Positions 1-64,000 of a stretch of 64,000 nt of DNA are shown here, in pieces (the first letter of the stretch is position 1; each line of letters opens with the position of its first letter). Made by a program: the position numbers and the translations under genes. Source of the stretch: Syntrophales bacterium (GTDB lineage: Bacteria; Desulfobacterota; Syntrophia; Syntrophales; UBA2210). The notes beneath the pieces are model-generated. The model made no database searches and was not told the origin of the DNA. It saw only the letters and a list, made by a program, of their open reading frames with translations. The stretch spans positions 352,001 to 416,000 of the forward strand of contig CAXXKT010000001.1 in assembly GCA_963662405.2 (NCBI GenBank). The letters run 5' to 3'.

Positions 1-1831
1 ACGACCCGTCTGAAATCCTGACCGTATCGATGGTCGTGGCAAATGCCTTTTTCCCGTCATCGACTTCCTCCACAGCGGATGATGGTGAGGACACGGTTTC
101 AGCCCGTTCCGCGTTATCCTCTTGTGCGAAAACGGCCGTCAGATTCACGGTTCGGTCCGGAAAGATGACAATCTTGGCATACGGTTTGGTCAAGGCAATA
201 TCGGCAACGTGCAATCTATCGGGCGACAGATCAATCTCCATACCACTCAGCACCAGGGATTCCCATTTGAGGAGATCTTCGTTGTGGGTCCTGTCCTCGG
301 CATCGAAACCGTCGACGCGGAACATTCCCCGGTAAAGCAGCGCAGGGGTCTTTTCTCCCGCATTGTTATAACGCACCGTTCCGCCGAGACCCACGGTCCC
401 TTCCACGATGGTGCTCTTCACAAACGGGTCGAGATACGGCTGGAAGTGCTTCAGGGCGATTTTTGAAAGACTCACCGAGCAATCCAGCATCATGGGATCC
501 AGGCAGACGCTACCCTTTATCTCCATCGTACCCGTCCGATTGACGGTCAGACCCAGGTCGATCGAGGACTGCGATCCGGCGCGGCTCGTTACATCTTTGA
601 TATGCAGATCAATCGGGTCGAGAGAGGTGTACACCGGTGTGGCATACATCCGATCTTCAAATGCAATGCCATAATCCTCCAGAGAGAGGTCGCCGATATC
701 GATACGCCATGCCTCCCCTTTCTCTTCTATCACACCTTCCGCACGTGGGTTCGGGCACTCACCCCGTTTCCCGGGCGGAGGAGCGAATACCGTCTGAAGA
801 CTCAGGCTCCCATCCGAATCACGCCAACCGGCGATGGCGGCATGAGCGGAGGTCACGGACCCAATCGAGAGCACCTTCTTTTCGAGGTTGAGTCCCACGT
901 TCCGACAGGCCATCAGGGGGACGGATATGAGCGTTTCCGGCACGCCCTTTTCGCAGAGGGCGACGTCCGTGATCGTCAGGGAGCCGTCTTTCAGGTCGAA
1001 ACGGTCGGTACCCGGGCCGGCCTCAAACACATACCGCAACCCGACATCCATTGATCCTTTCGTTATCTCGAAGTTGACTCGATCCCGCACATACTCCCAC
1101 AGGGTTCGCAATATGACCCCGCGGAGTTCGACCGTTCCCTGTGACCGCAGGGGGTTGATCGACAGATCACCTTTCCATTCTACCTCCCCTCCCCTGCCCA
1201 AATTTGCGACAAATTGGAATACGCCGTCATCGTCCTTCCGGGTACTAAACCCGTCCAGTGAGATTTGAATCGGAAACAGCTGCGCATCAAACGGCTCGGA
1301 CTGCGAAAGGTCTGAAAAGGTAAAACGACCCCGGTCTATCTGCAACCGATGAACCAGTACGGGTGCAATCTGCCCTTCAGGAGGCGTATCACCAGAGGGC
1401 ATCTCGGCGGATTGACCGCCTTCTGCGGGGGCCAAAACCGACCAGTTCAGGGAACCGTCGGGGAGGACCTCCACCAATCCCTCAGGGCCGACAATCCGAA
1501 TGGCGGAAAAGGTGTACGCGCGGTGGAAGAGAGATGAAAGGTCAAAATCAACATACAGCTCTTCAAATCGTGCCAAGGTCTTTTCCCCGGCCTTGACCTC
1601 GCACCCTCCGAGGGTGACGGACAAGGCAAAGGGATTGATCGCCACGTCGGTCAGCGTTGCTGATACCCCGAATGCATCGGAAACGGCGCTTTCCAGCTTC
1701 ACCTTGAGAATCGGAGGCACCACCCACAAGCCCCCGACGGCGTAAAGGATCACGGCCAAGGCGACAATGACGGCTGTTATTGCACTCGCTCGATACCTTG
1801 AGCTCTTCCCTTTCGCGTCATTTCTCGTCAT
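1..1831 (-). CDS. DUF748/AsmA-like domain protein (runs off window start)
   Basis: Not in ORF track; hand translation from ATG 1831 (GAGAGG RBS): MTRNDAKGK...TM...VAINPFALSVTL...FEELYVDFDLSSLFHRAYTF, typical DUF748 N-terminus; only the N-terminal part was translated. Confidence 0.75.
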   Translation of the reverse strand, partial: MTRNDAKGKSSRYRASAITAVIVALAVILYAVGGLWVVPPILKVKLESAVSDAFGVSATLTDVAINPFALSVTLGGCEVKAGEKTLARFEELYVDFDLSSLFHRAYTFSAIRIVGPEGLVEVLPDGSLNWSVLAPAEGGQSAEMPSGDTPPEGQIAPVLVHRLQIDRGRFTFSDLSQSEPFDAQLFPIQISLDGFSTRKDDDGVFQFVANLGRGGEVEWKGDLSINPLRSQGTVELRGVILRTLWEYVRDRVNFEITKGSMDVGLRYVFEAGPGTDRFDLKDGSLTITDVALCEKGVPETLISVPLMACRNVGLNLEKKVLSIGSVTSAHAAIAGWRDSDGSLSLQTVFAPPPGKRGECPNPRAEGVIEEKGEAWRIDIGDLSLEDYGIAFEDRMYATPVYTSLDPIDLHIKDVTSRAGSQSSIDLGLTVNRTGTMEIKGSVCLDPMMLDCSVSLSKIALKHFQPYLDPFVKSTIVEGTVGLGGTVRYNNAGEKTPALLYRGMFRVDGFDAEDRTHNEDLLKWESLVLSGMEIDLSPDRLHVADIALTKPYAKIVIFPDRTVNLTAVFAQEDNAERAETVSSPSSAVEEVDDGKKAFATTIDTVRISDGS

Positions 1832-2261
1832 GCTTAGCCTCTCGTCGATACGGCCGTAGGATATCCTGCGAGACCCGTTGCGGGAGTCGCAAAACTCACA
1901 AGAGGAAGTTTACACCTTTTTAAGATTTGAGACAAGATTCAGCCGTAGGGTGAAAGAGCTGAAGGATACGAGAAGAAACCGTGCCCTTACGGGAAAACTC
2001 GACGAGCAACGGTATCAAGGGCCTCAGCACGACATCCCCTATTCAATTGATGGGCATGGATGGGTCCATGCCTGTGAGCGTATCCAGACCCGAGGATTCC
2101 ACGTAAACTTTCACTGATAGTCTGTATACGAAGGCTGATCGTCCGTTTCAAACCGAACGGGCATGAGGAATAGTCCCTCTATCACAGAGAGGATTGGGCT
2201 TGATAATTCGGCAGTCGGATTGTATAGTGCGGAGACACTGTTTGATATAGAGGAGATGACG

Positions 2262-3560
2262 ATGTACTGGGAAGAAGTAATCGAGACGATGCCAAGGGAA
2301 GAGCTGGAAGGCCTCCAGCTTGAACGATTAAAAAAGAGCGTGGCACAGGCATCCACGTCCATCTTTTACGGGGACCTGTTCAAAAAGATAGGGCTCGACC
2401 CGAAGGAGATCACTTCACTGGAGGATATCAGGAAAATCCCCTTCACCACAAAGGATGATCTTCGAGAACACTGGCCTTACGGTTTTCTAGCCACCTCCAA
2501 GGATGATTTGGTCAGGATGCATTCCTCTTCCGGGACGACCGGGAGGGCAACCGTCATCTTTCATACCCAGCATGACATCGACGAGTGGACAAACATCGTG
2601 GCCCGTTCCATGTACATGACGGGGATGCGCCGGAGCGATGTTTTCCAGAACATGATGACCTATGCCCTCTTCACCGGTGGGCTGGGATTCCACTACGGTG
2701 CAGAGAAGGTGGGAGCACTGGTTATCCCCATCGGCGCAGGGAACAGCAAGCGACAGATACAGCTGATGCAGGATTTCGGGACAACGGTCATACATGTTAT
2801 CCCCAGTTATGCCCTGCACCTCACGGCCGTCTTTGAGGAAGTGGGGGTCGATCCGAGAAGGGATACCCAGCTCGCGGTCGCCTTCCTGGGGGCGGAGCCT
2901 CACTCGGAAAAGACACGGAAAAAGATCGAAGAATTCTACGGCGTCAAGGCCTATAATTCGTATGGACTATCGGAGATGGACGGGCCGGGCGTCGCCTTTG
3001 AATGTCCGTACCAGAACGGAATGCATGTCTGGGAAGACAATTTTATTATGGAGATCATCGACCCTGATACCCTGGAACCCGTCCCGGACGGAGAAGAAGG
3101 TGAGCTCGTCATGACGACCCTCCTACGGGAAGGAATGCCCATCCTGAGATACCGGACGAAGGATCTGACACGAATCATCCCCGGGCCCTGTGAGTGCGGC
3201 AGGGTACACCGGCGGATCGAGCGGATCAAGGGGCGGACGGATGATATGCTGATCCTGAAGGGGGTCAACATCTTCCCCATCCAGATAGAAAAAAAATTGA
3301 TGGATATCCCGGGGGTCGGAACGAACTTCCTGATTATCCTGGAGCGGGACGGTTTCAACGACCTTATGATCGTCAGGGTCGAGGTGGGAAAGGAGTTCTT
3401 CTCCGGCGACCTGAAGCAGCTTGAAACCCTGCGGCGCAGGATCGTCGAAGAGCTCAAAAGTGATATCCTGATAACCCCTAAGGTCGAGTTGGTCGAACCC
3501 GGCTCGCTCCCCAAGAGCGAAGGGAAGGCGGTCCGGGTCATTGACAACAGAGAGGAGTAG
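2262..3560 (+). CDS. paaK: phenylacetate-CoA ligase family protein
   Basis: HSSSGTTG, YGLSE, RYRTKD, GRTDDMLILKGVNIFP motifs; AGGAG RBS at 2251-2255. Confidence 0.85.
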   Translation: MYWEEVIETMPREELEGLQLERLKKSVAQASTSIFYGDLFKKIGLDPKEITSLEDIRKIPFTTKDDLREHWPYGFLATSKDDLVRMHSSSGTTGRATVIFHTQHDIDEWTNIVARSMYMTGMRRSDVFQNMMTYALFTGGLGFHYGAEKVGALVIPIGAGNSKRQIQLMQDFGTTVIHVIPSYALHLTAVFEEVGVDPRRDTQLAVAFLGAEPHSEKTRKKIEEFYGVKAYNSYGLSEMDGPGVAFECPYQNGMHVWEDNFIMEIIDPDTLEPVPDGEEGELVMTTLLREGMPILRYRTKDLTRIIPGPCECGRVHRRIERIKGRTDDMLILKGVNIFPIQIEKKLMDIPGVGTNFLIILERDGFNDLMIVRVEVGKEFFSGDLKQLETLRRRIVEELKSDILITPKVELVEPGSLPKSEGKAVRVIDNREE

Positions 3561-3564
3561 AGTG

Positions 3565-4020
3565 ATGACTGCCTATCAACTTTCCATATTCGCGGAGAAC
3601 AAACCGGGCAGGCTGGCAAAGGTGACCCGCATCCTGAGAAAGGGAAAGATCAACATACGCGCCATCACTATCGCCACCTCGGATGCGTTCGGGGTAATCA
3701 ACGCCCTGGTGGATGACCCGGAGCAGGCGCGTGCTCTCCTGGAAGAGGGGGGACTGACCGTGAGCCTGAAGGAGGTGATCGCGGTTGTGATCGAGGATAA
3801 GCCGGGAGGACTCGACCGGCTGATCCAGTTTCTCTTGGATAAGGAAATTAATGTCGAGAACGCCTATGGGTTTGTCCTGGAGAGCAGAGAAAAAGCGGTC
3901 TTCGTGATTGATGTCGACCAGTTGGACAAGACCCAGACGGTTCTGAAAGAGGCGGGGTTCGAGACGCTGGATGCCGCAACCCTTTCTGCCATAGAGCCTT
4001 TTCACTATATGAACTACTAA
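3565..4020 (+). CDS. tandem ACT-domain protein
   Basis: QLSIFAENKPGRL and EDKPGGL repeats; usual paaK neighbour. Confidence 0.85.
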   Translation: MTAYQLSIFAENKPGRLAKVTRILRKGKINIRAITIATSDAFGVINALVDDPEQARALLEEGGLTVSLKEVIAVVIEDKPGGLDRLIQFLLDKEINVENAYGFVLESREKAVFVIDVDQLDKTQTVLKEAGFETLDAATLSAIEPFHYMNY

Positions 4021-4074
4021 CCGGTAACAAAACGCCCCCATGTCGAAACGGTCATTAGGGGGGAAAGGACAATC

Positions 4075-4509
4075 GTGGCACACGAAGATGCGGGGCACTA
4101 TGCCGCCAAGCATGCGGAGGGGATCAGGCCTGATCCCGCAATTAGTCAGGCCCTGGAGCAGTTTGTTGCGGAAGGTACCGTCTCATGTGCCGTTCTCCAC
4201 AGGATTGCGAATGATCTAGGCGTTCCGCCCGCCGAGGTGGGGAGGGCAGCCGATCTGATGGAAATTCGGTTGGCCAGATGTCAAATGGGTCTCTTCGGAT
4301 ATACGCCTGAGGGGAGAATTGTCAAACCCGCCGATACGGTTTCACCTGAACTGAAAGCCGCCATACGGATTGCTGTGGTCGATGGGAAGGTCCCCTGCCG
4401 ATCATCCTGGGAAATCGCAAAGCGATTCGGGATCGCCAAGATGAACGTAGCCTGCGCCTGTGAAGCGCTTCATATCAAGATATCTTCCTGCCAGTTGGGC
4501 GCGTTTTAA
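4075..4509 (+). CDS. conserved hypothetical protein, two internal Cys-containing repeats
   Basis: Repeats end in CQMGLF and CQLGAF. Confidence 0.7.
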   Translation: MAHEDAGHYAAKHAEGIRPDPAISQALEQFVAEGTVSCAVLHRIANDLGVPPAEVGRAADLMEIRLARCQMGLFGYTPEGRIVKPADTVSPELKAAIRIAVVDGKVPCRSSWEIAKRFGIAKMNVACACEALHIKISSCQLGAF

Positions 4510-5222
4510 CCGTTTCGTTCATCCCGGGTATAGCTGTTTATAATCTTCAGGATGGTGCGGGCGTTTTTACGCGCACCCTCGATAATCGTTTCCACCGCCA
4601 GGGGTTTATCGACGAGGCCGTGAGCGTAATTATCCACGGAGCAAATCGCTGCGTAGGAAAGCCCCATCTCATCCGCAATCGTCGCCTCGCTCGCCATCGT
4701 CATCCCGATGATATCGGCGAACTGAGACATCAGCCGTATTTCGGCCCGTGTCTCCAGCCGGGGCCCCGATGTCTGCCAGTACACTCCCTTCTCGTATGCG
4801 GGGATTCCCAACCGCCCGGCGGTATGAATCAACATCTGCCTGAGCGGTTCGTTCAGGGAAGGAGTAATATGAGCAACCTTGTCGTGAAAGATGGTGGGTA
4901 CGCCGGAAAGAGAAATATAATCATCCGGTATCACGATCATCCCCGGTACTATGTTGCTCTTCAGTGACCCCGTGGAGTTAATCCCGATGATCTCCTCTGC
5001 ACCCACGTCCCGGAGCGCTGCAAGATTCGCCTGATGATTGATTCGGTGGGGGGGAATGCTGTGCTGTACTTCCATCCCATGTCGCGGGATAAAAACGATC
5101 GCCTCCGAGATGAAGACCAGGGCGCTCCCGAATCGGGTCTCCACGTTGGTCTCTCGCAGGTCCGAGAAAACATCCTCTCCCTGAAGCGGAATGGTGCCGG
5201 AGATGATGCCCACCGGTTTCAT
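4506..5222 (-). CDS. MTAP-family purine nucleoside phosphorylase
   Basis: PRHG, PPHRINHQAN, GPRLETRAE, GMT, VDNYAHG motifs. Confidence 0.9.
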   Translation of the reverse strand: MKPVGIISGTIPLQGEDVFSDLRETNVETRFGSALVFISEAIVFIPRHGMEVQHSIPPHRINHQANLAALRDVGAEEIIGINSTGSLKSNIVPGMIVIPDDYISLSGVPTIFHDKVAHITPSLNEPLRQMLIHTAGRLGIPAYEKGVYWQTSGPRLETRAEIRLMSQFADIIGMTMASEATIADEMGLSYAAICSVDNYAHGLVDKPLAVETIIEGARKNARTILKIINSYTRDERNG

Positions 5223-5278
5223 GACGGTTTCCCCTCTTCCATATGACCCCGGATCAATACGGGCCGAAACTTGTCGTG

Positions 5279-5366
5279 TTTGTACCAGATTCCATACCCC
5301 CTGTCAAAACGCTTAAGAGACGAGAATGAAATATTGTTTGACATTCAGGAAACGACCCACTACATT
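5279..5366. promoter_or_regulatory. back-to-back sigma70-type promoters (MTAP on -, trxA on +)
   Basis: +: TTGACA 5338-5343, 17 bp, TACATT 5361-5366; -: TTGACA 5307-5302, 17 bp, TACAAA 5284-5279. Confidence 0.6.
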
Positions 5367-5397
5367 GGCCGGGAAGAATATGCTGCAGGAGCACGAC

Positions 5398-5733
5398 ATG
5401 GCGGAAAAGGAATTGCTGTTATATGTCAGTGACGAAAGTTTTCAGGGGGTTATTGAGAATAAAGGCTCGGTCCTCGTGGATTTCTGGGCTCCGTGGTGCG
5501 GCCCTTGTCTTGCCATGGCACCTGCCATTGAAGAGCTTGCGACGGAGTATAAGGGGCGGGTGAAGGTCGCAAAGCTCAATGTCGATGAAAGTCCCGCTAC
5601 TGCCGAAAAGTATGGAATCAAGGGCATTCCGACCATTCTCTTTTTTAAGGACGGCAAGCTGGTCGATACCCTGACCGGCCTTATGCCAAAGGATCGTTTG
5701 GAAAAATCCCTCAAAATGGTGCTACAGGTATGA
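5398..5733 (+). CDS. trxA: thioredoxin
   Basis: DFWAPWCGPC active site. Confidence 0.95.
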   Translation: MAEKELLLYVSDESFQGVIENKGSVLVDFWAPWCGPCLAMAPAIEELATEYKGRVKVAKLNVDESPATAEKYGIKGIPTILFFKDGKLVDTLTGLMPKDRLEKSLKMVLQV

Positions 5734-6413
5734 AACATCGGATTATCATTCTCATGGCCGTCTGTGTGAGTCTCCTTGCCGGGTGCCTGCCATGGTGGGA
5801 GAGAGGTGCATCAAGGCCGAACACACCCGAAGCCCTGTACGCACAAGGGCAGGAGGCATATCGGGACAGAGATTACGAGAAAGCGATCGAGCACTTCCAA
5901 CGGCTCGCGGAAGAATATCCCCTCAACCCGTATGCGATCCCCGCCGAGCTGGGGGTGGCAGACTCGTATTTCAGCGATGAAGACTACGTCTCCGCGGAAG
6001 CCAACTATTCCGATTTTATGGAATTTCACCCAACCAACGAGAATCTCCCTTACGTCATGTATCAGATAGGACTATGCCACTATAGGCAGATGTCCGAAAT
6101 CGATCGGGATCAGACGGAAACCCGGCTGGCTGAGCAATCATTTCAGAAGCTGATTGCGCGGTTTCCCAGCAGCAAATTTTCCTTTCTGGCTGAGGAAAAA
6201 CTGCAGGCATGCAGGCGGAAGATTGGTGAGCATGAGTTTTATGTGGGACGGTTTTACTTCAGTAGCGGAGAATATCGGGCTGCACTGGACCGATTTCAGG
6301 GCATCGAAGAAAAATATCGTGGTTTGGGAATGGATTACAAGACGGGATATTTCATTCGTGAGACAAAGAAACGTCTCGCGATCAACGACCGGAAAAACAA
6401 CGGCCAGGAGTAG
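5730..6413 (+). CDS. bamD: outer membrane assembly lipoprotein BamD
   Basis: Lipobox LAGC, TPRs, DRDQT and HEFYVGRFY motifs. Confidence 0.9.
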   Translation: MKHRIIILMAVCVSLLAGCLPWWERGASRPNTPEALYAQGQEAYRDRDYEKAIEHFQRLAEEYPLNPYAIPAELGVADSYFSDEDYVSAEANYSDFMEFHPTNENLPYVMYQIGLCHYRQMSEIDRDQTETRLAEQSFQKLIARFPSSKFSFLAEEKLQACRRKIGEHEFYVGRFYFSSGEYRAALDRFQGIEEKYRGLGMDYKTGYFIRETKKRLAINDRKNNGQE

Positions 6414-6625
6414 GGAAACGGGATAACACCCGCACGGGCGTTTTCTGTCCCCATTGCTCCCGGGGGGAGCAGGACAGGAAGGTCTTCCTTTCCGGTACCT
6501 GATTCTTCCAAAAAAGAAAATACAGGGGCCCCTGCTGATACCGCTGTTTTAAGGATGAGTTACAAAAAGCCACCCATACCCTCTTCTGTAGCGACACACC
6601 CTGATTATCAAGGAGAAACAACACG

Positions 6626-7642
6626 ATGACCCATCTCAATCTCGTTGCATCAATGTCGGAACCGACATTTTATCCCCACCGGCCGGATACGGTGGAGGTG
6701 ATCCAGACCCACATATCCTTCATCTTCATTGCCGGGGATCAGGTATACAAGATCAAGAAAGCGGTCGATTTCGGCTTTCTTGATTTCACCACCCGTTCGA
6801 AAAGGAAGTATTACTGCGAACAGGAAGTGGTCCTGAATCGGCGGTTCGCCCCCGGTGTCTATATCGATGTAGTGACCATCACCCAGAACGGAGAGGGGAA
6901 GCTCGGGATCGGTGGAGAAGGATCCATTGTTGAGTATGCCGTCAAGATGAAACGGATTCCCGAGGAGCGGATGCTGTATCGCCTCATGGAAGCGGGAAAG
7001 GTGACGGAGGATGACGTAAGGCGCGTGGGCCGATACCTTGCCCAAGCCTACGGGAATATCCCGAGCGATGAAAAGGCACGCGCCTTCGGAACGGGTGAGG
7101 TTATTGCCGCCAATGTGCTGGAAAATTTCGAGCAGACAGGGCAGTACCGCGGGGGACCGGTGAACGCGACCGTATTCGATACCATCGAGGCATGGAGTCG
7201 GTCGTTCATTGAGAAAAACGGATCACTCTTTGCTGTCCGGGAGAAGGAAGGGAACATCAAGGACTGTCACGGCGATCTCCACCTCCAGCATATCTGTATC
7301 GACGGTGATGCGATCTCCATCTTTGACTGTATCGAGTTTAATGAACGGTTTCGGTTCGGGGACGTCGCATCGGATGTTGCCTTTCTCTCGATGGACTTCG
7401 ATTTCAACGGGAGAGAAGATCTGGGTCATATCTTTGTAGATGCCTACATGGTCGAATCGGGGGATACCTTACTGCTCGATGTCCTGAAGTTTTACAAGGT
7501 GTACCGCGCCATGGTCAGGGCGAAGGTAACCTCCTTCATGCTGGACGACAACACCCTCGATCCCGCAGTTCGAGAGGAGGTATTCCGGAAGGCCGAACGG
7601 TATTACCATCTAGCCCATACCTATGTGACTCATGAAGATTGA
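6626..7642 (+). CDS. aminoglycoside-phosphotransferase-like kinase (COG2187-type N-terminal module)
   Basis: QTHIS, KIKKAVDFGFLDFTT, CHGDLHL, FDCIEFN, DVAFLSMD. Confidence 0.85.
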   Translation: MTHLNLVASMSEPTFYPHRPDTVEVIQTHISFIFIAGDQVYKIKKAVDFGFLDFTTRSKRKYYCEQEVVLNRRFAPGVYIDVVTITQNGEGKLGIGGEGSIVEYAVKMKRIPEERMLYRLMEAGKVTEDDVRRVGRYLAQAYGNIPSDEKARAFGTGEVIAANVLENFEQTGQYRGGPVNATVFDTIEAWSRSFIEKNGSLFAVREKEGNIKDCHGDLHLQHICIDGDAISIFDCIEFNERFRFGDVASDVAFLSMDFDFNGREDLGHIFVDAYMVESGDTLLLDVLKFYKVYRAMVRAKVTSFMLDDNTLDPAVREEVFRKAERYYHLAHTYVTHED

Positions 7643-8513
7643 TCTCCACATACACTCGAAAAACGGATCCGACGGCAGGTGGACGCTCGATGATATCTTT
7701 GCCGAGGCTTCCCGGCGCGGGATCGCTTTCATGTCGATCACCGATCACGATGCGATCCACTGCCAGGATGAGGCGGTGGCGCTCGCCCGACGATACGGGA
7801 TCACCTATCTCCCCGGTGTCGAGCTCAATGTGACCTTTTCTCACCCGGGATACAAAGAGGGGAAGGAGATATCCCTCGATTTTCTGGGGTACGGGTATGA
7901 TATTCACGACGAATCATTAGGGGAAAGACTCCGGGAGATGCGAGACTTCAGGGAAAAGCGTGCCCGGCAGATCCTGGAGAAGATCAACTATCAATTTCAG
8001 AAAGAGGGGCGGAGGCCCTTTACCGAGCGGGACATGGAGGCGATACAGGCGAGCGTCGACGGATCGTTCGGCCGTCCGCACATCGCCGACTATATGATCG
8101 GGAAGGGCATCGTGCAGGACAAGCGGGAGGCCTTTCAGAAATATCTGGTCAGGTGTGATGTCCCGAAGTTACCGCTGAAGCTGGAGGAGGCATCCGCGCT
8201 GATCCGCTCCGCAAGGGGGAAACTCGTCCTTGCCCATCCCTCAGATCCCAACGGCACCTCCCTCGCGATGCTGACCGAATCGGTTGCTCAGCAGCATGCC
8301 ATCATCCGGGAGGTCATGCTGCCGTATCTGGACGGGGTGGAATGTTGGCATTCACGCCACAGTGCGCGCGCCGTCGAGGCCTACCGTGCCTTTGCACAAA
8401 AAGAGAAACTGATCGTAACGGGTGGATCCGACTGCCATCAGCAGCCCGTGATAATGGGGACCGTCGAGATCCCCGACTATGTGGCGGAACAGTTTCAGGA
8501 ACTGAAAGACTGA
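7632..8513 (+). CDS. PHP-domain phosphoesterase (YciV/TrpH-like)
   Basis: DLHIHS..SDG, ITDHD, GVE, GRPHIA, LAHP, GGSDCH. Confidence 0.9.
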   Translation: MKIDLHIHSKNGSDGRWTLDDIFAEASRRGIAFMSITDHDAIHCQDEAVALARRYGITYLPGVELNVTFSHPGYKEGKEISLDFLGYGYDIHDESLGERLREMRDFREKRARQILEKINYQFQKEGRRPFTERDMEAIQASVDGSFGRPHIADYMIGKGIVQDKREAFQKYLVRCDVPKLPLKLEEASALIRSARGKLVLAHPSDPNGTSLAMLTESVAQQHAIIREVMLPYLDGVECWHSRHSARAVEAYRAFAQKEKLIVTGGSDCHQQPVIMGTVEIPDYVAEQFQELKD

Positions 8514-8532
8514 GTCGAGGAGGGGTCGTTTC

Positions 8533-9135
8533 ATGCGGGTACCGTTCAAAGAATATGTTACTGCTGCTATCGGGGAGGGTGCCGTCCTGATCGCCTGCGG
8601 CCTGCCTGCCACGAACAAAACGGAGAGTACCGAAGTGGTCGCACGCCTGAAGGGATACCAGATGCTCCGGACGGACCTGATCCGCCGCGAGGTCCTGAAG
8701 GGGGAGGATATCTTCGACGAGAGGGTGGCTTCTAATATGGACAAGAGGACACTCGTCTACGACACGATGTTTTCCCTGGCCAACGATTTCTCGGCGCAGG
8801 GAAAGGGCGTCATCCTCGATGCCACATTCATCACCCAGTCTCTCAGGCTCAGGGCCGCCGCCGTGGCTGCACGAAACAGAAAGACCTTTATTATACAGCA
8901 GACGCACTGCCCGGAGGCCTATTCACTCGACAAGATCTCCAAGCGGAGCAAAGAGAACTACGAGTCCAACGCCCTGACGGAGCAGGCCTATCTGAACAAC
9001 AAGGACCGATTCGAACCGGTTGATCTTGACGACCTTAAAAAACGATATCCCGACCTGAAAATCGTCCATTTAACGATTGACACGGCCTCCGATTCGGAGG
9101 ATGAGTGGTTCGTGATCGGGGCGGTTGAACGATAA
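8533..9135 (+). CDS. AAA_33-type P-loop kinase (COG0645-type module)
   Basis: Variant P-loop GLPATNKT, LRTDLIRRE, VILDATF. Confidence 0.8.
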   Translation: MRVPFKEYVTAAIGEGAVLIACGLPATNKTESTEVVARLKGYQMLRTDLIRREVLKGEDIFDERVASNMDKRTLVYDTMFSLANDFSAQGKGVILDATFITQSLRLRAAAVAARNRKTFIIQQTHCPEAYSLDKISKRSKENYESNALTEQAYLNNKDRFEPVDLDDLKKRYPDLKIVHLTIDTASDSEDEWFVIGAVER

Positions 9136-9163
9136 CCTCCACCTACACCGGGCACCTCTGTCC

Positions 9164-9946
9164 TTATGGTGACGTATCGGTGATCCCGATTATCTCGGCA
9201 CGACGGTTCGCAGCCCGTCCTTCTTCGGTATCGTTCGATGCAACCGGCACCTCTTCACCAAAGGCCCTGACAATGATTCTCCGGGGAGCAATCCCCGCCT
9301 GTTCCGTCAGGAACATCTTGACGGCGGTTGCCCGTCTCCATGAAAGGCTCTGATTGTACTCGTGCGTACCCGTGCTGTCCGCATGGCCCTCTATTACGAC
9401 AGAGCGGGATTTAGCCCGAATTGCCGCCCCTATCGTTTCCAGGAGCGGGCAGTACGATGGCTCGATATCAGCCCTGTCATGATGAAAATAGATTGTCGGC
9501 GGGCGTGCCGAACCCCCTTCGTCACCTCCGTCCCCTGCCGTCCTCTCAAGCCACGCACCAGCCCGGGGATGTCCCAGGGCGACGGCGGTCTCCATATCTC
9601 TTCGTCCCTGCTCGTTGTTGATAAGGAAATAATTGACGGTACCTCGCTGGTAATAGGCCTCTGCATGGGTGGGGGCATGGCGCACCGCCTCGGTGAGATC
9701 GGCAAGCGCCTCCACACAGTTGGTCTTTTTTTCCGCAAAGCGGGCGACGCCCCGCTTCAGATAGGCATCGGCGCGATCAGGATCAAGCTCTATCGCCTTT
9801 GAATAGGCCTTAACAGCCTCGGCATACACCCCCCGTCGATCGAGGCTTTCCCCCCGTTCGACCCACGAAGCCGCCGTCTGTGCGGCTGAAGGGTGCCCCG
9901 CCGCCAGGATGATTCCTATGAACACGAAAAAGCGTAGTTTCTTCAT
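9164..9946 (-). CDS. TPR + OmpA C-terminal domain protein
   Basis: Signal peptide, TPRs, IEGHADSTG..YNQSLSWRRA, GRAANRR. Confidence 0.9.
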   Translation of the reverse strand: MKKLRFFVFIGIILAAGHPSAAQTAASWVERGESLDRRGVYAEAVKAYSKAIELDPDRADAYLKRGVARFAEKKTNCVEALADLTEAVRHAPTHAEAYYQRGTVNYFLINNEQGRRDMETAVALGHPRAGAWLERTAGDGGDEGGSARPPTIYFHHDRADIEPSYCPLLETIGAAIRAKSRSVVIEGHADSTGTHEYNQSLSWRRATAVKMFLTEQAGIAPRRIIVRAFGEEVPVASNDTEEGRAANRRAEIIGITDTSP

Positions 9947-9975
9947 GTATCACCCCCGTAATGGATCAGTTCTTT

Positions 9976-11052
9976 TCAGCTATCACATGAGGAGGAGCAG
10001 GACAAGACCTGGTTCCCTCTTTGGCCGCTCAACTGCCCGCAGGCGGCCAGGATATCATCCCCCTTGCTGGGGCGGGTCATCGTCGTGTAATGTTCCTGGA
10101 CGAGGATATCGTGAAACACCCTGATTTTCTTGTCCGAAGGCCGTTTGAATGCCGATCCCTGAAACTCATTGAAGGGAATCAGGTTGAATTTACAATGCAC
10201 CTCTCTGACGAGCGATGCGAGCGCCTTCGCGTCTTTTTCCGAATCGTTGACCCCGTCCATCAGGATATATTCGAAAGTAATCATTCTCCGTCTCGGCATG
10301 GGATAGTGCCGACAGGCATCGATGAGTCCCTTGAGGGGAAATTTTTTGTTGACCGGCATCAGGTATGACCGCCTCCTGTCGTCGGGCGCATTGAGTGAAA
10401 CGGCAAGATTGACGGCCGCATCCTCCCCGAGACGGCGTATCATCGGCGTGATCCCGCACGTGGATACCGTTATTTTTCTTTTTGAGAATGCCGGTCCGGT
10501 ATCGGAGGTGATAATCTCGATCGCCGTGAGGATATTTTCATAATTGGCGAGGGGTTCCCCCATTCCCATCATGACGATGTTCTTGATATCCTCTCCCTCC
10601 GGCGTGTTGAATCGGAGGGCCGTTACCTGTCCGGCGATTTCCGCGGGAAAGAGATTCCTTGTGAGGCCATATCTCCCGGTGAGACAGAACCGGCACCCCA
10701 TGGCACACCCAACTTGGGTAGAGATGCACTGGGTCCAGTGGTTGCGCTCTCGGATAAGGACGCTTTCTATGAAACGGTCGTCTTCCAGCCTGAAAAGGAC
10801 CTTTTTCGTCCCGTCCTGCGATTCCTGTATCTCTTCAATCCGCGGAAGGGCGGCACGGGCGAGTGTGGCGATCTCTTCCCGGAAGACCTTTGAAAGATTG
10901 GTCATTTCCTCAAAGGATGTGACTCCCGAGCGGTGAATCCACTTCATGATCTGGCGCGCCCGGTATTGTTCCTTTCCGAGACGAGCGATAAATGTCTCGA
11001 TCTCATCGAGTGTCATACCGGTGAGATTGGGTAAATCCTTGTCACTGTTCAT
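9976..11052 (-). CDS. rlmN: 23S rRNA/tRNA m2A methyltransferase RlmN
   Basis: CISTQVGCAMGCRFC, MGMGEP, AACGQL. Confidence 0.95.
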   Translation of the reverse strand: MNSDKDLPNLTGMTLDEIETFIARLGKEQYRARQIMKWIHRSGVTSFEEMTNLSKVFREEIATLARAALPRIEEIQESQDGTKKVLFRLEDDRFIESVLIRERNHWTQCISTQVGCAMGCRFCLTGRYGLTRNLFPAEIAGQVTALRFNTPEGEDIKNIVMMGMGEPLANYENILTAIEIITSDTGPAFSKRKITVSTCGITPMIRRLGEDAAVNLAVSLNAPDDRRRSYLMPVNKKFPLKGLIDACRHYPMPRRRMITFEYILMDGVNDSEKDAKALASLVREVHCKFNLIPFNEFQGSAFKRPSDKKIRVFHDILVQEHYTTMTRPSKGDDILAACGQLSGQRGNQVLSCSSSCDS

Positions 11053-11108
11053 ACGGTTTCTCTGAGGTATCGTCGGTTTTTGCTTCCTCGGTTGATGCTA
11101 TGTTTCCA

Positions 11109-12602
11109 TCAGCTGCGCCCTATCATCCCGATGAAATGACCGACAATCGTTTTGTCAAGTTTGCCCTCGTTTGCTTCTTTTTGGAGTACGGCAAAGGCTT
11201 CCTCCCGGGACAGAGCGTTTCTATACGGCCGGTTTGAAATGAGCGCGTCAAAGATATCAACGATAGCGGCTATCCGCGCTATGATGGATATTTCGTCTTC
11301 TTTCAGACCATCCGGATATCCGCTCCCGTCGAGTTTCTCGTGATGGTATCTGATAACATCAAGGGCCAACCCCAGACTCTTCCTGAGAGGAAGGCATATG
11401 TTACAGCTCACATCAGGGTGAGTCTTGACGATCTCGAACTCGTCAGGAGTCAGTTTTCCCGGCCTGTTTAAGATCTCTCCGGGAACGCTTATTTTACCGA
11501 TATCATGGAGAATCCCCCCGAGGCGTAAGGCATCGATCTCTTCTTCCGACAGTTCCATCTTCTTGCCGAGAGTCACCGCCATATCGGCTACCCGAAGGCT
11601 ATGCCCCTGAGCATAGACATCTTTTGCCTCCACTGTGTTCGCCATGGAAACAAGAACATGCTCTATGCTGGTCAGCTTTTTGTTGAGGGAGCTTCTCTTT
11701 AAAAGAGACTCAACCCTGGCAGTCAATTCATCTCTCTCGGGAGGCGCTACCATGAAATCATCAGCCCCCGCTTCTATCGCACGGATCTTGTCTCTCCTGT
11801 CATTTGATCCGGTCAGGATAATAACAGGGATACCCTGGGTATCTTCTCTTTCCTTGAGGCGACGGCAGATTTCATAACTGTCCGTCCTGGATAATACATG
11901 ATCGATTATGACGAGAGAAATATCCATTGTATCGGCGGCGAGCAGGACTTCGTCTCCGCTGGAAACCATTATGATCTCGCAACCGGGATTGGCTATTTCG
12001 AGGAACGTGACGGTAGTATTTGTTTGCCCGGCATTGCCGACTAACATTATCCGCGGTTTTTTCCCGGATACCGACAACCCACCCTCTCGGTGAAAGGAGA
12101 CACTGTTGACCATACCGTTTTCTGCTTTGGCAAGAGATTCGTGGGCCTTCTGAATCAGGATATCCCCGTAGACTGCATCCCGAGGACATGTCGACACACC
12201 CGCGCTCAGGGTCATCTCTCCCCGGGTGAAGTCCTCGAAATCAGACCATATACGATCCACGGCCGTGTAAGGAGGTTCGGCAGGATGGTTGGTCAGGATC
12301 ACGGCAAAGATGCCTTCGGCGTAGCGAGCCGCGATGTCACACCGGCGGATCTTCTGTTTTATGATCTTCGCGGCTTCTTTTAAGACACGGTCCGCCTGTG
12401 ATATGCCGTTTTGCTCCCGGTAAAGAGAGAACGAATCTATCTGAATCAGGATAAGGGTAAAGGATGTTCCGTATCGACGTGACCTGACGGACTCCCACTC
12501 TAAGATGACCTGAAAAACATCGCGCGTCGCCAGGTTGGTCAAGGCATCGACCGAACGGTTTTTTGGGGGTATACCGTTATTTTCTCTGCTCTGATTTTCC
12601 AT
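11109..12602 (-). CDS. degenerate GGDEF-REC-HD-GYP c-di-GMP phosphodiesterase
   Basis: GGDEF position reads AEGIF; receiver domain; HDIGK and HHEKLDGSGYP intact. Confidence 0.85.
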   Translation of the reverse strand: MENQSRENNGIPPKNRSVDALTNLATRDVFQVILEWESVRSRRYGTSFTLILIQIDSFSLYREQNGISQADRVLKEAAKIIKQKIRRCDIAARYAEGIFAVILTNHPAEPPYTAVDRIWSDFEDFTRGEMTLSAGVSTCPRDAVYGDILIQKAHESLAKAENGMVNSVSFHREGGLSVSGKKPRIMLVGNAGQTNTTVTFLEIANPGCEIIMVSSGDEVLLAADTMDISLVIIDHVLSRTDSYEICRRLKEREDTQGIPVIILTGSNDRRDKIRAIEAGADDFMVAPPERDELTARVESLLKRSSLNKKLTSIEHVLVSMANTVEAKDVYAQGHSLRVADMAVTLGKKMELSEEEIDALRLGGILHDIGKISVPGEILNRPGKLTPDEFEIVKTHPDVSCNICLPLRKSLGLALDVIRYHHEKLDGSGYPDGLKEDEISIIARIAAIVDIFDALISNRPYRNALSREEAFAVLQKEANEGKLDKTIVGHFIGMIGRS

Positions 12603-12796
12603 TGCACTCCTTCTGTTGTGGCCGGGGTCCCTTCTCTGTTTATACGATATCATATTTTCTTTCGCCGATTCAAACAGGAGCGCATGCTATCACTAAGCAG
12701 GTGGACGTGCAAGGTATGTGTAGAGCACTGAGTTGTTTCAGAGAGGTATTTTGTGATAGGACAGGACAAACATCTGACTGAAAGAAGGGATGAAAG

Positions 12797-15421
12797 GTGA
12801 GGAGAGAAAATCTGACACCGGCGATGCGGCAGTATCTTGAGATCAAGGATCTTCACAAGGACTGTATCATCTTTTTCCGGATGGGTGATTTCTATGAGAT
12901 GTTCTTTGAGGACGCGCAGGTGGCCTCAAAGGCCCTGCAGATCACACTGACATCCCGAAACCGAAACAAGGGCAGCGAAGACGCAATCCCCTTGTGCGGT
13001 GTCCCATATCATGCAGCCGCGGCGTATATATCGAAACTCGTCAACCAGGGCTTTAAAGTGGCCATATGTGAACAGATGGAAGACCCCAAAGATGCGAAAG
13101 GAATCGTCAAAAGAGAGGTCGTGCGTATCGTTACTCCGGGGTTGATTCTCGATTCAGACAACCTTGAGGAAAAGGAAAACAATTTTCTCATCGGTGTATC
13201 GAGGGTAGATGGGTTTTTCGGCCTGGCCTGTGTGGATGTCTCGACGGGTGAGTTCCGTGTGACACAATCGGACGACGGTGAGATCTTCTTGGACGAGATC
13301 GCCGGACTCGATTTCCGGGAAATGATCATGTACGAAGATTTGCGGGAAGACGCCTTCGCCCTGGCATGCGGTGCACGCTCCCCGGGGTGCAGCGTTACCT
13401 GGCTCCCCGCCGATTATTTCTCTCCGGATAAAGCTTCCTCTGTTATTGATGATTTGTTTCAGGAGACTACAAAGCACATTTTTCAAGGACATCCGGCAAT
13501 GGCCGGCGCGGCAGGGGCGGTCCTCCGATATGTAAAGGAAACGCAGAACGAAAGTCTTAATCACATCAATACGATTCGCCGGTACGATATCACCGATTAT
13601 CTCGTCCTGGATGACACCGCGAAAAACAATCTCGAGCTTTTTGTCACGATCCAGGGGGGGCGAAAAAAGGGGTCTCTCTTTCATGTCCTCGACGAGACGA
13701 TGACCGCCATGGGAGGGAGAAGACTCCGCCGCTGGCTCACCTATCCCCTGGTCGATCCGGATCGGATCAGGGAACGGCTTGCCGCCGTCTCTGAGATAAA
13801 AGAAGATCACCTGCTCAGAGGAGAGATCCGGGCCTCCCTCGCCGACATCTACGATCTTGAACGCCTTGGCAGCCGTGTCTCCATGGGGATTGCAAATGGG
13901 AGAGATCTGGTTTCACTGGGGCGATCTCTGCGTTTGATCCCACCGATAAAGAGCGCCCTCTCACGGTTTGAATCTACCTTGATATCAAAGGTTTGCAGTG
14001 AAATGGATACCCTCTCCGATGTGGCGGACCTGATTGAGCGTTCGATTGTGGAAGATCCCCCGATAACTATCCGCGATGGCTATCTCATCAAACAGGGGTA
14101 TGACGATGACCTTGACAAGCTGGTTTCGCTCAGCACGGATGGAAAAAAATGGATCGCCTCCATGGAGGAAAAAGAGCGGAAGAAAACCGGGATCGCTACA
14201 CTCAAGATCGGTTTCAATAATGTATTCGGGTATTATATTGAGGTGACCAAGGCAAACAGCGCCATGGTCCCCGATGAATATGTCCGGAAGCAGACGCTGG
14301 TCAATGCCGAGCGGTATATTAACCAGGAATTGAAAGAATACGAGGTGCTCGTCCTGAATGCAGAGGACCGGAGAAAAAAGAAGGAGCATGACCTCTTTGT
14401 CAATATACGGGAAAAGGTCGCTCACCACATCCTGCGGATACAGAAGACTGCCTCGCATCTTGCGGACTTGGATGCTATCGCCTCCTTGGCGGAAATTGCC
14501 GAGCGGTACGATTTCCGCTGTCCACGGATTACCAGTGATGACCGGTTGGAGATACAGGAGGGGAGACATCCCGTCGTGGAGCGAATGGAAACGGATGGCG
14601 GGTTTGTCCCCAACGACACCGTCATGAATCGCACCGCCAATCGTTTCCTGATCATCACCGGGCCCAACATGGCGGGGAAATCGACATACATACGCCAGGT
14701 GGCGGTGATCGTTCTGATGGCACAGATGGGATCTTTCGTCCCCGCGACGCAGGCTGTCATCGGTGTCGTTGACCGGATATTCACCCGGGTCGGGGCGGGA
14801 GACAGTCTCTCATCGGGACAAAGCACCTTCATGGTCGAGATGACGGAAGTGGCAAACATCCTGAAAAACGCCACCGAGCGGAGCCTGATTCTTCTGGATG
14901 AGGTCGGAAGGGGAACGAGCACCTTTGACGGTCTCAGCATCGCTTGGGCGGTGGCGGAATATATCCATAACACGGACAGGATCGGGGCACGAACGCTCTT
15001 TGCCACCCACTATCACGAACTGACGGACCTCGCACGGACCATGGACGGGATAAAAAATCTGAGCGTTGCGGTCAAGGAATGGGGCGACCGGGTAATCTTT
15101 CTTCGTACCATCGTTGAGGGGGGAACGAACCGGAGCTACGGCATCGAGGTGGCGCGTCTTGCCGGGGTTCCCGATGAGGTGGTGTCACGGGCCAGGGAGG
15201 TGCTGAGAAACCTGGAAAAAGGTGAGCTGGACGAGATCGGAATGCCAAAAATCGGCAGGAGTAAGACACCACGAAAGGGGGAACCCACCGGCCAGTTAAA
15301 CCTTTTTACCGACAAGGAAACGCGCCTGATCAACGAGTTGAAAGAGGTCGATGTCATGCGGATGACCCCCCTGGAGGCACTCGACCGGATCAGTGAGTGG
15401 CAAAAGATCGTGAAGGATTAA
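12797..15421 (+). CDS. mutS: DNA mismatch repair protein MutS
   Basis: [29 protein letters not shown]. Confidence 0.97.
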
Positions 15422-15423
15422 AG

Positions 15424-17739
15424 CTATTTAATGCACACCCTGCGCACCTGACCGAAATCCGTATGACCCTGCAGAACCTTCATGATTCCGTCCTGCAGGA
15501 GAGTCGACATCCCCTGGGCAATGGCCGTATCTCGCAGGGTTTCCACGTTCTCGTGCTTCTGTATCAGCCGCTTTATTTCATCCGTCGCGACGAGGAGTTC
15601 ATGGACGCCCATTCTGCCTCGGTACCCCGTCCTGCCGCACGCGTTGCACCCTTTGGCCTGGTAGAGTTTGAAGTTGTCATTGTATGGTATGTTCAACCGG
15701 GCAAACCGTTCTTCGCCGTAGCTTACCGCCAGTTCATCGTATTCTTCCCGCGTTGGATGGTATTCTTCCTTGCATCGCCTGCACAACGTTCGAACCAGCC
15801 TCTGGGCCAAGATCCCCAAGAGCGAATCGGCAAAATTCAGCGGGTCGATCCCCATATCGAGCAGGCGTACGATCGTTTCGGGGGCACTGTTCGTGTGGAG
15901 GGTACTGAAGACCAGATGCCCGGTCAGTGAGGCCTCCACACCGATCTTCGCCGTTTCGTAATCCCTCATCTCCCCCACCATGATCACATCCGGATCGGCC
16001 CTGAGAAAAGCGCGCATGGCGTGGGCAAAGTCGAAACCGATCTTCGGGTTGACCTGCACCTGCCTGAGGCCGTTTTGCGAGATCTCCACAGGATCTTCCG
16101 CGGTCCATATCTTGGTCTCCGGCCTGTTTATGTGGTGCAACGCCGAATGGAGTGCCGTCGTCTTCCCGGAACCCGTGGGGCCGACGGCGAGGATCATGCC
16201 GTACGGTTTCTTGAGGAGATCGAGGAGATTTTCATAATTATAGGCGGACAGGGCCATCTCCTCGAGCCGCATGACCTCTCCCCCACTGGCCAGGATACGC
16301 ATCACGACGTCTTCAACGCCCCCCTGTGTGGGAACGGTGGCAACACGGAGTTCTATCTCGTCACCCTTTGAACGCCTGAATTTGATCTTCCCGTCCTGCG
16401 GCACCCGCCGCTCGGTAATATCAAGGTTCGAGATGATCTTGATCCTCGACACCAGGGCCGAACGATAGTTAAAGGGAACCGTCTGATACGTCGCCAGATC
16501 ACCATCCACCCGGTATCGCACCTCGACGTTTTTCTTGCGTACGTTTGGCTCGATATGAATATCCGATGCATTGCGTATATATGCATCATTGATAATCCGG
16601 TTGACCAGCTGCATAATGACGCTATCCGACTCGGTGACTTCCTCCTCCTCGATCTCAAAATCATCATCGGCATCAAGCCTGCCTATAATATCAGTGATCG
16701 AAGCGGCGGTATCTCCGGCTTGATAGAAGTGGTTAATGAATTTCAGTATATCGTCGTACAGTGCCACATCATACTCTACCGCCCGGTTCCTGAGAAGATT
16801 TTCAATCATGTCCTGCTTCAAGACATTATTGGGGTCATCTATAACCACCCGTATCTTTCCGTCCTTTTTCTCCAAGGGGATCCACATCTCGCGGCGCAGG
16901 TATTCCTCTTTCAGGTTTTTCAGGAGATCAAAAGGGATGGGATATTTACTGTTGAAAGAGACAAACCGGCAATTATAAAATTCTTCCAGAGAGCGGCCCA
17001 TGTCTTCCTTTGACACCTTACAGGCCCTCATCAGGTATGATTCGACCGTCTCCCGGTTTTTCTTCGTTTCAACCCATGCCTTCTCCAGGTCTTCCTCTCT
17101 GATCAGGCCACGGGTCAACAGGTAGTTGAAACGGGTCTTCCTCTTGCGGCTGACCCTCTCCTGGTTGTGGAAGGCGGTTCCGAGAACATCCGCCATCTCT
17201 TTGAGAAAGATCTGATCCTCCGCGGCAAATTGTTTTCCATCCTCCCTGTTCAGGATCTGAATGACACCCATCAGGGTATCATCGTGGAGAATCGGCATGG
17301 CCAGTATCTGGGCGGTTTTAAATCCCGATTTTCTGTCCCAGCTCGAGTCGAAGGTCAGTTCCGGATTAATCCCCTCCAGTTCCTGTTTGTCATAGGCATC
17401 GGCTATATTGGCTATCTCTTTGTTATGGGCCACGTACCCGGCGATGCTCCGATTATCGATGGGAAGCCGGATCTCCTTCAATTGTGACCCAGCCATAAAC
17501 ATCGAATATATCTCGTTGTTATTCCTGTCAGCAACATATATGGTAATAGAGTGGGCATTGAAGAGGGCGAGGATGTCATCTCTCAGACCGATCAGTATCT
17601 GCTTGAGATTGGTTGCGGCGTGGATCCGATTGGTAATGTCTTGAAGGGCCTTACTAAAGCTGAGCTTCTCCCGCAGCTCCGTTATCTGGGCCTTGACCGC
17701 CTTTTCATCTCCCCCTGGCTTTTGTTGGAAGATAGCCAT
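15424..17739 (-). CDS. GAF-domain GspE/PilB-family secretion ATPase
   Basis: N-terminal GAF; ASDIHIEP, GPTGSGKTT, DPDVIMVGEMRD, CxxC pairs; alternative start 17760. Confidence 0.9.
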   Translation of the reverse strand: MAIFQQKPGGDEKAVKAQITELREKLSFSKALQDITNRIHAATNLKQILIGLRDDILALFNAHSITIYVADRNNNEIYSMFMAGSQLKEIRLPIDNRSIAGYVAHNKEIANIADAYDKQELEGINPELTFDSSWDRKSGFKTAQILAMPILHDDTLMGVIQILNREDGKQFAAEDQIFLKEMADVLGTAFHNQERVSRKRKTRFNYLLTRGLIREEDLEKAWVETKKNRETVESYLMRACKVSKEDMGRSLEEFYNCRFVSFNSKYPIPFDLLKNLKEEYLRREMWIPLEKKDGKIRVVIDDPNNVLKQDMIENLLRNRAVEYDVALYDDILKFINHFYQAGDTAASITDIIGRLDADDDFEIEEEEVTESDSVIMQLVNRIINDAYIRNASDIHIEPNVRKKNVEVRYRVDGDLATYQTVPFNYRSALVSRIKIISNLDITERRVPQDGKIKFRRSKGDEIELRVATVPTQGGVEDVVMRILASGGEVMRLEEMALSAYNYENLLDLLKKPYGMILAVGPTGSGKTTALHSALHHINRPETKIWTAEDPVEISQNGLRQVQVNPKIGFDFAHAMRAFLRADPDVIMVGEMRDYETAKIGVEASLTGHLVFSTLHTNSAPETIVRLLDMGIDPLNFADSLLGILAQRLVRTLCRRCKEEYHPTREEYDELAVSYGEERFARLNIPYNDNFKLYQAKGCNACGRTGYRGRMGVHELLVATDEIKRLIQKHENVETLRDTAIAQGMSTLLQDGIMKVLQGHTDFGQVRRVCIK

Positions 17740-18101
17740 ATTTCTTACCCCGCCTTCCATATGATCAACACAGGCACGTATAACATGCGGCGAGTATAAA
17801 GCATACTGTGTGTAATTACAAGGCGCATCCGGGTGAACGGGCGTGCAAATCTCCCTTTTATTCTTGACAAATCAAGCCAGTACCATTACGAACAATCATG
17901 TATACAGAACAGATAATCAAACCGGAATCTCCTACAAAAGCCCACTCTTCCTCGAAACCATGTTATACTATAGATCGTCGGGGTTAAACTCAGATATAGG
18001 TGATTGAAATAGTTTGATCGTCACAATACGTTCAGGAAGAATACTCCGAGGGAAGATCGGTAAGATTTCTGATCTTCAATCGGAGCAGGGAGAGGGAAAA
18101 G

Positions 18102-20684
18102 ATGAAAGTGAAATGGTATGCTGATAAGCTGTTTTCGAGAAACAAAGGGCTATATCACTGGATGAATCTTATCTTCGCCCTCTTCTTTCTCGTTCCCGTC
18201 GGCGGTTTTATCTTTTTCGGCCTCAGGTATGACATTGTAGCGGACCAGTATTTTGCGCTCTTTTTTCTTTTCTTCCTGATCTTTTCGTTACTCGGGTTCA
18301 TCATACTCCGCAGGATCTTTGACCGGGTGACCGCCATCTCGAAAGAGATTTCGGAAAGGATCGCAGGTGAATTTCTCATCGATCAGCCACAGAACGGTCC
18401 GGATGTCCTCAACAACATCATAGAAACCTTCGGCACCCTGGAGGGGCGATTCGGGGTGACGTTCGGACAACTGCAGCAAAAGGTTACGGAAATATCCGCC
18501 CTGAAAGAGCTTTCGGACCTCTGTTATGTCACCTTTGATACCGATGAGATCCTGTACGTGACCCTGGAGAGGGCCTTGAAACTGACGCATGCCGACCTCG
18601 GATCTATCCTGATTCTCGAACGTCCGCATAGAAAGACATTCGTCGTCAAGGCGACCATCGGCCTTGGGGATCACCTCAAACTGGGCGAAAGGATCGATTT
18701 CGCGGACAGTATCGCTAAATATGCGGTTATTAACAAATCGCCTCTGGTTGTTGAAGATATTGAAAAGGATACCCGTTTTGCCCGAAAGAATCGCCAGCAC
18801 TATGCCACGAAATCCTTTGTGTGCATGCCCATCCGAACAATGCGTGACATTGTGGGGGTACTGACGATCTCCCGGAAGGATGACACCCATCTCTTTACGA
18901 ATGCGGATGTCGAGATCTTGGGTCCTCTTTTGGGAAATGCCGCCTTTACCTACGAAAATTTGAACCTCCTGGAGGAGAAAAAAGAAACGGGTTCCCACCT
19001 TGACGCCGTCCAGAAGATCATTCAGGTTATCAACTCAAGCCTGAGAGGAACTGAACTCTTCCACGCGATATTGGACGAGATGCAATCGGTCCTTTTGTTC
19101 GAGCTTGCGCTAATCTTGATAAAAGACGACATCAGACCGAATGAGCTAAAACTGCTCGATTTTACAGCTACCGGTTCGGGTCTTCTCCAGAAAGAGACCT
19201 ATCATCCCTATCAGGGATCGATATTCGAGAAAGTCCTGAAACAGGGTGTTACGCTGGTTATCGATGATATCGCCACACTCGAACATGAGAGTGAGAAGGG
19301 GTTTCTTTCCGGTCATCGATCCTGCGTTCTCGTACCCCTCAAGACAGGGGGGGATATCGCGGGGATCATGGTCCTGTGTGCGGAAAAAGCAGATCTCTTT
19401 TATCGATTACGGGAACTGATCGACAGAATAGCGGATGCCCTTTCTCTCGCCATCGAGAGAAACCGCCTCACCGACTATGTCGTCAAACGTGATCAAGAGC
19501 TGGATACCCTGAAACAGATCGGCAGTGCCCTCGCCTCTTCCACCTTCGACATCAGCCAGGTCCTGAACTATACCATGGATATGATCAGCGTGGCCATGAG
19601 TGTTGAGGCTGGCGTCTTGCTCCTGATGGGTGATGAGGGACTTGAATATACCGTCACACTCAATATTGATATGGCAAAATTGAAAGGAATGAATATCAAG
19701 GTGGGACAGGGCGTTGCCGGATACGTCGCGGCCCGGGGGAACGCGGTCATTGTAAACGATATGCTCAGGTCTTCTCTCTTTTCGCCCGATGTTGATGCGG
19801 CTACCGGGTTTCATACCCGGTCCATACTGTGTGTCCCCATGATATCAGAGGGAAAGGTCGCCGGCGTTATCGAAGTGCTGAACAAGCAGAACGGTGATTT
19901 TGATTCCGGCGATCGGCAGCTGTTGGAATCTATTGCGTCTTCGGTCAGCGTGGCCATAGAAAATGCCAACCACTACCATGAAACCGTCTTAATGGCTCAA
20001 AAAGAAGGGAGAATCCGTCGCGTCTTTCAGAAATTCGTCCCCGCGGAGATTGTCGACAGGATCGTTCACGACACAGAGACCGGGGAACTTGCGGTCGAAG
20101 AGTTCAGGATGCTCACTCTTATCAATATCGACATACGGGGCTTTTCGCCCCTTGCCCATAAGATCGGGGCGCAAAAAACCGTTCATATGCTCAACCGTTT
20201 TTTTTCCGTGATGGGGGAGGTTGTCTTCAAGCATCACGGGATTGTCGACAAGTACCTTGGCGATGGGTTCCTGGCGATATTCGGCGCTCCCGTCTCCAGT
20301 CAGAGAGACGCCGAAAATGCCCTTGCCGCGGCGATCGAGATGAAAAAATCGATCGCAGAGGTAAGCGCGTACTGGTTGCGAGAGGTGGGTGACCCCTTGC
20401 ACGTCGGCATCAGCGTGCACACGGGGGAAGTCGTTGTGGGGAACATCGGGTTTGACAAAAAGATGGACTATACCGTCATCGGTGACGCGGTCAATACGGT
20501 CTTCCGGCTCCAGGCGCTTGCGCGGGCATATCCCAATAGTATCCTGATCAGTGAGGACACCCTCCGCGATTCCCAAACCGACTTGGAGGTGCGTGAGGTT
20601 GAAGTCTCCGACACCTCTTCCATCGGGGGGCTCACGGTATACGAACTGATCGGGAACAAGACGGATGATCGAACATCCGCATAA
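18102..20684 (+). CDS. membrane-anchored multi-GAF class III adenylate cyclase
   Basis: 2 TM, three GAF-like domains, DIRGF, DKYLGD, DYTVIGDAVN..RL (K/D pair indicates ATP specificity). Confidence 0.85.
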   Translation: MKVKWYADKLFSRNKGLYHWMNLIFALFFLVPVGGFIFFGLRYDIVADQYFALFFLFFLIFSLLGFIILRRIFDRVTAISKEISERIAGEFLIDQPQNGPDVLNNIIETFGTLEGRFGVTFGQLQQKVTEISALKELSDLCYVTFDTDEILYVTLERALKLTHADLGSILILERPHRKTFVVKATIGLGDHLKLGERIDFADSIAKYAVINKSPLVVEDIEKDTRFARKNRQHYATKSFVCMPIRTMRDIVGVLTISRKDDTHLFTNADVEILGPLLGNAAFTYENLNLLEEKKETGSHLDAVQKIIQVINSSLRGTELFHAILDEMQSVLLFELALILIKDDIRPNELKLLDFTATGSGLLQKETYHPYQGSIFEKVLKQGVTLVIDDIATLEHESEKGFLSGHRSCVLVPLKTGGDIAGIMVLCAEKADLFYRLRELIDRIADALSLAIERNRLTDYVVKRDQELDTLKQIGSALASSTFDISQVLNYTMDMISVAMSVEAGVLLLMGDEGLEYTVTLNIDMAKLKGMNIKVGQGVAGYVAARGNAVIVNDMLRSSLFSPDVDAATGFHTRSILCVPMISEGKVAGVIEVLNKQNGDFDSGDRQLLESIASSVSVAIENANHYHETVLMAQKEGRIRRVFQKFVPAEIVDRIVHDTETGELAVEEFRMLTLINIDIRGFSPLAHKIGAQKTVHMLNRFFSVMGEVVFKHHGIVDKYLGDGFLAIFGAPVSSQRDAENALAAAIEMKKSIAEVSAYWLREVGDPLHVGISVHTGEVVVGNIGFDKKMDYTVIGDAVNTVFRLQALARAYPNSILISEDTLRDSQTDLEVREVEVSDTSSIGGLTVYELIGNKTDDRTSA

Positions 20685-20735
20685 TGCGGCGGGGCGATCC
20701 AGCCTCTGCCGATACCGGTCAAGGAGAGACAATTC

Positions 20736-21515
20736 TTAATCCCCGGGTCCCTTCTTTTCCGTATAGGCGTAGGCATTGTGATTGTGAATACTCTCCATAT
20801 TCTCCGCCTCCACGCTGTACCAGGTGAAGTTGGAGGAGGCGTTGAGTTTTTCCGCGACGGTCCTGACGACATCTTCGACGAACATCGGGTTCTGATACGC
20901 CGCCTCCGTTACATATTTTTCATCCGCCCGTTTGAGGAGCGAGAAGATCTCGCTGCTCGCCGATTCCTCCACCAGCCGGATGACGTCCTCGATCCAGAAG
21001 AATTTCTTGAATCTTAGAGTAACCCGGACTATGCTTCTCTGATTGTGCGCCCCCATTTCGCTGATTTCCTTTGAGCAGGGACAGGCGGTAGTGACCGGAA
21101 CGGCGATCCCCACCAGGAAGTCGGTTCGCTCGCCGTTGCTCTCTCCGCAGAAGGCACACTCGTACTCCATCAGACTCTTCGCCTTCGAGACGGGAGCTGT
21201 TTTCTCTACGAAGTAGGGGAAGCGTATCTCGATATGGGAAGATTCGGCGTTGAGCTTCTCTTTGATTCGTTGCAGGATAGTCCTAAACGTGTTGATGTTG
21301 ATCTGTCCCCGATACTCGTTCAAGATCTCTACAAAGCGACTCATGTGCGTCCCTTTGAAGCGGTGGGGGAGATTGACGTACATATTGACGGTGGCGTTGA
21401 CGTGCTGTTTCCCGTTTGCCTTGTCGAGGACGATGACGGGATACTTGATCCCTTTCACCCCCACTTTTTGAATATCGATCTTCCGGTGATCTTTGAGGTT
21501 CTGTATGTCTACCAT
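20736..21515 (-). CDS. folE2: GTP cyclohydrolase IB
   Basis: KGTHMSRF, CPCSKEIS..GAHNQRS, NPMFVED, ESIHNHNAYA. Confidence 0.95.
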   Translation of the reverse strand: MVDIQNLKDHRKIDIQKVGVKGIKYPVIVLDKANGKQHVNATVNMYVNLPHRFKGTHMSRFVEILNEYRGQININTFRTILQRIKEKLNAESSHIEIRFPYFVEKTAPVSKAKSLMEYECAFCGESNGERTDFLVGIAVPVTTACPCSKEISEMGAHNQRSIVRVTLRFKKFFWIEDVIRLVEESASSEIFSLLKRADEKYVTEAAYQNPMFVEDVVRTVAEKLNASSNFTWYSVEAENMESIHNHNAYAYTEKKGPGD

Positions 21516-21527
21516 TCCGATATGCCT

Positions 21528-21917
21528 TTATTGTTTCGAAGCGGAATACCCCGGTGAGGTGTAAACCGCCTTCGATCCCTCCGATTCCCATACCGCGACA
21601 CGGGATATGGTCAGGCCCAGCGGGGCAGCCTGTTCATCCAGTCGCTCACAAATAAATCGGGCGATCCTCTCCGCCGTGGGACTCACATCTTTGAACGGGT
21701 CGAGGTCATTAAGAAATGTATGGTCCAACTCCTTGAGAATCACGTGTAGCCACCGCTTCAGGACCCTGAAATCCAGGACCATGCCGTCTTTGTTCAGCTC
21801 TTCGGCTGCAACGGAGGTCTCCACCTTGAAATTGTGCCCGTGGAGCGGTTCGCGTTCACCCCCGATATCGAGGATATGGGCGGCGGAAAATGTTGTGTGC
21901 ACGGTAATCTCATACAT
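21528..21917 (-). CDS. queD: 6-carboxytetrahydropterin synthase
   Basis: FSAAH, HGHNF, LDHTFLN, PTAE, VWES. Confidence 0.85.
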   Translation of the reverse strand: MYEITVHTTFSAAHILDIGGEREPLHGHNFKVETSVAAEELNKDGMVLDFRVLKRWLHVILKELDHTFLNDLDPFKDVSPTAERIARFICERLDEQAAPLGLTISRVAVWESEGSKAVYTSPGYSASKQ

Positions 21918-21963
21918 AGGGCTTGGTCCCTTGCCGGTTCACTGCCCCTCTCGGGGATAACGG

Positions 21964-22614
21964 TTACAGGTAGCGGGTGATATCCGGTGCCTTTTCGAGA
22001 ATCAGGTCCGCCCCCGCCTGATGCAGGGGGGCCGCCTCGGAGTATCCCGTAAGGACACCGACGGTATAGGCCCCCACCTCTTTCCCCGCACTGATATCCA
22101 TGGGGTGATCCCCGACCATCGCCGCGCATGCGGGCTCCGTCCCCAGAGAATCGAGTGCCGTCAGGAGATGGTCGGGATGCGGTTTTACCCGCGCGGTACC
22201 CTCCCGGGTAATGACGGCATCACAGCAGGAATCGATATCGGGAAACAGCTGCACCACAGCGCTCCTGCAATTTCGCGTCACGATCCCTGTCTTGATCTGC
22301 CGCCGTCTCAGTTCGCGAAGCAACGTTTCCGTGCCGGGGAGGAGAGCCCCTTCCCGCGCCCCCTCGCTCTCTATGGTACCGATCAGTTCATGAGCCCGGG
22401 CGAAGAACTGTTCCTCCCTCCCCGGACAGCGTTCGGAGATGAGAGTTTTTCCTGCCTCGATCATCTCGAGGACATACAACCCCTCGATCACCTCCGGCGG
22501 GACGCAGTAATCAGACATCAGATCCAGGACCGCCCGACGCATCCGGGCAAAATCGACATTCAACTCGGCCAGGGTACCATCGAAGTCGAACAGAACCGCC
22601 TTCAGGGACCTCAT
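21964..22614 (-). CDS. HAD-family hydrolase
   Basis: FDFDGTL, KPHP, VGDHPMD; ATGA overlap with upstream gene. Confidence 0.9.
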   Translation of the reverse strand: MRSLKAVLFDFDGTLAELNVDFARMRRAVLDLMSDYCVPPEVIEGLYVLEMIEAGKTLISERCPGREEQFFARAHELIGTIESEGAREGALLPGTETLLRELRRRQIKTGIVTRNCRSAVVQLFPDIDSCCDAVITREGTARVKPHPDHLLTALDSLGTEPACAAMVGDHPMDISAGKEVGAYTVGVLTGYSEAAPLHQAGADLILEKAPDITRYL

Positions 22615-23753
22615 GCACACTCCTTCAGGTACTTCTCGATCCTGTTGATCCCCTCATCGATCTTCTCCATCGAGGTCGCATAGGAAAACCGGACATACCC
22701 CTCACAGTTCTTCCCGAAATCGATCCCCGGGGTGACACCGACATGGGCCTTCTCCAAGATATCAAAGGCGGTCTCATATGAATTTGTCGAAAAGGCCTTG
22801 ATGTTCCCCAGGATGTAAAATGCCCCCGTCGGTTCCACCGTGATCCCGAGACCGATCTCGCGGAGACGGCGAATGATAAACTTTCTCCGCTCGTTGAAGA
22901 TGTTTCTCATCCGGACCACATCGTCCTCCGCTTCCCGGAGGGCGGCGATACCTCCCCACTGAGCAAAGGAGTTGGGAGAGATAAAGAAGTTTTGCTGCAT
23001 CTTCTGCATGGGGCGGATGTACTCCTTCGGCGCGATCAGATATCCCAGTCGCCATCCCGTCATAGCATACGCCTTGGAAAATCCGTTCAGGACAAAGGCG
23101 TTATCGGTAAATTCGAGGATGGTGTGCTCGTTATCTTCATAGACGAGTCCGTGGTATATCTCGTCCGAGATGACGGGGAGACCGTATGACGCGATCTGGG
23201 CCATCCGTTCGATACTGAGAAGATTCCCGGTCGGATTTGAGGGGGAATTTATCATGATTCCCCTGGTCCGGGGGGTAATTTTTTCTCTGATCCCTTCCGG
23301 TGTGTATTGAAATCCGTCTTCTTCAAAGACGTTGACACGGGCCGGGACTCCTTCGAGAAAGGTGATGAAATTCGGATAGCAGGCGTAGTGTGGGTCGGAT
23401 ATGATGATCTCGTCACCCCGTTCAATCAGCGCCGAGAAGAGGAGAAACATGGCGGGTGAGGTACCGGATGTGACGATGACCCGGTCCGGTGAGACCTCCA
23501 CACCGTATTTTGTGAAATAGTGCTCGCATATCGCCTCTCTCAGTTCCAGCAGACCGAGGCTGTGCGTATAGTGCGTCTTGCCGTCCTTGATCGCCCGGCG
23601 ACAGGCCTCATTGATGCATTCGGGCGTGTCAAAGTCCGGTTCGCCGACCTCCATATGGATGATATCCTTCCCGGACCGTTCCATTTCCTGGGCCTTTTCA
23701 AGGATATCCATAACGATAAATGGATTGATTTCTGATGCTCTCTTGGTGACCAT
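22611..23753 (-). CDS. PLP-dependent class I/II aminotransferase
   Basis: GEPDFDTP, NSPSNPTG, SDEIY, SKAYAMTGWRLG. Confidence 0.93.
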   Translation of the reverse strand: MVTKRASEINPFIVMDILEKAQEMERSGKDIIHMEVGEPDFDTPECINEACRRAIKDGKTHYTHSLGLLELREAICEHYFTKYGVEVSPDRVIVTSGTSPAMFLLFSALIERGDEIIISDPHYACYPNFITFLEGVPARVNVFEEDGFQYTPEGIREKITPRTRGIMINSPSNPTGNLLSIERMAQIASYGLPVISDEIYHGLVYEDNEHTILEFTDNAFVLNGFSKAYAMTGWRLGYLIAPKEYIRPMQKMQQNFFISPNSFAQWGGIAALREAEDDVVRMRNIFNERRKFIIRRLREIGLGITVEPTGAFYILGNIKAFSTNSYETAFDILEKAHVGVTPGIDFGKNCEGYVRFSYATSMEKIDEGINRIEKYLKECA

Positions 23754-23820
23754 AGCGTATTTCTTGTCCTTTAAATGTTTGAGATTCTACGGGGGACGTT
23801 ACTCGCCCGGCAGAATCTTG

Positions 23821-24648
23821 TCAAGGTGTTTGAGTTCTTCTGCCGTTCCCGGTCAGGTAATCGGGGCGGAGGGTCTTCGTAACCCGGTCTTCCCACCGAA
23901 TTTCCGGGGGCATAAAATCGAAGGCAATCTCAAGAAACGAGGTGATGATCCGGAGGGTAGCCCCCCAGAGGATCTCCTCTTCTCCCGTTTCTTCCCTGTG
24001 CACCAAGCAGGGAAAGTTTCCTCCCCCTTCCATCCCGCCATCCCGGTCTCCGTGGGGTGGAACGGAAAGGAGCCCGTAATTTTCCTCCTGATAAAAGGCG
24101 TCTACTGGTATCTCGACCAGTTTGTCCACCTCCCGGTTGGGGTGAAATACCCATCTCTTTTCGATGAGGCCCACTAGGGGAAAGATCGTCTTGGAAAACA
24201 TCAGGAGGTCGCTCGGGGGCAGTGGGCCGAGAAAGCGAAGGTTAAAAGGGCTGAGCCGTATTTCTTCCCACGATTCTCTGACGGCGTTGGCGAGAAACAG
24301 GGTGATGATATCGAAGGCGTCCTTTCCTCTCCGAAGGGCATGCCGTCGCGCATCCCCTTTCATGAGAGGAGGAACGCCATGGACAATGAAATATCGCAGG
24401 AATCGGTCCATCCACGGTTCCAGCTTTCCGCCCGGTCCGCTCAGGTCTCCGGACTGTGAGACGGCGTCCGATCTTTTGCTGAGAAGAAATGCCAGCTCTC
24501 CACCGGCCGACCGATCTTCTCTGAAAATGAGCGGTATCAAAACACCGGCCTCGAAGCCATTCTGTGCCCATCCGGCGTTTTTATCATAGACGATATCGGC
24601 TGTTCCCAACCTCTCTACGATATGTTGTATGATGGCATCTTTCCCCAT
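23821..24648 (-). CDS. Nudix hydrolase, CoA pyrophosphatase-like
   Basis: GPGGK...AVRESWEEIR (Nudix box with insertion), LWGAT. Confidence 0.75.
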   Translation of the reverse strand: MGKDAIIQHIVERLGTADIVYDKNAGWAQNGFEAGVLIPLIFREDRSAGGELAFLLSKRSDAVSQSGDLSGPGGKLEPWMDRFLRYFIVHGVPPLMKGDARRHALRRGKDAFDIITLFLANAVRESWEEIRLSPFNLRFLGPLPPSDLLMFSKTIFPLVGLIEKRWVFHPNREVDKLVEIPVDAFYQEENYGLLSVPPHGDRDGGMEGGGNFPCLVHREETGEEEILWGATLRIITSFLEIAFDFMPPEIRWEDRVTKTLRPDYLTGNGRRTQTP

Positions 24649-24728
24649 AAATCAACGCTCAGGATACAGGGTCACCTTGGAATACATGAAAACCGCAGGA
24701 TGATTCGTTCATGATCTGATTGCCCTGA

Positions 24729-25007
24729 CTACTCCCGGTCGCGATCCGTTTCCGGGGATTCCGACGAATCGCTCCTCGTATCACCACCAAGATAAAGAGG
24801 GGTCTTACACGAGGCACAGAGGGGAGAATCTTGGAGTCTGTCCTCCGGGATGCGGTTCTTGGTTCCGCAGTGCAGACACTGCACGATCAGTTCATCCAAA
24901 GGAAATCCGCATCTGCCGCAGACAGGCCGATCCTTCAATCGATCCCGAATGATACGATTCTTCTGCCCGCATCTGAGACAACGGACAACAAAGTAACTCC
25001 GAAGCAT
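24729..25007 (-). CDS. tandem zinc-ribbon protein (TrxC N-terminal-like domain x2)
   Basis: Two copies of CxxCGxKNRI...P.CxxC. Confidence 0.75.
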   Translation of the reverse strand: MLRSYFVVRCLRCGQKNRIIRDRLKDRPVCGRCGFPLDELIVQCLHCGTKNRIPEDRLQDSPLCASCKTPLYLGGDTRSDSSESPETDRDRE

Positions 25008-25066
25008 ATCGATTTACCTGTGTGACTGATGGTGAACGGGTCTTGCACACAATCCATCGGTCGTTT

Positions 25067-26053
25067 TTACTCTGGTATGGAGATCTTTATGGTACCACCT
25101 CTTCCCAATATATCATGAAGGTGGATATATCCATCAAGATGTCCATCTCCGTCAATCGTGGCCAGTGTGGTAATCTCATCCCGCTGCATAATCTCAACGG
25201 TATGCGCCAGAGAGGTTTCAGGATCGATGGTCTTCGGTCCCTTAGTCATGAGGTCATCCACGATCTTTTCCGAGAACACCACACCTGCTCTGATATGCCG
25301 GCGCAGATCACCGTCAGTGAGAATCCCCAGCAGGCGATTTTGAGGATCCGTTATGAATACGAAACCCAGATTTTTTTCGTCCATTGTTTCAATGGCCGCC
25401 GGTGCCGACATCCCACTGGGCACCATCGGTATGCCATCCCCCCCGATCATGACATCCTTGACCCGTGCCATCAGCCGCTGGCCGAGGTGTCCCCCGGGAT
25501 GAAATTTATAGAAATCCCTCTCGGTAAAATCCATTTTTTTGACGAGGGCAACCGCCAGTGCGTCCCCCATTGCCAGGGTGGCGGTTGTACTCGATGTCGG
25601 GGCCAAACCGAACGGGCATGCCTCTTTTTCAACGCCCACATCGATCGTGACGTCACTGCTTGCGGCAAGGGTCGAATGCATATTGCCCGTTAAGGAGATG
25701 ATGGCAAGACCGATACCTTTCACATTGGAAACCAAGGTAATCAGCTCATTAGTCTCCCCGCTGTTTGATATACAGAGCATGACATCATCCCTGGTCACAA
25801 TCCCGAGATCCCCGTGGAGTCCTTCAACGGGGTGGAGAAAAATGGCGGGAGTCCCCGTACTCGTCAGGGTCGCCGCAATCTTTTTTCCCACGAGTCCCGA
25901 CTTTCCGATACCGGTTATGATGACCCGTCCCTTCGCGCGATATATGATCCCCACTGCTTCTGAAAAACTGGGTCCGATCTTTTCGATCAGATTTGAGATG
26001 CTCTCCGCCTCTATTCTGAGGACTTCCTTTGCCTGTTGTATTGAGTCAGCCAT
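25067..26053 (-). CDS. kdsD: KpsF/GutQ arabinose-5-phosphate isomerase (SIS+CBS)
   Basis: GIGKSG, HGDLG, EACPFGLAPTSST, FHPGG. Confidence 0.9.
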   Translation of the reverse strand: MADSIQQAKEVLRIEAESISNLIEKIGPSFSEAVGIIYRAKGRVIITGIGKSGLVGKKIAATLTSTGTPAIFLHPVEGLHGDLGIVTRDDVMLCISNSGETNELITLVSNVKGIGLAIISLTGNMHSTLAASSDVTIDVGVEKEACPFGLAPTSSTTATLAMGDALAVALVKKMDFTERDFYKFHPGGHLGQRLMARVKDVMIGGDGIPMVPSGMSAPAAIETMDEKNLGFVFITDPQNRLLGILTDGDLRRHIRAGVVFSEKIVDDLMTKGPKTIDPETSLAHTVEIMQRDEITTLATIDGDGHLDGYIHLHDILGRGGTIKISIPE

Positions 26054-26195
26054 ATGAAATGGTATGCCATCCTTATCGCTCGGATATAATAAAACGGGCA
26101 CACTATATACCACCCACCCGATTACCTCAAGATACAAAAAGCAAGAGGATCGAGCCAGGCGCTTGTCACAGTGTGTGTTTCTGCAGAAAAAGGGA

Positions 26196-26885
26196 TTAGC
26201 GGATCACCACTGAAGATACCGATTTTTCCAATCGTTTCCTCATGTCATCGAAGGTATTGTCAGGCCAGGTTTTCCCCTTCATGTATGCGGGATCCAGGGT
26301 CTTCGAGGGGATGAAGCGTTGCAGGACATACCGGTTTGCTCCCCTGATCAGTGTTCCGATCCGTACCACGTCTTGCTCCGTCAGGAGCGACTGCACAATG
26401 GTTGTCCGGAATTCATAGTCGATACCGGCCTTCATGATCAGGTGGATGCTTTCTTCAATCTGCTCAGGCTTGACCGGCGAGGCAACAATTTCTTCATACT
26501 TCTCGAGGGGCGCCTTGACGTCCATGGCTATATAATCAACAATAGGCTTGTCGATTAGTTTCCGCAGGATGTCGGGACGCGATCCGTTGGTATCGATCTT
26601 GACCAGATACCCCAATCCCCGTACCCGCTCGACAAACGAAATCAAGCCTCGCTGCAGCAGGGGCTCTCCACCGGTGATGCTCACGGCATCGAGCTTTCCT
26701 CTTCGTTGCTCGAGAAAGGCCATGAGGGTACGCTCCGCCACACCCTTTCCGGACGGAAATGACTCAACAAGCTCGGGATTGTGGCAGTAGGGGCACCTGA
26801 AATTGCACCCCGGAGTAAAGATAATGGCACAGATCTTACCGGGATAATCGATCAGCGAAAACCTTTGGATATCAACAATCTTCAT
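26196..26885 (-). CDS. nrdG: anaerobic RNR activating radical SAM protein
   Basis: CNFRCPYCHN, TGGEP; directly follows nrdD. Confidence 0.9.
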   Translation of the reverse strand: MKIVDIQRFSLIDYPGKICAIIFTPGCNFRCPYCHNPELVESFPSGKGVAERTLMAFLEQRRGKLDAVSITGGEPLLQRGLISFVERVRGLGYLVKIDTNGSRPDILRKLIDKPIVDYIAMDVKAPLEKYEEIVASPVKPEQIEESIHLIMKAGIDYEFRTTIVQSLLTEQDVVRIGTLIRGANRYVLQRFIPSKTLDPAYMKGKTWPDNTFDDMRKRLEKSVSSVVIR

Positions 26886-26886
26886 C

Positions 26887-28980
26887 TTATACCCGGAACA
26901 GCTTTCTGGTATGGAACTCTTCCTGTTTTCCCTTGTTCCACTGTTTCACCGGGCGCAGGTACCCGACCACGCGCGAAAACACCTCGCAGGATTCACCACA
27001 GTCCGGGCATGTGTACTGTTCTCCCTTCAGATACCCGTGGCTCGGGCAAACACTGAAAGTGGGGGTGAAGGTAAAATAGGGAAGGTGGTACTTGTCGCAG
27101 ATCCTCCGGACCAGGAGTTTGACGGCGGCGGGGTCTTCGATCCGCTCTCCTGCATAGATGTGAAGGACCGTCCCCCCCGTATACCGAGTCTGAATTTCGT
27201 CCTGGAGGTCCAGGGCCTCGAAGATGTCATCGGTAAAGTTGACGGGAAGCTGTGTTGAATTGGTATAGAACACCTCAACCCCGTCCGCCCGCGTTCCGTT
27301 CCCGGTTGCGCAGATGATGTCGGGGTATTTCTCTTTGTCCTTCTTGGCGAGACTGTACGAGGCCCCCTCGGCCGGAGTCGCTTCAAGATTGTAGTTATTT
27401 CCCGTTTCCTCCTGGAATTCAACCAGCCGGTTTCGCATGAAATCGAGAATCTTCTTGGTAAACCCCTGTCCCTCCGGATGGGCGATATCCTTACCCATGA
27501 GGTTGAGGCACGCCTCGTTCATCCCCACAAGTCCGATGGTGGAAAAATGGTTCTTCCAGTATTCGCCGAAACGCTGCTTGACATCCCTCAGATAGTATTT
27601 GGTGTACGGATACAGATCCTTATCGGTAAAGCTCTCGAGGACCTTTCGCTTGGTCTCAAGACTTTCCCGGGCTATGACCATAAGATGGTCCACCCGTTCG
27701 ATAAATTCGTCTTCCGTCTTCGAAAGAAACCCGATGCGCGGCATATTGATGGTAATGACACCGATGGACCCCGTCAGGGGGTTCGAGCCGAAGAGGCCAC
27801 CTCCCCTCTTCTCGAGTTCCCGGTTATCGATCCGTAGCCTGCAGCACATGCTCCGGGAATCTTCAGGGTTCATGTCGGAGTTGACAAAATTCGAGAAATA
27901 AGGGACGCCGTACTTCGCCGTCATCTCCCACAGGCCATCGATATTGAGCTGATTATCCCAGTCGAAATCCTTCGTTATGTTGTACGTGGGAATCGGAAAG
28001 GTGAAAACACGCCCCTTGGCATCCCCTTCGGCCATCACCTGGAGAAAGGCTTTGTTAAAGATAGCCATTTCTTCCTGGAAGTCCTTGTATGTTTCTTCCT
28101 GCGGTTCTCCGCCGATGATAACCCCTTGGTCGGCATAGTATCGCGGCACCGTTACATCCAGGGTGACATTGGTAAAGGGAGTCTGGAACCCAACCCGTGT
28201 CGGGACGTTGATGTTGAAGATGAATTCCTGGAGGGCCTGCTTAACCTCTTTAAAGCCGAGGCCATCGTATCGTATAAAGGGGGCAAGGAGCGTATCGAAA
28301 TTCGAAAAGGCTTGGGCGCCCGCAGCCTCCCCCTGGAGGGTATAAAAGAAATTGACGATCTGCCCGAGGGCACTTCGCAGGTGTTTCGCGGGCTTACTCT
28401 CAACCTTTCCGGACGCACCCTTGAATCCCTGCGTGAGGAGGTCATACAGGTCCCACCCCACACAGTAAACCGAAAGGATGTTCAGGTCGTGGATATGGAA
28501 GTCACCATCCATCTGGGCTTTTTTGATCTCGTCGGTATATATCTTGTTCAGCCAGTATACCTTGCTCACCTCGGAGGAAAGATAGTTGTTGAGCCCCTGG
28601 AGAGAATAATCCATATTGCTATTTTCATTAACTTTCCAGTCGAGCTTCTTGAGATACTGGTCCACGAGATCGACCTCCATCTTATTGGCGATCTCTCGCA
28701 GTCTTGCATGCTGATCCCGATATATAATGTACGCCTTGGCCGTTTTGCGATACGCGGAATCAAGGAGCACCTCTTCGACGACATCCTGAATCTCCTCAAC
28801 GGACATGATCTTGCTGTCGAAGAGTTTTTCCACCAGGGTGAGTACCTTGATCGTCAGCCTCTTGGCCACATCCTCTTTGAAATCGCCGGTTGCCATTCCA
28901 GCCTTTGCGATCGCGGCCGTGATCTTTGTCGCGTCAAAACGGTCCAGGCGTCCGTCTCTCTTTCGGATTTTATTGTGCAC
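26887..28980 (-). CDS. nrdD: class III ribonucleoside-triphosphate reductase with ATP cone
   Basis: ATP cone, SMCCRL, EATPAE, glycyl motif SRVVGY. Confidence 0.95.
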   Translation of the reverse strand: MHNKIRKRDGRLDRFDATKITAAIAKAGMATGDFKEDVAKRLTIKVLTLVEKLFDSKIMSVEEIQDVVEEVLLDSAYRKTAKAYIIYRDQHARLREIANKMEVDLVDQYLKKLDWKVNENSNMDYSLQGLNNYLSSEVSKVYWLNKIYTDEIKKAQMDGDFHIHDLNILSVYCVGWDLYDLLTQGFKGASGKVESKPAKHLRSALGQIVNFFYTLQGEAAGAQAFSNFDTLLAPFIRYDGLGFKEVKQALQEFIFNINVPTRVGFQTPFTNVTLDVTVPRYYADQGVIIGGEPQEETYKDFQEEMAIFNKAFLQVMAEGDAKGRVFTFPIPTYNITKDFDWDNQLNIDGLWEMTAKYGVPYFSNFVNSDMNPEDSRSMCCRLRIDNRELEKRGGGLFGSNPLTGSIGVITINMPRIGFLSKTEDEFIERVDHLMVIARESLETKRKVLESFTDKDLYPYTKYYLRDVKQRFGEYWKNHFSTIGLVGMNEACLNLMGKDIAHPEGQGFTKKILDFMRNRLVEFQEETGNNYNLEATPAEGASYSLAKKDKEKYPDIICATGNGTRADGVEVFYTNSTQLPVNFTDDIFEALDLQDEIQTRYTGGTVLHIYAGERIEDPAAVKLLVRRICDKYHLPYFTFTPTFSVCPSHGYLKGEQYTCPDCGESCEVFSRVVGYLRPVKQWNKGKQEEFHTRKLFRV

Positions 28981-29005
28981 GGATTACTCCCCCTCTGTGA
29001 TATGG

Positions 29006-29054
29006 ACACAACATATTGTGGTCGAATAGTAGTACTAATACTACATGTCGTCAA
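29006..29054 (-). promoter_or_regulatory. nrdD promoter with tandem NrdR boxes
   Basis: ACACAACATATTGTGG 29006-29021 and ATACTACATGTCGTCA 29038-29053 (32 bp apart); TTGACG 29054-29049, 17 bp, TACTAT 29031-29026. Confidence 0.85.
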
Positions 29055-29255
29055 GAATAAATTTTTCGTAACGCGAGGCATTAGTGAAAAATGTTTTGAA
29101 AATAGAATACTTTTTCGCGCCAAAAAAATGGATGGTTCGGATGCGACTCCAAAGGCTGATGGTTCGCGGGTGGTCAACAGATCTAAAAAACTTGACTCAT
29201 TCCTATGGGTCGTACTAAGAGGTTTCTTACCACAATTGATCGAAGGAGAGAAGAG

Positions 29256-30566
29256 TTGATTCCACGGTATTCAAGAAACGTAATGACATATATCTGGAGC
29301 CCTGAAAACCGGTTCCAGAAATGGTTGGATATCGAGATCCTCGCCTGTGAGGCCCTCGCCGCCCAAGGAAAGATCCCGCCCGAATCGCTTCGCACCATCA
29401 AGGAGCGAGCCGGTTTCGATGTCCAGAGGATCGATGAGATCGAAGAGACGGTCAAGCATGACGTAATCGCCTTTCTCACCTCGGTTTCGGAAAAGGTGGG
29501 GGAAGAAGCGCGGTACATTCATATGGGGCTCACTTCTTCCGACATCCTGGACACTTCTCTTGCCGTTCTCCTGAAGGAGGCATCGGAACTCCTGATCGCG
29601 GATATAGATGATCTTCTGGTCGTGCTGAAAGAAAAGGCATGTGAATATAAGAACACCATCATGATCGGGAGGTCGCACGGAGTGCATGCGGAACCGATCA
29701 CCTTCGGTCTCAAGATGGCCCTTTGGTATCAGGAGATGGAACGGAACCGGGCCCGGCTGGTCAGTGCCCGGGAAACAATCAGCTATGGAAAGATAGCCGG
29801 GGCCGTCGGAACTTTCTCATTTATCGACCCCGCAGTCGAGGTATATGTGTGCGAACAGTTGGGACTGAAGCCCGCCCCCATATCGACGCAGATCGTCCAG
29901 CGCGATAGACATGCCGAATACTTCACCGCCCTTGCCATAACGGCCGCCTCCATTGAACAATTTTCAACGGAGATACGACACCTCCAACGAACAGAAGTCA
30001 GAGAGGCGGAGGAATTCTTCTCCCCCGGCCAGAAGGGGTCGTCGGCAATGCCTCACAAGCGAAACCCCGTTCTTTCGGAGAATCTCACCGGCCTCGCACG
30101 GCTGATGCGCTCTTATGCACTGGCGTCGATGGAGGATGTGGCACTCTGGCATGAACGGGATATCAGTCACTCTTCCGTCGAACGGGTTATTGGGCCCGAC
30201 GCGACCATACTCCTCGATTTCATGCTCAGTAGGTTTACCGGTGTTGTGAAAAATCTTCTGGTCTATCCGGAACGGATGCTGGAAAACCTCAACATGACCA
30301 GGGGACTGGTCTTTTCACAGATGATGTTGCTCAAGTGCGTTGAAAAGGGGATGTCGCGGGAGGATTCCTACGCGATCGTTCAGAGAAACGCGATGCGGTC
30401 GTGGCGTGACGGGCGGGACTTTAAAGAACTCCTTTTGGAAGACAAGCAGGTGATGGCAGTTGTAAGCAAAGAGGATCTCGACACGGTGTTCAGGCTGGAG
30501 AATTTTCTCCGCCACGTGGATTTTATCTTCGACAGGATCTTTGGAGGAGACAATGAAGGCGCCTAA
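29256..30566 (+). CDS. purB: adenylosuccinate lyase
   Basis: TTG start after AAGGAG; GSSAMPHKRNP signature. Confidence 0.95.
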   Translation: MIPRYSRNVMTYIWSPENRFQKWLDIEILACEALAAQGKIPPESLRTIKERAGFDVQRIDEIEETVKHDVIAFLTSVSEKVGEEARYIHMGLTSSDILDTSLAVLLKEASELLIADIDDLLVVLKEKACEYKNTIMIGRSHGVHAEPITFGLKMALWYQEMERNRARLVSARETISYGKIAGAVGTFSFIDPAVEVYVCEQLGLKPAPISTQIVQRDRHAEYFTALAITAASIEQFSTEIRHLQRTEVREAEEFFSPGQKGSSAMPHKRNPVLSENLTGLARLMRSYALASMEDVALWHERDISHSSVERVIGPDATILLDFMLSRFTGVVKNLLVYPERMLENLNMTRGLVFSQMMLLKCVEKGMSREDSYAIVQRNAMRSWRDGRDFKELLLEDKQVMAVVSKEDLDTVFRLENFLRHVDFIFDRIFGGDNEGA

Positions 30567-31182
30567 ATGGCTCGTTTTCTTTGTATTGCTTATAATGATG
30601 TCCGGGTGCAGCTACGTGGAGGAGTACCGGGACATCATCCGGAGTGACACCATCTCGAAGGAGTATTTCAATGTCCTGAATCGTCATACCCGGGGAAAAA
30701 CACTCTATGCCGAATTTGAGACCCGTGTCCGTATCGTGGCAACGTGGAAAACCCGCGCCTTCTCAGATGCGTATCTATCCGAATATGCAAGGCTTTATCT
30801 TCTCCCCGACAGGGACAAGAAGGAACGGCAAGCTGTTCTTTCCGAGGCATCTTCTGATTTCAACGAATTTCTGTTTTACGCATACACCCCCGACAGGGAA
30901 TCGAACGATTTTTCAAAGGCCGATTCCATCTGGAAAGTATTCTTCATAGGCGAAGGAGGCAAGAGATTGGATCCCTTGGAGATTCGAGAAATCAAGGCAA
31001 CTCCCCTCCTCACAAAGTTGTTCCCCTATGTCAAACCGTACGGGAAGTGTTACAGCGTAAAATTTCCTATGATATCGAAGTCGGATCGATCTAATATGGA
31101 AGATTATTCCAAACCGATTCTCATGTTTACCGGCATACTCGGGAAGGTGGAACTGAATTGGCACGGTGGTAAAAACCGGTAA
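30553..31182 (+). CDS. hypothetical lipoprotein
   Basis: Hydrophobic signal, MSGC lipobox, GGAGGAG RBS. Confidence 0.75.
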   Translation: MKAPKWLVFFVLLIMMSGCSYVEEYRDIIRSDTISKEYFNVLNRHTRGKTLYAEFETRVRIVATWKTRAFSDAYLSEYARLYLLPDRDKKERQAVLSEASSDFNEFLFYAYTPDRESNDFSKADSIWKVFFIGEGGKRLDPLEIREIKATPLLTKLFPYVKPYGKCYSVKFPMISKSDRSNMEDYSKPILMFTGILGKVELNWHGGKNR

Positions 31183-31535
31183 GACCCTTCCATTGGTTCC
31201 GGCTTCGTCAGCCTCTTCTTCTCCGGCCCTTGTTCATACGCACGCACATGGAGACGGGACCCCGATGAAGGGATGTTCTTGATGGAAGCAAAGGCCTTGC
31301 CATAGATGAATCCGTTCCTCCCAACGAGGTGAGTCGTCACCACTTCCACAGAGGGAATTCGCCCTCTTTCCCCTTGACGGGCACATTGATTTGTTGCAGA
31401 CTGAAGGTGCATAATTCAAGAGAATGGCGTTGTTCTCATCAAAACAGTTTTTTTCGCAAGGGTGACAGGAGTGATCGTTTGTGTGTGTCCGGGCGGACGG
31501 CAAGACTCCGGCTCCCCCGTGGTCTTTGTGTCTCT

Positions 31536-32066
31536 ATGAAACAGTTCCTCAGGACAAAAATATTCCTTAAATCTCACCGGAGCGAGATCCGTTTTGTCCT
31601 CCTCTTCATTATCTTCTTCATCGCTCTACAGATCGCTCATTACTCCATCCGGACCTTCACGTCTCCTCTCTTTGTTCATACACTCAACGCCGGGGTCAGT
31701 TCCCGGATCATCAATCTCATCACCCCCGGGGAAAACAGCTTTTCCCGGGACGACATGGTCGGTTCCGGCTCCTTTACCATCAGGATAGCACAGGGGTGCG
31801 AAGGGACGGAAGGGATCCTGCTGATCGTGGCGGCGCTCTGCGCCTTCAGCATCAGGATGCGGGAGAAAATAGCGGGCATCCTGGTGGGATCGGTGGTCCT
31901 GTATATGGCAAACCTTGTCAGGATCGTCGTCCTCTACTACACGTTGAAATACCGACCCGACCTGTTCGATCTGGCACATGTCTACATCGGACAGACCTTC
32001 ATCATATTCGTGGGCATTCTCTTTTTTATGGCGTGGATAACAAAATTTTCACGAATCGATGAGTGA
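31536..32066 (+). CDS. exosortase/archaeosortase-family protein (XrtH/XrtM-like)
   Basis: Multi-TM; catalytic Cys (GCEG), Arg (NLVRI), His (LAHVY). Confidence 0.8.
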   Translation: MKQFLRTKIFLKSHRSEIRFVLLFIIFFIALQIAHYSIRTFTSPLFVHTLNAGVSSRIINLITPGENSFSRDDMVGSGSFTIRIAQGCEGTEGILLIVAALCAFSIRMREKIAGILVGSVVLYMANLVRIVVLYYTLKYRPDLFDLAHVYIGQTFIIFVGILFFMAWITKFSRIDE

Positions 32067-32745
32067 CATGACGACAAAAGGCATGACGGGGATGCCGGCT
32101 TTTCTGGTCCGCTTCATCCCTGCCCTTCTTATTATATCGGCGTTGTTCTACGGTTTTGGCGCGTTCTATACCCGGATGGTCCTCCCCGTTTTCGCCTTTG
32201 AAATGGAACTGTTTCATCCCGAATATGAAGTGCTGTCGTACGGAACGGAAAAAACCCGGACCGAGGGGAACAGCATGTATTATATTGTAAAGATCAACAG
32301 GGCCACTATCAACAAGGGCGGCATCCCCAAGTACGGGAAAACGGTCAAGCTGAATACGGTCGCCAGCGTCCTGTATATCCAGCCCATTATCGTGTTGTCT
32401 CTTCTCCTGTCATGGCCGGGGTTCTCCCTGAAAGAGCGAGGGTCCGGGATATTGATCTCCTTTCCCCTTATGCTGGCGGCGGCATCGATCGACATCCCCG
32501 TCTTTTTCATCTCTCAGATAGAACAAGGGTTCCCCGTCGGCTCCCCGTCAGAACAGATACGGATCATGCTGAACAATTTCCTCAGCAATGGAGGACGGCA
32601 GTTCCTTGCCCTTCTCGTCGTCCTGGTCACGATTGGGCTTATCAGCATCATGAAGAGCCCGCGGGTGGATCTGAACATACCCCCCAACGACCCCTGTCCA
32701 TGCGGGAGCGGCAAAAAATACAAGCAGTGCTGCATGAACAGATAA
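32059..32745 (+). CDS. exosortase-associated membrane protein with C-terminal SEC-C motif
   Basis: Several TMs; NDPCPCGSGKKYKQCC; overlaps exosortase stop. Confidence 0.75.
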   Translation: MSDMTTKGMTGMPAFLVRFIPALLIISALFYGFGAFYTRMVLPVFAFEMELFHPEYEVLSYGTEKTRTEGNSMYYIVKINRATINKGGIPKYGKTVKLNTVASVLYIQPIIVLSLLLSWPGFSLKERGSGILISFPLMLAAASIDIPVFFISQIEQGFPVGSPSEQIRIMLNNFLSNGGRQFLALLVVLVTIGLISIMKSPRVDLNIPPNDPCPCGSGKKYKQCCMNR

Positions 32746-32778
32746 AGGGGCTGATCTGTTATCGCCGGGGAGGGAAAA

Positions 32779-33519
32779 ATGAAGGTTACTTGGCACGAAG
32801 GCTTCACGCAGTCGTACTGTCTTGATCCGGCCGCGGAGTTCGGGCGGATGGAGGCCGTCACCAATGTTATAAAGGACCGGGTCGAGTTCGTTCCGGCAAT
32901 TCCTGCGTCTGAAAAGGATATCCGCGCCTGCCATACCGAGCAGCACATCGCCGCCGTGAAGCGGCAGGGACTCTACGAGATCGCCTCCCTCGCGGCGGGG
33001 GGGACCATCCAGGCCGCCGACATCGGTCTTGCGGAGCCCTGTTTCGCCCTGGTCCGTCCCCCCGGTCACCATGCCTCCGCGAACAGCGCCTGGGGATTCT
33101 GCTTCTTCAACAACATGGCAATCGCTCTCTCGAAGCTGAAACGGGAAGGAAAAATACAAAAGGCCTTCGTCCTCGACTTCGATCTCCACTTCGGCGACGG
33201 GACCGTCAATATCCTGGGCCACGCGGACTACGTAACCATTTACAATCCGTCGGACCACGACGCGAACGCCTACCTCCGGGGAGTGGAAGAGATGCTCCCC
33301 GCCGATGCGGATATTATCGGGATCTCAGCCGGTTTCGACAATCATCTCGAAGACTGGGGGGGCGTTCTCTCGACCGACGACTACCGGGAGATGGGACGCA
33401 TGGTGCGCGCCGCGAGCCGTACGAGCGGCGGGGGCTGCTTCGCCGTCCTGGAGGGGGGGTACAACCACCGGGTTCTGGGGCACAATGTCATGGCCCTGAT
33501 AGAGGGGCTGGAAGAGTAG
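32779..33519 (+). CDS. histone deacetylase family protein (short form)
   Basis: RPPGHHA, GFCFFNN, DFDLHFGDGT, SAGFD, LEGGY. Confidence 0.9.
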   Translation: MKVTWHEGFTQSYCLDPAAEFGRMEAVTNVIKDRVEFVPAIPASEKDIRACHTEQHIAAVKRQGLYEIASLAAGGTIQAADIGLAEPCFALVRPPGHHASANSAWGFCFFNNMAIALSKLKREGKIQKAFVLDFDLHFGDGTVNILGHADYVTIYNPSDHDANAYLRGVEEMLPADADIIGISAGFDNHLEDWGGVLSTDDYREMGRMVRAASRTSGGGCFAVLEGGYNHRVLGHNVMALIEGLEE

Positions 33520-33612
33520 GTATCCAAGACATATCGACACAGTATGACGGCGTTCGAGCCGACAATACCTCACGAGTTATCCCAGCATCGTCAGCAAGGG
33601 AGGGAACAATCC

Positions 33613-34662
33613 ATGAAGATACTCAAAAGAATCCTGCAGGGTATCGGCGTACTCATCGGAATCATTATCGTGTATTGTGCGATTATCACGTTCCTCCCCG
33701 GTTTCGAGGTCACGCAGCAGCCCCTGAGTGACGGGAAACAATCGGTCGCACAAGCGGAAGCCGATCTTTCTTCGTTCAGAAAGGATGTGAGCTTCACGGT
33801 TGAGGGAACGACGATCAGCGCGTGGCTCTTCCTGCCGGAGGATCTGTCAGCGAAGGTTCCCTGTATCGTTATGGGGCACGGTTTCGGCGGGACCAAGGAT
33901 ATGGGCCTGGAACGATACGCCCTTCTGTACCGGGATGCCGGCTACGCGGTCCTGGCCTTCGATTACCGCCATTTCGGTCAAAGCGGGGGCGAGCCGAGGC
34001 AGCTCATCTGGATACCCTACCAGCTGGAAGACTGGAAAGCCGCGATCCGATACGTCCGGGGCCTCGAGGAAATCGATCCGGAGAAAATCGCGCTGTGGGG
34101 GACCTCCTTCAGTGGGGGTCACGTAATCGTGACAGCCGCGCAGGACAACCGGCTCGCCTGCGTTGTCGCCCAATGCCCGGGGGTGGACGGTCATGCCTCA
34201 GGGGAAATGTTCGTAAAGAGGGTGGGAATCGGGCATGGGCTTCGCCTGCTCATGCATGGGCAACGTGACCTCATGAGGTCCCTCTTCGGGCTGTCGCCCC
34301 ATAAGATACCCATTGCGGGAAAACCGGGGACGATTGCCTGTTTGAACACGCCGGATGCGTATGACGGCTACCGCAAGACGGTTCCCGACACCTTTATCAA
34401 CGAAGTCTGCGCCCGTATATTGATACGGGGAGGCAAATACCGGCCGGTCAAACATGCAAGCAAAGTCCGCTGTCCGGTCCTCCTCCAGATATGCGAGGAA
34501 GACACCATCATCCCCCTGAGCGCGGCGCAGGAGACGGTCAAAGAGTTGGGGAAATACGGAGAGGCGATCTACTATCCTATCGGTCACTTCGATATCTACC
34601 GGGGGGGTCATTTCGAGGAGGCCCTCAACGATCAACTGGCGTTTTTGAAAAGGCACCTGTAG
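33613..34662 (+). CDS. alpha/beta hydrolase with N-terminal membrane anchor
   Basis: HGFGG, FDYRHFGQSGGEPR, GTSFSG. Confidence 0.85.
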   Translation: MKILKRILQGIGVLIGIIIVYCAIITFLPGFEVTQQPLSDGKQSVAQAEADLSSFRKDVSFTVEGTTISAWLFLPEDLSAKVPCIVMGHGFGGTKDMGLERYALLYRDAGYAVLAFDYRHFGQSGGEPRQLIWIPYQLEDWKAAIRYVRGLEEIDPEKIALWGTSFSGGHVIVTAAQDNRLACVVAQCPGVDGHASGEMFVKRVGIGHGLRLLMHGQRDLMRSLFGLSPHKIPIAGKPGTIACLNTPDAYDGYRKTVPDTFINEVCARILIRGGKYRPVKHASKVRCPVLLQICEEDTIIPLSAAQETVKELGKYGEAIYYPIGHFDIYRGGHFEEALNDQLAFLKRHL

Positions 34663-34689
34663 CTCAGCGCTTCGTGAAGGAGGAATTGT

Positions 34690-35661
34690 ATGCTGAAATC
34701 CATACTGATCTCGGCTTTTATCTCAATAGCGATCTACTTCGGTATCGCCGCCGTCCTGATCCTGAGCGGCATCCCCGATCCGCCTGCGCAGGATGAAAGC
34801 AGCCTCCGATTCGAGGAACTGTTCATCGATTACGAAGGCCTGCCCGATCTGCACCGCTACGAGGCCAGAGACGGGGCGCAGTTATCGTACCGCCATTACC
34901 CTTCCGAATCGAACACGGTCCTGATCCTGTTGCACGGCGCGGGGTATCACAGTCGCTACCTGATGCCCCTGGCCCAATTCATCAGCTCCGAAGGCCTGGC
35001 GCATGTCTACACCCCCGATCTGCGCGGGCACGGACCGGCCCCCACGCGAAGGGGCGATATCGACTACATCGGGCAATACGAGGACGACATCGCCGACCTG
35101 ATTGCCGTGGTCCGGGATCGGCACCCCGATGCCGCACTGATCGTCGGTGGGCACTCCTCCGGCGGCGGGCTGACGATTCGCTTCGCGGGGAGTCGGTACG
35201 GGCGGCAGGCCGACGCCTATCTCCTCCTGACACCCTATCTCAAATACAACGCCCCCACCATGCGCCCCCAATCCGGGGGATGGGCGCAGCCCTTCACGAA
35301 ACGTATCATCGGTCTGGTGCTCCTCAATAATGTGGGAATCCGCTCGTTCAATCACCTGCCGGTCATTCGATTCAATACACCCGAAGAGGCAAGGGACGGG
35401 ACGGAGACCCTGTCGTACACCTACCGGCTCAATACGGCATATGCCCCGAAGAATTACAAAAAGGGACTCAAGGCCATTACACAACCCATCCTGGTCGTGG
35501 CCGGCACCGCCGACGAGGTGTCGTACGCCGATCAATTTGAACCCGTCATCTCACAATACACCGACGCGCAGGTGGAACTACTGGCCGGTGTCACGCACAT
35601 GGGGGTCGTGGTGGGAAGCGAAACCCGACCGGTGATAAAGAAATGGCTGGAAGAACGGTAA
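34690..35661 (+). CDS. alpha/beta hydrolase (lysophospholipase-like)
   Basis: LHG, DLRGHG, GHSSGG. Confidence 0.85.
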   Translation: MLKSILISAFISIAIYFGIAAVLILSGIPDPPAQDESSLRFEELFIDYEGLPDLHRYEARDGAQLSYRHYPSESNTVLILLHGAGYHSRYLMPLAQFISSEGLAHVYTPDLRGHGPAPTRRGDIDYIGQYEDDIADLIAVVRDRHPDAALIVGGHSSGGGLTIRFAGSRYGRQADAYLLLTPYLKYNAPTMRPQSGGWAQPFTKRIIGLVLLNNVGIRSFNHLPVIRFNTPEEARDGTETLSYTYRLNTAYAPKNYKKGLKAITQPILVVAGTADEVSYADQFEPVISQYTDAQVELLAGVTHMGVVVGSETRPVIKKWLEER

Positions 35662-35761
35662 AAAGAAAAAGTTCGTAACGGCTTGTAGTATCTTTAAATT
35701 GTGTACCAGACATTTTTTTGAAGCTTAATCAATGTGAAAGGAGGAATGATAAAAAGTCTTC

Positions 35762-35945
35762 ATGAGCTGTGAATTGGGATACACTGTTTGAAACTTTATA
35801 GTTTTGGGCAGCAAGGCTACTGTTCGACATGTTTACTGGTCTTCGAGACCGCAAAGGAGAATGAAGAGCTGTAGCCGCAACATTCAATGATCTTCGAGAT
35901 CGAATAGGAGATTGGGACCAATTCACCTGACAGGCGCTGTCCAAG
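35762..35945 (+). ncRNA. putative IS110 bridge RNA (ends approximate)
   Basis: Outer stem GTGAATTGG 35769-35777 / CCAATTCAC 35918-35926; two internal loops capped by TTCGA hairpins, carrying target- and donor-matching segments. Confidence 0.8.
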
Positions 35946-35962
35946 ATGTGAGGAGGCGTTCT

Positions 35963-37075
35963 ATGAAGATGAGTATCGGGGTTGACCTTCACAAGACGCA
36001 GTTTACCGTTTGTTGTTTGAGTGAAGATCGGAGTGTTCAGGAGTCGGGCATCTACCCGACGACTGATCGAGGTTACCGGGCATTTATCATGAAGGTGTCC
36101 AACTGGAATGAGGGCGGTTACGAGGTCACGGCAGCGGTGGAATCAACAGGGAACACCCGACACTTTCGCAACCGGTTTTTGAAGGCGGGGATTGAGGTCA
36201 AGATAGTGAACACCTTGAAATTCAAGGTTGTAAATGAGTCAGTAAAAAAGACTGACAAGCATGATTCCCGCACATTGGCTGAGTTTCTTGAGAAAGATAT
36301 GCTTCCCGAGTCCATTCTTTGTTCGCAGGAAAGCGAGGACATTCGAAGGCTTCTCAAGTCACGTTCTGTTCTGGTGAAAGCTTTGGTATCCTTGAAAAAC
36401 CAGATACACGGTTTATTGCTTGGATATGGGATAGAGAGTCGGCGGGGACAGCTGCAGAGCAAAAAAGAAAGGCAGCGAATCCTTGACGGTCTCGCGGACC
36501 ATAGGAGTTACGGAAACGCTGCCCGAGCGGTAAAACCGCTTCTTGGTACAATAGACCAAATTGCATCCGAGGTCAAAGGACTTGAGCGCGTATTATCTGA
36601 TCTTGTTTCTGAAGACGAGGATGTTGCTCTGTTGCAAACGATTCCTGGCGTTGGAATAATAACAGCAGCGACGATTCGGGCTTATACCGATGACATCAAC
36701 CGATATGAGAGCGCCAAGCAGTATGCTGCTCATGCCGGTTTGGTACCATGGGTTCAAAACTCCAACAAGACCATTCGCCATGGTCATATTACCAAGCGAG
36801 GCCCCGTGGAACTGAGGACGGCTTTTGTGCAAATGGTAATGGGGATGCTACGGCTTCGGAATAAAACCGATGGATATTGGCTTATGTACAAATACAAAGC
36901 CATGAAAGAGAACAAGGGAACCGGGAAGAGCGTAATAGCGACGGCGCGAAAGATGAGCACTATTGTATATGCCATCTTGAAGAAGGGGGAGCCGTTTGAT
37001 CCATCGAAAATGCTGCCAGACCCGAAATATGTAGAGATGAGTAAGGTTGCGAGGTGTTATGCTTTGGCCGTTTAA
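35963..37075 (+). CDS. IS110 DEDD recombinase/transposase
   Basis: GVDLHK (D), VESTG (E), KTDKHD (DD), TIPGVG, GLVP..QNS catalytic Ser region, GHITKRG; AGGAGG RBS. Confidence 0.95.
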   Translation: MKMSIGVDLHKTQFTVCCLSEDRSVQESGIYPTTDRGYRAFIMKVSNWNEGGYEVTAAVESTGNTRHFRNRFLKAGIEVKIVNTLKFKVVNESVKKTDKHDSRTLAEFLEKDMLPESILCSQESEDIRRLLKSRSVLVKALVSLKNQIHGLLLGYGIESRRGQLQSKKERQRILDGLADHRSYGNAARAVKPLLGTIDQIASEVKGLERVLSDLVSEDEDVALLQTIPGVGIITAATIRAYTDDINRYESAKQYAAHAGLVPWVQNSNKTIRHGHITKRGPVELRTAFVQMVMGMLRLRNKTDGYWLMYKYKAMKENKGTGKSVIATARKMSTIVYAILKKGEPFDPSKMLPDPKYVEMSKVARCYALAV

Positions 37076-37139
37076 ATTTTAACCATGGGCCTGTTTGACA
37101 GGCTCTCCATGAATTGACTTTTTATAGGAGGAGGTATTG

Positions 37140-37814
37140 ATGGAACTGAAAGAAGCTATCACGAAGCGGATCAGCGTGAGGGGCTACAGACCGGATCCCG
37201 TTTCCCGGGAGGTCCTGACCGAGATCATTGAGACATCCCTTCGCGCGCCGTCCGCGATGAACGTCCAGCCCTGGGGGATCACCGTTCTTGCCGGCGGACC
37301 TCTGGACCGGTTGCGCGACACGAATATGGAGCTGCTGAAATCGGGCGCGGTTCCCGTTTCGGATTTCGGGCATGCGAAACCGTACGAAGGGGTCTACAAG
37401 GAACGCCAACGCACGCTGGGATTCCAATTATACGGCCTCCTCGGCATTGAGCGGAATGACAAGGCAAAACGAATGGAGTGGACCATGAAGGGGTTTCGGG
37501 GGTTCGACGCACCGGCCATGGTCATCCTGTCGGCCGACAAGGGCCTCGATACCCGGCTCGCCGGTTCCGATATGGGCGGACTCATTCAGACCATCTGTCT
37601 GGTGGCCCTCGAATACGGCCTGGGCACCTGCATCAACGGACAGGGCATCTTCTTCCCCGACGCCGTCAGGACGGTTGCCGGTATTCCGGAATCGCACAAC
37701 ATCTATATCTGTATCGCCATCGGCTATCCCGACTGGGACCATCCGGCGAACAGGCTGGTGAGCGACCGGGAGTCCATTGAAACCGTCACGCGCTGGGTCG
37801 GATTCGATCAATAG
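37140..37814 (+). CDS. nitroreductase family protein
   Basis: RISVRGY, APSAMNVQPW, GLGTC, IAIGYP. Confidence 0.9.
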   Translation: MELKEAITKRISVRGYRPDPVSREVLTEIIETSLRAPSAMNVQPWGITVLAGGPLDRLRDTNMELLKSGAVPVSDFGHAKPYEGVYKERQRTLGFQLYGLLGIERNDKAKRMEWTMKGFRGFDAPAMVILSADKGLDTRLAGSDMGGLIQTICLVALEYGLGTCINGQGIFFPDAVRTVAGIPESHNIYICIAIGYPDWDHPANRLVSDRESIETVTRWVGFDQ

Positions 37815-37858
37815 AAAACCTTTGGTATCCCGGTAACGGCAAGTCGCCTGTTGAAACG

Positions 37859-38197
37859 CGGGCCGTGGGGATGAAGAAGGCCAAGGAGATCTGGTACCTG
37901 TGCCGGCGCTACACGGCGAAAGAGGCGCTGGACATGGGACTGGTGAACGCGGTCGTCCCCCCGGACAAACTTGACGAAGAGGTCGCGGCGTGGTGCCGGG
38001 AACTCCTTGAGAAGAGCCCGACCGCCCTCAAGATGCTCAAGTATTCTTTCCACGGGGAGACGGACGGCGTCATGGGAATTTCCAACCTGGGGGTCGGCGG
38101 TCTCAGCATGTATTACGAAACGGACGAATCCCTGGAAGGGAAAACGGCCTTCATGGAGAAGAGAAGACCGGACTACTCGAAATTCCGAGGCAAGTGA
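37859..38197 (+). pseudogene. 5'-truncated MenB/BadI-type crotonase fragment
   Basis: VGMKKAKEIWYLCRRY..EALDMGLVN..AFMEKRRPDY is only the C-terminal ~110 aa; no RBS. Confidence 0.75.
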
Positions 38198-38330
38198 TTC
38201 GGCAAACCGCGGGAGGAACTCTTCCTCTGATCTTCACAATTACCCAGGATCTTTTTCACTTCTGACAGGAAATCCAGAAAATGTAAACAACGCTACTTTA
38301 TTTCACACTTTCCTGGACTTTGATTCTTCA

Positions 38331-40289
38331 TCACCGGATCAGCCACTGATCAAAGGGGAGTTCCTCCGGTTCGCGGTCGGCGGGGGCCAGTTCGGCGATA
38401 AAGCGTGACGGGACGGCGTCCGCGCTCCAGACGCCCTGGGTCCGGCCCACCAGGGGATGGCAGAAGTAAAGCTGGTCCTTCGCCCGGGTGGTGGCGACAT
38501 AGAAAAGCCGCCGCTCCTCGTCCTCTCCTCCCGGTTCCTTCAGGGCGCGGGCCAGGGGGAACATCCCTTCCGTGCACCAGATCATGAAAACGACCGACCA
38601 CTCGAGGCCCTTGGCCTGGTGGATCGAGCTGAGGACGACCTTGTGATTGTTCTCCTCCGGCCGGTAGGTGGCCTCTTCCTCCGTGATGTTCGTCATCAGG
38701 GCAAGGTCGCTCAGGAAATCCTCGAGCGAGACGAACTCCGATGAGAAGTTCGACAGCTGCCACAGGTCCTCCTCACGCGAGGCCCCGTCCCCGTATTTCT
38801 CCTCCATTCGCTCCCGGTAGCCCCCCTTCAGGATGGCATCGACAATCCGTGTCAGGGCGTGGGAGTTCGCCAGCTCACGGATCGTCTTCAGCGTTTCCCT
38901 GAATCCGTCGATCCCGGCCGCGGCACCCTTCGGGACTTTTTTCATGAACTCGTCGGAAAAGACGATTTCCATGGGTTCTTCCTGAGCGGAGATATACTCC
39001 CATATCTTCCGTGCCGTCACATCCCCGATCTTGGGGTAGAGTTTCAGGACCCGCTTCCAGGCGATCTCGTCCAGGGGGTTCGCCGCGATCCGCATGAAGG
39101 CGGTCACATCCTTGATGTGGGCCTGTTCGAAGAACCGGATCCCCGACCGGATCTCGAAAGGGATACCCCGCCGGACCAGTTCCATCTGGAGTTCCATGGA
39201 GTGGTAGTGAGCCCGGTAGAGGACGGCGATCTCCCCCAGGGGAACGCCTTCGTCGGACAGCTCGATTATCCGCTGGGTAACGAAATCGGCCTGCTGGAGG
39301 ACATTCCGAATGGGGACGAAGACGGGCCGGACCCCCTTCTTCCGGACGGCCCGCAGGACCTTCTCGAACTGCTGCGGGTTGTTCACGATGCTCATGTTGG
39401 CCAGGGCGAGGATCTCCGGGGTACTCCGGTAGTTGGTCTCCAGCTTGAAGACCTGCGCGTCCGGGTAGCGTTCCGGGAAACGGATGATATTAGTGAAATT
39501 CGCGCCCCGGAAGGAGTAGATGCTCTGGGAATCGTCTCCCACCACCATCAGGTTCCGGTGGCGCGAGGCGAGGAGGTCGAGGATCTCGGCCTGGATAATG
39601 TTCGTATCCTGGTATTCGTCCACCAGGATGTGACAGAACCGGTCGGCATACTCGCCCTGCACCTCGGGGAAATCGGCCAGGAGGGCACGCCAGTTGAACA
39701 GGATATCGTCGAAGTCCATCACGTTCAGCTCCTTCTTGCGGAGCCGGTAGCGCAGGGCGACCTTGAGGATGTCGGTGATGCACCGGGAGAGTTTGCGGTA
39801 TTTCCCCTCGATGATCTCTTCGATCGGCACCCCGGTGTTCGTGGAGAGGCTGATAATCTCTCCCAGGGTGCTGGGCTTGGGGAAGGTGCCGTCCGCGGTG
39901 TGGATTCCCAGCTCCCGGACACAGGTATTGATGAGCTGGCGCGAGTCCTCCGCGTCCACGATCGTGTAGCCCCGTTCGTATCCGAGGAGGTCGGCATACC
40001 GCCGGAGGATGCGGTTCCCCACGTGGTGGAAGGTCCCGCCCCACAACCTCCCCAGGTCCACATCCACCAGCTTCTCCACGCGCGACAACATCGAACGCGC
40101 GGCCTTGTTGGTGAAGGTGGCGAGAAGGATCTGTCCCGGGTCGATCCCCTCTTCGATCAGGTGGGCGACCCGGTAGGTAAGGGCACGCGTCTTGCCGCTC
40201 CCGGCACCGGCGATCACGAGGATCGGGCCGTCAGGGGCCCGCACCACGTCACGCTGTTCGGGATTGAGTTCCTGTTCGTAATCGATCAC
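38331..40289 (-). CDS. UvrD/PcrA-family ATP-dependent helicase
   Basis: AGAGSGKT, DEYQD, GDDSQSIY, NYRS, HQAKGLE, YVATTRA; probable GTG start 40289. Confidence 0.93.
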   Translation of the reverse strand: MIDYEQELNPEQRDVVRAPDGPILVIAGAGSGKTRALTYRVAHLIEEGIDPGQILLATFTNKAARSMLSRVEKLVDVDLGRLWGGTFHHVGNRILRRYADLLGYERGYTIVDAEDSRQLINTCVRELGIHTADGTFPKPSTLGEIISLSTNTGVPIEEIIEGKYRKLSRCITDILKVALRYRLRKKELNVMDFDDILFNWRALLADFPEVQGEYADRFCHILVDEYQDTNIIQAEILDLLASRHRNLMVVGDDSQSIYSFRGANFTNIIRFPERYPDAQVFKLETNYRSTPEILALANMSIVNNPQQFEKVLRAVRKKGVRPVFVPIRNVLQQADFVTQRIIELSDEGVPLGEIAVLYRAHYHSMELQMELVRRGIPFEIRSGIRFFEQAHIKDVTAFMRIAANPLDEIAWKRVLKLYPKIGDVTARKIWEYISAQEEPMEIVFSDEFMKKVPKGAAAGIDGFRETLKTIRELANSHALTRIVDAILKGGYRERMEEKYGDGASREEDLWQLSNFSSEFVSLEDFLSDLALMTNITEEEATYRPEENNHKVVLSSIHQAKGLEWSVVFMIWCTEGMFPLARALKEPGGEDEERRLFYVATTRAKDQLYFCHPLVGRTQGVWSADAVPSRFIAELAPADREPEELPFDQWLIR

Positions 40290-40311
40290 GTTCTTGACAA
40301 AACCATGTATC

Positions 40312-40959
40312 TCATCCCTTGAGGCTCTTTTCGATCTCGGCGACCGTCTCCTTGCTGCTGAGGGAAACGAAGGTCCGCAGGAGCCCTCTCCCATCGTAAA
40401 ACCCGATCAGGGGAGCGGTCTTTTCGTTGTAGGTCTCGAGGCGGTTCAGGATCGCCTCCTCCGTCTCGTCGTCGCGCTGGATGGTGGGACTTCCGCACTT
40501 TTTGCACGTCCCATCCGGATTGGGCGGATTGCTCTTGATATTGTATATCTCCTGGCACTCGGAATTGGAGCAGGTCCGGCGCGTGGTCAGGCGGTCCAGG
40601 ATCACATCCCTCGGGACCTCGAGGCTGACCACGAAGTCGAGGGCAATCCCCAGCTTTGCCAGCAGCTTTTCGAGTTCCTCGGCCTGCGGGATCGTCCGCG
40701 GGAAGCCGTCGAGGAGAAATCCCTTTGCGCAGTCGTCTTCCTGGAGGCGGGCCTCCATGATCTCCATGATCAGGGAATCGGGGACCAGATCCCCGCTGTC
40801 CATATATGCCTTCGCCTTTGTGCCGAGTTCGGAGCCGCTCTTCACGGCGGCACGGAGGATGTCTCCCGTCGAGATCTGCACGGACCCGTCAATCTCGGAC
40901 AGGAGCTTCGCCACGGTGCCCTTCCCCGCGCCGGGCGCGCCCAACAGTACAAGTTTCAT
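40312..40959 (-). CDS. adk: adenylate kinase (Zn-binding LID)
   Basis: GAPGAGKGT, STGDILR, DGFPR, Cys-rich LID. Confidence 0.95.
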   Translation of the reverse strand: MKLVLLGAPGAGKGTVAKLLSEIDGSVQISTGDILRAAVKSGSELGTKAKAYMDSGDLVPDSLIMEIMEARLQEDDCAKGFLLDGFPRTIPQAEELEKLLAKLGIALDFVVSLEVPRDVILDRLTTRRTCSNSECQEIYNIKSNPPNPDGTCKKCGSPTIQRDDETEEAILNRLETYNEKTAPLIGFYDGRGLLRTFVSLSSKETVAEIEKSLKG

Positions 40960-41007
40960 GATACTACCTCCTTGGTAATGTAAACGGACCCGTTATATAG
41001 GGAACCC

Positions 41008-41127
41008 ACCACGGGGTCAAGGGAATAGCGAAGTGACGTGGGGAAGGGAATGGGTTATGTACATTAATGGTGGTTAAGTGGTTGTTATTGCTTAGACTTT
41101 GATAAAATGGGCGCTGTCCCTATTTAT
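41008..41127. repeat. ~110-120 bp dispersed repeat, copy 1
   Basis: Shares GGTCAAGGGAATAGCG, AGTGACG, TTGTTATTG and GGCGCTGTCCCTATTTAT with 45859-45976. Confidence 0.85.
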
Positions 41128-41202
41128 TAAATAGAGAGGTGGTCCGGTTCATTAGGACAGGTAACAGGGATTTATAAGTGGGAAGTCGCCCTGTGTTTGT
41201 GT

Positions 41203-42033
41203 TCATGCCGCAGCCTGTCCCTGTGGTAATGATTCAAAATAAACCATAGCCGGTGTCTTCCTGTCAAAAGTATTGTGCCACCGTTTCTCGTTGTAGAATT
41301 GAAAATAGTCGGTAAGCCCCTTCTTCAACTCTTTCATTGAACCGTATGCCTTCAGATAGATATCTTCGTACTTGACGCTCTTCCAGAGCCGTTCGATGAA
41401 GACATTGTCCATCCATCGACCCTTACCGTCCATGCTGACGGAGATGCCATGAGAACGAAGGACATCCGTGAATGCCTCTGAGGTAAACTGGCTGCCCTGA
41501 TCGGTGTTGAAAATATCCGGGCACCCATACGTGGAGAGAGCTTCTTCAAGCGCATCCACACAAAACGCACTGTCCGACGTATTCGACGCACGCCAGGAGA
41601 GGACCATCCGGCTCGCCCAGTCCATAACGGCTACCAGATAACAAAACCCTCGTTCCATGGGAATATACGTGATATCGGCAGACCACACGTGGTTGGGACG
41701 GGTGATATCAAGTCCCCGCAACAGATACGGATATATCGGGTGCTGGGGATGCTTTATCGATAATCTCGGCTTGATGTACAACGCCTCGATCCCCATGCGA
41801 CGCATCAAACGACGTACCTTGTCACGGCTGATATCATACCCTCTCTTCCACAGTTCGTTGCGAATCTTCCGACTCCCATAGAAGGGATACTGAAGATGAA
41901 TCTCATCAATCTGACGCATCAGCTCCAGATCCTTCGCGCTGACCGGAACCGGAGAGTAATAAACACTCGATCGGGACAGATCCAAGAGTTCGCATTGACG
42001 GGTTATGGGCACACTCTTTTCTCTCTTGATCAT
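41203..42033 (-). CDS. IS3 transposase OrfB (DDE)
   Basis: WSADITY, NTDQGSQF, DNVFIERLW. Confidence 0.95.
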   Translation of the reverse strand: MIKREKSVPITRQCELLDLSRSSVYYSPVPVSAKDLELMRQIDEIHLQYPFYGSRKIRNELWKRGYDISRDKVRRLMRRMGIEALYIKPRLSIKHPQHPIYPYLLRGLDITRPNHVWSADITYIPMERGFCYLVAVMDWASRMVLSWRASNTSDSAFCVDALEEALSTYGCPDIFNTDQGSQFTSEAFTDVLRSHGISVSMDGKGRWMDNVFIERLWKSVKYEDIYLKAYGSMKELKKGLTDYFQFYNEKRWHNTFDRKTPAMVYFESLPQGQAAA

Positions 42034-42332
42034 CGCTTTGCGCTCGCTCCGTTGATGCGACCGAGCGCATGTGATAAAAAATCATTCTCCATCGATAACT
42101 GCCCGATCTTGGCGTGAAGTTCTTTCACATCCGGACCCTGGTTGTCCTTATGACCCTTGCCAAATACGTCCGATGCATGATCCAGCAACTGCTTCTTCCA
42201 TGCGGTAATCTGGTTTGGGTGAACCTGGTACCGCTCGGCAAGCTCAACGATCGTCTGGTCCCCTTTCAAGGCCTCCAATGCTACCTTCGCCTTGAAGGAC
42301 GGTGCATGGTTCCTCCGTGGTCTTTTGCTCAT
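42030..42332 (-). CDS. IS3 transposase OrfA (HTH)
   Basis: FKAKVALEA..ELAERYQVHPNQI; TTTTTTA slippery site at ENDFL. Confidence 0.93.
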   Translation of the reverse strand: MSKRPRRNHAPSFKAKVALEALKGDQTIVELAERYQVHPNQITAWKKQLLDHASDVFGKGHKDNQGPDVKELHAKIGQLSMENDFLSHALGRINGASAKR

Positions 42333-42408
42333 ATCTCTTTCCTCCTTACGTCCACTATAGAGCAACTTGCCCACTTATGCACCTGTCCAAATTTGCCCGA
42401 CCAGCTCT

Positions 42409-42516
42409 TAGCGTAGCGGAAAAACAGAGAGGGAAAAGATAGGTTGCCTAGGGTGAAGATGGTTAGAGGAAGGATTAATGCTTTGTCCGTGATAAAATAG
42501 CGTTCCCTAATAATAA
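42409..42516. repeat. diverged repeat copy 2, interrupted at its start by the IS3
   Basis: Removing the IS gives AATAGCGTAG..GAGAGGGAAAAGAT..TGGTTA..TTAATGCTT..GATAAAATAGCGTTCCCTAATAAT, collinear with copies 1 and 3. Confidence 0.6.
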
Positions 42517-42541
42517 AAGAAAGAATGTTTCTAATTCCCAA

Positions 42542-42949
42542 TTATTTAACAAGAGACGGATCTTTTAAAATTAACTTAATGTCGTCATAATTGGCGCGAA
42601 ATATCTGTCTTCTGCGGCTTCCATTGAAGTGTTGCTTCAGTTCATCCCGAAACGAAAATCTTTTTTCAGTTGTTGGCCTTGTGCAAAGGATATCATTACT
42701 TAGTAACTCTATTTGGCACTGATATTCCAATCTTTTGATAATTTTTTCATCATAAAAGTCTTCGTTGATATTCTCTCCCTTCTTACCAGCTTTAAATACT
42801 CCCATGATTTGTTTGACACCGGTGCGATAGTAAATAATGTAGTCACCTTCTGATACCAAATCCATTTGCGCTTTATTCCAGAATCCAATAAGATTTTTAT
42901 CGATATCCCATAATTTCTCTTGGTGTACCACAAACCATATAGCTTTCAT
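42542..42949 (-). CDS. EVE/PUA-like domain protein
   Basis: W-F-V-V start, W...GFW, GDYIIYY, IMGVFKA pattern; AT-rich. Confidence 0.6.
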   Translation of the reverse strand: MKAIWFVVHQEKLWDIDKNLIGFWNKAQMDLVSEGDYIIYYRTGVKQIMGVFKAGKKGENINEDFYDEKIIKRLEYQCQIELLSNDILCTRPTTEKRFSFRDELKQHFNGSRRRQIFRANYDDIKLILKDPSLVK

Positions 42950-42999
42950 TTTTGCTCCTGCAAAACGGGGATAATTTACTCTAAGCATCTATGGGAGCT

Positions 43000-44256
43000 T
43001 TAAGGCATTGTTTTGTCAACCAATTTATTCAACAGTTTGTACAATTCGTTTTCTTTGCTTGTCCAAAATCTGAACGGGGCAAATCCAATTCTATTACCTT
43101 TCACTTCCTGCTTCTTTAGATCAACATTTTCTCGAACCCGTTCCGAGTAATATGGTTCATCATATATCTTTTTGAGTGAATCCATTGAAAATTCGAGAAT
43201 TCGCTCTTCATATTTGGATAAATCGAAGTTCCTCCTTAAGAGTTCAGTATGAGCTTCTATAGACAACGCTACCGTAGTCTTAAAAGCATAACGTTCATGA
43301 GACTTGCGAATAGAGCTGAACTGCGAAACGCAGAAAAAAAGATAGTAAGCTATTGGGAGTGTGTAAAGGAATCTAAGATAAAATTCATATGATAAATTCT
43401 GAATACTCCAGTTGTTACACCAAATTTGTCCAACTAAAATCAAAAGTATTAACAAAAACCAAATAACTGACAAAGAACGCACGCTTGTATACCATTTACC
43501 AAGCTCGTTAAAGAGGGCTTTACGACGCTCATCAAATGCACCGGCCATTGTTTTGTTTGTGGCAATTTCATATAAATTAGAGATTTTGTTGTTTGTCTCT
43601 GTGGCTTCACTCAAGATGGCCTGTATTAGTTCATTAGAATTTTCTGATTTTTCAAGTAGACTATTGATCTTGTTGGAGTGCTCTTGACATATTTTGAGTA
43701 TTTTATCGATTTCAGAATGAGATAATTGCGTTTCCTCTAACTTGGACTTCATTAAGCTTAATAGATCTTTGGCTTTGTCAACATTGATATTAATATTATC
43801 AAGGCCAATAGAGATAAGCTCTTCATTGTTTCTTGCTTTAGCCTCTATTGATTTTATGGATGCCGATATTTTTCTTATCGACTGAATGGTGGCCCTAAAT
43901 TCCGTATTTACTTCTTTTATCCGTTTTTTTCTCTCCTCTAAATCCTTTCGAAAAGTGTCTGCTTCAGCTAGTGCTTTTTTTAACCCTGTTTTTCGGTTCA
44001 AGATTTTCTCACGAAGGGGAAGGAACGATTCTTTATAAAATGTTTCTGCACGTTCAAGCTTCTGAGAAATAAGTCTTTGCTCTCTTCGATATTTTTTAAG
44101 AACAAAATTCGCATCCGTTTGAATTTTATTTAGCTGATCAATAAGGGATTTAATTTGTTTGTCTTTTTTAGATAGGTTTTGACTGGTACGTTGAGCTTCC
44201 GAGTATATAGATTTTATCTCATCAAGTTGTTGCATGGCTTTTTCTTTTTTGTTCAT
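43000..44256 (-). CDS. long coiled-coil protein with two C-terminal TM helices
   Basis: ~230 aa heptad-rich region, AGAFDER, two hydrophobic helices, YAFKT; AT-rich. Confidence 0.8.
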   Translation of the reverse strand: MNKKEKAMQQLDEIKSIYSEAQRTSQNLSKKDKQIKSLIDQLNKIQTDANFVLKKYRREQRLISQKLERAETFYKESFLPLREKILNRKTGLKKALAEADTFRKDLEERKKRIKEVNTEFRATIQSIRKISASIKSIEAKARNNEELISIGLDNININVDKAKDLLSLMKSKLEETQLSHSEIDKILKICQEHSNKINSLLEKSENSNELIQAILSEATETNNKISNLYEIATNKTMAGAFDERRKALFNELGKWYTSVRSLSVIWFLLILLILVGQIWCNNWSIQNLSYEFYLRFLYTLPIAYYLFFCVSQFSSIRKSHERYAFKTTVALSIEAHTELLRRNFDLSKYEERILEFSMDSLKKIYDEPYYSERVRENVDLKKQEVKGNRIGFAPFRFWTSKENELYKLLNKLVDKTMP

Positions 44257-44289
44257 CGCAAATCTCCCAATCAATAAGAGTGCTGTGAA

Positions 44290-44328
44290 TAAAAAAGCCC
44301 CATCTCTCGTTTTGAGAAACAGGGCTTT
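44290..44328 (-). terminator. intrinsic terminator-like hairpin upstream of the coiled-coil gene
   Basis: AAAGCCC...GGGCTTT stem followed by a T run on the minus strand. Confidence 0.6.
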
Positions 44329-44500
44329 CGATGATCAGACCATAATCCCCCCTCGGTTATTACAGCTGTTCAGAAGCTAATCAGAAAAACACAATCAAGA
44401 TCAAAACATGAAAAACCACTACCTCCCTTACGCCATCCTGTCAAGTAGTATTGTCCGTTTCCTCGGCTTCCCGCGCCGGCAGGGGGCCGAGTGCGGCCCC

Positions 44501-45613
44501 CTATGTACTTCTCATGACAAACCGGTCCCGCCCCGCATCCTTTGCTTCATAGAGCGCCTGATCCGCCGAGTGGACCAGATCATCGAAATCCAGGTCCCCT
44601 GGTGAATCGGTACATATCGCCCCGATAGAAACGGTAATCCGATTAAAGGGACTGGCTTCATGGGGATACGAGAGATCTCTGGTCCCCCGGATGATTTGTT
44701 CCGCCATCTGTTTCACCGTCTCCGCGGAGGTCGATGAAAAGATAATGGCAAACTCTTCCCCTCCGTAACGAAAGACAAAATCGGTCTGTCGTCTGACCTG
44801 GGAGGCAAGCATCCGCGAGAAGGCTACCAGCAGGGTGTCACCGGCCTGATGGCCGTAGGTGTCATTGTACTTCTTGAAATAATCGATATCCGCCATGATG
44901 AACCCGATCGCCAAACCGGTACGTCGGTGCTGCTTGACGATATGGGGGATCACTTCGTCCATGTAGCGGCGATTGTAGAGACCTGTGAGGGTGTCCTTTA
45001 TGGCACGTTCGTTCAACTCTCCCATTATTCCTTCCAGCTTTTTCTGGGCGGAGAGGCGTGTCCGCTCAAACACCAGCGTAAAAAGGGTAACGCCGAGATA
45101 ACTGTAGAAAATACGCAGTATCTTTCCCCCGGAATAGTGAACGAATATCGGGATATGATCGGAAAATGCGTTCACGAACAGAGAAAGGAGGATAATCGAT
45201 AGAGAGAAAAAGGTTCCCAGGCCTGTTCCGAGAAGAAAGAGGGAAATCAGCGGGAAGAGATAATACCAGACAAAGACCATCTGGTTCCCCGCCCCGCTAT
45301 GAAACAGGAACATCAAAAAGACCTGAAGGCAGGAGATGCTCACAATGCTGTAGAGCCGCAGCCGTTTTCCCGTGCGGACGAAGAAAAAAAGAACGATAAG
45401 GAAGACACCGAAACAGAGATTGAGGAGGGCATAAAAGCGCGATTCCTCGATAACCAGGAGGAAGCTCATCATGACAAGAAAGACCACCCCGAGCAGCGTC
45501 AGGGCGTACAGCATGATCCGCTTGCGCAGTTCTTCGCTCTCCTCGATTGTTTCGGAGGGATGAACCGGGAGATTAAATATTTTTTTCAGCAATATGTCTT
45601 TTAAGTGAAGCAT
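44501..45613 (-). CDS. membrane-bound diguanylate cyclase
   Basis: 5-6 TMs, DTLTGLYNRR, RQTD I-site, GGEEF. Confidence 0.92.
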   Translation of the reverse strand: MLHLKDILLKKIFNLPVHPSETIEESEELRKRIMLYALTLLGVVFLVMMSFLLVIEESRFYALLNLCFGVFLIVLFFFVRTGKRLRLYSIVSISCLQVFLMFLFHSGAGNQMVFVWYYLFPLISLFLLGTGLGTFFSLSIILLSLFVNAFSDHIPIFVHYSGGKILRIFYSYLGVTLFTLVFERTRLSAQKKLEGIMGELNERAIKDTLTGLYNRRYMDEVIPHIVKQHRRTGLAIGFIMADIDYFKKYNDTYGHQAGDTLLVAFSRMLASQVRRQTDFVFRYGGEEFAIIFSSTSAETVKQMAEQIIRGTRDLSYPHEASPFNRITVSIGAICTDSPGDLDFDDLVHSADQALYEAKDAGRDRFVMRST

Positions 45614-45858
45614 CTTCTGAACTGCGGATGGCCTGTGTTTGATTTTGGAAAATATGTAAGTGAGTTTTGCATCATGCGTGTATGATACAAAGAAAGGTGT
45701 TCTTTAATCAACATCACGGTTGAGACTTCTGCCGGGAGCTTTTTGAAACCATAAGGAACGGGAAAACTCAGAAGATAAACAGGGAAAAGCGTCCTCTAAC
45801 TATAAAAGCTCTATCGTTTTTTGAAAAACAAAACTCTTGATTATCAAACCATACTCCT

Positions 45859-45976
45859 ACCACCCGGTCAAGGGAATAGCGTAGTGACGGGAGAGGGGAA
45901 TAGATCGAATATGACATCTGGCACTAAGCATTTGTTATTGTTTTATCTTTAATAAATAGGCGCTGTCCCTATTTAT
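45859..45976. repeat. ~110-120 bp dispersed repeat, copy 3
   Basis: Ends in perfect hairpin ATAAATAGG-CGCTGTC-CCTATTTAT (45952-45976). Confidence 0.85.
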
Positions 45977-45977
45977 G

Positions 45978-46598
45978 CTATTTATGGTGACGCTCAATGA
46001 CGAAATGACACATAGGCGCGCCGTCCACAATACGATTTCCAATGCCGTTGCGGTGGAAGGTCAATTCTTCCGGAAGATAGGTATTGAAAATCGCGTTATC
46101 AACCTCGCACATCAGCCTCGTCAATTCGGGGATTCCGAGGGAAGTGTAGAGCTCATGAAACATGCACTTGTAAACACGAAACTCGTATCTGCAATCGCTT
46201 TGTTCCAGGATTTCCATTGTGTTCCAGCGCGTGGGGCCTTCCTGGTTGGTGCGCTGCTGGTACTGTATCAGGTTGTCGAAGGTGCGCGGGGCCTCCACGT
46301 TCCGAAAATTTCCCTGCTGGACTGCCAGCCCGACAGGAAGGACAAAGGCCCGCACAATCTCATATGCTAATTTCTGCCCGACCCGTTTTTTGAGCCGCAT
46401 ATACATCCATGTCTGCAACGCGGTGATTTCAACAAACTCCCTGGGTATATCCCCGGGCAGTTGTTTTTTGAATCCCGGCAGGGTGAAAAGGGTCGATAAT
46501 AAAAACCACAAAGGATTCCTGATATACCCCTGCAATATGCCGAACGCCATCAGTGCCTTATTGGCCTTTCCCGGTTGATCAATATTTGTCTTCAGCAT
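45978..46598 (-). CDS. L-2-amino-thiazoline-4-carboxylic acid hydrolase-like protein
   Basis: FRVYKCMFHE..LGIPEL..MCEVD..GAPMCHF pattern; AAGGAG RBS. Confidence 0.7.
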   Translation of the reverse strand: MLKTNIDQPGKANKALMAFGILQGYIRNPLWFLLSTLFTLPGFKKQLPGDIPREFVEITALQTWMYMRLKKRVGQKLAYEIVRAFVLPVGLAVQQGNFRNVEAPRTFDNLIQYQQRTNQEGPTRWNTMEILEQSDCRYEFRVYKCMFHELYTSLGIPELTRLMCEVDNAIFNTYLPEELTFHRNGIGNRIVDGAPMCHFVIERHHK

Positions 46599-46726
46599 GT
46601 GCGATCTCCTTGTTTTCATTAAACCCTTCGTAGACAAAGCGAATTCCGGATTGTATTGCCGTGAACGAACAGGCAGGAGGAGAATATGAGGTCCTCTCCA
46701 CACCTGCCCGCTTCCTCGCCGTGCCC

Positions 46727-47485
46727 CTATCCTCGGAGCGCGTCCATGATCGACCGTGCCTTCCGGAAGATAAACGGTTTCATGAGTCGTTTAAGGAAAC
46801 AGACGTGCTCCTCTTCCCACGCGAGGAGGGGTTCGAGCGTGTCCCCGTGAAACGACGGTCTGTCCGTCGCCTCCCAGAATTCCTGGGTCCCCTTCATCCC
46901 TTCCGGCAAAAAGTCGGTTTTGTAGGCCGTGACGATCTCCGGATACCGGCCGAAGTTTATCTTCCTGTCCAGGCAGATGTCGTACAGTTCTTGGTCGAAG
47001 GACGGGTCAAAGGAACGCCACGTTCCCCGATACCTGATTTCCACCACCGTGTGCGGAAAGGGATCGGCCCACCTCTCATAGATGTAAGAGGGGAGAAAAT
47101 CCTCCAGCGCCTGTTTGTGGACATAGACGAAGCGGAAACGGGTCTGAAATCCGGCCCGGCGCGCCATCGCGGAGAGCAGGTTCGCCTTCTGCATGCAGAC
47201 GCCGAAACCGTTTTGCAGGACCTCCTCCGCCGGGATGTTCTGCGGATAGATCCAGTTGAAATCAATCTCATCACGGACATACAGGAAAAGCCTTTCGAGC
47301 TTTTCCGTATCCGTTGACGCCCCCGCGATCACCTCCTCCGTTGTCGATGGTATGTCCCGTTCCGGATACTGTGGTTGAACGCTCCCCGCGCATGCCGATA
47401 GGGCGACGCAGGTGACGGCAACCACCAGCAGGCGTACGGTAAACCCTGCCAGTTGTTTTATGCTGTTTGCTGTGTTGTTTTTCAT
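46727..47485 (-). CDS. transglutaminase-like lipoprotein
   Basis: LSAC lipobox; GVCMQKA, HTVVE, FDPS (Cys-His-Asp); AGGAGG RBS. Confidence 0.85.
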   Translation of the reverse strand: MKNNTANSIKQLAGFTVRLLVVAVTCVALSACAGSVQPQYPERDIPSTTEEVIAGASTDTEKLERLFLYVRDEIDFNWIYPQNIPAEEVLQNGFGVCMQKANLLSAMARRAGFQTRFRFVYVHKQALEDFLPSYIYERWADPFPHTVVEIRYRGTWRSFDPSFDQELYDICLDRKINFGRYPEIVTAYKTDFLPEGMKGTQEFWEATDRPSFHGDTLEPLLAWEEEHVCFLKRLMKPFIFRKARSIMDALRG

Positions 47486-47511
47486 CAGAGCCTCCTGTCT
47501 CGTCATCCATG

Positions 47512-47524
47512 TTAACCAGGTTAA
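47512..47524. promoter_or_regulatory. palindromic operator TTAACCAGGTTAA (copy 1)
   Basis: Identical to 48000-48012. Confidence 0.75.
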
Positions 47525-47542
47525 TCTTATGGTTAAAATTTT

Positions 47543-47989
47543 TTACTTCCCGGCGATGTCCCTGATTTTTTGAAAATAGTCCCTGATAACCTGATAGTCC
47601 TTTTCCGGGAGGGCCGATTCTATCTCGAAGAGCGGTCCGAACGTCCGATCCTCGAATTCCTGATGCCCGAGGGCGGCGGTCTGTCCTTTCCCGGTCAGGT
47701 TGAAGATGACTTCACGATTGTTATCGACCCGTTTGCTCTTGAACAGGTAGCCCATCTTGACCAGCTTGGCGACGAACTTTGACGCGGCGGCCTTGGAGAT
47801 GGAGAGCCGCGCGGCCAGTTCCGTCAGGTTGCAGCCGGGCGATTCGCCGACCGCCACGACGGTATGGATGTGGGAGGCATACAGGAGATCGCCGGTTCCA
47901 TAGTCCCGGGGCGTGCTTTCCAACTCCTGGAGATAGAGATGGGACATATAAATCATATCGAGGATGCGTTCGCGGTTTTGGATGTCCAT
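47543..47989 (-). CDS. MarR-family regulator
   Basis: NLTELAARLSISKAAAS, DNNREV..LTGKG. Confidence 0.9.
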   Translation of the reverse strand: MDIQNRERILDMIYMSHLYLQELESTPRDYGTGDLLYASHIHTVVAVGESPGCNLTELAARLSISKAAASKFVAKLVKMGYLFKSKRVDNNREVIFNLTGKGQTAALGHQEFEDRTFGPLFEIESALPEKDYQVIRDYFQKIRDIAGK

Positions 47990-47996
47990 GGCGGGC

Positions 47997-48025
47997 ATAT
48001 TAACCAGGTTAACAATACGTGTCAA
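47997..48025 (-). promoter_or_regulatory. marR promoter with operator in the spacer
   Basis: TTGACA 48025-48020, 17 bp, TAATAT 48002-47997; TTAACCAGGTTAA 48000-48012. Confidence 0.8.
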
Positions 48026-48408
48026 GCAAAAAGAGATGGCATGGCGAGAGCGTGCTCCGTGGCGGACAGATCCGTTGCCGGTGACACCGCTTTGGGCCTT
48101 TTCCCCGTGCCTTCCAGACGTCTCCGAAAGAACAGCATTTGAACGGACCGTAAAAGATGATATGATATTCTCATCAAGAGGGTTCATATGCCGCCAGTCA
48201 ACATAAAAAAGGTGGGGAATATATGGATGAGAAAAAGGCGGCTCTGCGTTTTAATCAGAAACCGGCGAATATGGCAAGCCTGGCACTGAAGATCCGGGAT
48301 GTCCTCGGAGACACAGTCAACGTGTGATCGAATCCCGACGCTTCCGTTTTTCAGGGTACAACCGTTATCCCTCTTTTTGCGCCAATGCGAACCAGGGGAG
48401 GTTGCCGT

Positions 48409-48891
48409 ATGAGCGACATCGAAAGGGTCAAGCCCCAACCGGCACCTGATTTCGAGATTGTCGACAGCGAGGGACGACCGCTCAGGTTTTCCAGTTATAA
48501 GGGGAACAGGCATGTCGTCCTCATCTTCAACCGCGGTTTTACCTGACCCTACTGCCGGAGGCACATGGCGCAGGTGTGCCGGGACTACCCGAAATTCGTA
48601 AAAAGGGATGCCGAGGTCATCGCCATCGGCCCGGAGAAGCCGCAGGCATTCGCCGACTGGTGGCGCGAACATGCCATGCCGTTCCCCGGACTGGCCGACC
48701 CGGAACACACGGTATCGAAGTTGTACGGACAGGAGGTCAGGTTCTTCAAGCTGGGACGCATGCCGGCACAACTGATTATCGACAAGAACGGGATGATTCG
48801 CTACCGGCATTATGGCAATTCAATGAAGGACATAGCCGAAAACAGTGACCTGTTGTCCAAACTCGATGAGTTGAATCAGGAAGAAAGGTAA
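48409..48891 (+). CDS. AhpC/TSA peroxiredoxin-like selenoprotein (UxxC)
   Basis: ATG 48409 after GGGAGG; PAPDFEI..VVLIFNRGFT-TGA(48544)-PYC; hairpin 48560-48580. Confidence 0.85.
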
Positions 48892-48900
48892 TTTTATTCA

Positions 48901-49098
48901 CCGGGGAGGGAGGCAGGGCTTGCCGCATCGGTCGCCAAGATCGGCGCGGTCCTGACGGCGTTTCTCTTTCCCGTGCTGCTGCGGAATATCGGTACGGAGG
49001 CGCTTTTATACATCTTCATGGGGGCCTTGCTGCCCGGCGCAGTGATTACCGGGGTCTTTCGCATCGAGACGGCAGGGGTCAATCTGGAGACACTGTGA
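48901..49098 (+). pseudogene. C-terminal fragment of an MFS transporter
   Basis: AGLAASVAKIGAVLTAFLFP...FRIETAGVNLETL*; no start codon. Confidence 0.7.
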
Positions 49099-49413
49099 AG
49101 GGCAACAAATCGCCTCCGCCACGTTATGCAATACCCCGGTTCGGAATAATTCAGACAGGATTTTCATTTTCTCCGAGCGGCGCCACATAATAGGACTGCC
49201 CCGAGTTGCTTCCGGGAAAGAGCGATTGACAAAAAATCGCGGCGTGTGCTAGGGCTCGATGCCGAGAGCCGAGCTTCATCGGCAGTTGCCTGCCCTTTTC
49301 TCTGTGTTTAAGGCGTGGACAGCACGCGTGGCGACGGCGTCACGAGGAAGAATCGCGATGCTCGGATTTGTGTCTCGTCATACATACGGATCCGGTGGAA
49401 AGGCGTGGGGGAG

Positions 49414-49968
49414 ATGTGGATAGATTTCAAAATTGGGTTGCTGACGATTTTCTTTATCATCATGACGGCAACTGCCGCCCAATCGCTCGAATTGACCAAG
49501 AGCTTCACCAATGATCCGGTGAACCCCGGCGGCACCGTGACCCTGGAATTCACCATCACGAATTCGGACGCCGAGGCGGCTTCGAATATTGGTTTCACAG
49601 ACGATCTGGATGCCGCCCTTCCGGGCCTCGTGGCAACCGATCTTCCCAAAAATGACATCTGCGGGGCGGGCTCCTCGCTGCCCGGCGCCGGTTTTCTCAC
49701 CTTTACCGGCGGCAGTCTGGCACCGGGCCAGTCCGTTTCCTTCGATGTTACGCTTCAGGTACCCGCAGGAGCGGCGGCCGGCACCTACCCCAACACGACA
49801 AGTGACTTGTTCCAGGCAGGCATCTCTGTTTGCGACCCGGCCACGGATTCCCTGACCGTGGGCGATCAGCCACCCTTCATTCCCACCCTGAGTCAATGGG
49901 GTATACTCATCCTGTTTTTCTTGACCGTTGCCATGGGCGTCGCGGCGATTAACCGCCGGCGGGCCTGA
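49414..49968 (+). CDS. secreted DUF11-like Ig-fold protein with IPTL-CTERM sorting signal
   Basis: Signal peptide, LTKSF..PGGTVTLEFTITN, C-terminal IPTLSQWG-TM-RRRA. Confidence 0.85.
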   Translation: MWIDFKIGLLTIFFIIMTATAAQSLELTKSFTNDPVNPGGTVTLEFTITNSDAEAASNIGFTDDLDAALPGLVATDLPKNDICGAGSSLPGAGFLTFTGGSLAPGQSVSFDVTLQVPAGAAAGTYPNTTSDLFQAGISVCDPATDSLTVGDQPPFIPTLSQWGILILFFLTVAMGVAAINRRRA

Positions 49969-50075
49969 TCTTTTATCAGATCGGAATGAAACTGTTGTGT
50001 ATGAATAGGTCATAAACAGAAACAGCTATCCCCGATGGTTCTCTTTGTTGATTGCTTGTGGTAACAAAAAATGAA

Positions 50076-50378
50076 ATGAGCAGCGAAGATGGTCGGAGTA
50101 TCGAGTACCAACATGATATGGATTTGGGGTACCGGTATCATGCCTGGAATAATATCCAGCCCGGTGAGACACGCCAAAAAGAGTACTCGGGCATAAGTGC
50201 AGGCTTCTGTTTCAAAAAATTCAGAATCAGGATCAATCAAGAATTTTCAGGTTGCGAGGCGGGAAATCTGGCGAATCGATGGGTTGAGAGAATAGGAACA
50301 TGGTGCGAGAACGTTCATGTGAAAGCCAGACGTGATGGCTGTAATCTCATACTGGAAGTTGAACGTCAAGGCGGGTAG
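50076..50378 (+). CDS. hypothetical protein or gene remnant
   Basis: Open frame only; no recognised motif or clear RBS. Confidence 0.3.
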   Translation: MSSEDGRSIEYQHDMDLGYRYHAWNNIQPGETRQKEYSGISAGFCFKKFRIRINQEFSGCEAGNLANRWVERIGTWCENVHVKARRDGCNLILEVERQGG

Positions 50379-50731
50379 CGAACATTGTGCGCACAATAGG
50401 TGCAAAGTAGCGCAGCAAGGACAACGACCTTTTCCAACAGCCATTATTCGGATCAAGAAATGGTCAGGAATGGGGTACCATCTCCAATTATCCCAGCGAT
50501 TAAAGAACAGGAGGAACAGGTGCCTATTCCCGGTTGCGGCGAAGGGATTACCAAGAACCGTATATCGTGCCATGATTCTTGTGTTGACCTGTATGTCGAC
50601 TTCTTTTATTTTTCTTTCTTAAAATAAATTGTTCTGCTAGAAAGGCAGGCACTTGCAGCGGGAAGGAAACGTCCACAATGATTCCTTCAGACGTGCTACT
50701 GTCTGCTTCTTGAGCATTTAAAGGTTTTCTC

Positions 50732-51742
50732 ATGGGTAAAAAACCAACATATTCCGAACTGGAACAAAGAATCATAGTGCTCGAAGGAACGCTGAAAGAA
50801 ACCCGGCGTCTCCAGGCAAAGCTCAAGGAGAGTGAGGTCAAATATCGCTTTCTTGTGGAACATATGCGTGATACCGTCTGGACTCTCGATATACAGGACA
50901 TGAAACCCACCTATGTGGGACAAGCCAGCGAAAAAGTCCTGGGGTTCACCCCGGAGGAGCGGTTGAATCAGCACCTGTCTGAGATGGTGACACCGGAAAC
51001 GTATGCACGGCTCATGGAGGTCCTGACCGGCGAACTGGCGAAAGAAGGGTCAACCGATCCCGACAGATCCATCGTCATCGAGATGGAATATTATCATAAG
51101 GATGGCGGCACCCGCTGGCTGGAGAACAGGGTGAATGCAATTCGCGATGACGGCGGCGCCATAGTGGGGCTTCACGGCGTCTCGCGGGATATCACGGAGC
51201 GCAAACGAACGGAAGATGCTCTGCGGGATAGTGAACGGATATACCGTGAACTCAGTACCATTGATATGCTCACACAGCTGTACAATCTTCGACAGTTTGA
51301 TATTCAGATCAAGATCGAAACGGATCGGTCAAACCGTTATGACCAGCCCCTAACCCTTCTTTTTCTTGATCTCGATGACTTTAAGACATTCAACGATGCC
51401 TACGGCCATATCGAGGGAGACAAAGTACTCCAACGCGTCGGCGAGGAGATCAAAGAGTGCCTGCGCGAGACGGATTTTGCGTATCGCTATGGCGGAGAAG
51501 AATTTACCGTTATCCTGCCGATGACGACACAAGCCGACGGCGTTACGATAGCCGAAAGAATCCGCACGAGGATCAAGGAAGCGGATTTTTCCCCGTCACC
51601 GGGCCAGACCGTTCGCATGACGGTAAGCATCGGTGTGACGCAGTACAAAGGGCAAGAGGAGATAAAGGCCTTTATTCAGCGGGCCGACCGATTGATGTAC
51701 CAGGGGAAGGAACGGGGGAAAGATCGGGTCTGTGGTGAATGA
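50732..51742 (+). CDS. PAS-GGDEF diguanylate cyclase
   Basis: PAS/PAC (RDITERK), RETD I-site, GGEEF. Confidence 0.92.
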   Translation: MGKKPTYSELEQRIIVLEGTLKETRRLQAKLKESEVKYRFLVEHMRDTVWTLDIQDMKPTYVGQASEKVLGFTPEERLNQHLSEMVTPETYARLMEVLTGELAKEGSTDPDRSIVIEMEYYHKDGGTRWLENRVNAIRDDGGAIVGLHGVSRDITERKRTEDALRDSERIYRELSTIDMLTQLYNLRQFDIQIKIETDRSNRYDQPLTLLFLDLDDFKTFNDAYGHIEGDKVLQRVGEEIKECLRETDFAYRYGGEEFTVILPMTTQADGVTIAERIRTRIKEADFSPSPGQTVRMTVSIGVTQYKGQEEIKAFIQRADRLMYQGKERGKDRVCGE

Positions 51743-51945
51743 GAGGAAACACCCCTTTACAGGGTGCGATGCATGGGGGCGATGTCTCCTGTCTGTGCGG
51801 ATCTTCGTTCCTACCGTTGTCTTTCTCGCCGTAACCGTGGAATAACCGTTCATGTCCGTTTTGCTCCCGCCACAAGCGTATGTTTCCCATCGGAGAAATG
51901 CCTGGGGCGCCGGCACACGTTATCCTTTCCTGTTGAATCCATCCC

Positions 51946-52551
51946 CTATCTGGTCAGGTAGCCGCTGAGGTGTTTCTGTATCATCTGCTCGTATCCGAAG
52001 TAGAAATGATCGGCCCCGCAGACGATCTCAAGTCTGCACCCCACCTGCCGGGTTATCGTTTCCAATGAAGGGAGGGGGCAGAACTGGTCCCGGTCACCGC
52101 AGATGATGAGGCCGCATTTCCCGGCGAGGGGCGAAAAGTCGAAGGAAACGAAATCGATGGGTGGCGAGACCATGACGACATCGGACAGGCCGTCATATCC
52201 GGCGAGGAATCGCGAATTGACCCATGCCCCGAAGGAATAACCCGCCAGGATTATGTCGTCCGCGCCCTTCTCTTTCAGGAAGGAAATGGCTCCTCCGACA
52301 TCGTCCTGCTCACCCACACCGTCGTCGAAACGGCCTTCGCTTCTCCCCACACCTCTGAAATTAAACCGCAGGGTTGCATAACCATGATCGTAAAAAGAGG
52401 ACACAAGGGCATCAACGACGTTGTTCTCCATGCTCCCCCCCATCAGGGGATGGGGATGGGTCACGACCACGCCTTTGGAACCGCATCCCGAGGCATAGAG
52501 CCCCTCAATGGTCAATCCTCCGCTTTCAAATACAGTCTGTTCTTCCTTCAT
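51946..52551 (-). CDS. alpha/beta hydrolase
   Basis: HPHPLMGGSM, FNFRGVGRS, GYSFG, ADHF. Confidence 0.9.
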   Translation of the reverse strand: MKEEQTVFESGGLTIEGLYASGCGSKGVVVTHPHPLMGGSMENNVVDALVSSFYDHGYATLRFNFRGVGRSEGRFDDGVGEQDDVGGAISFLKEKGADDIILAGYSFGAWVNSRFLAGYDGLSDVVMVSPPIDFVSFDFSPLAGKCGLIICGDRDQFCPLPSLETITRQVGCRLEIVCGADHFYFGYEQMIQKHLSGYLTR

Positions 52552-52608
52552 TTCCGTCGTGTCTCACGCGGGATCTATTGCTTCACATGCGTTTCCTATA
52601 CCGTACGC

Positions 52609-52959
52609 TCAGAAACCGGCCTCGGCCAGCTCCCGATCGACCCGGTCTGCGTCTCCGATGTTATACTGTACCAGTTTTTTCAAATGGAAAAAGCCGGTTT
52701 CGTCAACACCGGTCAAGGCAAGGGCTATCCCCTCATCATCGCTTCGCACGATGGTCGCCCGGGCGGTGATCGTCGCCTCGGGACTCAAGACAATTTGAAT
52801 ATCGGCGGCCTCACCCATCTTGATCCTTTTATCAGGTCTGCATAACATACCGTTCATGCTGATATTTTCCGTTTCCAGTAGCAGGGATTCCCGCCCCCTT
52901 GTCACCATTACGTCAAAATGCACCGAAGTCCTTGATCTCCTTCTTTTTTCCATTGTCAT
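52609..52959 (-). CDS. PilZ-domain protein
   Basis: EKRRRSR (RxxxR) and NISMNG (D/NxSxxG). Confidence 0.9.
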   Translation of the reverse strand: MTMEKRRRSRTSVHFDVMVTRGRESLLLETENISMNGMLCRPDKRIKMGEAADIQIVLSPEATITARATIVRSDDEGIALALTGVDETGFFHLKKLVQYNIGDADRVDRELAEAGF

Positions 52960-53387
52960 GACGCCTCCTTCTCCGGTCTTGTACATATACGAAACACCCC
53001 CTCAAGCACTAAAGCTCCATTGCGATATCCTGTCAAGAAATATTACCGCAACGAGAGCCAAAGAACAGCGAACCGGACAGGCAGCGTTCGGTACCATTTT
53101 GATGGCCATCCCGAAAAGAGAATAAGGAAAAGTCGAATCGATTGGAAAAAATCCTATGACGGATTTCGATATGACAATAGACACAGGCAAACCCGCGGGA
53201 GGACCAACAGGGATCTCAAAAGAATTCACTCTGAGACAATTCCCAAAGGATGGAGGAGATCCTGCAAAAATCATATCATATTGACCGAATCTGAGAAACG
53301 TGTTACTTGATCCAAGTAGCGGGGGATACGGATGTTCCATCAAAGATGGTGGTGTTATAAGGGAGGGGAGAGGTTTATCGAGATCGG

Positions 53388-54119
53388 ATGAAAAGAGGTC
53401 ACCTGACAGCAATATTCTTGAGATCTCTATCTATTCAAGCTTCATGGAGTTTCAGGGGAATGCAGAATGTGGGCTTTGCCTATTCCCTGATTCCGTTTGT
53501 CAAGTCCGGAGGTGACAAAGAATGGATCTCCGGGATATTGACCCGGCATATATGCCCCTTTAATTCTCATCCCTATCTCACGGGGGCAATCATCGGTTCG
53601 GTGACACGACTGGAGGAGGAGGCGGTCACAAGTCCTGACCGTTATCCCGATGCCGTCCGACGGAAAGAAGCACTGATGGCCCCCTATGCCGCGGTGGGAG
53701 ATCCCTTCTTCTGGGGAGGGCTCAAACCCTTTTCCGCGGTGCTCGGCGTTCTCCTTGCCCTTGAAGGGCTTATCGTTGCCCCTCTCTTGTTTTTCCTGCT
53801 CTATAATTCTGTCCATATCTGGATACGTGTAAACGGTTTCATTGAGGGGTATCGTGATGGAAACGGAGCAATCGGCTTTCTGGGGAAACTCGGTCTGCCT
53901 CATAAAACCAGGGTGCTCAAATGGGGTACAACCGTGCTCCTCGCCATTTTGAGTGTAATTTTTCTTGATTCCTCTTTTTCATCAGCAGAGATTCCCTGGG
54001 GCTTCACCCTCGGAGGAACCTGTGCCGTGGTCCTCCTGTGTTCATGGCTGGTGAGTAAAGGGGTATCCTCACTTGCGATGCTGTATGGAGCGGCTCTCGT
54101 GTTTGTGGTGGTTGCGTAG
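53388..54119 (+). CDS. PTS mannose/fructose/sorbose family IID component
   Basis: QASWSFRGMQNVGF, FNSHPY, AAVGDPFFW. Confidence 0.88.
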   Translation: MKRGHLTAIFLRSLSIQASWSFRGMQNVGFAYSLIPFVKSGGDKEWISGILTRHICPFNSHPYLTGAIIGSVTRLEEEAVTSPDRYPDAVRRKEALMAPYAAVGDPFFWGGLKPFSAVLGVLLALEGLIVAPLLFFLLYNSVHIWIRVNGFIEGYRDGNGAIGFLGKLGLPHKTRVLKWGTTVLLAILSVIFLDSSFSSAEIPWGFTLGGTCAVVLLCSWLVSKGVSSLAMLYGAALVFVVVA

Positions 54120-54120
54120 G

Positions 54121-54390
54121 ATGAAAAGGGTAAAAACATTCACCTTAAAAAATAAGCTGGGACTCCACGCGCGGGCTGCCGCCAAGATCGTGGACGTATT
54201 GTGCCGACACAAGTCGACAGTCTTTCTTGCGAAAGATGGAGAAAAGATTGACGGCAGGAGTATCCTTGAGATATTGACCCTTGCCTGCCCCATAGGGAGT
54301 CAGATCACCATCGAGGCCGAAGGGCGGGACGCGGATGATGTCATGGGGGAAATTGAGAAGCTCATCGAGGGCAAGTTCGGAGAAGAATAA
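54121..54390 (+). CDS. ptsH: phosphocarrier HPr
   Basis: GLHARAA, GRSIL. Confidence 0.93.
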   Translation: MKRVKTFTLKNKLGLHARAAAKIVDVLCRHKSTVFLAKDGEKIDGRSILEILTLACPIGSQITIEAEGRDADDVMGEIEKLIEGKFGEE

Positions 54391-56175
54391 GTGAGTGAAA
54401 GTGAACTGAAGACGATAGCCGCTTTGAAAGGGATCGGGGTGTCTCCGGGGATCGTGATCGGGCATGCCTATGCCATGGACCACCAGGATATCAAAGAAAC
54501 ACTCTATAAATTGGATAACGGTCGATTTGTTGCCAAGGAAATAAAACGGTTCAAAAAAGCCCTTAAGGACTCAAAGCAGGAACTGCTGGACATCAAGAAG
54601 GACATCGGAAATCGTAAGGGAATCGGCCCGCTTCTTATCGATGTCTATATCATGATACTCGAAGACAAAACCCTCGTCGACACAACTATACAAAACATCG
54701 AGAATCATCGTGTTAACGCCGAATGGGCATTGAAGATGACCATATCCGGTCATCGGCAGATATTCGATGCAATTGAAGACGATTATCTGAGGGATCGCAT
54801 CAGAGATCTGGAATATGTAGGGCAACGAATCCTGAGAAACCTGTCCGGAAAGGCCATCGAGAGGATCTCCGATATCGAAGGAGAGGTGGTCATCGTCGCG
54901 CGAGATCTCTCGCCTGCCGATACGGTGCAGATGACAACCGGCAAGATACTGGGGTTTGCGACCGACATGGGCGGGAAAACCTCCCACACCGCGATTGTGG
55001 CGAAATCGATAGAGATCCCGGCAGTTGTGGGACTGGAAAAAGTGACCAGAGAGGTGAGCACCGGTGATCTGATCATCGTTGACGGGACGGCGGGGGTTGT
55101 CATCGTCAATCCCGACCCGGAAGTCATCAAACGATACGAAGACAAAAAACGGCACTACCTCGCCATGGAAGAGGATATGCTCAAGAACGCTCACCTCCCC
55201 GCCATAACGGCGGATGGCCATAGTGTGGGCGTCGGAGCCAATATAGAATTCGTCGAGGAGATTCCCTCCGCTGTCTTTCACGGCGCCAACGGTGTGGGGC
55301 TGTACCGGACGGAATTCCTCTACATCAACAAAAAATCGCTCCCCACTGAAGAGGGACACTTCGCAAACTATAAGAAGGTGATAGAGGGGGAAGGAATTAA
55401 GTGGGCAACCATCAGGACCTTTGATCTGGGAGGGGACAAATTCATCTCCGATGCCGGATTGGCCGAAGAAATGAACCCGGTAATGGGGCTCCGGGCAATC
55501 AGATTCTGTCTTCAGGAGGTAGAGCTCTTCAAGGTCCAGTTGCGGGCGATATTGCGCGCCAGCGCTTACGGCAATACCGGCATTCTGCTCCCCATGATTT
55601 CAGGTATCCAGGAGCTGATCGATGCACGGAAGATCATCGACGAGGTCAAAGAAGATTTGACGGCCGCCGATATCCCCATCGATCATCATATCAAAATAGG
55701 CGTCATGATTGAAGTGCCCTCTGCAGTGATATTGGCGGATCGATTGGCGGAGCAGGTCGACTTCTTCAGTATCGGCACCAACGACCTGATACAATATGCC
55801 CTGGCGATCGACCGTGTCAACGAGCGGGTCACCTACCTGTACGAACCCCTCCATCCCGCTGTTTTGATGATGCTCAGGCAAACCGTCGAGGCGGGGCATC
55901 GGGCCGGCATCAAGGTGGCGATGTGCGGTGAAATGGCGGGCGACCCACTGTGTACCGCTATCTTGCTGGGGCTGAAACTGGACGGGCTGAGCATGACCCC
56001 GCTGGCTATTCCTCGCGTCAAGAAGATAATCCGTAATTCGACGGTCGCGGAATCGGCAAAGCTCCTCGAGACGGTCATGGACTTTTCCACGGCCCGTGAG
56101 ATCGAACAATATGTAAAAGACTATATGATCCGGATGTTCCCCGAATGTTGCCCCGTACACTGGCAGGCAGACTGA
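54391..56175 (+). CDS. ptsI: PEP-protein phosphotransferase (enzyme I)
   Basis: GGKTSHTAI, GLYRTEF, SIGTNDL, CGEMAG. Confidence 0.95.
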   Translation: MSESELKTIAALKGIGVSPGIVIGHAYAMDHQDIKETLYKLDNGRFVAKEIKRFKKALKDSKQELLDIKKDIGNRKGIGPLLIDVYIMILEDKTLVDTTIQNIENHRVNAEWALKMTISGHRQIFDAIEDDYLRDRIRDLEYVGQRILRNLSGKAIERISDIEGEVVIVARDLSPADTVQMTTGKILGFATDMGGKTSHTAIVAKSIEIPAVVGLEKVTREVSTGDLIIVDGTAGVVIVNPDPEVIKRYEDKKRHYLAMEEDMLKNAHLPAITADGHSVGVGANIEFVEEIPSAVFHGANGVGLYRTEFLYINKKSLPTEEGHFANYKKVIEGEGIKWATIRTFDLGGDKFISDAGLAEEMNPVMGLRAIRFCLQEVELFKVQLRAILRASAYGNTGILLPMISGIQELIDARKIIDEVKEDLTAADIPIDHHIKIGVMIEVPSAVILADRLAEQVDFFSIGTNDLIQYALAIDRVNERVTYLYEPLHPAVLMMLRQTVEAGHRAGIKVAMCGEMAGDPLCTAILLGLKLDGLSMTPLAIPRVKKIIRNSTVAESAKLLETVMDFSTAREIEQYVKDYMIRMFPECCPVHWQAD

Positions 56176-56206
56176 GAAGGGCAGGACGGAAAATAGGCAG
56201 AGTGCA

Positions 56207-58807
56207 GTGATGAGATCGAAGTGGCAACGATTCGGCAGGCAGGTTGGCGAATACTACAACGGATTTCTGTATGAAGAGAAGAAATCGCCCTTGTTCCGCC
56301 TCCTGGCCAGGACCTTGTCCAAAGCAAAAGCCGACGAAGAAGACCTGGAACGACTGAAATCCCTCTCTCATCAAGGGGTCGTTGTACATGCCCTGAAGAA
56401 TAAGAGCCAGCTGAACTGTCTGATTCTTCGAAATGTTTTTATCAGAGGGGGTGTCCCGCAGCCTGTCTATTGTCACCATATCAACATGCTTCTCTGGCAG
56501 CCCTTTCGGGATGCCGTGCGGGCGATCATATCGCAATGGTTTTACAATCCCTTTTTTAATAACTATCTGAAAAGAATAACAAAGAAAAAACAAAGCTCCG
56601 TGATATACCTCCGGGGCTCGGCATTTCTCGGGACTCAAAGCGGGAAAGATCCTCTCGGGCAACTAATCGACGCACAGAGGGAAATGGATGTGCCGATTTT
56701 TCTCGTGCCTCAGCTTGTCGCCTATGGGCGCAGACGGGAGAAAAAGGATAAGGGCCTGGCGGATCTTCTCTTCAGCCAGACAGAAAATCCCGGGACACTG
56801 CGACGGATCATAACCTTTTTCAGGTACCACCATAAGGCGTTCATCGTCTCCTCTCAACCGGTTAATCTCTCTGAATTTTTGGAAATTCATAGAGGCAAGC
56901 CCCGGGAAACCATCGGCTATCTCCTGAGACGAGAACTCATCGACAAAATCGATACGGAAAAGAGGGCCATTGTCGGTCCCGTTATCAAGTCGAGAGAGGA
57001 GATTGTCGAGATAGCCCTGAGAGACCCGAACTTGATACGGTTCATGGAGGAAATGGCGGCAAACGGCAAAGAGGGGTATGACGCCGTCGTTGACAAGGCG
57101 AAGAGGTATCTCCTTGAGATAGCTGCGGGGTGCAATGAAACGTACATTGGATTCGCGGACCGAGCGCTCACCTGGCTGTGGAACAATATATATGACGGTG
57201 TGATTGTGGACAAGGAAGGGCTTGCCCGGATGAGAGAGGTGGCAAAGAAGATGCCCTTCGTCGTAATCCCCTGCCATCGCAGCCATATAGACTATCTCCT
57301 AATTCACTATGTCTTTTACTACAACAACATACAGCTCCCCTTCATCGCCGCCGGTGCCAACCTCAGCTTCTGGCCCATGGGTCACTTTTTCAGGAGTATC
57401 GGAGCCTTTTTTATCAGGAGAACCATCGGCGGCAATGCCCTGTATGGGGAGGCCCTGGCCAAATATATCAAGACACTCCTCGCAGAAGGGCTCCCCATAG
57501 AATTCTTTATTGAGGGGGGGAGAAGTCGTACCGGAAAGATGGTGATGCCGAAATACGGACTCTTCTCGATGATTATGCAGGCATATCGAGAATCGAACTT
57601 CGAAGATCTGGCCATTATTCCGGTCTTTGTCGGATATGACCGGGTGGTGGAAGAAAAATCGTACCTGAAGGAACTGGAAGGAGGCGGCAAGGAAAAAGAG
57701 AAGATATTTTCTCTCCTCAAGAGCATCAATGTCCTCAAAAAACGGTACGGACGGGTCTACATGAATGTGGGGGAACCAATGCTCCTCAAGTCATATCTTG
57801 CCGCTCAGGAAACCCCTATTGAAGAGATGACCCTTTCCGAGAGAAGAGCGCTCTACCGGATGATGGGATACGAGGTAGTGAATGAAATCAACGCGGTGTC
57901 CGTTGTGACGCCCTCTTCCCTTGTCGCCGCGGGGCTGCTGGCCTACTACCGGCGAGGGATCTCTCATGACGACCTGATGGACATCCTCGATGAATTTTAT
58001 AGATATCTCGAACACGTAGGGGTCCGGTTCTCGTCAACCTTTGTGAACAGAGAGCGGGCCGTGGGCGACGCCTTGAGCATGTTCGAATCCTCCGGTCTCA
58101 TATCGAAAATGGGGCCCGACGAGGAAGACGAGGAGGACGAACTTGCCGAGACGATATACTCCGTTGATGAAAACAAGAGACTGAATCTTGAATATTATAA
58201 AAACAACATACTCCATTCCTTTGTCTCGTTCGCCTTCGTCTCACTCTCGATCCTCTCGGGGCCGGGCAGCAGAATACCGCTTCCCGAGGTAATGGAAGAT
58301 TACACCTTCTTTAAGACTCTCTTTATGGACGAATTCATCTATGACAACAGGAGAAATGATCGTGAAGAGGTCCAGCGGGTTATCTCGTACGCGCGCGGCA
58401 GAGAACTGCTTGTCGTCCATGAAAATGTCGATGGGGAGGTATCCTTCGAGGCAACCGGGAAGGGACAGGTCTTCCTTCCCGCATTCGCCGGACTTGTTCA
58501 AAACTATCTTGAATCGTACTGGATTGCGTCCCGAGGATGTGTCTACCTGAAAAATAAGGGACGACAGGAAAAAGAGCTGCTCAAGAAGATCCAGAAACTC
58601 GGCGTCAAGATGTACAAGAAGGGGGAACTTTCCAAGATGGAATCCCTCTCCCAGGCAAATTACAAAAACGCCCTGAAGTTCCTGAGAGACTCCGGCGCGA
58701 TATCCCTGTCCACCGACGAAGACGGAGAGAGCACACGAACCCTTTCCCTGGCTGACAACGGACGCCTGGAACCCCTGAGGCGGAAGTTGTTCAAGTTTAT
58801 GAGATAG
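56207..58807 (+). CDS. plsB: glycerol-3-phosphate acyltransferase
   Basis: HRSHIDY, FFIRR, FIEGGRSRTGK. Confidence 0.88.
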   Translation: MMRSKWQRFGRQVGEYYNGFLYEEKKSPLFRLLARTLSKAKADEEDLERLKSLSHQGVVVHALKNKSQLNCLILRNVFIRGGVPQPVYCHHINMLLWQPFRDAVRAIISQWFYNPFFNNYLKRITKKKQSSVIYLRGSAFLGTQSGKDPLGQLIDAQREMDVPIFLVPQLVAYGRRREKKDKGLADLLFSQTENPGTLRRIITFFRYHHKAFIVSSQPVNLSEFLEIHRGKPRETIGYLLRRELIDKIDTEKRAIVGPVIKSREEIVEIALRDPNLIRFMEEMAANGKEGYDAVVDKAKRYLLEIAAGCNETYIGFADRALTWLWNNIYDGVIVDKEGLARMREVAKKMPFVVIPCHRSHIDYLLIHYVFYYNNIQLPFIAAGANLSFWPMGHFFRSIGAFFIRRTIGGNALYGEALAKYIKTLLAEGLPIEFFIEGGRSRTGKMVMPKYGLFSMIMQAYRESNFEDLAIIPVFVGYDRVVEEKSYLKELEGGGKEKEKIFSLLKSINVLKKRYGRVYMNVGEPMLLKSYLAAQETPIEEMTLSERRALYRMMGYEVVNEINAVSVVTPSSLVAAGLLAYYRRGISHDDLMDILDEFYRYLEHVGVRFSSTFVNRERAVGDALSMFESSGLISKMGPDEEDEEDELAETIYSVDENKRLNLEYYKNNILHSFVSFAFVSLSILSGPGSRIPLPEVMEDYTFFKTLFMDEFIYDNRRNDREEVQRVISYARGRELLVVHENVDGEVSFEATGKGQVFLPAFAGLVQNYLESYWIASRGCVYLKNKGRQEKELLKKIQKLGVKMYKKGELSKMESLSQANYKNALKFLRDSGAISLSTDEDGESTRTLSLADNGRLEPLRRKLFKFMR

Positions 58808-58857
58808 GAAGGCAGGGTTCAGGCCATGCCAATTGCAACCCAAACCCTGCCTCGCAT

Positions 58858-60348
<1,491 letters not shown>

Positions 60349-60351
60349 GGA

Positions 60352-60663
60352 TTAACCGATCCCGCGCACCTGATTCACCATCGATTGCGAGAATTCATCT
60401 ATCTTTCCCGAAGAGGCGGATCGGATTCCGGCGGATGCCTTGCGCGATTTTTCGATCTTTTTCTGGGCCCCCTCTTGCGCCTCTGAGATGATCCGGTCAC
60501 GCTCACCCTTGAACGTGTCGACGAGCAATTCCCCTGACGTGATCTCCCGTGCCTTCTTATTGGCCTCTTCCAGGATCCCCCGCGCCTCTGCCCGAGCCGC
60601 CTCTATCAGCTTTTCGGCTTCTTTCTCTATCTCTTTGATCGTATCGCGTATCTCTACCGGCAT
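60352..60663 (-). CDS. A/V-type ATP synthase subunit G/H
   Basis: IKEIEKEAEKLIEAARAEA coiled coil; operon context. Confidence 0.7.
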   Translation of the reverse strand: MPVEIRDTIKEIEKEAEKLIEAARAEARGILEEANKKAREITSGELLVDTFKGERDRIISEAQEGAQKKIEKSRKASAGIRSASSGKIDEFSQSMVNQVRGIG

Positions 60664-60674
60664 AGTTATTCTCC

Positions 60675-61130
60675 TTATACGGTCCCCTTCCCTTTCGCGA
60701 GTTCCCCATATTGTTGGGTGGTGATGTAGATACCGTGATCGAAAATACGGATGGTCTTGTTGATTGTTTCAACCGCCTGCCGGTGATCCATGGCACTCAG
60801 GAACGGCTCCTGAAAATCGGCATAGAGCCACATGTGCCTCCTCATCATGATGAGGGCATAAAGTGTCTCATGGAGCGGAATCTCGTGCTGATAACTGACT
60901 TCCGCATACTCTGAAAAATATTTTCGCACCTCAGTGTAGGGCTTCTCACTGAAATACATCGTGATCAGATTTTTGTAAAAGAAGCCTGCCCTCTTGAGCA
61001 GTTCCTCTTCAGAGAAGTTGCTGAATGAAGCAGTCCGGGGGTTTTGCCTTACGGCGTTGCACCACTGCTGCGCGATTTCTCTTCGGTGGTTTTCCAGGAC
61101 ATTGATCAGTCTGTCTGCGAATACTTTCAT
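60675..61130 (-). CDS. all-helical RsbRD_N-like hypothetical protein
   Basis: LENHRREIAQQW..YA..IPLHE..AL...RRHMW pattern. Confidence 0.6.
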   Translation of the reverse strand: MKVFADRLINVLENHRREIAQQWCNAVRQNPRTASFSNFSEEELLKRAGFFYKNLITMYFSEKPYTEVRKYFSEYAEVSYQHEIPLHETLYALIMMRRHMWLYADFQEPFLSAMDHRQAVETINKTIRIFDHGIYITTQQYGELAKGKGTV

Positions 61131-61170
61131 GGCGAGCCCTCCCTTTCGTATTAGTGTATTGCCGTATTCC

Positions 61171-61596
61171 TCATGCGGTGAAGACATACTGCGTGGTCGT
61201 CTTCAACACCCTCCTCAGCACCTGTAACTGCGGTTTAAAAATCGTTATCGCATCGGACTTCCAGGATACGGGCATCTCCAATATCCGTGAGAATATCTTT
61301 GCTTCAGTCCCCGTTTTCGACCGCACCACCAAGCGATCCCTGCGAGATTCCACCTCTATTATGATCGGCAGGAAAAGTCCCTCTTTATCTTTATTTTCTA
61401 CTATCTGTGCCAGATACTCAAGCTCTTTTTTCTTAAAAACATGCCTGCTTCCGTCACCACATGCAACATGGGGCCGTTCCTCTTCCAGCAATTCGCTCAG
61501 CGTCTTGCGCCTCCGGGGGAGATGTGCGTTGAATTCCTTCATATTGCCCGCGAGGCAACTCTCGAATATTCCGTCCACACCCGGCTTAATACGCAT
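61171..61596 (-). CDS. DUF61/UPF0216-like protein
   Basis: NAHLPRRRKTLSELLEEERP..DGSRHVF..LPIIIE..TTTQY. Confidence 0.7.
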   Translation of the reverse strand: MRIKPGVDGIFESCLAGNMKEFNAHLPRRRKTLSELLEEERPHVACGDGSRHVFKKKELEYLAQIVENKDKEGLFLPIIIEVESRRDRLVVRSKTGTEAKIFSRILEMPVSWKSDAITIFKPQLQVLRRVLKTTTQYVFTA

Positions 61597-62236
61597 ATGC
61601 CTCTCTCTGCTCGATCAATAATTTGACATATTTAAGTCGGGCTGTCTCCTCTCGGTCCCGCTCCTCAAATTTCATCGTCAGGTACTTGATAGTGACTTCG
61701 AGTCCCGGAATGACGATATATTCGAGCCCATTGTTAACCCTTTTGACCTTGTTGATTTCAGACCCCAGGAGCTCCAGGGAATTCTGCAGTTCCGCCAGTT
61801 CGATCGTGGTTTTCAGACACTGACGTGAGAGAGCGGTACTGTTGTCCACCAACGCGGAAGTCTCCGATGTAGTCCTGACGATCGTCCCTGGTGTCTGCAG
61901 ATCTTCCACTTCGAGAACGGGAATCCTGACACCCGCAACATTCCGGGTTCCCGTCCCGATCTTGAGGGTCATCCTGGAGTCGAGCAGTTCCTTTTCCAGT
62001 AACGCATATCCATGATATCCCGTCGTGACCGAAAGGTTCCGGTAGGCCTCCTTGTACTCAGCGAGGAGACGCTCCTTGACCGAGGAACATTCCTTAACGG
62101 TGTCAAGAAATTCCATGATCAGGATGGAAAGCCGGTCCTTGACAATCTTCTGAATCCTCGTGGCGAGCTTCAGACGACGTTTCAGACGGGAGAGTTCGAT
62201 CTTTGTCGGTCGTGTGACCTGAACCTTTGTTGACAT
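61586..62236 (-). CDS. A/V-type ATP synthase subunit D
   Basis: PTKIEL, NVAGVRIP, KRVNNGLEYIVIP. Confidence 0.88.
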   Translation of the reverse strand: MSTKVQVTRPTKIELSRLKRRLKLATRIQKIVKDRLSILIMEFLDTVKECSSVKERLLAEYKEAYRNLSVTTGYHGYALLEKELLDSRMTLKIGTGTRNVAGVRIPVLEVEDLQTPGTIVRTTSETSALVDNSTALSRQCLKTTIELAELQNSLELLGSEINKVKRVNNGLEYIVIPGLEVTIKYLTMKFEERDREETARLKYVKLLIEQREAYAY

Positions 62237-62250
62237 GGCACCTCTCTTGC

Positions 62251-63672
62251 CTATGTGGCTTCTGCTGTAATTTCCGTTTTCGGGGCCTTCGGAAGATAGC
62301 GTTCAATATATTCTTCCTGAATGAGCTTGAGGTCCTCCGTGGGGAGCATGGAAAAGATGTTCCACGCCCTCCCCAGCGTCTCTTCAACCGTCCTCCGTTC
62401 CTTTTCGTCCTGTGATATGAATTCGTCTTCAAATCGATCCGAAGCGGCCAGATAGAGCCGGTCCCGATCACTCAGCGCCTCGGAACCGATGACGGTGGAG
62501 ATCTCCCGCAGGTAATTCCCCTCCGCATAGACGGCGTACGACTGCATGAAGGCGTTGTTGTGATCCTCCCGCGTGTTCCCCTCGCCGATCCCCTCCTTCA
62601 TCATCCGCGAGAGGGAGAGGAAGACATCAATGGGGGGATAGATCCGTTTGCGCTCCAAGGCCCGCGACAGGACGATCTGCCCCTCGGTGATATATCCCGT
62701 CAGGTCGGCGATCGGATGGGTAATGTCATCATCCGGCATCGTCAAAATGGGGATAATCGTCACGGAGCCTTCCTTGCCGCTGATCCTCCCCGCCCGTTCG
62801 TACAGAGAGGCAAGGTCCGTGTACATGTACCCCGGATACCCCCTCCTACTGGGTATTTCACCCCTCATGGCGGCAAGTTCCCTCAGGGCGTCACAGTAGT
62901 TGGTGATATCCGTCAGGATCACCAGGACATGCATGTCATGCTCCCAGGCCAGGTACTCCGCCGCCGTCAGCGCGAGGCGGGGGGTCGACAGCCGCTCGAT
63001 AACGGGGGAAGAGGCCGTATTGATGAATGCGACGGTCCGGCTAAGCGCGCCGGTCTCCTCCAGGTTCGCGATAAAATACCCCGCGTCGTCATAGCTGACA
63101 CCGATTGCGCCGAAGACGATGGCGAATTCTTCCGATTTTCCCTTCAGGGTCGCCTGGCGGAGGATCTGAGCGGCGATCTTGTTGTGAGGCAGACCCGATC
63201 CGCTGAAGATGGGAAGTTTCTGCCCGCGAACCAGGACGTTGAGTCCGTCTATCGCAGAGATCCCGGTCTCGATAAATTCCGCCGGAGGCATGCGCGATGC
63301 GGGATTTGCCGGCACACCGTTGATATCGAGGTAGCTATCCGCCACGATCGGGGGACCGCCATCTATAGGGTTCCCGCTTCCGTCGAAGATCCTCCCCATG
63401 ATATCCCCGGATACGGGAAGCTTCAGGGTTTCTCCCTTGTACTTGACCTTGCTGTTCAGGAGATCGACCTCACTCACCCCTCCGAAGACCTGAACGACGG
63501 TGGTCTCCTTCCCGACTTCAATGACCTGCCCGACCCGTATCTCACCGGTACCGAGCTGGACATCCACGATCTCATTGTATTTGATACCGGGGATACTCTC
63601 GATGACAAGGAGTGATCTCCGTGCGGTGCTGATTGCCTTCGTCTGTCTCGTAAATAGCTGCATAGCCTCCAC
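62251..63672 (-). CDS. A/V-type ATP synthase subunit B
   Basis: RGQKLPIFSGSGLPHN, RRGYPGYMYTDLA. Confidence 0.95.
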   Translation of the reverse strand: MEAMQLFTRQTKAISTARRSLLVIESIPGIKYNEIVDVQLGTGEIRVGQVIEVGKETTVVQVFGGVSEVDLLNSKVKYKGETLKLPVSGDIMGRIFDGSGNPIDGGPPIVADSYLDINGVPANPASRMPPAEFIETGISAIDGLNVLVRGQKLPIFSGSGLPHNKIAAQILRQATLKGKSEEFAIVFGAIGVSYDDAGYFIANLEETGALSRTVAFINTASSPVIERLSTPRLALTAAEYLAWEHDMHVLVILTDITNYCDALRELAAMRGEIPSRRGYPGYMYTDLASLYERAGRISGKEGSVTIIPILTMPDDDITHPIADLTGYITEGQIVLSRALERKRIYPPIDVFLSLSRMMKEGIGEGNTREDHNNAFMQSYAVYAEGNYLREISTVIGSEALSDRDRLYLAASDRFEDEFISQDEKERRTVEETLGRAWNIFSMLPTEDLKLIQEEYIERYLPKAPKTEITAEAT

Positions 63673-63680
63673 GCGCCTCC

Positions 63681-64000
63681 TTACACAAAGGGATTTTTAT
63701 CCATGTCGGACCATAACTGCTTCATGTATATGTCGAAATCCTCATTTGGTATATCCTTCATCCGTGATATCCGGGGGAGCATCTTCGAGGCGTTTATCTC
63801 ACTGACCAGCATCCCTGACTCGGTCGCCTCCTGCGCCAGTTCATAGAACTTCATGATGGCGCTGATCATCATGTGCGCCCGGGTGGGCTGTGTATAGGTA
63901 TCGACGGGATGATAGGCGCTCTGCATCAGGAAATCTTCCCTGATCAGGCGGGCGGCAAGGAGGACCAGCTTGTCATCTTCGGGAAGTGCCTCGGGTCCGA
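63681..64000 (-). CDS. A/V-type ATP synthase subunit A, C-terminal part
   Basis: GPEALPEDDKLVL..IREDFLMQSAYHPVD. Confidence 0.9.
   Translation of the reverse strand, partial: GPEALPEDDKLVLLAARLIREDFLMQSAYHPVDTYTQPTRAHMMISAIMKFYELAQEATESGMLVSEINASKMLPRISRMKDIPNEDFDIYMKQLWSDMDKNPFV

Follow-up and report, generated by a model that had tools for sequence, protein, structure and literature searches.

In IS621 and the other IS110 bridge recombinases, a transposase with DEDD and Tnp domains is accompanied by an upstream non-coding region (Durrant 2024, PMC11208160; Hiraizumi 2024, PMC11208158), and IS621 is described as having target and donor guide modules, left guides (LTG for the target, LDG for the donor) that base-pair to the bottom strand, a short core at both junctions and no target duplication beyond that core (PMC11208160). 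The account of the IS1111-type seekRNA elements ISEc11, ISKpn4 and ISPa11 (Siddiquee 2024, PMC11187229) describes subterminal inverted repeats, an RNA in which the match to the top strand comes 5′ of that to the bottom strand, and abutted ends that form a promoter; the long non-coding region sits downstream of the gene encoding the transposase in this subgroup, an upstream one being reported there for just a few IS1111-type elements. The IS110-family element IS900 of Mycobacterium avium subsp. paratuberculosis has the target motif CATGNNNNNNTCTCCTT (CATGN6TCTCCTT) and rarely disrupts genes (PMC8141618), and the reverse complement of this motif, AAGGAGA-N6-CATG, reads as a Shine–Dalgarno (SD) sequence plus a start codon. 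A ribosome-binding-site (RBS) habit of some IS110-family elements is already known, with IS900 as the precedent. In work by Bull et al. from 2000, IS900 is said to enter between SD and ATG, lending host signals to its hed ORF, and IS901, IS902, IS1110 and IS116 are presumably to be grouped with it as close known systems. The literature searched offered neither an RNA-guide explanation for IS900 nor a link between the SD sequence and the bridge or seek RNA guide of any IS110-family element, although the natural target motifs supplementary to Durrant 2024 may list AGGAG targets.

The element described here was found in a window of 64,000 nt, by which we mean the whole stretch of DNA analysed (Syntrophales bacterium, GCA_963662405.2, contig CAXXKT010000001.1, 352,001–416,000, forward strand), and its features are collected in Table 1. 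We read it, with a probability of roughly 0.8, as an IS110-family RNA-guided (bridge RNA or seekRNA) insertion sequence (IS) from a deep clade that spans several phyla and has the SD core fixed in both of its bottom-strand guides. The transposase matches PF01548 (68.4 bits, residues 5–155), PF02371 (72.7 bits, residues 222–302) and NF033542 (228.9 bits, cut-off 140), and aligns with IS621 and ISCro4 at E values of about 1e-18, mainly in the C-terminal domain. In the ISCro4 alignment D8, the KTDxxD motif (D98 and D101) and the serine of the GLxP....S segment line up with this protein, while E60 of AVESTG falls in an unaligned gap and was assigned by eye; D8, E60, D98, D101 and this serine are the putative catalytic DEDD residues and C-terminal serine. 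As judged from the domain matches, the element is of the IS110 family, with a DEDD (RuvC-like) N-terminal domain followed by a Transposase_20 domain.

Table 1. Features of the insertion sequence, its guide RNA and its target site (window coordinates)
Feature	Position	Strand	Remarks
Left target half, AAAGGAG	35737–35743	+	final 5 nt (AGGAG) common to the IS right end
Insertion sequence (IS110 family)	35744–37130	+	1387 bp if the common AGGAG is assigned to the right end
Left subterminal inverted repeat, ATAAAAAGTC..TTCATGAG	35749–35766	+	against the reverse complement of 37105–37125
P1, 5′ strand, GUGAAUUGG	35769–35777	+	pairs with 35918–35926
Segment B	35801–35811	+	pairs with segment A (35782–35794) or segment A′ (35937–35944)
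Target-binding domain	35815–35876	+	stem P3 enclosing the 5′ loop strand, hairpin H1 and the target guide
Stem P3	35815–35825 with 35866–35876	+	96% paired, compensatory changes
5′ loop strand of target domain	35826–35837	+	
Hairpin H1	35837–35851	+	97% paired, compensatory changes
Left target guide (LTG), CAAAGGAG	35852–35859	+	sense of the target top strand; 3′ of H1
Right donor guide (RDG), CAUUC	35881–35885	+	complementary to IS left end GAATG (35744–35748); 5′ of H2
Hairpin H2	35888–35902	+	100% paired
Left donor guide (LDG), AAUAGGAG (DNA AATAGGAG)	35903–35910	+	matches IS right end ATAGGAG; 3′ of H2
Transposase gene, 370 aa	35963–37075	+	PF01548 and PF02371; own SD GAGGAGG at 35950–35956
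Right-end hairpin, GCCTGT/ACAGGC	37088–37105	+	conserved; covarying in relatives, by eye
Right end	37105–37130	+	subterminal inverted repeat, TTGACT, terminal TATAGGAG supplying the SD
Right target half: spacer GAGGTATTG and nitroreductase gene (ATG 37140)	37131–37814	+	

The first-pass annotation had correctly located the IS, its span of 35731–37142 taking in a few flanking bases as well. The left junction reads caatgtgAAAGGAG|GAATGATAAAAAGTC and the right junction ...GAATTGACTTTTTATAGGAG|GAGGTATTGATG, and since AGGAG stands at both, the boundary is ambiguous by 5 nt and limits of 35739–37125 give the same length. Removal of the IS from the window copy yields caatgtgaaAGGAGGAggtattgATG, the empty site that the annotation had reconstructed. 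Within the element, 219 nt of non-coding sequence precede the ATG of the transposase gene and 55 nt follow its stop codon. The genome holds nine near-identical copies (eight exact and one near-exact) at nine different loci, with [A/T]AAGGAG as the left motif in all nine (AAAGGAG in eight, TAAGGAG in one), the right end ...TTGACTTTTTATAGGAG throughout and no target duplication other than AGGAG, as in IS621, for which none is described beyond the core (PMC11208160). This right end is nearly invariant among relatives and positions G5–A11 of the left end are invariant in 25 lineages; the left and right subterminal repeats covary in relatives (e.g. CGTGAGC with GCTCACG), as judged by eye. A substitution-only search of the genome returned no solo IS ends beyond the nine copies. 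At C1:1903300 of the same genome 13 nt match the right end, a match of doubtful meaning.

Seven of the nine copies lie 5–9 nt before the start codons of ORFs of 71–239 aa, five of which belong to Pfam families (Nitroreductase in the case of the window copy), and at all seven the transposase runs in the same direction as the gene that follows. In every copy, GGAG from the terminal TATAGGAG stands as far from the start codon as before insertion, which bears out the proposal that the element restores the RBS. The expectation that the flanks would be AAAGGAG some 5–12 nt before start codons held for most copies, the departures being the TAAGGAG flank and two copies away from RBSs: L003 splits an MTTB-family gene encoded on the opposite strand, to which it is antisense, and L009 lies between convergent genes. 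Insertion at non-RBS sequences had been named in advance as counting against programming for the SD; the claim of programming stands, and the two copies at AAAGGAG sites that are not RBSs indicate that the element reads sequence, not function. The genome contains 908 other AAAGGAG sites, of which merely 21–28% are RBS-like, and against this background the probability of at least seven of nine copies at RBSs is 0.0003–0.008. Selection may contribute as much as targeting to this excess.

The same habit was found among relatives. Of 67 right junctions across the clade, 57 are followed by a start codon under the test applied and 10 fail it; for relatives at 52–91% identity this test asks for a start codon 3–11 nt after the right end that opens an ORF; 15/15, 6/6 and 17/22 junctions of these relatives pass. 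A Lentisphaeria-type subclade at 31–36% identity has the left junction AAGGAGA|TGGTATGATAAAT and the end TTTTATCATAGGAG, with 12/15 junctions passing. AGGAG is kept in both guides clade-wide, in several phyla and down to 31–36% transposase identity. Two reduced forms were also seen: solo 43-nt remnants of the right end that immediately precede an ATG in a congener (L103), and a 400-bp deletion derivative, likewise before an ATG, in G021.

The non-coding region upstream of the transposase gene folds, on the evidence of covariation, into a structured RNA. RNAalifold independently predicts P3, H1 and H2, and in H2 two pairs switch between GC and AU and between CG and UA in 10–12 of 25 lineages. 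An uninterrupted P1 helix of at least 8 bp is present in 20/25 lineages, with differing sequences (tested sequence by sequence); the helix of segments B and A′ shows, at its five pairs, 2–8 sequences with compensatory changes, and hairpin P2 has a competitor helix. Initial models of P1, P2 and P5 on a MAFFT alignment, which were 49–68% paired, scored poorly because the 5′ region was misaligned there. An Rfam scan of 35500–37400 returned just a chance lncRNA match (E 0.14).

Within this RNA, AAAGGAG is found in the target guide (CAAAGGAG), as the annotation had proposed, and AGGAG in the guide for the donor end. The AGGAG that the annotation saw at the donor end stands at both junctions. In its top-strand sense the target guide agrees with the published model, where bottom-strand pairing is assigned to both LTG and LDG (PMC11208160). 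Programming for the SD is borne out by covariation: in lineage shuffles over 25 related lineages, which ignore relatedness among the lineages, the target guide and the left flank agree at position −7 in 19/23 (shuffle mean 8.6; 0/10000 as high) and at position −6 in 24/25 (shuffle mean 15.9; 1/10000 as high), agreement at −8 being not significant, and the RDG forms 120/125 Watson–Crick pairs with the IS left end (shuffle mean 107.9; 0/10000), with compensatory changes in L041, L044, L058/L059 and L069. The LDG is [A/G]AUAGGAG in 25/25 lineages, and AGGAG occurs in the target guide of 24/25 and the donor guide of 25/25. In three lineages the target deviates inside AGGAG (L046, T at −5; L069, A at −4; L093, AAAAGAGA) and the deviant base is kept at the left junction, while the right junctions of L069 and L093 show the IS version (L046 is known from its left junction alone); with deviant bases staying left and the IS version right, the crossover would lie at the 3′ end of AGGAG. 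A right-target guide in the 6 variable nt 5′ of H1, compared with the right flank in seven registers with and without G–U pairs, was unsupported (best register, 162/3000 shuffles as high).

The element might instead target a 7-mer that resembles an SD by chance, its position before genes arising wholly from purifying selection and without any adaptation to the RBS. We consider this unlikely, though it would account for the two of nine copies at non-RBS AAAGGAG (one of them inside a gene), the absence of a detected right-flank guide and the roughly three-quarters of AAAGGAG sites that are not RBS-like. Set against it are the retention of AGGAG in 24/25 target guides and in the 31–36% identity subclade while the two 5′ positions vary and covary with the target, the co-orientation of all pre-gene insertions with the gene, and a donor end that keeps AGG plus AG, which is dispensable for recombination in IS621, where the donor is described as fully reprogrammable (PMC11208160). 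Less probable still is that AGGAG is fixed mechanically, as an extended core or a recombinase contact common to target and donor, with its SD likeness a by-product. The same 5 nt do recur in both guides and both junctions in all lineages, and L069 (LTG GUUGAGAG) sits at a flank ending TTTTAGAG with no start codon nearby; yet the insertions of L069, L046 and L093 at deviant targets mean that the full pentamer is not strictly required, and a by-product leaves unexplained why 57/67 junctions precede start codons at SD-like spacing.

The bridge RNA could also be imagined to read the start codon, a CAU (35828–35830) pairing with an ATG some 6 nt past the SD, in which case the target would be the whole translation-initiation region. 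This CAU is invariant in 24/25 lineages at a fixed distance from H1, and the AGGAG-to-ATG spacing is 5–7 nt in 41 of the 45 junctions scored for clade members of at least 52% identity, being 6 nt in 25. However, a spacing of 5–7 nt between SD and start codon is normal, and own-copy spacers range from 5 to 9 nt. The conservation of CAU has a structural reason, since RNAalifold pairs its C and A with the UG following the LTG in 24/25 lineages, and the 6 variable nt between CAU and H1 show no covariation with the spacer in any register. We regard start-codon reading as very improbable. Of an IS900-like target the SD part is seen here, while the search for ATG reading (spacer covariation, all registers tested) gave no signal. 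In IS900 the motif lies on the strand opposite the transposase, the element being antisense to the target gene, whereas the present element is co-oriented with it and, unlike IS900, is proposed to exchange strands inside the SD and rebuild it.

With IS621 the element shares its domains, upstream non-coding region, target and donor guide modules, bottom-strand-pairing left guides and short core at both junctions (PMC11208160; PMC11208158). It differs from the published IS621 system in its distant protein, in the 5 nt rather than 2 shared by the left target and donor halves, in a reversed guide order (top-strand guide 5′ of the hairpin, bottom-strand guide 3′), in lacking a detectable right-target guide and in having SDs rather than REP-like repeats as targets. 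The subterminal inverted repeats, the order of top- and bottom-strand matches in the RNA and the promoter predicted at the abutted ends recall the IS1111-type elements, a likeness of element layout that does not extend to the upstream position of the long non-coding region (PMC11187229). Recombination of IS621 can proceed on a substrate matching half of the bridge RNA (bioRxiv 10.64898/2026.08.31.748434), much as the target is here specified in its left half only; what is described there as an off-target and excision property would here be normal target choice.

On the preferred reading of SD-fixed guides, the left end of about 220 nt would encode the structured RNA, whose donor guide (AUAGGAG) and RDG (CAUUC) would hold the ends that abut once the element is excised. 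Strand exchange in the last 2–3 nt of AGGAG would then leave the element co-oriented with the gene, between promoter and start codon, and the gene would receive, as a replacement SD with unchanged spacing, the element's ...TATAGG plus the common AG. Recognition would be of a half-site: the left supplies 7 nt and the right flank has no detectable guide, which leaves some 900 candidate sites per genome; AAAGGAG sites inside genes could then be hit too, such insertions presumably being mostly lost by selection. We infer from the sequence both the expression of the guide RNA and the position of the crossover. In a circular form, TTGACT (predicted −35), 17 nt and TAAAAA would make up a promoter across the RE–LE joint, GATAAAA of the left subterminal repeat holding the predicted −10. 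No such joint was found in the metagenomic contigs examined.

How the downstream gene fares is a separate matter. The annotation had supposed that insertion separates genes from their promoters, and a polar effect, in which the gene is cut off and silenced and the retained GGAG is without consequence, would fit the 1.39 kb placed between promoter and gene and the absence of an outward promoter in a sequence scan of the right end. However, the terminator scan called no site in the right end, where the hairpin at 37088–37105 was passed over and has no T-run directly after it, and the transposase is co-oriented with the gene at 7/9 own copies, that is, at every pre-ORF copy. Together these argue for transcription of the transposase and host gene by read-through, probably from the host promoter, and make the cutting off of downstream genes the less favoured outcome. 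The L103 remnants and the G021 derivative are consistent with an IS-borne SD in use, and we consider silencing improbable.

A broader picture is offered tentatively: an ancient clade in at least five phyla that would be a parasite of translation-initiation regions, with SD-fixed guide loops, left-only half-site recognition and dependence on host promoters, paying with an IS-borne SD that survives as a working RBS in remnants and miniatures. Since guides of mRNA sense are required, the guide RNA would itself display two SD sequences, and if the parasite reading is true this display could tie guide RNA activity to free 30S subunits. The finding would supply an RNA-guide explanation for the long-known RBS habit of some IS110-family elements and assign that habit to a large, widespread clade. 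For bridge-recombinase design it offers natural examples of a guide needing one half-site alone and of a donor end that makes insertion translationally scarless, and the two variable guide positions form a natural reprogramming series that is directly testable. For annotation, it would mean that an IS-derived SD serves in the translation of some genes of these phyla.

An empty allele, which the annotation had called for, was encountered in part. A metagenomic contig (record 17) carries the IS-free sequence CGACAA-AGGAG-GAGGTATTGATG, with CAAAGGAG and GAGGTATTGATG intact, and so has the same AAAGGAG followed by GAGGTATTGATG; its left flank differs from the reconstruction and agrees, at 25 of the 30 letters compared, with the one to the left of copy L007. 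This shared flank suggests a later inversion between IS copies. In a synteny test for such an inversion, the 403-aa ORF upstream of L007 and the 400-nt flanks were not found beside the nitroreductase homologues in L011, L014 and L017–L019. Related genomes have homologous genes with AAAGGAG at the same place, and the nitroreductase homologues in G020 and G005 are preceded by an uninterrupted AAAGGAG, 9 nt and the ATG.

The marked stretch contains an insertion sequence (IS) of 1387 bp lying between an alpha/beta hydrolase gene and, behind it, a gene of the Pfam family Nitroreductase. It belongs to the IS110 family: its sole long open reading frame (ORF) passes the NCBIfam model NF033542 'IS110 family RNA-guided transposase' (228.9 bits, cut-off 140), and its product bears a distant likeness (E about 1e-18) to the solved IS621 and ISCro4 recombinases. 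The non-coding region lies upstream of the transposase gene, which is the IS110-type arrangement. The left junction reads caatgtgAAAGGAG followed by GAATGATAAAAAGTC, and the right junction GAATTGACTTTTTATAGGAG followed by GAGGTATTGATG; since AGGAG stands at both, the ends can be written in two ways (see table). The first-pass annotation had described this element as programmed for Shine-Dalgarno (SD) sequences and as restoring the ribosome-binding site (RBS), and both that observation and its main interpretation hold.

A DNA search of the host assembly returned nine matches, with identity displayed as 100%; eight are exact along all 1387 bp and the remaining one, on contig 2, is almost exact. 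All nine are preceded by [A/T]AAGGAG (AAAGGAG in eight, TAAGGAG in one) and end in TATAGGAG. Seven are followed after 5–9 nt by an ATG starting an ORF of 71–239 amino acids (a nitroreductase, SIMPL/DUF541, a flagellar rod protein, DUF6680, an OmpA-like beta-barrel and two without a Pfam family). The other two lie away from any RBS: L003 (G000:C1:2112892-2114278) interrupts an MTTB-family (trimethylamine methyltransferase-like) gene on the opposite strand, whose halves (matching profile positions 29-122 and 133-422) share one reading frame when the IS is taken out, and L009 sits between a 116-amino-acid ORF and a convergent Sir2-family gene. The IS therefore reads sequence, not function. Outside the IS copies the genome holds 908 AAAGGAG sites, of which 254 (28%) have a start codon 4–10 nt downstream with at least 60 codons open and 193 (21%) meet a stricter RBS test, against 8.5% and 3% of random genome positions. 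Taking p = 0.2–0.33, the probability of at least seven of nine copies at an RBS is 0.0003–0.008, so that the copies are enriched at real RBSs above what the motif itself offers. This enrichment may stem from targeting or from selection, and the sequence fits either.

In the IS621 model (PMC11208160) the bottom strand is the pairing partner of both the left target guide and the left donor guide, whose sequences therefore read like the top strand at the left target and at the IS right end, respectively. Transposase relatives gathered from one genome per species gave 77 loci, and 25 distinct lineages (51–100% protein identity) were aligned over their left ends, omitting repeat copies of the same element within one genome, Lentisphaeria-type loci, L057, L063, L071, L075 and L089 (left terminus missed by the search pattern) and the truncated L070 and L073. 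The target guide carries AGGAG in 24 of these lineages (the exception, L069, has GAGAG) and the donor guide in all 25. The target guide varies at three positions 5' of AGGAG, and at two of them it tracks the left flank: guide and flank agree at position -7 in 19 of the 23 lineages compared (8.6 on average in shuffles, none of 10000 reaching 19) and at -6 in 24 of the 25 (15.9 on average, 1 of 10000 shuffles reaching 24), kinship being ignored in both. At -8 they match in only 7 of 22 lineages, which is not significant, giving an effective guide of 7 nt. The right donor guide CAUUC forms 120 of 125 possible Watson-Crick pairs with the IS left end (shuffles 107.9, kinship among lineages ignored), with changes on both sides in L041 (CAUAC/GTATG), L044 and L069 (CAUGC/GCATG), and L058 and L059 (CGUGC/GCACG). 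No right-flank guide was found: the six variable bases 5' of hairpin H1 showed no covariation with the spacer in seven registers.

In each module the top-strand guide precedes the bottom-strand guide; this order is opposite to that of IS621 and is the one described for seekRNAs of IS1111 type (PMC11187229), a type to which the subterminal inverted repeats also conform. Read from its sequence, the IS works in the manner of a bridge/seek-RNA recombinase: its guides stand in IS1111-like order, it would target by half-site, and its donor end bears an SD.

Features of the insertion sequence and its left-end RNA (window positions)
Feature	Position	Remarks
Insertion sequence	35744-37130 or 35739-37125	two ways of writing the ends
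Outer helix P1	35769-35777 with 35918-35926	
Segments A and B, and A'	35782-35811, 35937-35944	B can pair with upstream A or downstream A'
Target guide segment CAAAGGAG	35852-35859	directly 3' of 5-bp hairpin
SD sequences in guide RNA	35852-35862, 35903-35910	AAAGGAG and AUAGGAG
CAUUC (right donor guide)	35881-35885	5' of H2; pairs with first five bases of IS, GAATG
Donor guide segment AAUAGGAG	35903-35910	directly 3' of 5-bp hairpin
Transposase ORF	35963-37075	PF01548 and PF02371, the two IS110-family domains

In the left-end RNA, pairing across the 25-lineage alignment is 96% in stem P3, 97% in hairpin H1 and 100% in hairpin H2, with GC/AU or CG/UA switches in up to 12 sequences, and all three were recovered independently by RNAalifold. 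Helix P1, poorly aligned by MAFFT and hence scored sequence by sequence, runs unbroken for 8 bp or more in 20 of the 25 lineages, with differing sequences. Segment B (GUUUUGGGCAG) can pair either with A or with A', which lies immediately ahead of the SD of the transposase gene. Covariation is seen in both helices; they would be mutually exclusive or form a pseudoknot with P1, and B could be a switch between a guide-RNA fold and an mRNA fold. As the guides are in mRNA sense, the guide RNA itself bears two SD sequences, and binding of the 16S anti-SD to it is conceivable. An AUG lies 1 nt after its AAAGGAG. In the left end of L071 the target guide segment is duplicated in tandem (GACCGUGAAGGAG twice).

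Three relatives have targets that deviate inside AGGAG (L046, T at -5; L069, A at -4; L093, AAAAGAGA), and in each the deviant base stays at the left junction. The right junctions available, those of L069 and L093, show the IS-type AGGAG, which places the exchange within the final two to three bases of AGGAG. By this reading the SD of the gene after insertion consists of ...TATAGG from the IS and the shared AG, with its spacing unchanged; the RBS would indeed be rebuilt, as a property of the IS end and not of the target. Solo right-end fragments of about 43 nt (hairpin and TTGACTTTTTATAGGAG) occur at L103 and L104 in G003, a genome of the same genus; that of L103 is followed by GAAGTT and ATG, so the SD of that gene is IS-derived. 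The L104 form was also seen in contigs of runs X1 and X3 and is absent from the assembled host genome. At the L058 right end, a duplicate 29-nt right-end fragment precedes the gene.

Across these loci, insertion at SD sites is a habit of the whole clade. The right end TTGACTTTTTATAGGAG is nearly invariant across relatives. A junction was passed if a start codon 3–11 nt after the right end opened at least 50 codons or stayed open to the locus end. By this rule 7 of the 9 junctions in the host genome passed, as did all 15 from one Spirochaetia MAG and all 6 from Marispirochaeta; among the 39 single loci listed, 22 had enough flank and 17 of these passed. In a Lentisphaeria-type subclade (31–36% protein identity; Lentisphaeria, Victivallales and one Clostridia MAG), AAGGAGA then TGGTATGATAAAT stands at the left and TTTTATCATAGGAG at the right end, with 12 of 15 junctions passing, making 57 of 67 in total. 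Judging from record titles, hosts include Desulfobacterales, Spirochaetia, Dehalococcoidales, Dysgonamonadaceae and Lentisphaeria.

Unoccupied sites were seen in related genomes: nitroreductase homologues in G020 and G005 have an unbroken AAAGGAG, then 9 nt and ATG, and AAAGGAG precedes the start of the SIMPL homologue in G012 and the DUF6680 homologue in G007, being absent in one from G028. A 119-nt contig of the marine-sediment metagenome X4 is an IS-free allele covering 37126-37201 with 4 differences; it reads ...CGACAA-AGGAG-GAGGTATTGATG and agrees with the guide at all 8 positions. Its left letters match, by eye, the left flank of L007 (G000:C1:1516894-1518280) at 25 of the 30 shown, and not that of the window copy, L001. 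L001 and L007 lie 1.13 Mb from each other in opposite orientation, and recombination between the two copies therefore seems to have flipped the segment and exchanged their flanks; testing this inversion by synteny found nothing. The empty site reconstructed earlier is correct in its SD and right half, while its left flank is probably not ancestral.

The abutted IS ends read TTGACT, 17 nt, TAAAAA, both hexamers falling within the most conserved parts of the ends, and resemble junction promoters described for the IS family (PMC11187229). In an excised IS they may form such a promoter. Its -35 would be lost upon integration, so that guide RNA and transposase would need an upstream host promoter, from which co-orientation with the gene would make transcription possible. 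The terminator scan called no terminator-like site in the IS right end, and the host gene may therefore be read through. For IS900, also of the IS110 family, PMC8141618 gives the target motif CATGNNNNNNTCTCCTT. This motif is the reverse complement of AAGGAGA-N6-CATG. IS900 reportedly inserts between RBS and start codon, antisense to the gene, a finding ascribed to Bull et al. in 2000. Among the papers searched, none connects the SD with a bridge or seek RNA guide.

Several derivatives were also seen. A 108-bp miniature, which has the left terminus of the IS and a second terminus resembling its right end (...TTCTTATAGGAG), lies at L028:879-986 and in the left flanks of L029, L034, L035 and L038. 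It is immediately followed by a complete IS insertion, and this accounts for the presence of TATAGGAG, instead of the guide's TTTAGGAG, on the left of most copies in that Spirochaetia MAG. An internal-deletion derivative of about 400 bp (L015:1503-1909, G021; left end 92% identical) retains the entire guide-RNA region, both ends and few transposase codons only; it sits at ATGAAAGGAG, and its AGGAG is followed by 7 nt and ATG. One X4 contig follows the IS left end until 35853, the target guide start, beyond which come an SD-like motif and, after a spacer of 7 nt, an ATG opening a reading frame; from this contig, guide-encoding DNA may itself be a recombination site. Finally, a stretch of 13 nt that matches the right end of the IS (CTTTTTATAGGAG; about 0.1 expected by chance) lies outside all copies at G000:C1:1903300-1903312 and could be a remnant.

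Follow-up and report, generated by a model that had tools for sequence, protein, structure and literature searches.

The left end of an IS110-family insertion sequence in a Syntrophales bacterium raises the question of whether the DNA ahead of its transposase gene encodes a guide RNA and, if so, which sequences that RNA reads. A first-pass annotation of the 64,000 nucleotides analysed here (the window) had described a two-loop RNA of the bridge kind at this position. This class of RNA-guided element is already known, having been described in 2024, and the layout in the window is a variant of it. Judged from sequence comparison, positions 35744-37130 very probably represent an active-looking IS110-family element whose 5' end, at about 35762-35945, would encode a bispecific guide of the bridge RNA or seekRNA kind. 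The target is a Shine-Dalgarno sequence, which the right end of the element rebuilds.

The genome holds nine copies of the element, which are 100% identical over 35737-37130 and therefore recent. Its limits (Table 1) were set by the divergence of the flanks of these copies, on the right straight after ...ATAGGAG and on the left before (A)AAGGAG. All nine have the left junction (A)AAGGAG/GAATGAT, and in all nine the right junction reads ATAGGAG followed by unrelated sequence. AGGAG is the sole sequence common to both junctions. Insertion is site-specific at (A)AAGGAG in 9/9 copies (left flank AAAGGAG in eight, TAAGGAG in one) and, in line with IS110-family sites, shows neither terminal inverted repeats of the classical kind nor any target duplication other than the shared core. 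The non-coding region upstream of the transposase gene measures 219 nt (35744-35962), and just 55 nt follow the stop codon. In contigs from three DNA runs of one sample, compared over 35300-37600, repeat boundaries fall at 35737 and 37130, with no sign of a joint, a circle junction or an empty site; contig depth rises from 4-6 outside the element to about 41 within it. The left-flank DNA was found in 0/40 related genomes searched, and an empty site is therefore not readable there. Because position -4 of one homologue (L059) is A in the target and G in the donor, the core comprises at most 3 nt.

Table 1. Features of the element and its flanks in window coordinates. Percentages of paired cells per helix refer to 28 homologues in an alignment fitted to the model.
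Feature	Position	Strand	Remarks
Left half of target, AAAGGAG	35737-35743	+	Shine-Dalgarno sequence; same as loop 1 3' segment; crossover core placed in last 2-3 nt
IS110-family insertion sequence	35744-37130	+	1,387 bp, AGGAG copy at right end counted in
Right donor half, GAATG	35744-35748	+	First bases of left end; complement of CATTC 35881-35885; covaries in homologues
Left subterminal inverted repeat, ATAAAAAGTC	35749-35758	+	10 nt, 100% complementary to 37116-37125
-10-like TAAAAA	35750-35755	+	Inside left subterminal repeat; preceded by TG at 35747-35748; putative promoter element
Predicted bridge/seek RNA	35762-35945	+	Both ends predicted; covariance model match 35764-35930
Outer stem P1, GTGAATTGG with CCAATTCAC	35769-35777 / 35918-35926	+	9-nt perfect inverted repeat; helix 1: 92.5% paired, both-side changes at 8/9 pairs
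Hairpin Pa	35784-35811 (35784-35795 with 35800-35811)	+	Helix 2: 86.5% paired, both-side changes at 11/12 pairs
Target-binding module	35815-35876	+	P2 35815-35820/35871-35876 (GGCTAC/GTAGCC), P3 35822-35825/35866-35869, P4 35828-35830/35861-35863; helix 3: 94.8% paired
Loop 1 5' segment, GTTTACT	35831-35837	+	Candidate right-target guide; last T in U-G pair with 35851
Hairpin H1, GGTC-TTCGA-GACC, then GCAAAGGAGA	35838-35850	+	Helix 4: 99.3% paired; GC to AU and UA to CG changes
Left-target guide, AAAGGAG	35853-35859	+	Equals left flank 35737-35743; positions -7 and -6 covary with flank
Right-donor guide, CATTC	35881-35885	+	Reverse complement of GAATG 35744-35748
Hairpin H2, GATC-TTCGA-GATC, then GAATAGGAGA	35889-35901	+	Helix 5: 100% paired; at two pairs, both sides changed in 13 and 10 sequences
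Left-donor guide, ATAGGAG	35904-35910	+	Reads as right end 37124-37130; invariant in 28/28 RNAs
Possible alternative partner (Palt), CTGTCCAAG	35937-35945	+	Would pair with 35803-35811
Transposase ribosome-binding site, GAGGAGG	35950-35956	+	
Transposase	35963-37075	+	370 aa; PF01548, PF02371, NF033542
Right end	37114-37130	+	-35-like TTGACT 37114-37119; right subterminal inverted repeat GACTTTTTAT 37116-37125
Left donor half and core, ATAGGAG	37124-37130	+	Doubles as new Shine-Dalgarno sequence
Right half of target, GAGGTATTG, and ATG	37131-37142	+	ATG (37140) of downstream nitroreductase-family gene; right flanks differ among the nine copies

Profile matches support the reading of the open reading frame as an IS110-family transposase that would be guided by RNA. 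It comprises an N-terminal DEDD RuvC-like domain (PF01548, E = 8e-19, residues 5-155) and a C-terminal Tnp domain (PF02371, E = 3e-20), and its NF033542 score of 228.9 bits against a cut-off of 140 covers profile positions 2-343 of 343. D8, E60, D98, D101 and S267 are invariant in 10/10 aligned homologues; these residues align with those of IS621 named in passages of Hiraizumi 2024 (PMC11208158), and S267 aligns with the serine of the ISCro4 ESG motif. Taken with the guide covariation below, the matches agree with the first-pass proposal of a probable RNA-guided recombinase. Similarity to the IS621 and ISCro4 proteins is distant (69 and 70.7 bits, chiefly in the C-terminal domain). The transposase is no closer to that of IS4321 (68.9 bits, 27% over 289 aa) than to IS621, and IS4321 and IS621 score 49.5 bits against each other; pairwise scores do not decide between the IS110 and IS1111 subgroups.

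The sequence identities from which the two loops had originally been read (AAAGGAG with the left flank, ATAGGAG with the right end, CATTC as the reverse complement of the first bases of the element) all hold, and comparison with homologues confirms that loop segments covary with flank and junction. In module 2, two segments match opposite strands of the two circle-junction halves. The ATAGGAG segment equals the right end in every element for which a right end was found. The right-donor guide is complementary to the first 5 nt of the left end at 132/140 positions and perfectly so in 22/28 homologues, versus a mean of 113.6 in a shuffle control (0/10,000 as good). Compensated variants include CATAC/GTATG, CATGC/GCATG and CGTGC/GCACG; one or two mismatches occur in 6/28 homologues (L033, L046, L058, L061, L062, L079). 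Together, ATAGGAG and CATTC would span the junction of the circularised element, making module 2 the presumed donor loop, as first suggested. Both left guides end in the core, which the right-donor guide does not cover: in the window, the AA after CATTC cannot pair, and CATTCC occurs in just 3/28 homologues. The closure of module 2 by caa and ttg, also part of the initial proposal, did not hold up, being 73.8% paired with 80/500 shuffles doing as well.

Module 1 would be the target loop. Its 3' segment AAAGGAG reads as top strand and would therefore pair with the Shine-Dalgarno sequence's bottom strand. Most of the identity between guide and flank is uninformative because AGGAG (-5 to -1) is nearly invariant. 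Position -7 matches the flank in 20/26 cases (0.35 expected) and position -6 in 27/28 (0.67 expected), with 0/5,000 shuffles as good for each, and position -8 does not follow the flank (8/25 matches versus 0.24 expected). Three multi-copy genomes with different guides have consensus flanks that agree with their own guide at -7 and -6: the guide reads A,A in the present genome (flanks A in 8/9 and A in 9/9), T,A in JWTM01 (T in 6/6, A in 6/6) and T,T in OY776510 (T in 5/15, T in 13/15). Nine of the 15 left flanks in OY776510 equal the donor guide 7-mer ATAGGAG, and just 4/15 equal that of the target guide.

The right half of the target is specified weakly at most. Among homologues, the 5' segment of loop 1 is variable and U-rich. 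Compared with the right flanks in registers -5 to +6, it performs best at -2, where cognate pairs (3.68/7) part from non-cognate ones (2.94/7) by just 0.74 of 7. The right half predicted from loop 1 fits occupied sites with 2.22 of 5 versus 1.18-1.31 at free sites (P = 0.0007-0.003), a difference that A/T richness confounds, and the predicted 5-mer ranks first of 20 permutations, narrowly. We also considered whether the CAT beside loop 1 reads the start codon. This idea found no support: CAT belongs to P4 (C-G 27, A-U 27, U-A 21 of 28), and the reading needs a 5-nt spacing, which is present in 9/47 flanks, with 6 nt in 24/47.

An ATG lies 4-10 nt past the element in 43/47 right flanks. The predicted guide RNA spells a ribosome-binding site, and copies therefore sit just ahead of gene start codons. 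A group with just 34% protein identity (CP091727) has the same habit, with the left junction in 9/11, the right junction in 10/11 and a nearby ATG in 10/11. IS900 and related mycobacterial IS110-family elements are likened to this element for target choice alone: IS900 reportedly lands in a single orientation, with a ribosome-binding site on one side and a start codon on the other. Our literature search found no paper stating this placement of IS900. Passages of PMC8141618 describe its host-expression-dependent hed open reading frame, which is without its own ribosome-binding site and start codon.

Free AAAGGAG sites in the genome have an ATG 4-10 nt downstream in 238/917 cases (26%) versus 8/9 copies (binomial p = 1.4e-4). 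The 7-nt match alone does not explain placement at gene starts. One account of this excess, which we regard as a serious contender though less probable than its negation, holds that the RNA reads the 7-nt left half alone and that the bias comes wholly from selection, with insertions inside genes lost and those that rebuild a ribosome-binding site tolerated. The right flanks of the copies are unrelated and their complementarity to the guide is weak, in keeping with this account, and insertions would be nearly neutral because the right end rebuilds the Shine-Dalgarno sequence. However, the copies are identical and hence recent, yet 8/9 lie at gene starts versus 26% of sites, and occupied sites fit the predicted right half better than free ones, with the A/T confounding given above. 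A further, non-pairing layer also has a precedent in the 'dual-match' element ISPpu10: according to passages of bioRxiv 10.64898/2026.03.19.712850, RNA-DNA pairing does not fully explain target choice there either, and an additional target determinant is proposed. In ISPpu10 it takes the form of a GC-rich stem-loop within the target, whereas the extra bias here is towards gene starts.

The reading of the left end as a bispecific guide RNA also draws on its predicted fold. Folded as a single sequence, 35762-35945 is more stable than shuffles (z = -2.55; 1/200 as stable), and a longer stretch of 221 nt folds less distinctly (z = -1.45; 20/200). In 28 homologues with 53-91% protein identity, 93.4% of the cells of 44 modelled pairs are paired versus 26-43% with partners slid, and 27/44 pairs have compensatory changes on both sides, values reached by 0/500 shuffles; the fit of the alignment to the model biases these figures in its favour, and the homologues are mutually related. 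A covariance search matched 28/28 sources at E <= 1.2e-21. On a distant Lentisphaeria group, in which guides are readable by eye, the model gave no match at E <= 1 in 7/7 sources. Over 35000-38000, no Rfam family matched, save isrD by chance at E = 1.7. The outer stem, inner stem and two hairpin modules named in the first-pass annotation are all present in the sequence at their proposed positions. P1 would enclose the 5' hairpin Pa and the two modules, each of which would present single-stranded guide segments on either side of a 4-bp hairpin with a conserved U-G pair as its closure. This U-G closure is found in 28/28 sequences for both H1 and H2, and the covariance model scores 197.5 bits on the + strand versus 15.2 bits on the - strand; both features suggest a + strand RNA.

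A structured region ahead of a gene could instead be a cis-regulatory 5' leader that controls translation or stability of the transposase mRNA, its likeness to flank and ends being incidental since all are Shine-Dalgarno-like. The near-invariance of AGGAG, which empties most of the flank identity of information, is compatible with this idea. So is Palt, a conserved alternative helix that ties the structure to the region just before the transposase ribosome-binding site and could be regulatory (79% paired on an unfitted alignment versus 32-58% with partners slid; both-side changes at 8/9 pairs). However, at guide positions -7 and -6 the sequence varies with the host flank, that is, DNA outside the RNA, which a leader has no reason to track, and the 5-nt donor segment tracks the first bases of the element through at least three compensated variants. 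We consider a mere leader very improbable. Equally improbable is that the modules are double-stranded DNA sites bound by the transposase: both hairpins are palindromic as DNA (GGTC..GACC, GATC..GATC) and the subterminal inverted repeats provide DNA-level signals within the element, but G-U pairs are frequent and strand-specific (the two invariant closures; one P3 pair with UG 14 / CG 10 / UA 4), covariation in the long-range helices P1 and P2 spans 50-150 nt, and the - strand scores far below the + strand.

Several features of the predicted guide RNA are shared with IS621 and ISCro4 as described in passages of Durrant 2024 (PMC11208160) and Hiraizumi 2024 (PMC11208158). These include the DEDD RuvC-like domain combined with a Tnp domain containing a catalytic serine, a structured RNA (here by helix covariation) specified by the left end, upstream of the recombinase gene, separate loops for target and donor, left guides directed to the bottom and right guides to the top strand, cleavage straight after a short core, and a promoter, here putative, at the circle junction. 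The first-pass annotation had invoked the IS621 paradigm, which stands with respect to the separate loops; the guide order within each loop is, however, reversed relative to that given for IS621 in the cited parts of Durrant 2024. In both modules, the segment pairing with the top strand lies 5' and the segment pairing with the bottom strand 3'. Further differences from IS621, within the scope of the same passages, are that the right-donor guide reaches only as far as the first base past the core, which is not covered by all four guides, that the donor guides sit at a multibranch junction and not in a closed internal loop, and that target and donor share 5 nt (AGGAG) versus a 2-nt CT core. The subterminal inverted repeat comprises 10 bp, compared to the 2-3 bp reported there for the IS110 group.

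The guide order instead matches that reported for IS1111 seekRNAs in passages of Siddiquee 2024 (PMC11187229), so the earlier suggestion of an uncharacterised scaffold is only partly right. For comparison we used ISEc11, ISPa11 and ISKpn4 from that paper and IS4321 (L088). The agreement is clear in the donor module, with CATTC before ATAGGAG, and in the target module it is the 3' segment that matches the bottom strand. Also as in IS1111, the subterminal inverted repeat is perfect, at 10 bp one short of the usual 11-13 bp, and the 5 + 5 = 10 nt between the repeats at the junction equal the 7 + 3 terminal extensions of that family. Donor-binding nucleotides lie in a multi-loop, as a passage of Durrant 2024 (PMC11208160) notes for many members. 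Unlike in IS1111, the non-coding region precedes the transposase gene rather than following it, although the text of Siddiquee 2024 mentions a few exceptions with an upstream region, e.g., ISMtsp17. In the literature covered, which lay outside subscription papers and bioRxiv supplements, we found no account of Shine-Dalgarno-targeting bridge RNAs. Durrant 2024 and a 2026 bridge-RNA mining preprint may already list the element family in their supplementary tables.

In the mechanism that we propose, circularisation would join TTGACT of the right end to TG-n-TAAAAA of the left end with a 17-nt spacing, and the resulting junction promoter would initiate transcripts immediately upstream of P1. Strand exchange by the DEDD/Ser recombinase would take place straight after ...AGGAG, with the core in the last 2-3 nt. 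The element would thereby land between the Shine-Dalgarno sequence of a gene and its start codon, the right end supplying a new one (TAGGAG). We infer from the sequence features above that the RNA is transcribed and the transposase binds it, that a circular intermediate forms, that the junction acts as a promoter and where exactly cleavage falls.

More tentatively, and with doubt outweighing conviction, the clade to which the element belongs, with 31-91% protein identity across Desulfobacterales, Spirochaetia, Lentisphaeria and other metagenome-assembled genomes, might represent a third architecture among IS110-family guide RNAs. Such RNAs would be encoded upstream as in IS621, combine IS1111-type guide polarity with a donor site in a multibranch junction, and read essentially a 7-nt Shine-Dalgarno half-site. 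They may need a non-pairing determinant for gene starts and may switch between guide and mRNA folds via the helix of 35803-35811 with 35937-35945.

IS110 RNA-guided recombinases are under development as programmable DNA insertion tools, and naturally occurring variants reveal the fixed and the free parts of the RNA code. The element provides a compact scaffold of about 165 nt and a natural case in which reading seems confined to the left half of the target, with near-identical left halves of target and donor (AAAGGAG versus ATAGGAG). Its excess at true gene starts is relevant to the present question of what, besides base pairing, adds layers of specificity. For annotation, the element family explains copies located directly before start codons in several phyla. 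The insertion mode may be called 'polite', as the ribosome-binding site that the element splits gets replaced.

Nine copies of the IS110-family element are present in this genome with 100% identity across window 35737-37130, and contig depth in one sample is ~41 within the element versus 4-6 outside. In all nine copies the left junction reads (A)AAGGAG followed by GAATGAT, and the right junction ends with ...TTGACTTTTTATAGGAG, beyond which the sequences are unrelated. This comparison of the nine flank pairs defines the limits of the element (Table), with the right-end copy of AGGAG counted; AGGAG alone is common to both junctions. The 7-mer on the left flank is AAAGGAG in eight copies and TAAGGAG in the ninth. 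The transposase matches both of its Pfam domains (PF01548, E = 8e-19; PF02371, E = 3e-20) and NCBIfam NF033542, termed 'IS110 family RNA-guided transposase' (228.9 bits, cut-off 140), and residues D8, E60, D98, D101 and S267 are unchanged in 10/10 aligned homologues with identities down to 34%. The insertion site lies in the intergenic region between two adjacent alpha/beta-hydrolase genes upstream and a nitroreductase-family gene. Runs X1 and X3 of the same sample each contain one contig in which nothing of the element but its final ~41 nt (37090-37130) is present, carrying a 2-nt deletion at 37107 and surrounded by sequences not among the nine assembled sites; this may be a right end left behind on its own, or the population may hold a tenth site.

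Table. Window coordinates of the element, its predicted guide RNA and neighboring features
Feature	Position	Description
alpha/beta-hydrolase genes	33544-34662; 34690-35661	two adjacent genes; Hydrolase_4 for 34690-35661
Element	35744-37130	1,387 bp
Subterminal inverted repeat	35749-58 / 37116-25	perfect, 10-bp
Putative junction promoter motifs	37114-19; 35747-48; 35750-55	TTGACT; TG; TAAAAA
Predicted guide RNA	35762-35945	
Outer stem	35769-35777 / 35918-35926	
Pa (5' hairpin)	35784-35811	3' strand 35803-35811, TTTGGGCAG
P3	35822-25 / 35866-69	
Possible alternative partner of Pa 3' strand	35937-35945	CTGTCCAAG
Transposase ORF	35963-37075	370 aa; IS110 transposase domains PF01548 + PF02371
Next gene	ATG 37140	nitroreductase-family ORF

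The first-pass annotation had described a bridge-RNA-like transcript with two loop modules, one for the target and one for the donor; all of its stems, modules and sequence identities were found in place. When 35762-35945 is folded in isolation, hairpin 1 forms along with the outer stem and the GGCTAC/GTAGCC stem (z = -2.55, 1/200 shuffles equally stable), and a longer 221-nt stretch yields z = -1.45 (20/200), so that thermodynamics by itself is modest evidence. A protein-based scan with one genome per species provided 77 homologous loci (31-91% identity), chiefly from metagenome-assembled Desulfobacterales, Spirochaetia, Treponema, Leptospira and Lentisphaeria. A covariance model termed R1, built from the six closest sequences with the structure set by hand, matched the window, 27 complete elements and four degenerate or truncated ones (L077, L063, L047, L065) among 43 sources, and had no match in the seven Lentisphaeria-group sources or in L053, L060, L064 and L086. 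Counting was restricted to 28 sources, with one representative per multi-copy genome and with truncated copies and the Lentisphaeria group excluded; all 28 match at E <= 1.2e-21.

In homologous left ends the helices covary. In an alignment that is fitted to the model and composed of mutually related sequences, standard pairs occupy 93.4% of 1,188 cells; shuffles average 81.9%, and sliding the partners by 1-3 columns lowers the share to 26-43%; 27/44 pairs show two-sided changes, and 0/500 shuffles attain any of five pairing measures. Compensatory pairs occur in the outer stem (8/9) and Pa (11/12), and both module hairpins carry covariation (in hairpin 2, for example, GC 15 / AU 13 and CG 15 / UA 10). 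Three features favor an RNA read from the + strand over a palindrome in DNA: U-G at both hairpin closures (28/28 each), a P3 pair that is UG 14 / CG 10 / UA 4, and an R1 score of 197.5 bits on the + strand versus 15.2 bits on the - strand. No support was obtained for the closing helix suggested in module 2, which places the donor guides at a multibranch junction, as in many IS1111 members according to Durrant 2024 (PMC11208160).

The 3' strand of Pa can alternatively pair with a segment directly 3' of the outer stem, ~5 nt before the transposase ribosome-binding site. Pairing in this helix reaches 79% across the 28 homologues in the unfitted alignment, versus 32-58% when slid, with two-sided changes in 8/9 pairs; as it crosses the outer stem, it must either form a pseudoknot or belong to an alternative fold. 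Hairpin 1 and the left-target guide together fall within 22 nt (35837-35858) that are 82% complementary to 36480-36501 inside the transposase ORF, which may be chance.

Loop segments taken from the structural alignment were compared with the flank and ends of their own element. The 5' segment of the donor loop (CATTC in the window) is complementary to the element's first five bases at 132/140 positions, perfectly so in 22/28 homologues (shuffled mean 113.6; 0/10,000 shuffles equal). Compensated variants of left end and guide include GTATG/CATAC (L031), GCATG/CATGC (L034, L059) and GCACG/CGTGC (L048-L050); six elements carry one or two mismatches (L033, L046, L058, L061, L062, L079). The 3' segment, ATAGGAG, is unchanged in 28/28 RNAs and equals the right end in every locus that included it. 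Module 2 thus matches both element ends, in agreement with the suggestion that it covers the circle junction.

For the 3' segment of the target loop, the left flank matches at position -6 in 27/28 cases (0.67 expected) and at -7 in 20/26 (0.35 expected), with 0/5,000 shuffles equal for each, and shows no tracking at -8 (8/25 versus 0.24 expected). This delimits a 7-nt left-target guide, of which positions -5 to -1 (AGGAG) are nearly invariant and therefore uninformative on guide-flank covariation. Flanks in multi-copy genomes agree with it: for guide bases A, A at -7 and -6 in this genome, flanks carry A in 8/9 and A in 9/9; for T, A in JWTM01, T in 6/6 and A in 6/6; and for T, T in OY776510, T in 5/15 and T in 13/15. 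At -4, L059 carries A in its target but G in its donor, confining the crossover core to the last three bases. In IS621 the top strand is cut directly after the CT core, as described by Hiraizumi 2024 (PMC11208158), and by analogy cleavage right after ...AGGAG would fit the point where right flanks begin to diverge.

In loop 1, the 5' segment (GTTTACT in the window) is variable and U-rich across the family. In its best register, with its last two bases opposite the AG core, it matches cognate right flanks at 3.68/7 and non-cognate ones at 2.94/7. In this genome the predicted right-half 5 nt score 2.22 at occupied sites versus 1.18 at all free sites (P = 0.0007) and 1.31 at start-like ones (P = 0.003). 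Occupied sites are also A/T-richer (3.44 versus ~2.6 of 5), and the predicted 5-mer is narrowly top of 20 letter permutations (2.22, then 2.11 and 2.0). The segment may therefore confer a loose preference for the A-rich spacer, or it may play no part in target choice.

Among left flanks of the Spirochaetia record OY776510 (L013-L028), 9/15 are identical to the 7-mer of the donor guide, ATAGGAG, and just 4/15 to that of the target guide, TTAGGAG, which recalls the 'half-match' recombination through the IS621 donor loop reported in bioRxiv 10.64898/2026.08.31.748434. These flanks arise partly from miniature elements of ~110-145 nt (L018 1180-1287, L019 1145-1287, L025 1147-1287) that have the same termini as full copies, GAATGATAAAA... 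on the left and ...TTATAGGAG on the right, and lie directly upstream of them. It appears that a non-autonomous derivative offered its Shine-Dalgarno-like right end as the insertion site for full elements; partial versions of the arrangement occur in L024 and L028.

If the ends were joined, TTGACT and TAAAAA would be spaced 17 nt apart, with TTGACT upstream and a TG ahead of TAAAAA; both motifs are widely conserved in the family. Judging from these coordinates, the joined ends would form a promoter from which transcription would start near 35762, just before the outer stem. Contigs from three DNA runs of the sample contained no such junction. On the minus strand, 35773-35746 contains the promoter-like TTCACA-16-TATCAT (10/12, a consensus match only), which points out of the left end toward the upstream flank.

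The descriptions of bridge RNAs and seekRNAs date from 2024, and guide RNAs with many structural variants appear in large surveys (bioRxiv 10.64898/2026.10.21.760802). The two-loop target/donor organization known from IS621 appears to hold for this element, but the guide order is opposite in both modules: in IS621 each loop's 3' side forms pairs with the top strand (right guides of 4-7 nt; Durrant 2024, PMC11208160). It is exactly the reversal, with the top-strand complement first, that Siddiquee 2024 (PMC11187229) reports for IS1111-family seekRNAs. As a mark of that family, the same account lists subterminal inverted repeats, usually 11-13 bp long, that have terminal extensions of 7 bp and 3 bp; the repeat here is 10 bp, and 5 + 5 = 10 nt would separate the joined repeats. 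The non-coding region precedes the transposase gene, which is its position in the IS110 group; Siddiquee 2024 (PMC11187229) notes a few IS1111-family exceptions of this kind. Pairwise protein scores do not decide the subgroup: the transposase scores 69 bits with IS621, 70.7 with ISCro4 and 68.9 with IS4321 (27% identity, 289 aa), and IS4321 scores 49.5 bits against IS621. Overall, the comparative sequence evidence supports the proposal of a probable RNA-guided recombinase with its own guide RNA.

In 43/47 right flanks across the family, the element end is followed by an ATG at a distance of 4-10 nt, the spacing being 6 nt in 24/47 and 5 nt in 9/47. IS900 was reported to share this target habit. 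In the literature searched, we found no description of a guide RNA targeting Shine-Dalgarno sequences. This genome contains 925 AAAGGAG sites, and 238/917 free ones (26%) have an ATG 4-10 nt downstream, 177 (19%) additionally with an ORF of at least 80 codons. With 8/9 copies at start-like sites (binomial p = 1.4e-4), the 7-nt match alone is insufficient to account for placement. In the distant Lentisphaeria group (CP091727, 34% identity), the left junction ...GGAGA followed by TGGTATGAT is common to 9/11 loci and the right junction ...TATCATAGGAG(A) to 10/11, with an ATG shortly beyond in 10/11. Termini of its loci L067-L083 differ from those of the window element (TGGTATGATAAAT... / ...TTTTATCATAGGAGA), and their different RNA scaffold, missed by R1, still holds AAAGGAG-like and ATAGGAG guide words. 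Despite their different ends, the CP091727 elements insert before start codons like the window element. The target of the element is a ribosome-binding site, and its last bases, TAGGAG, take the place of the Shine-Dalgarno sequence that the insertion splits.
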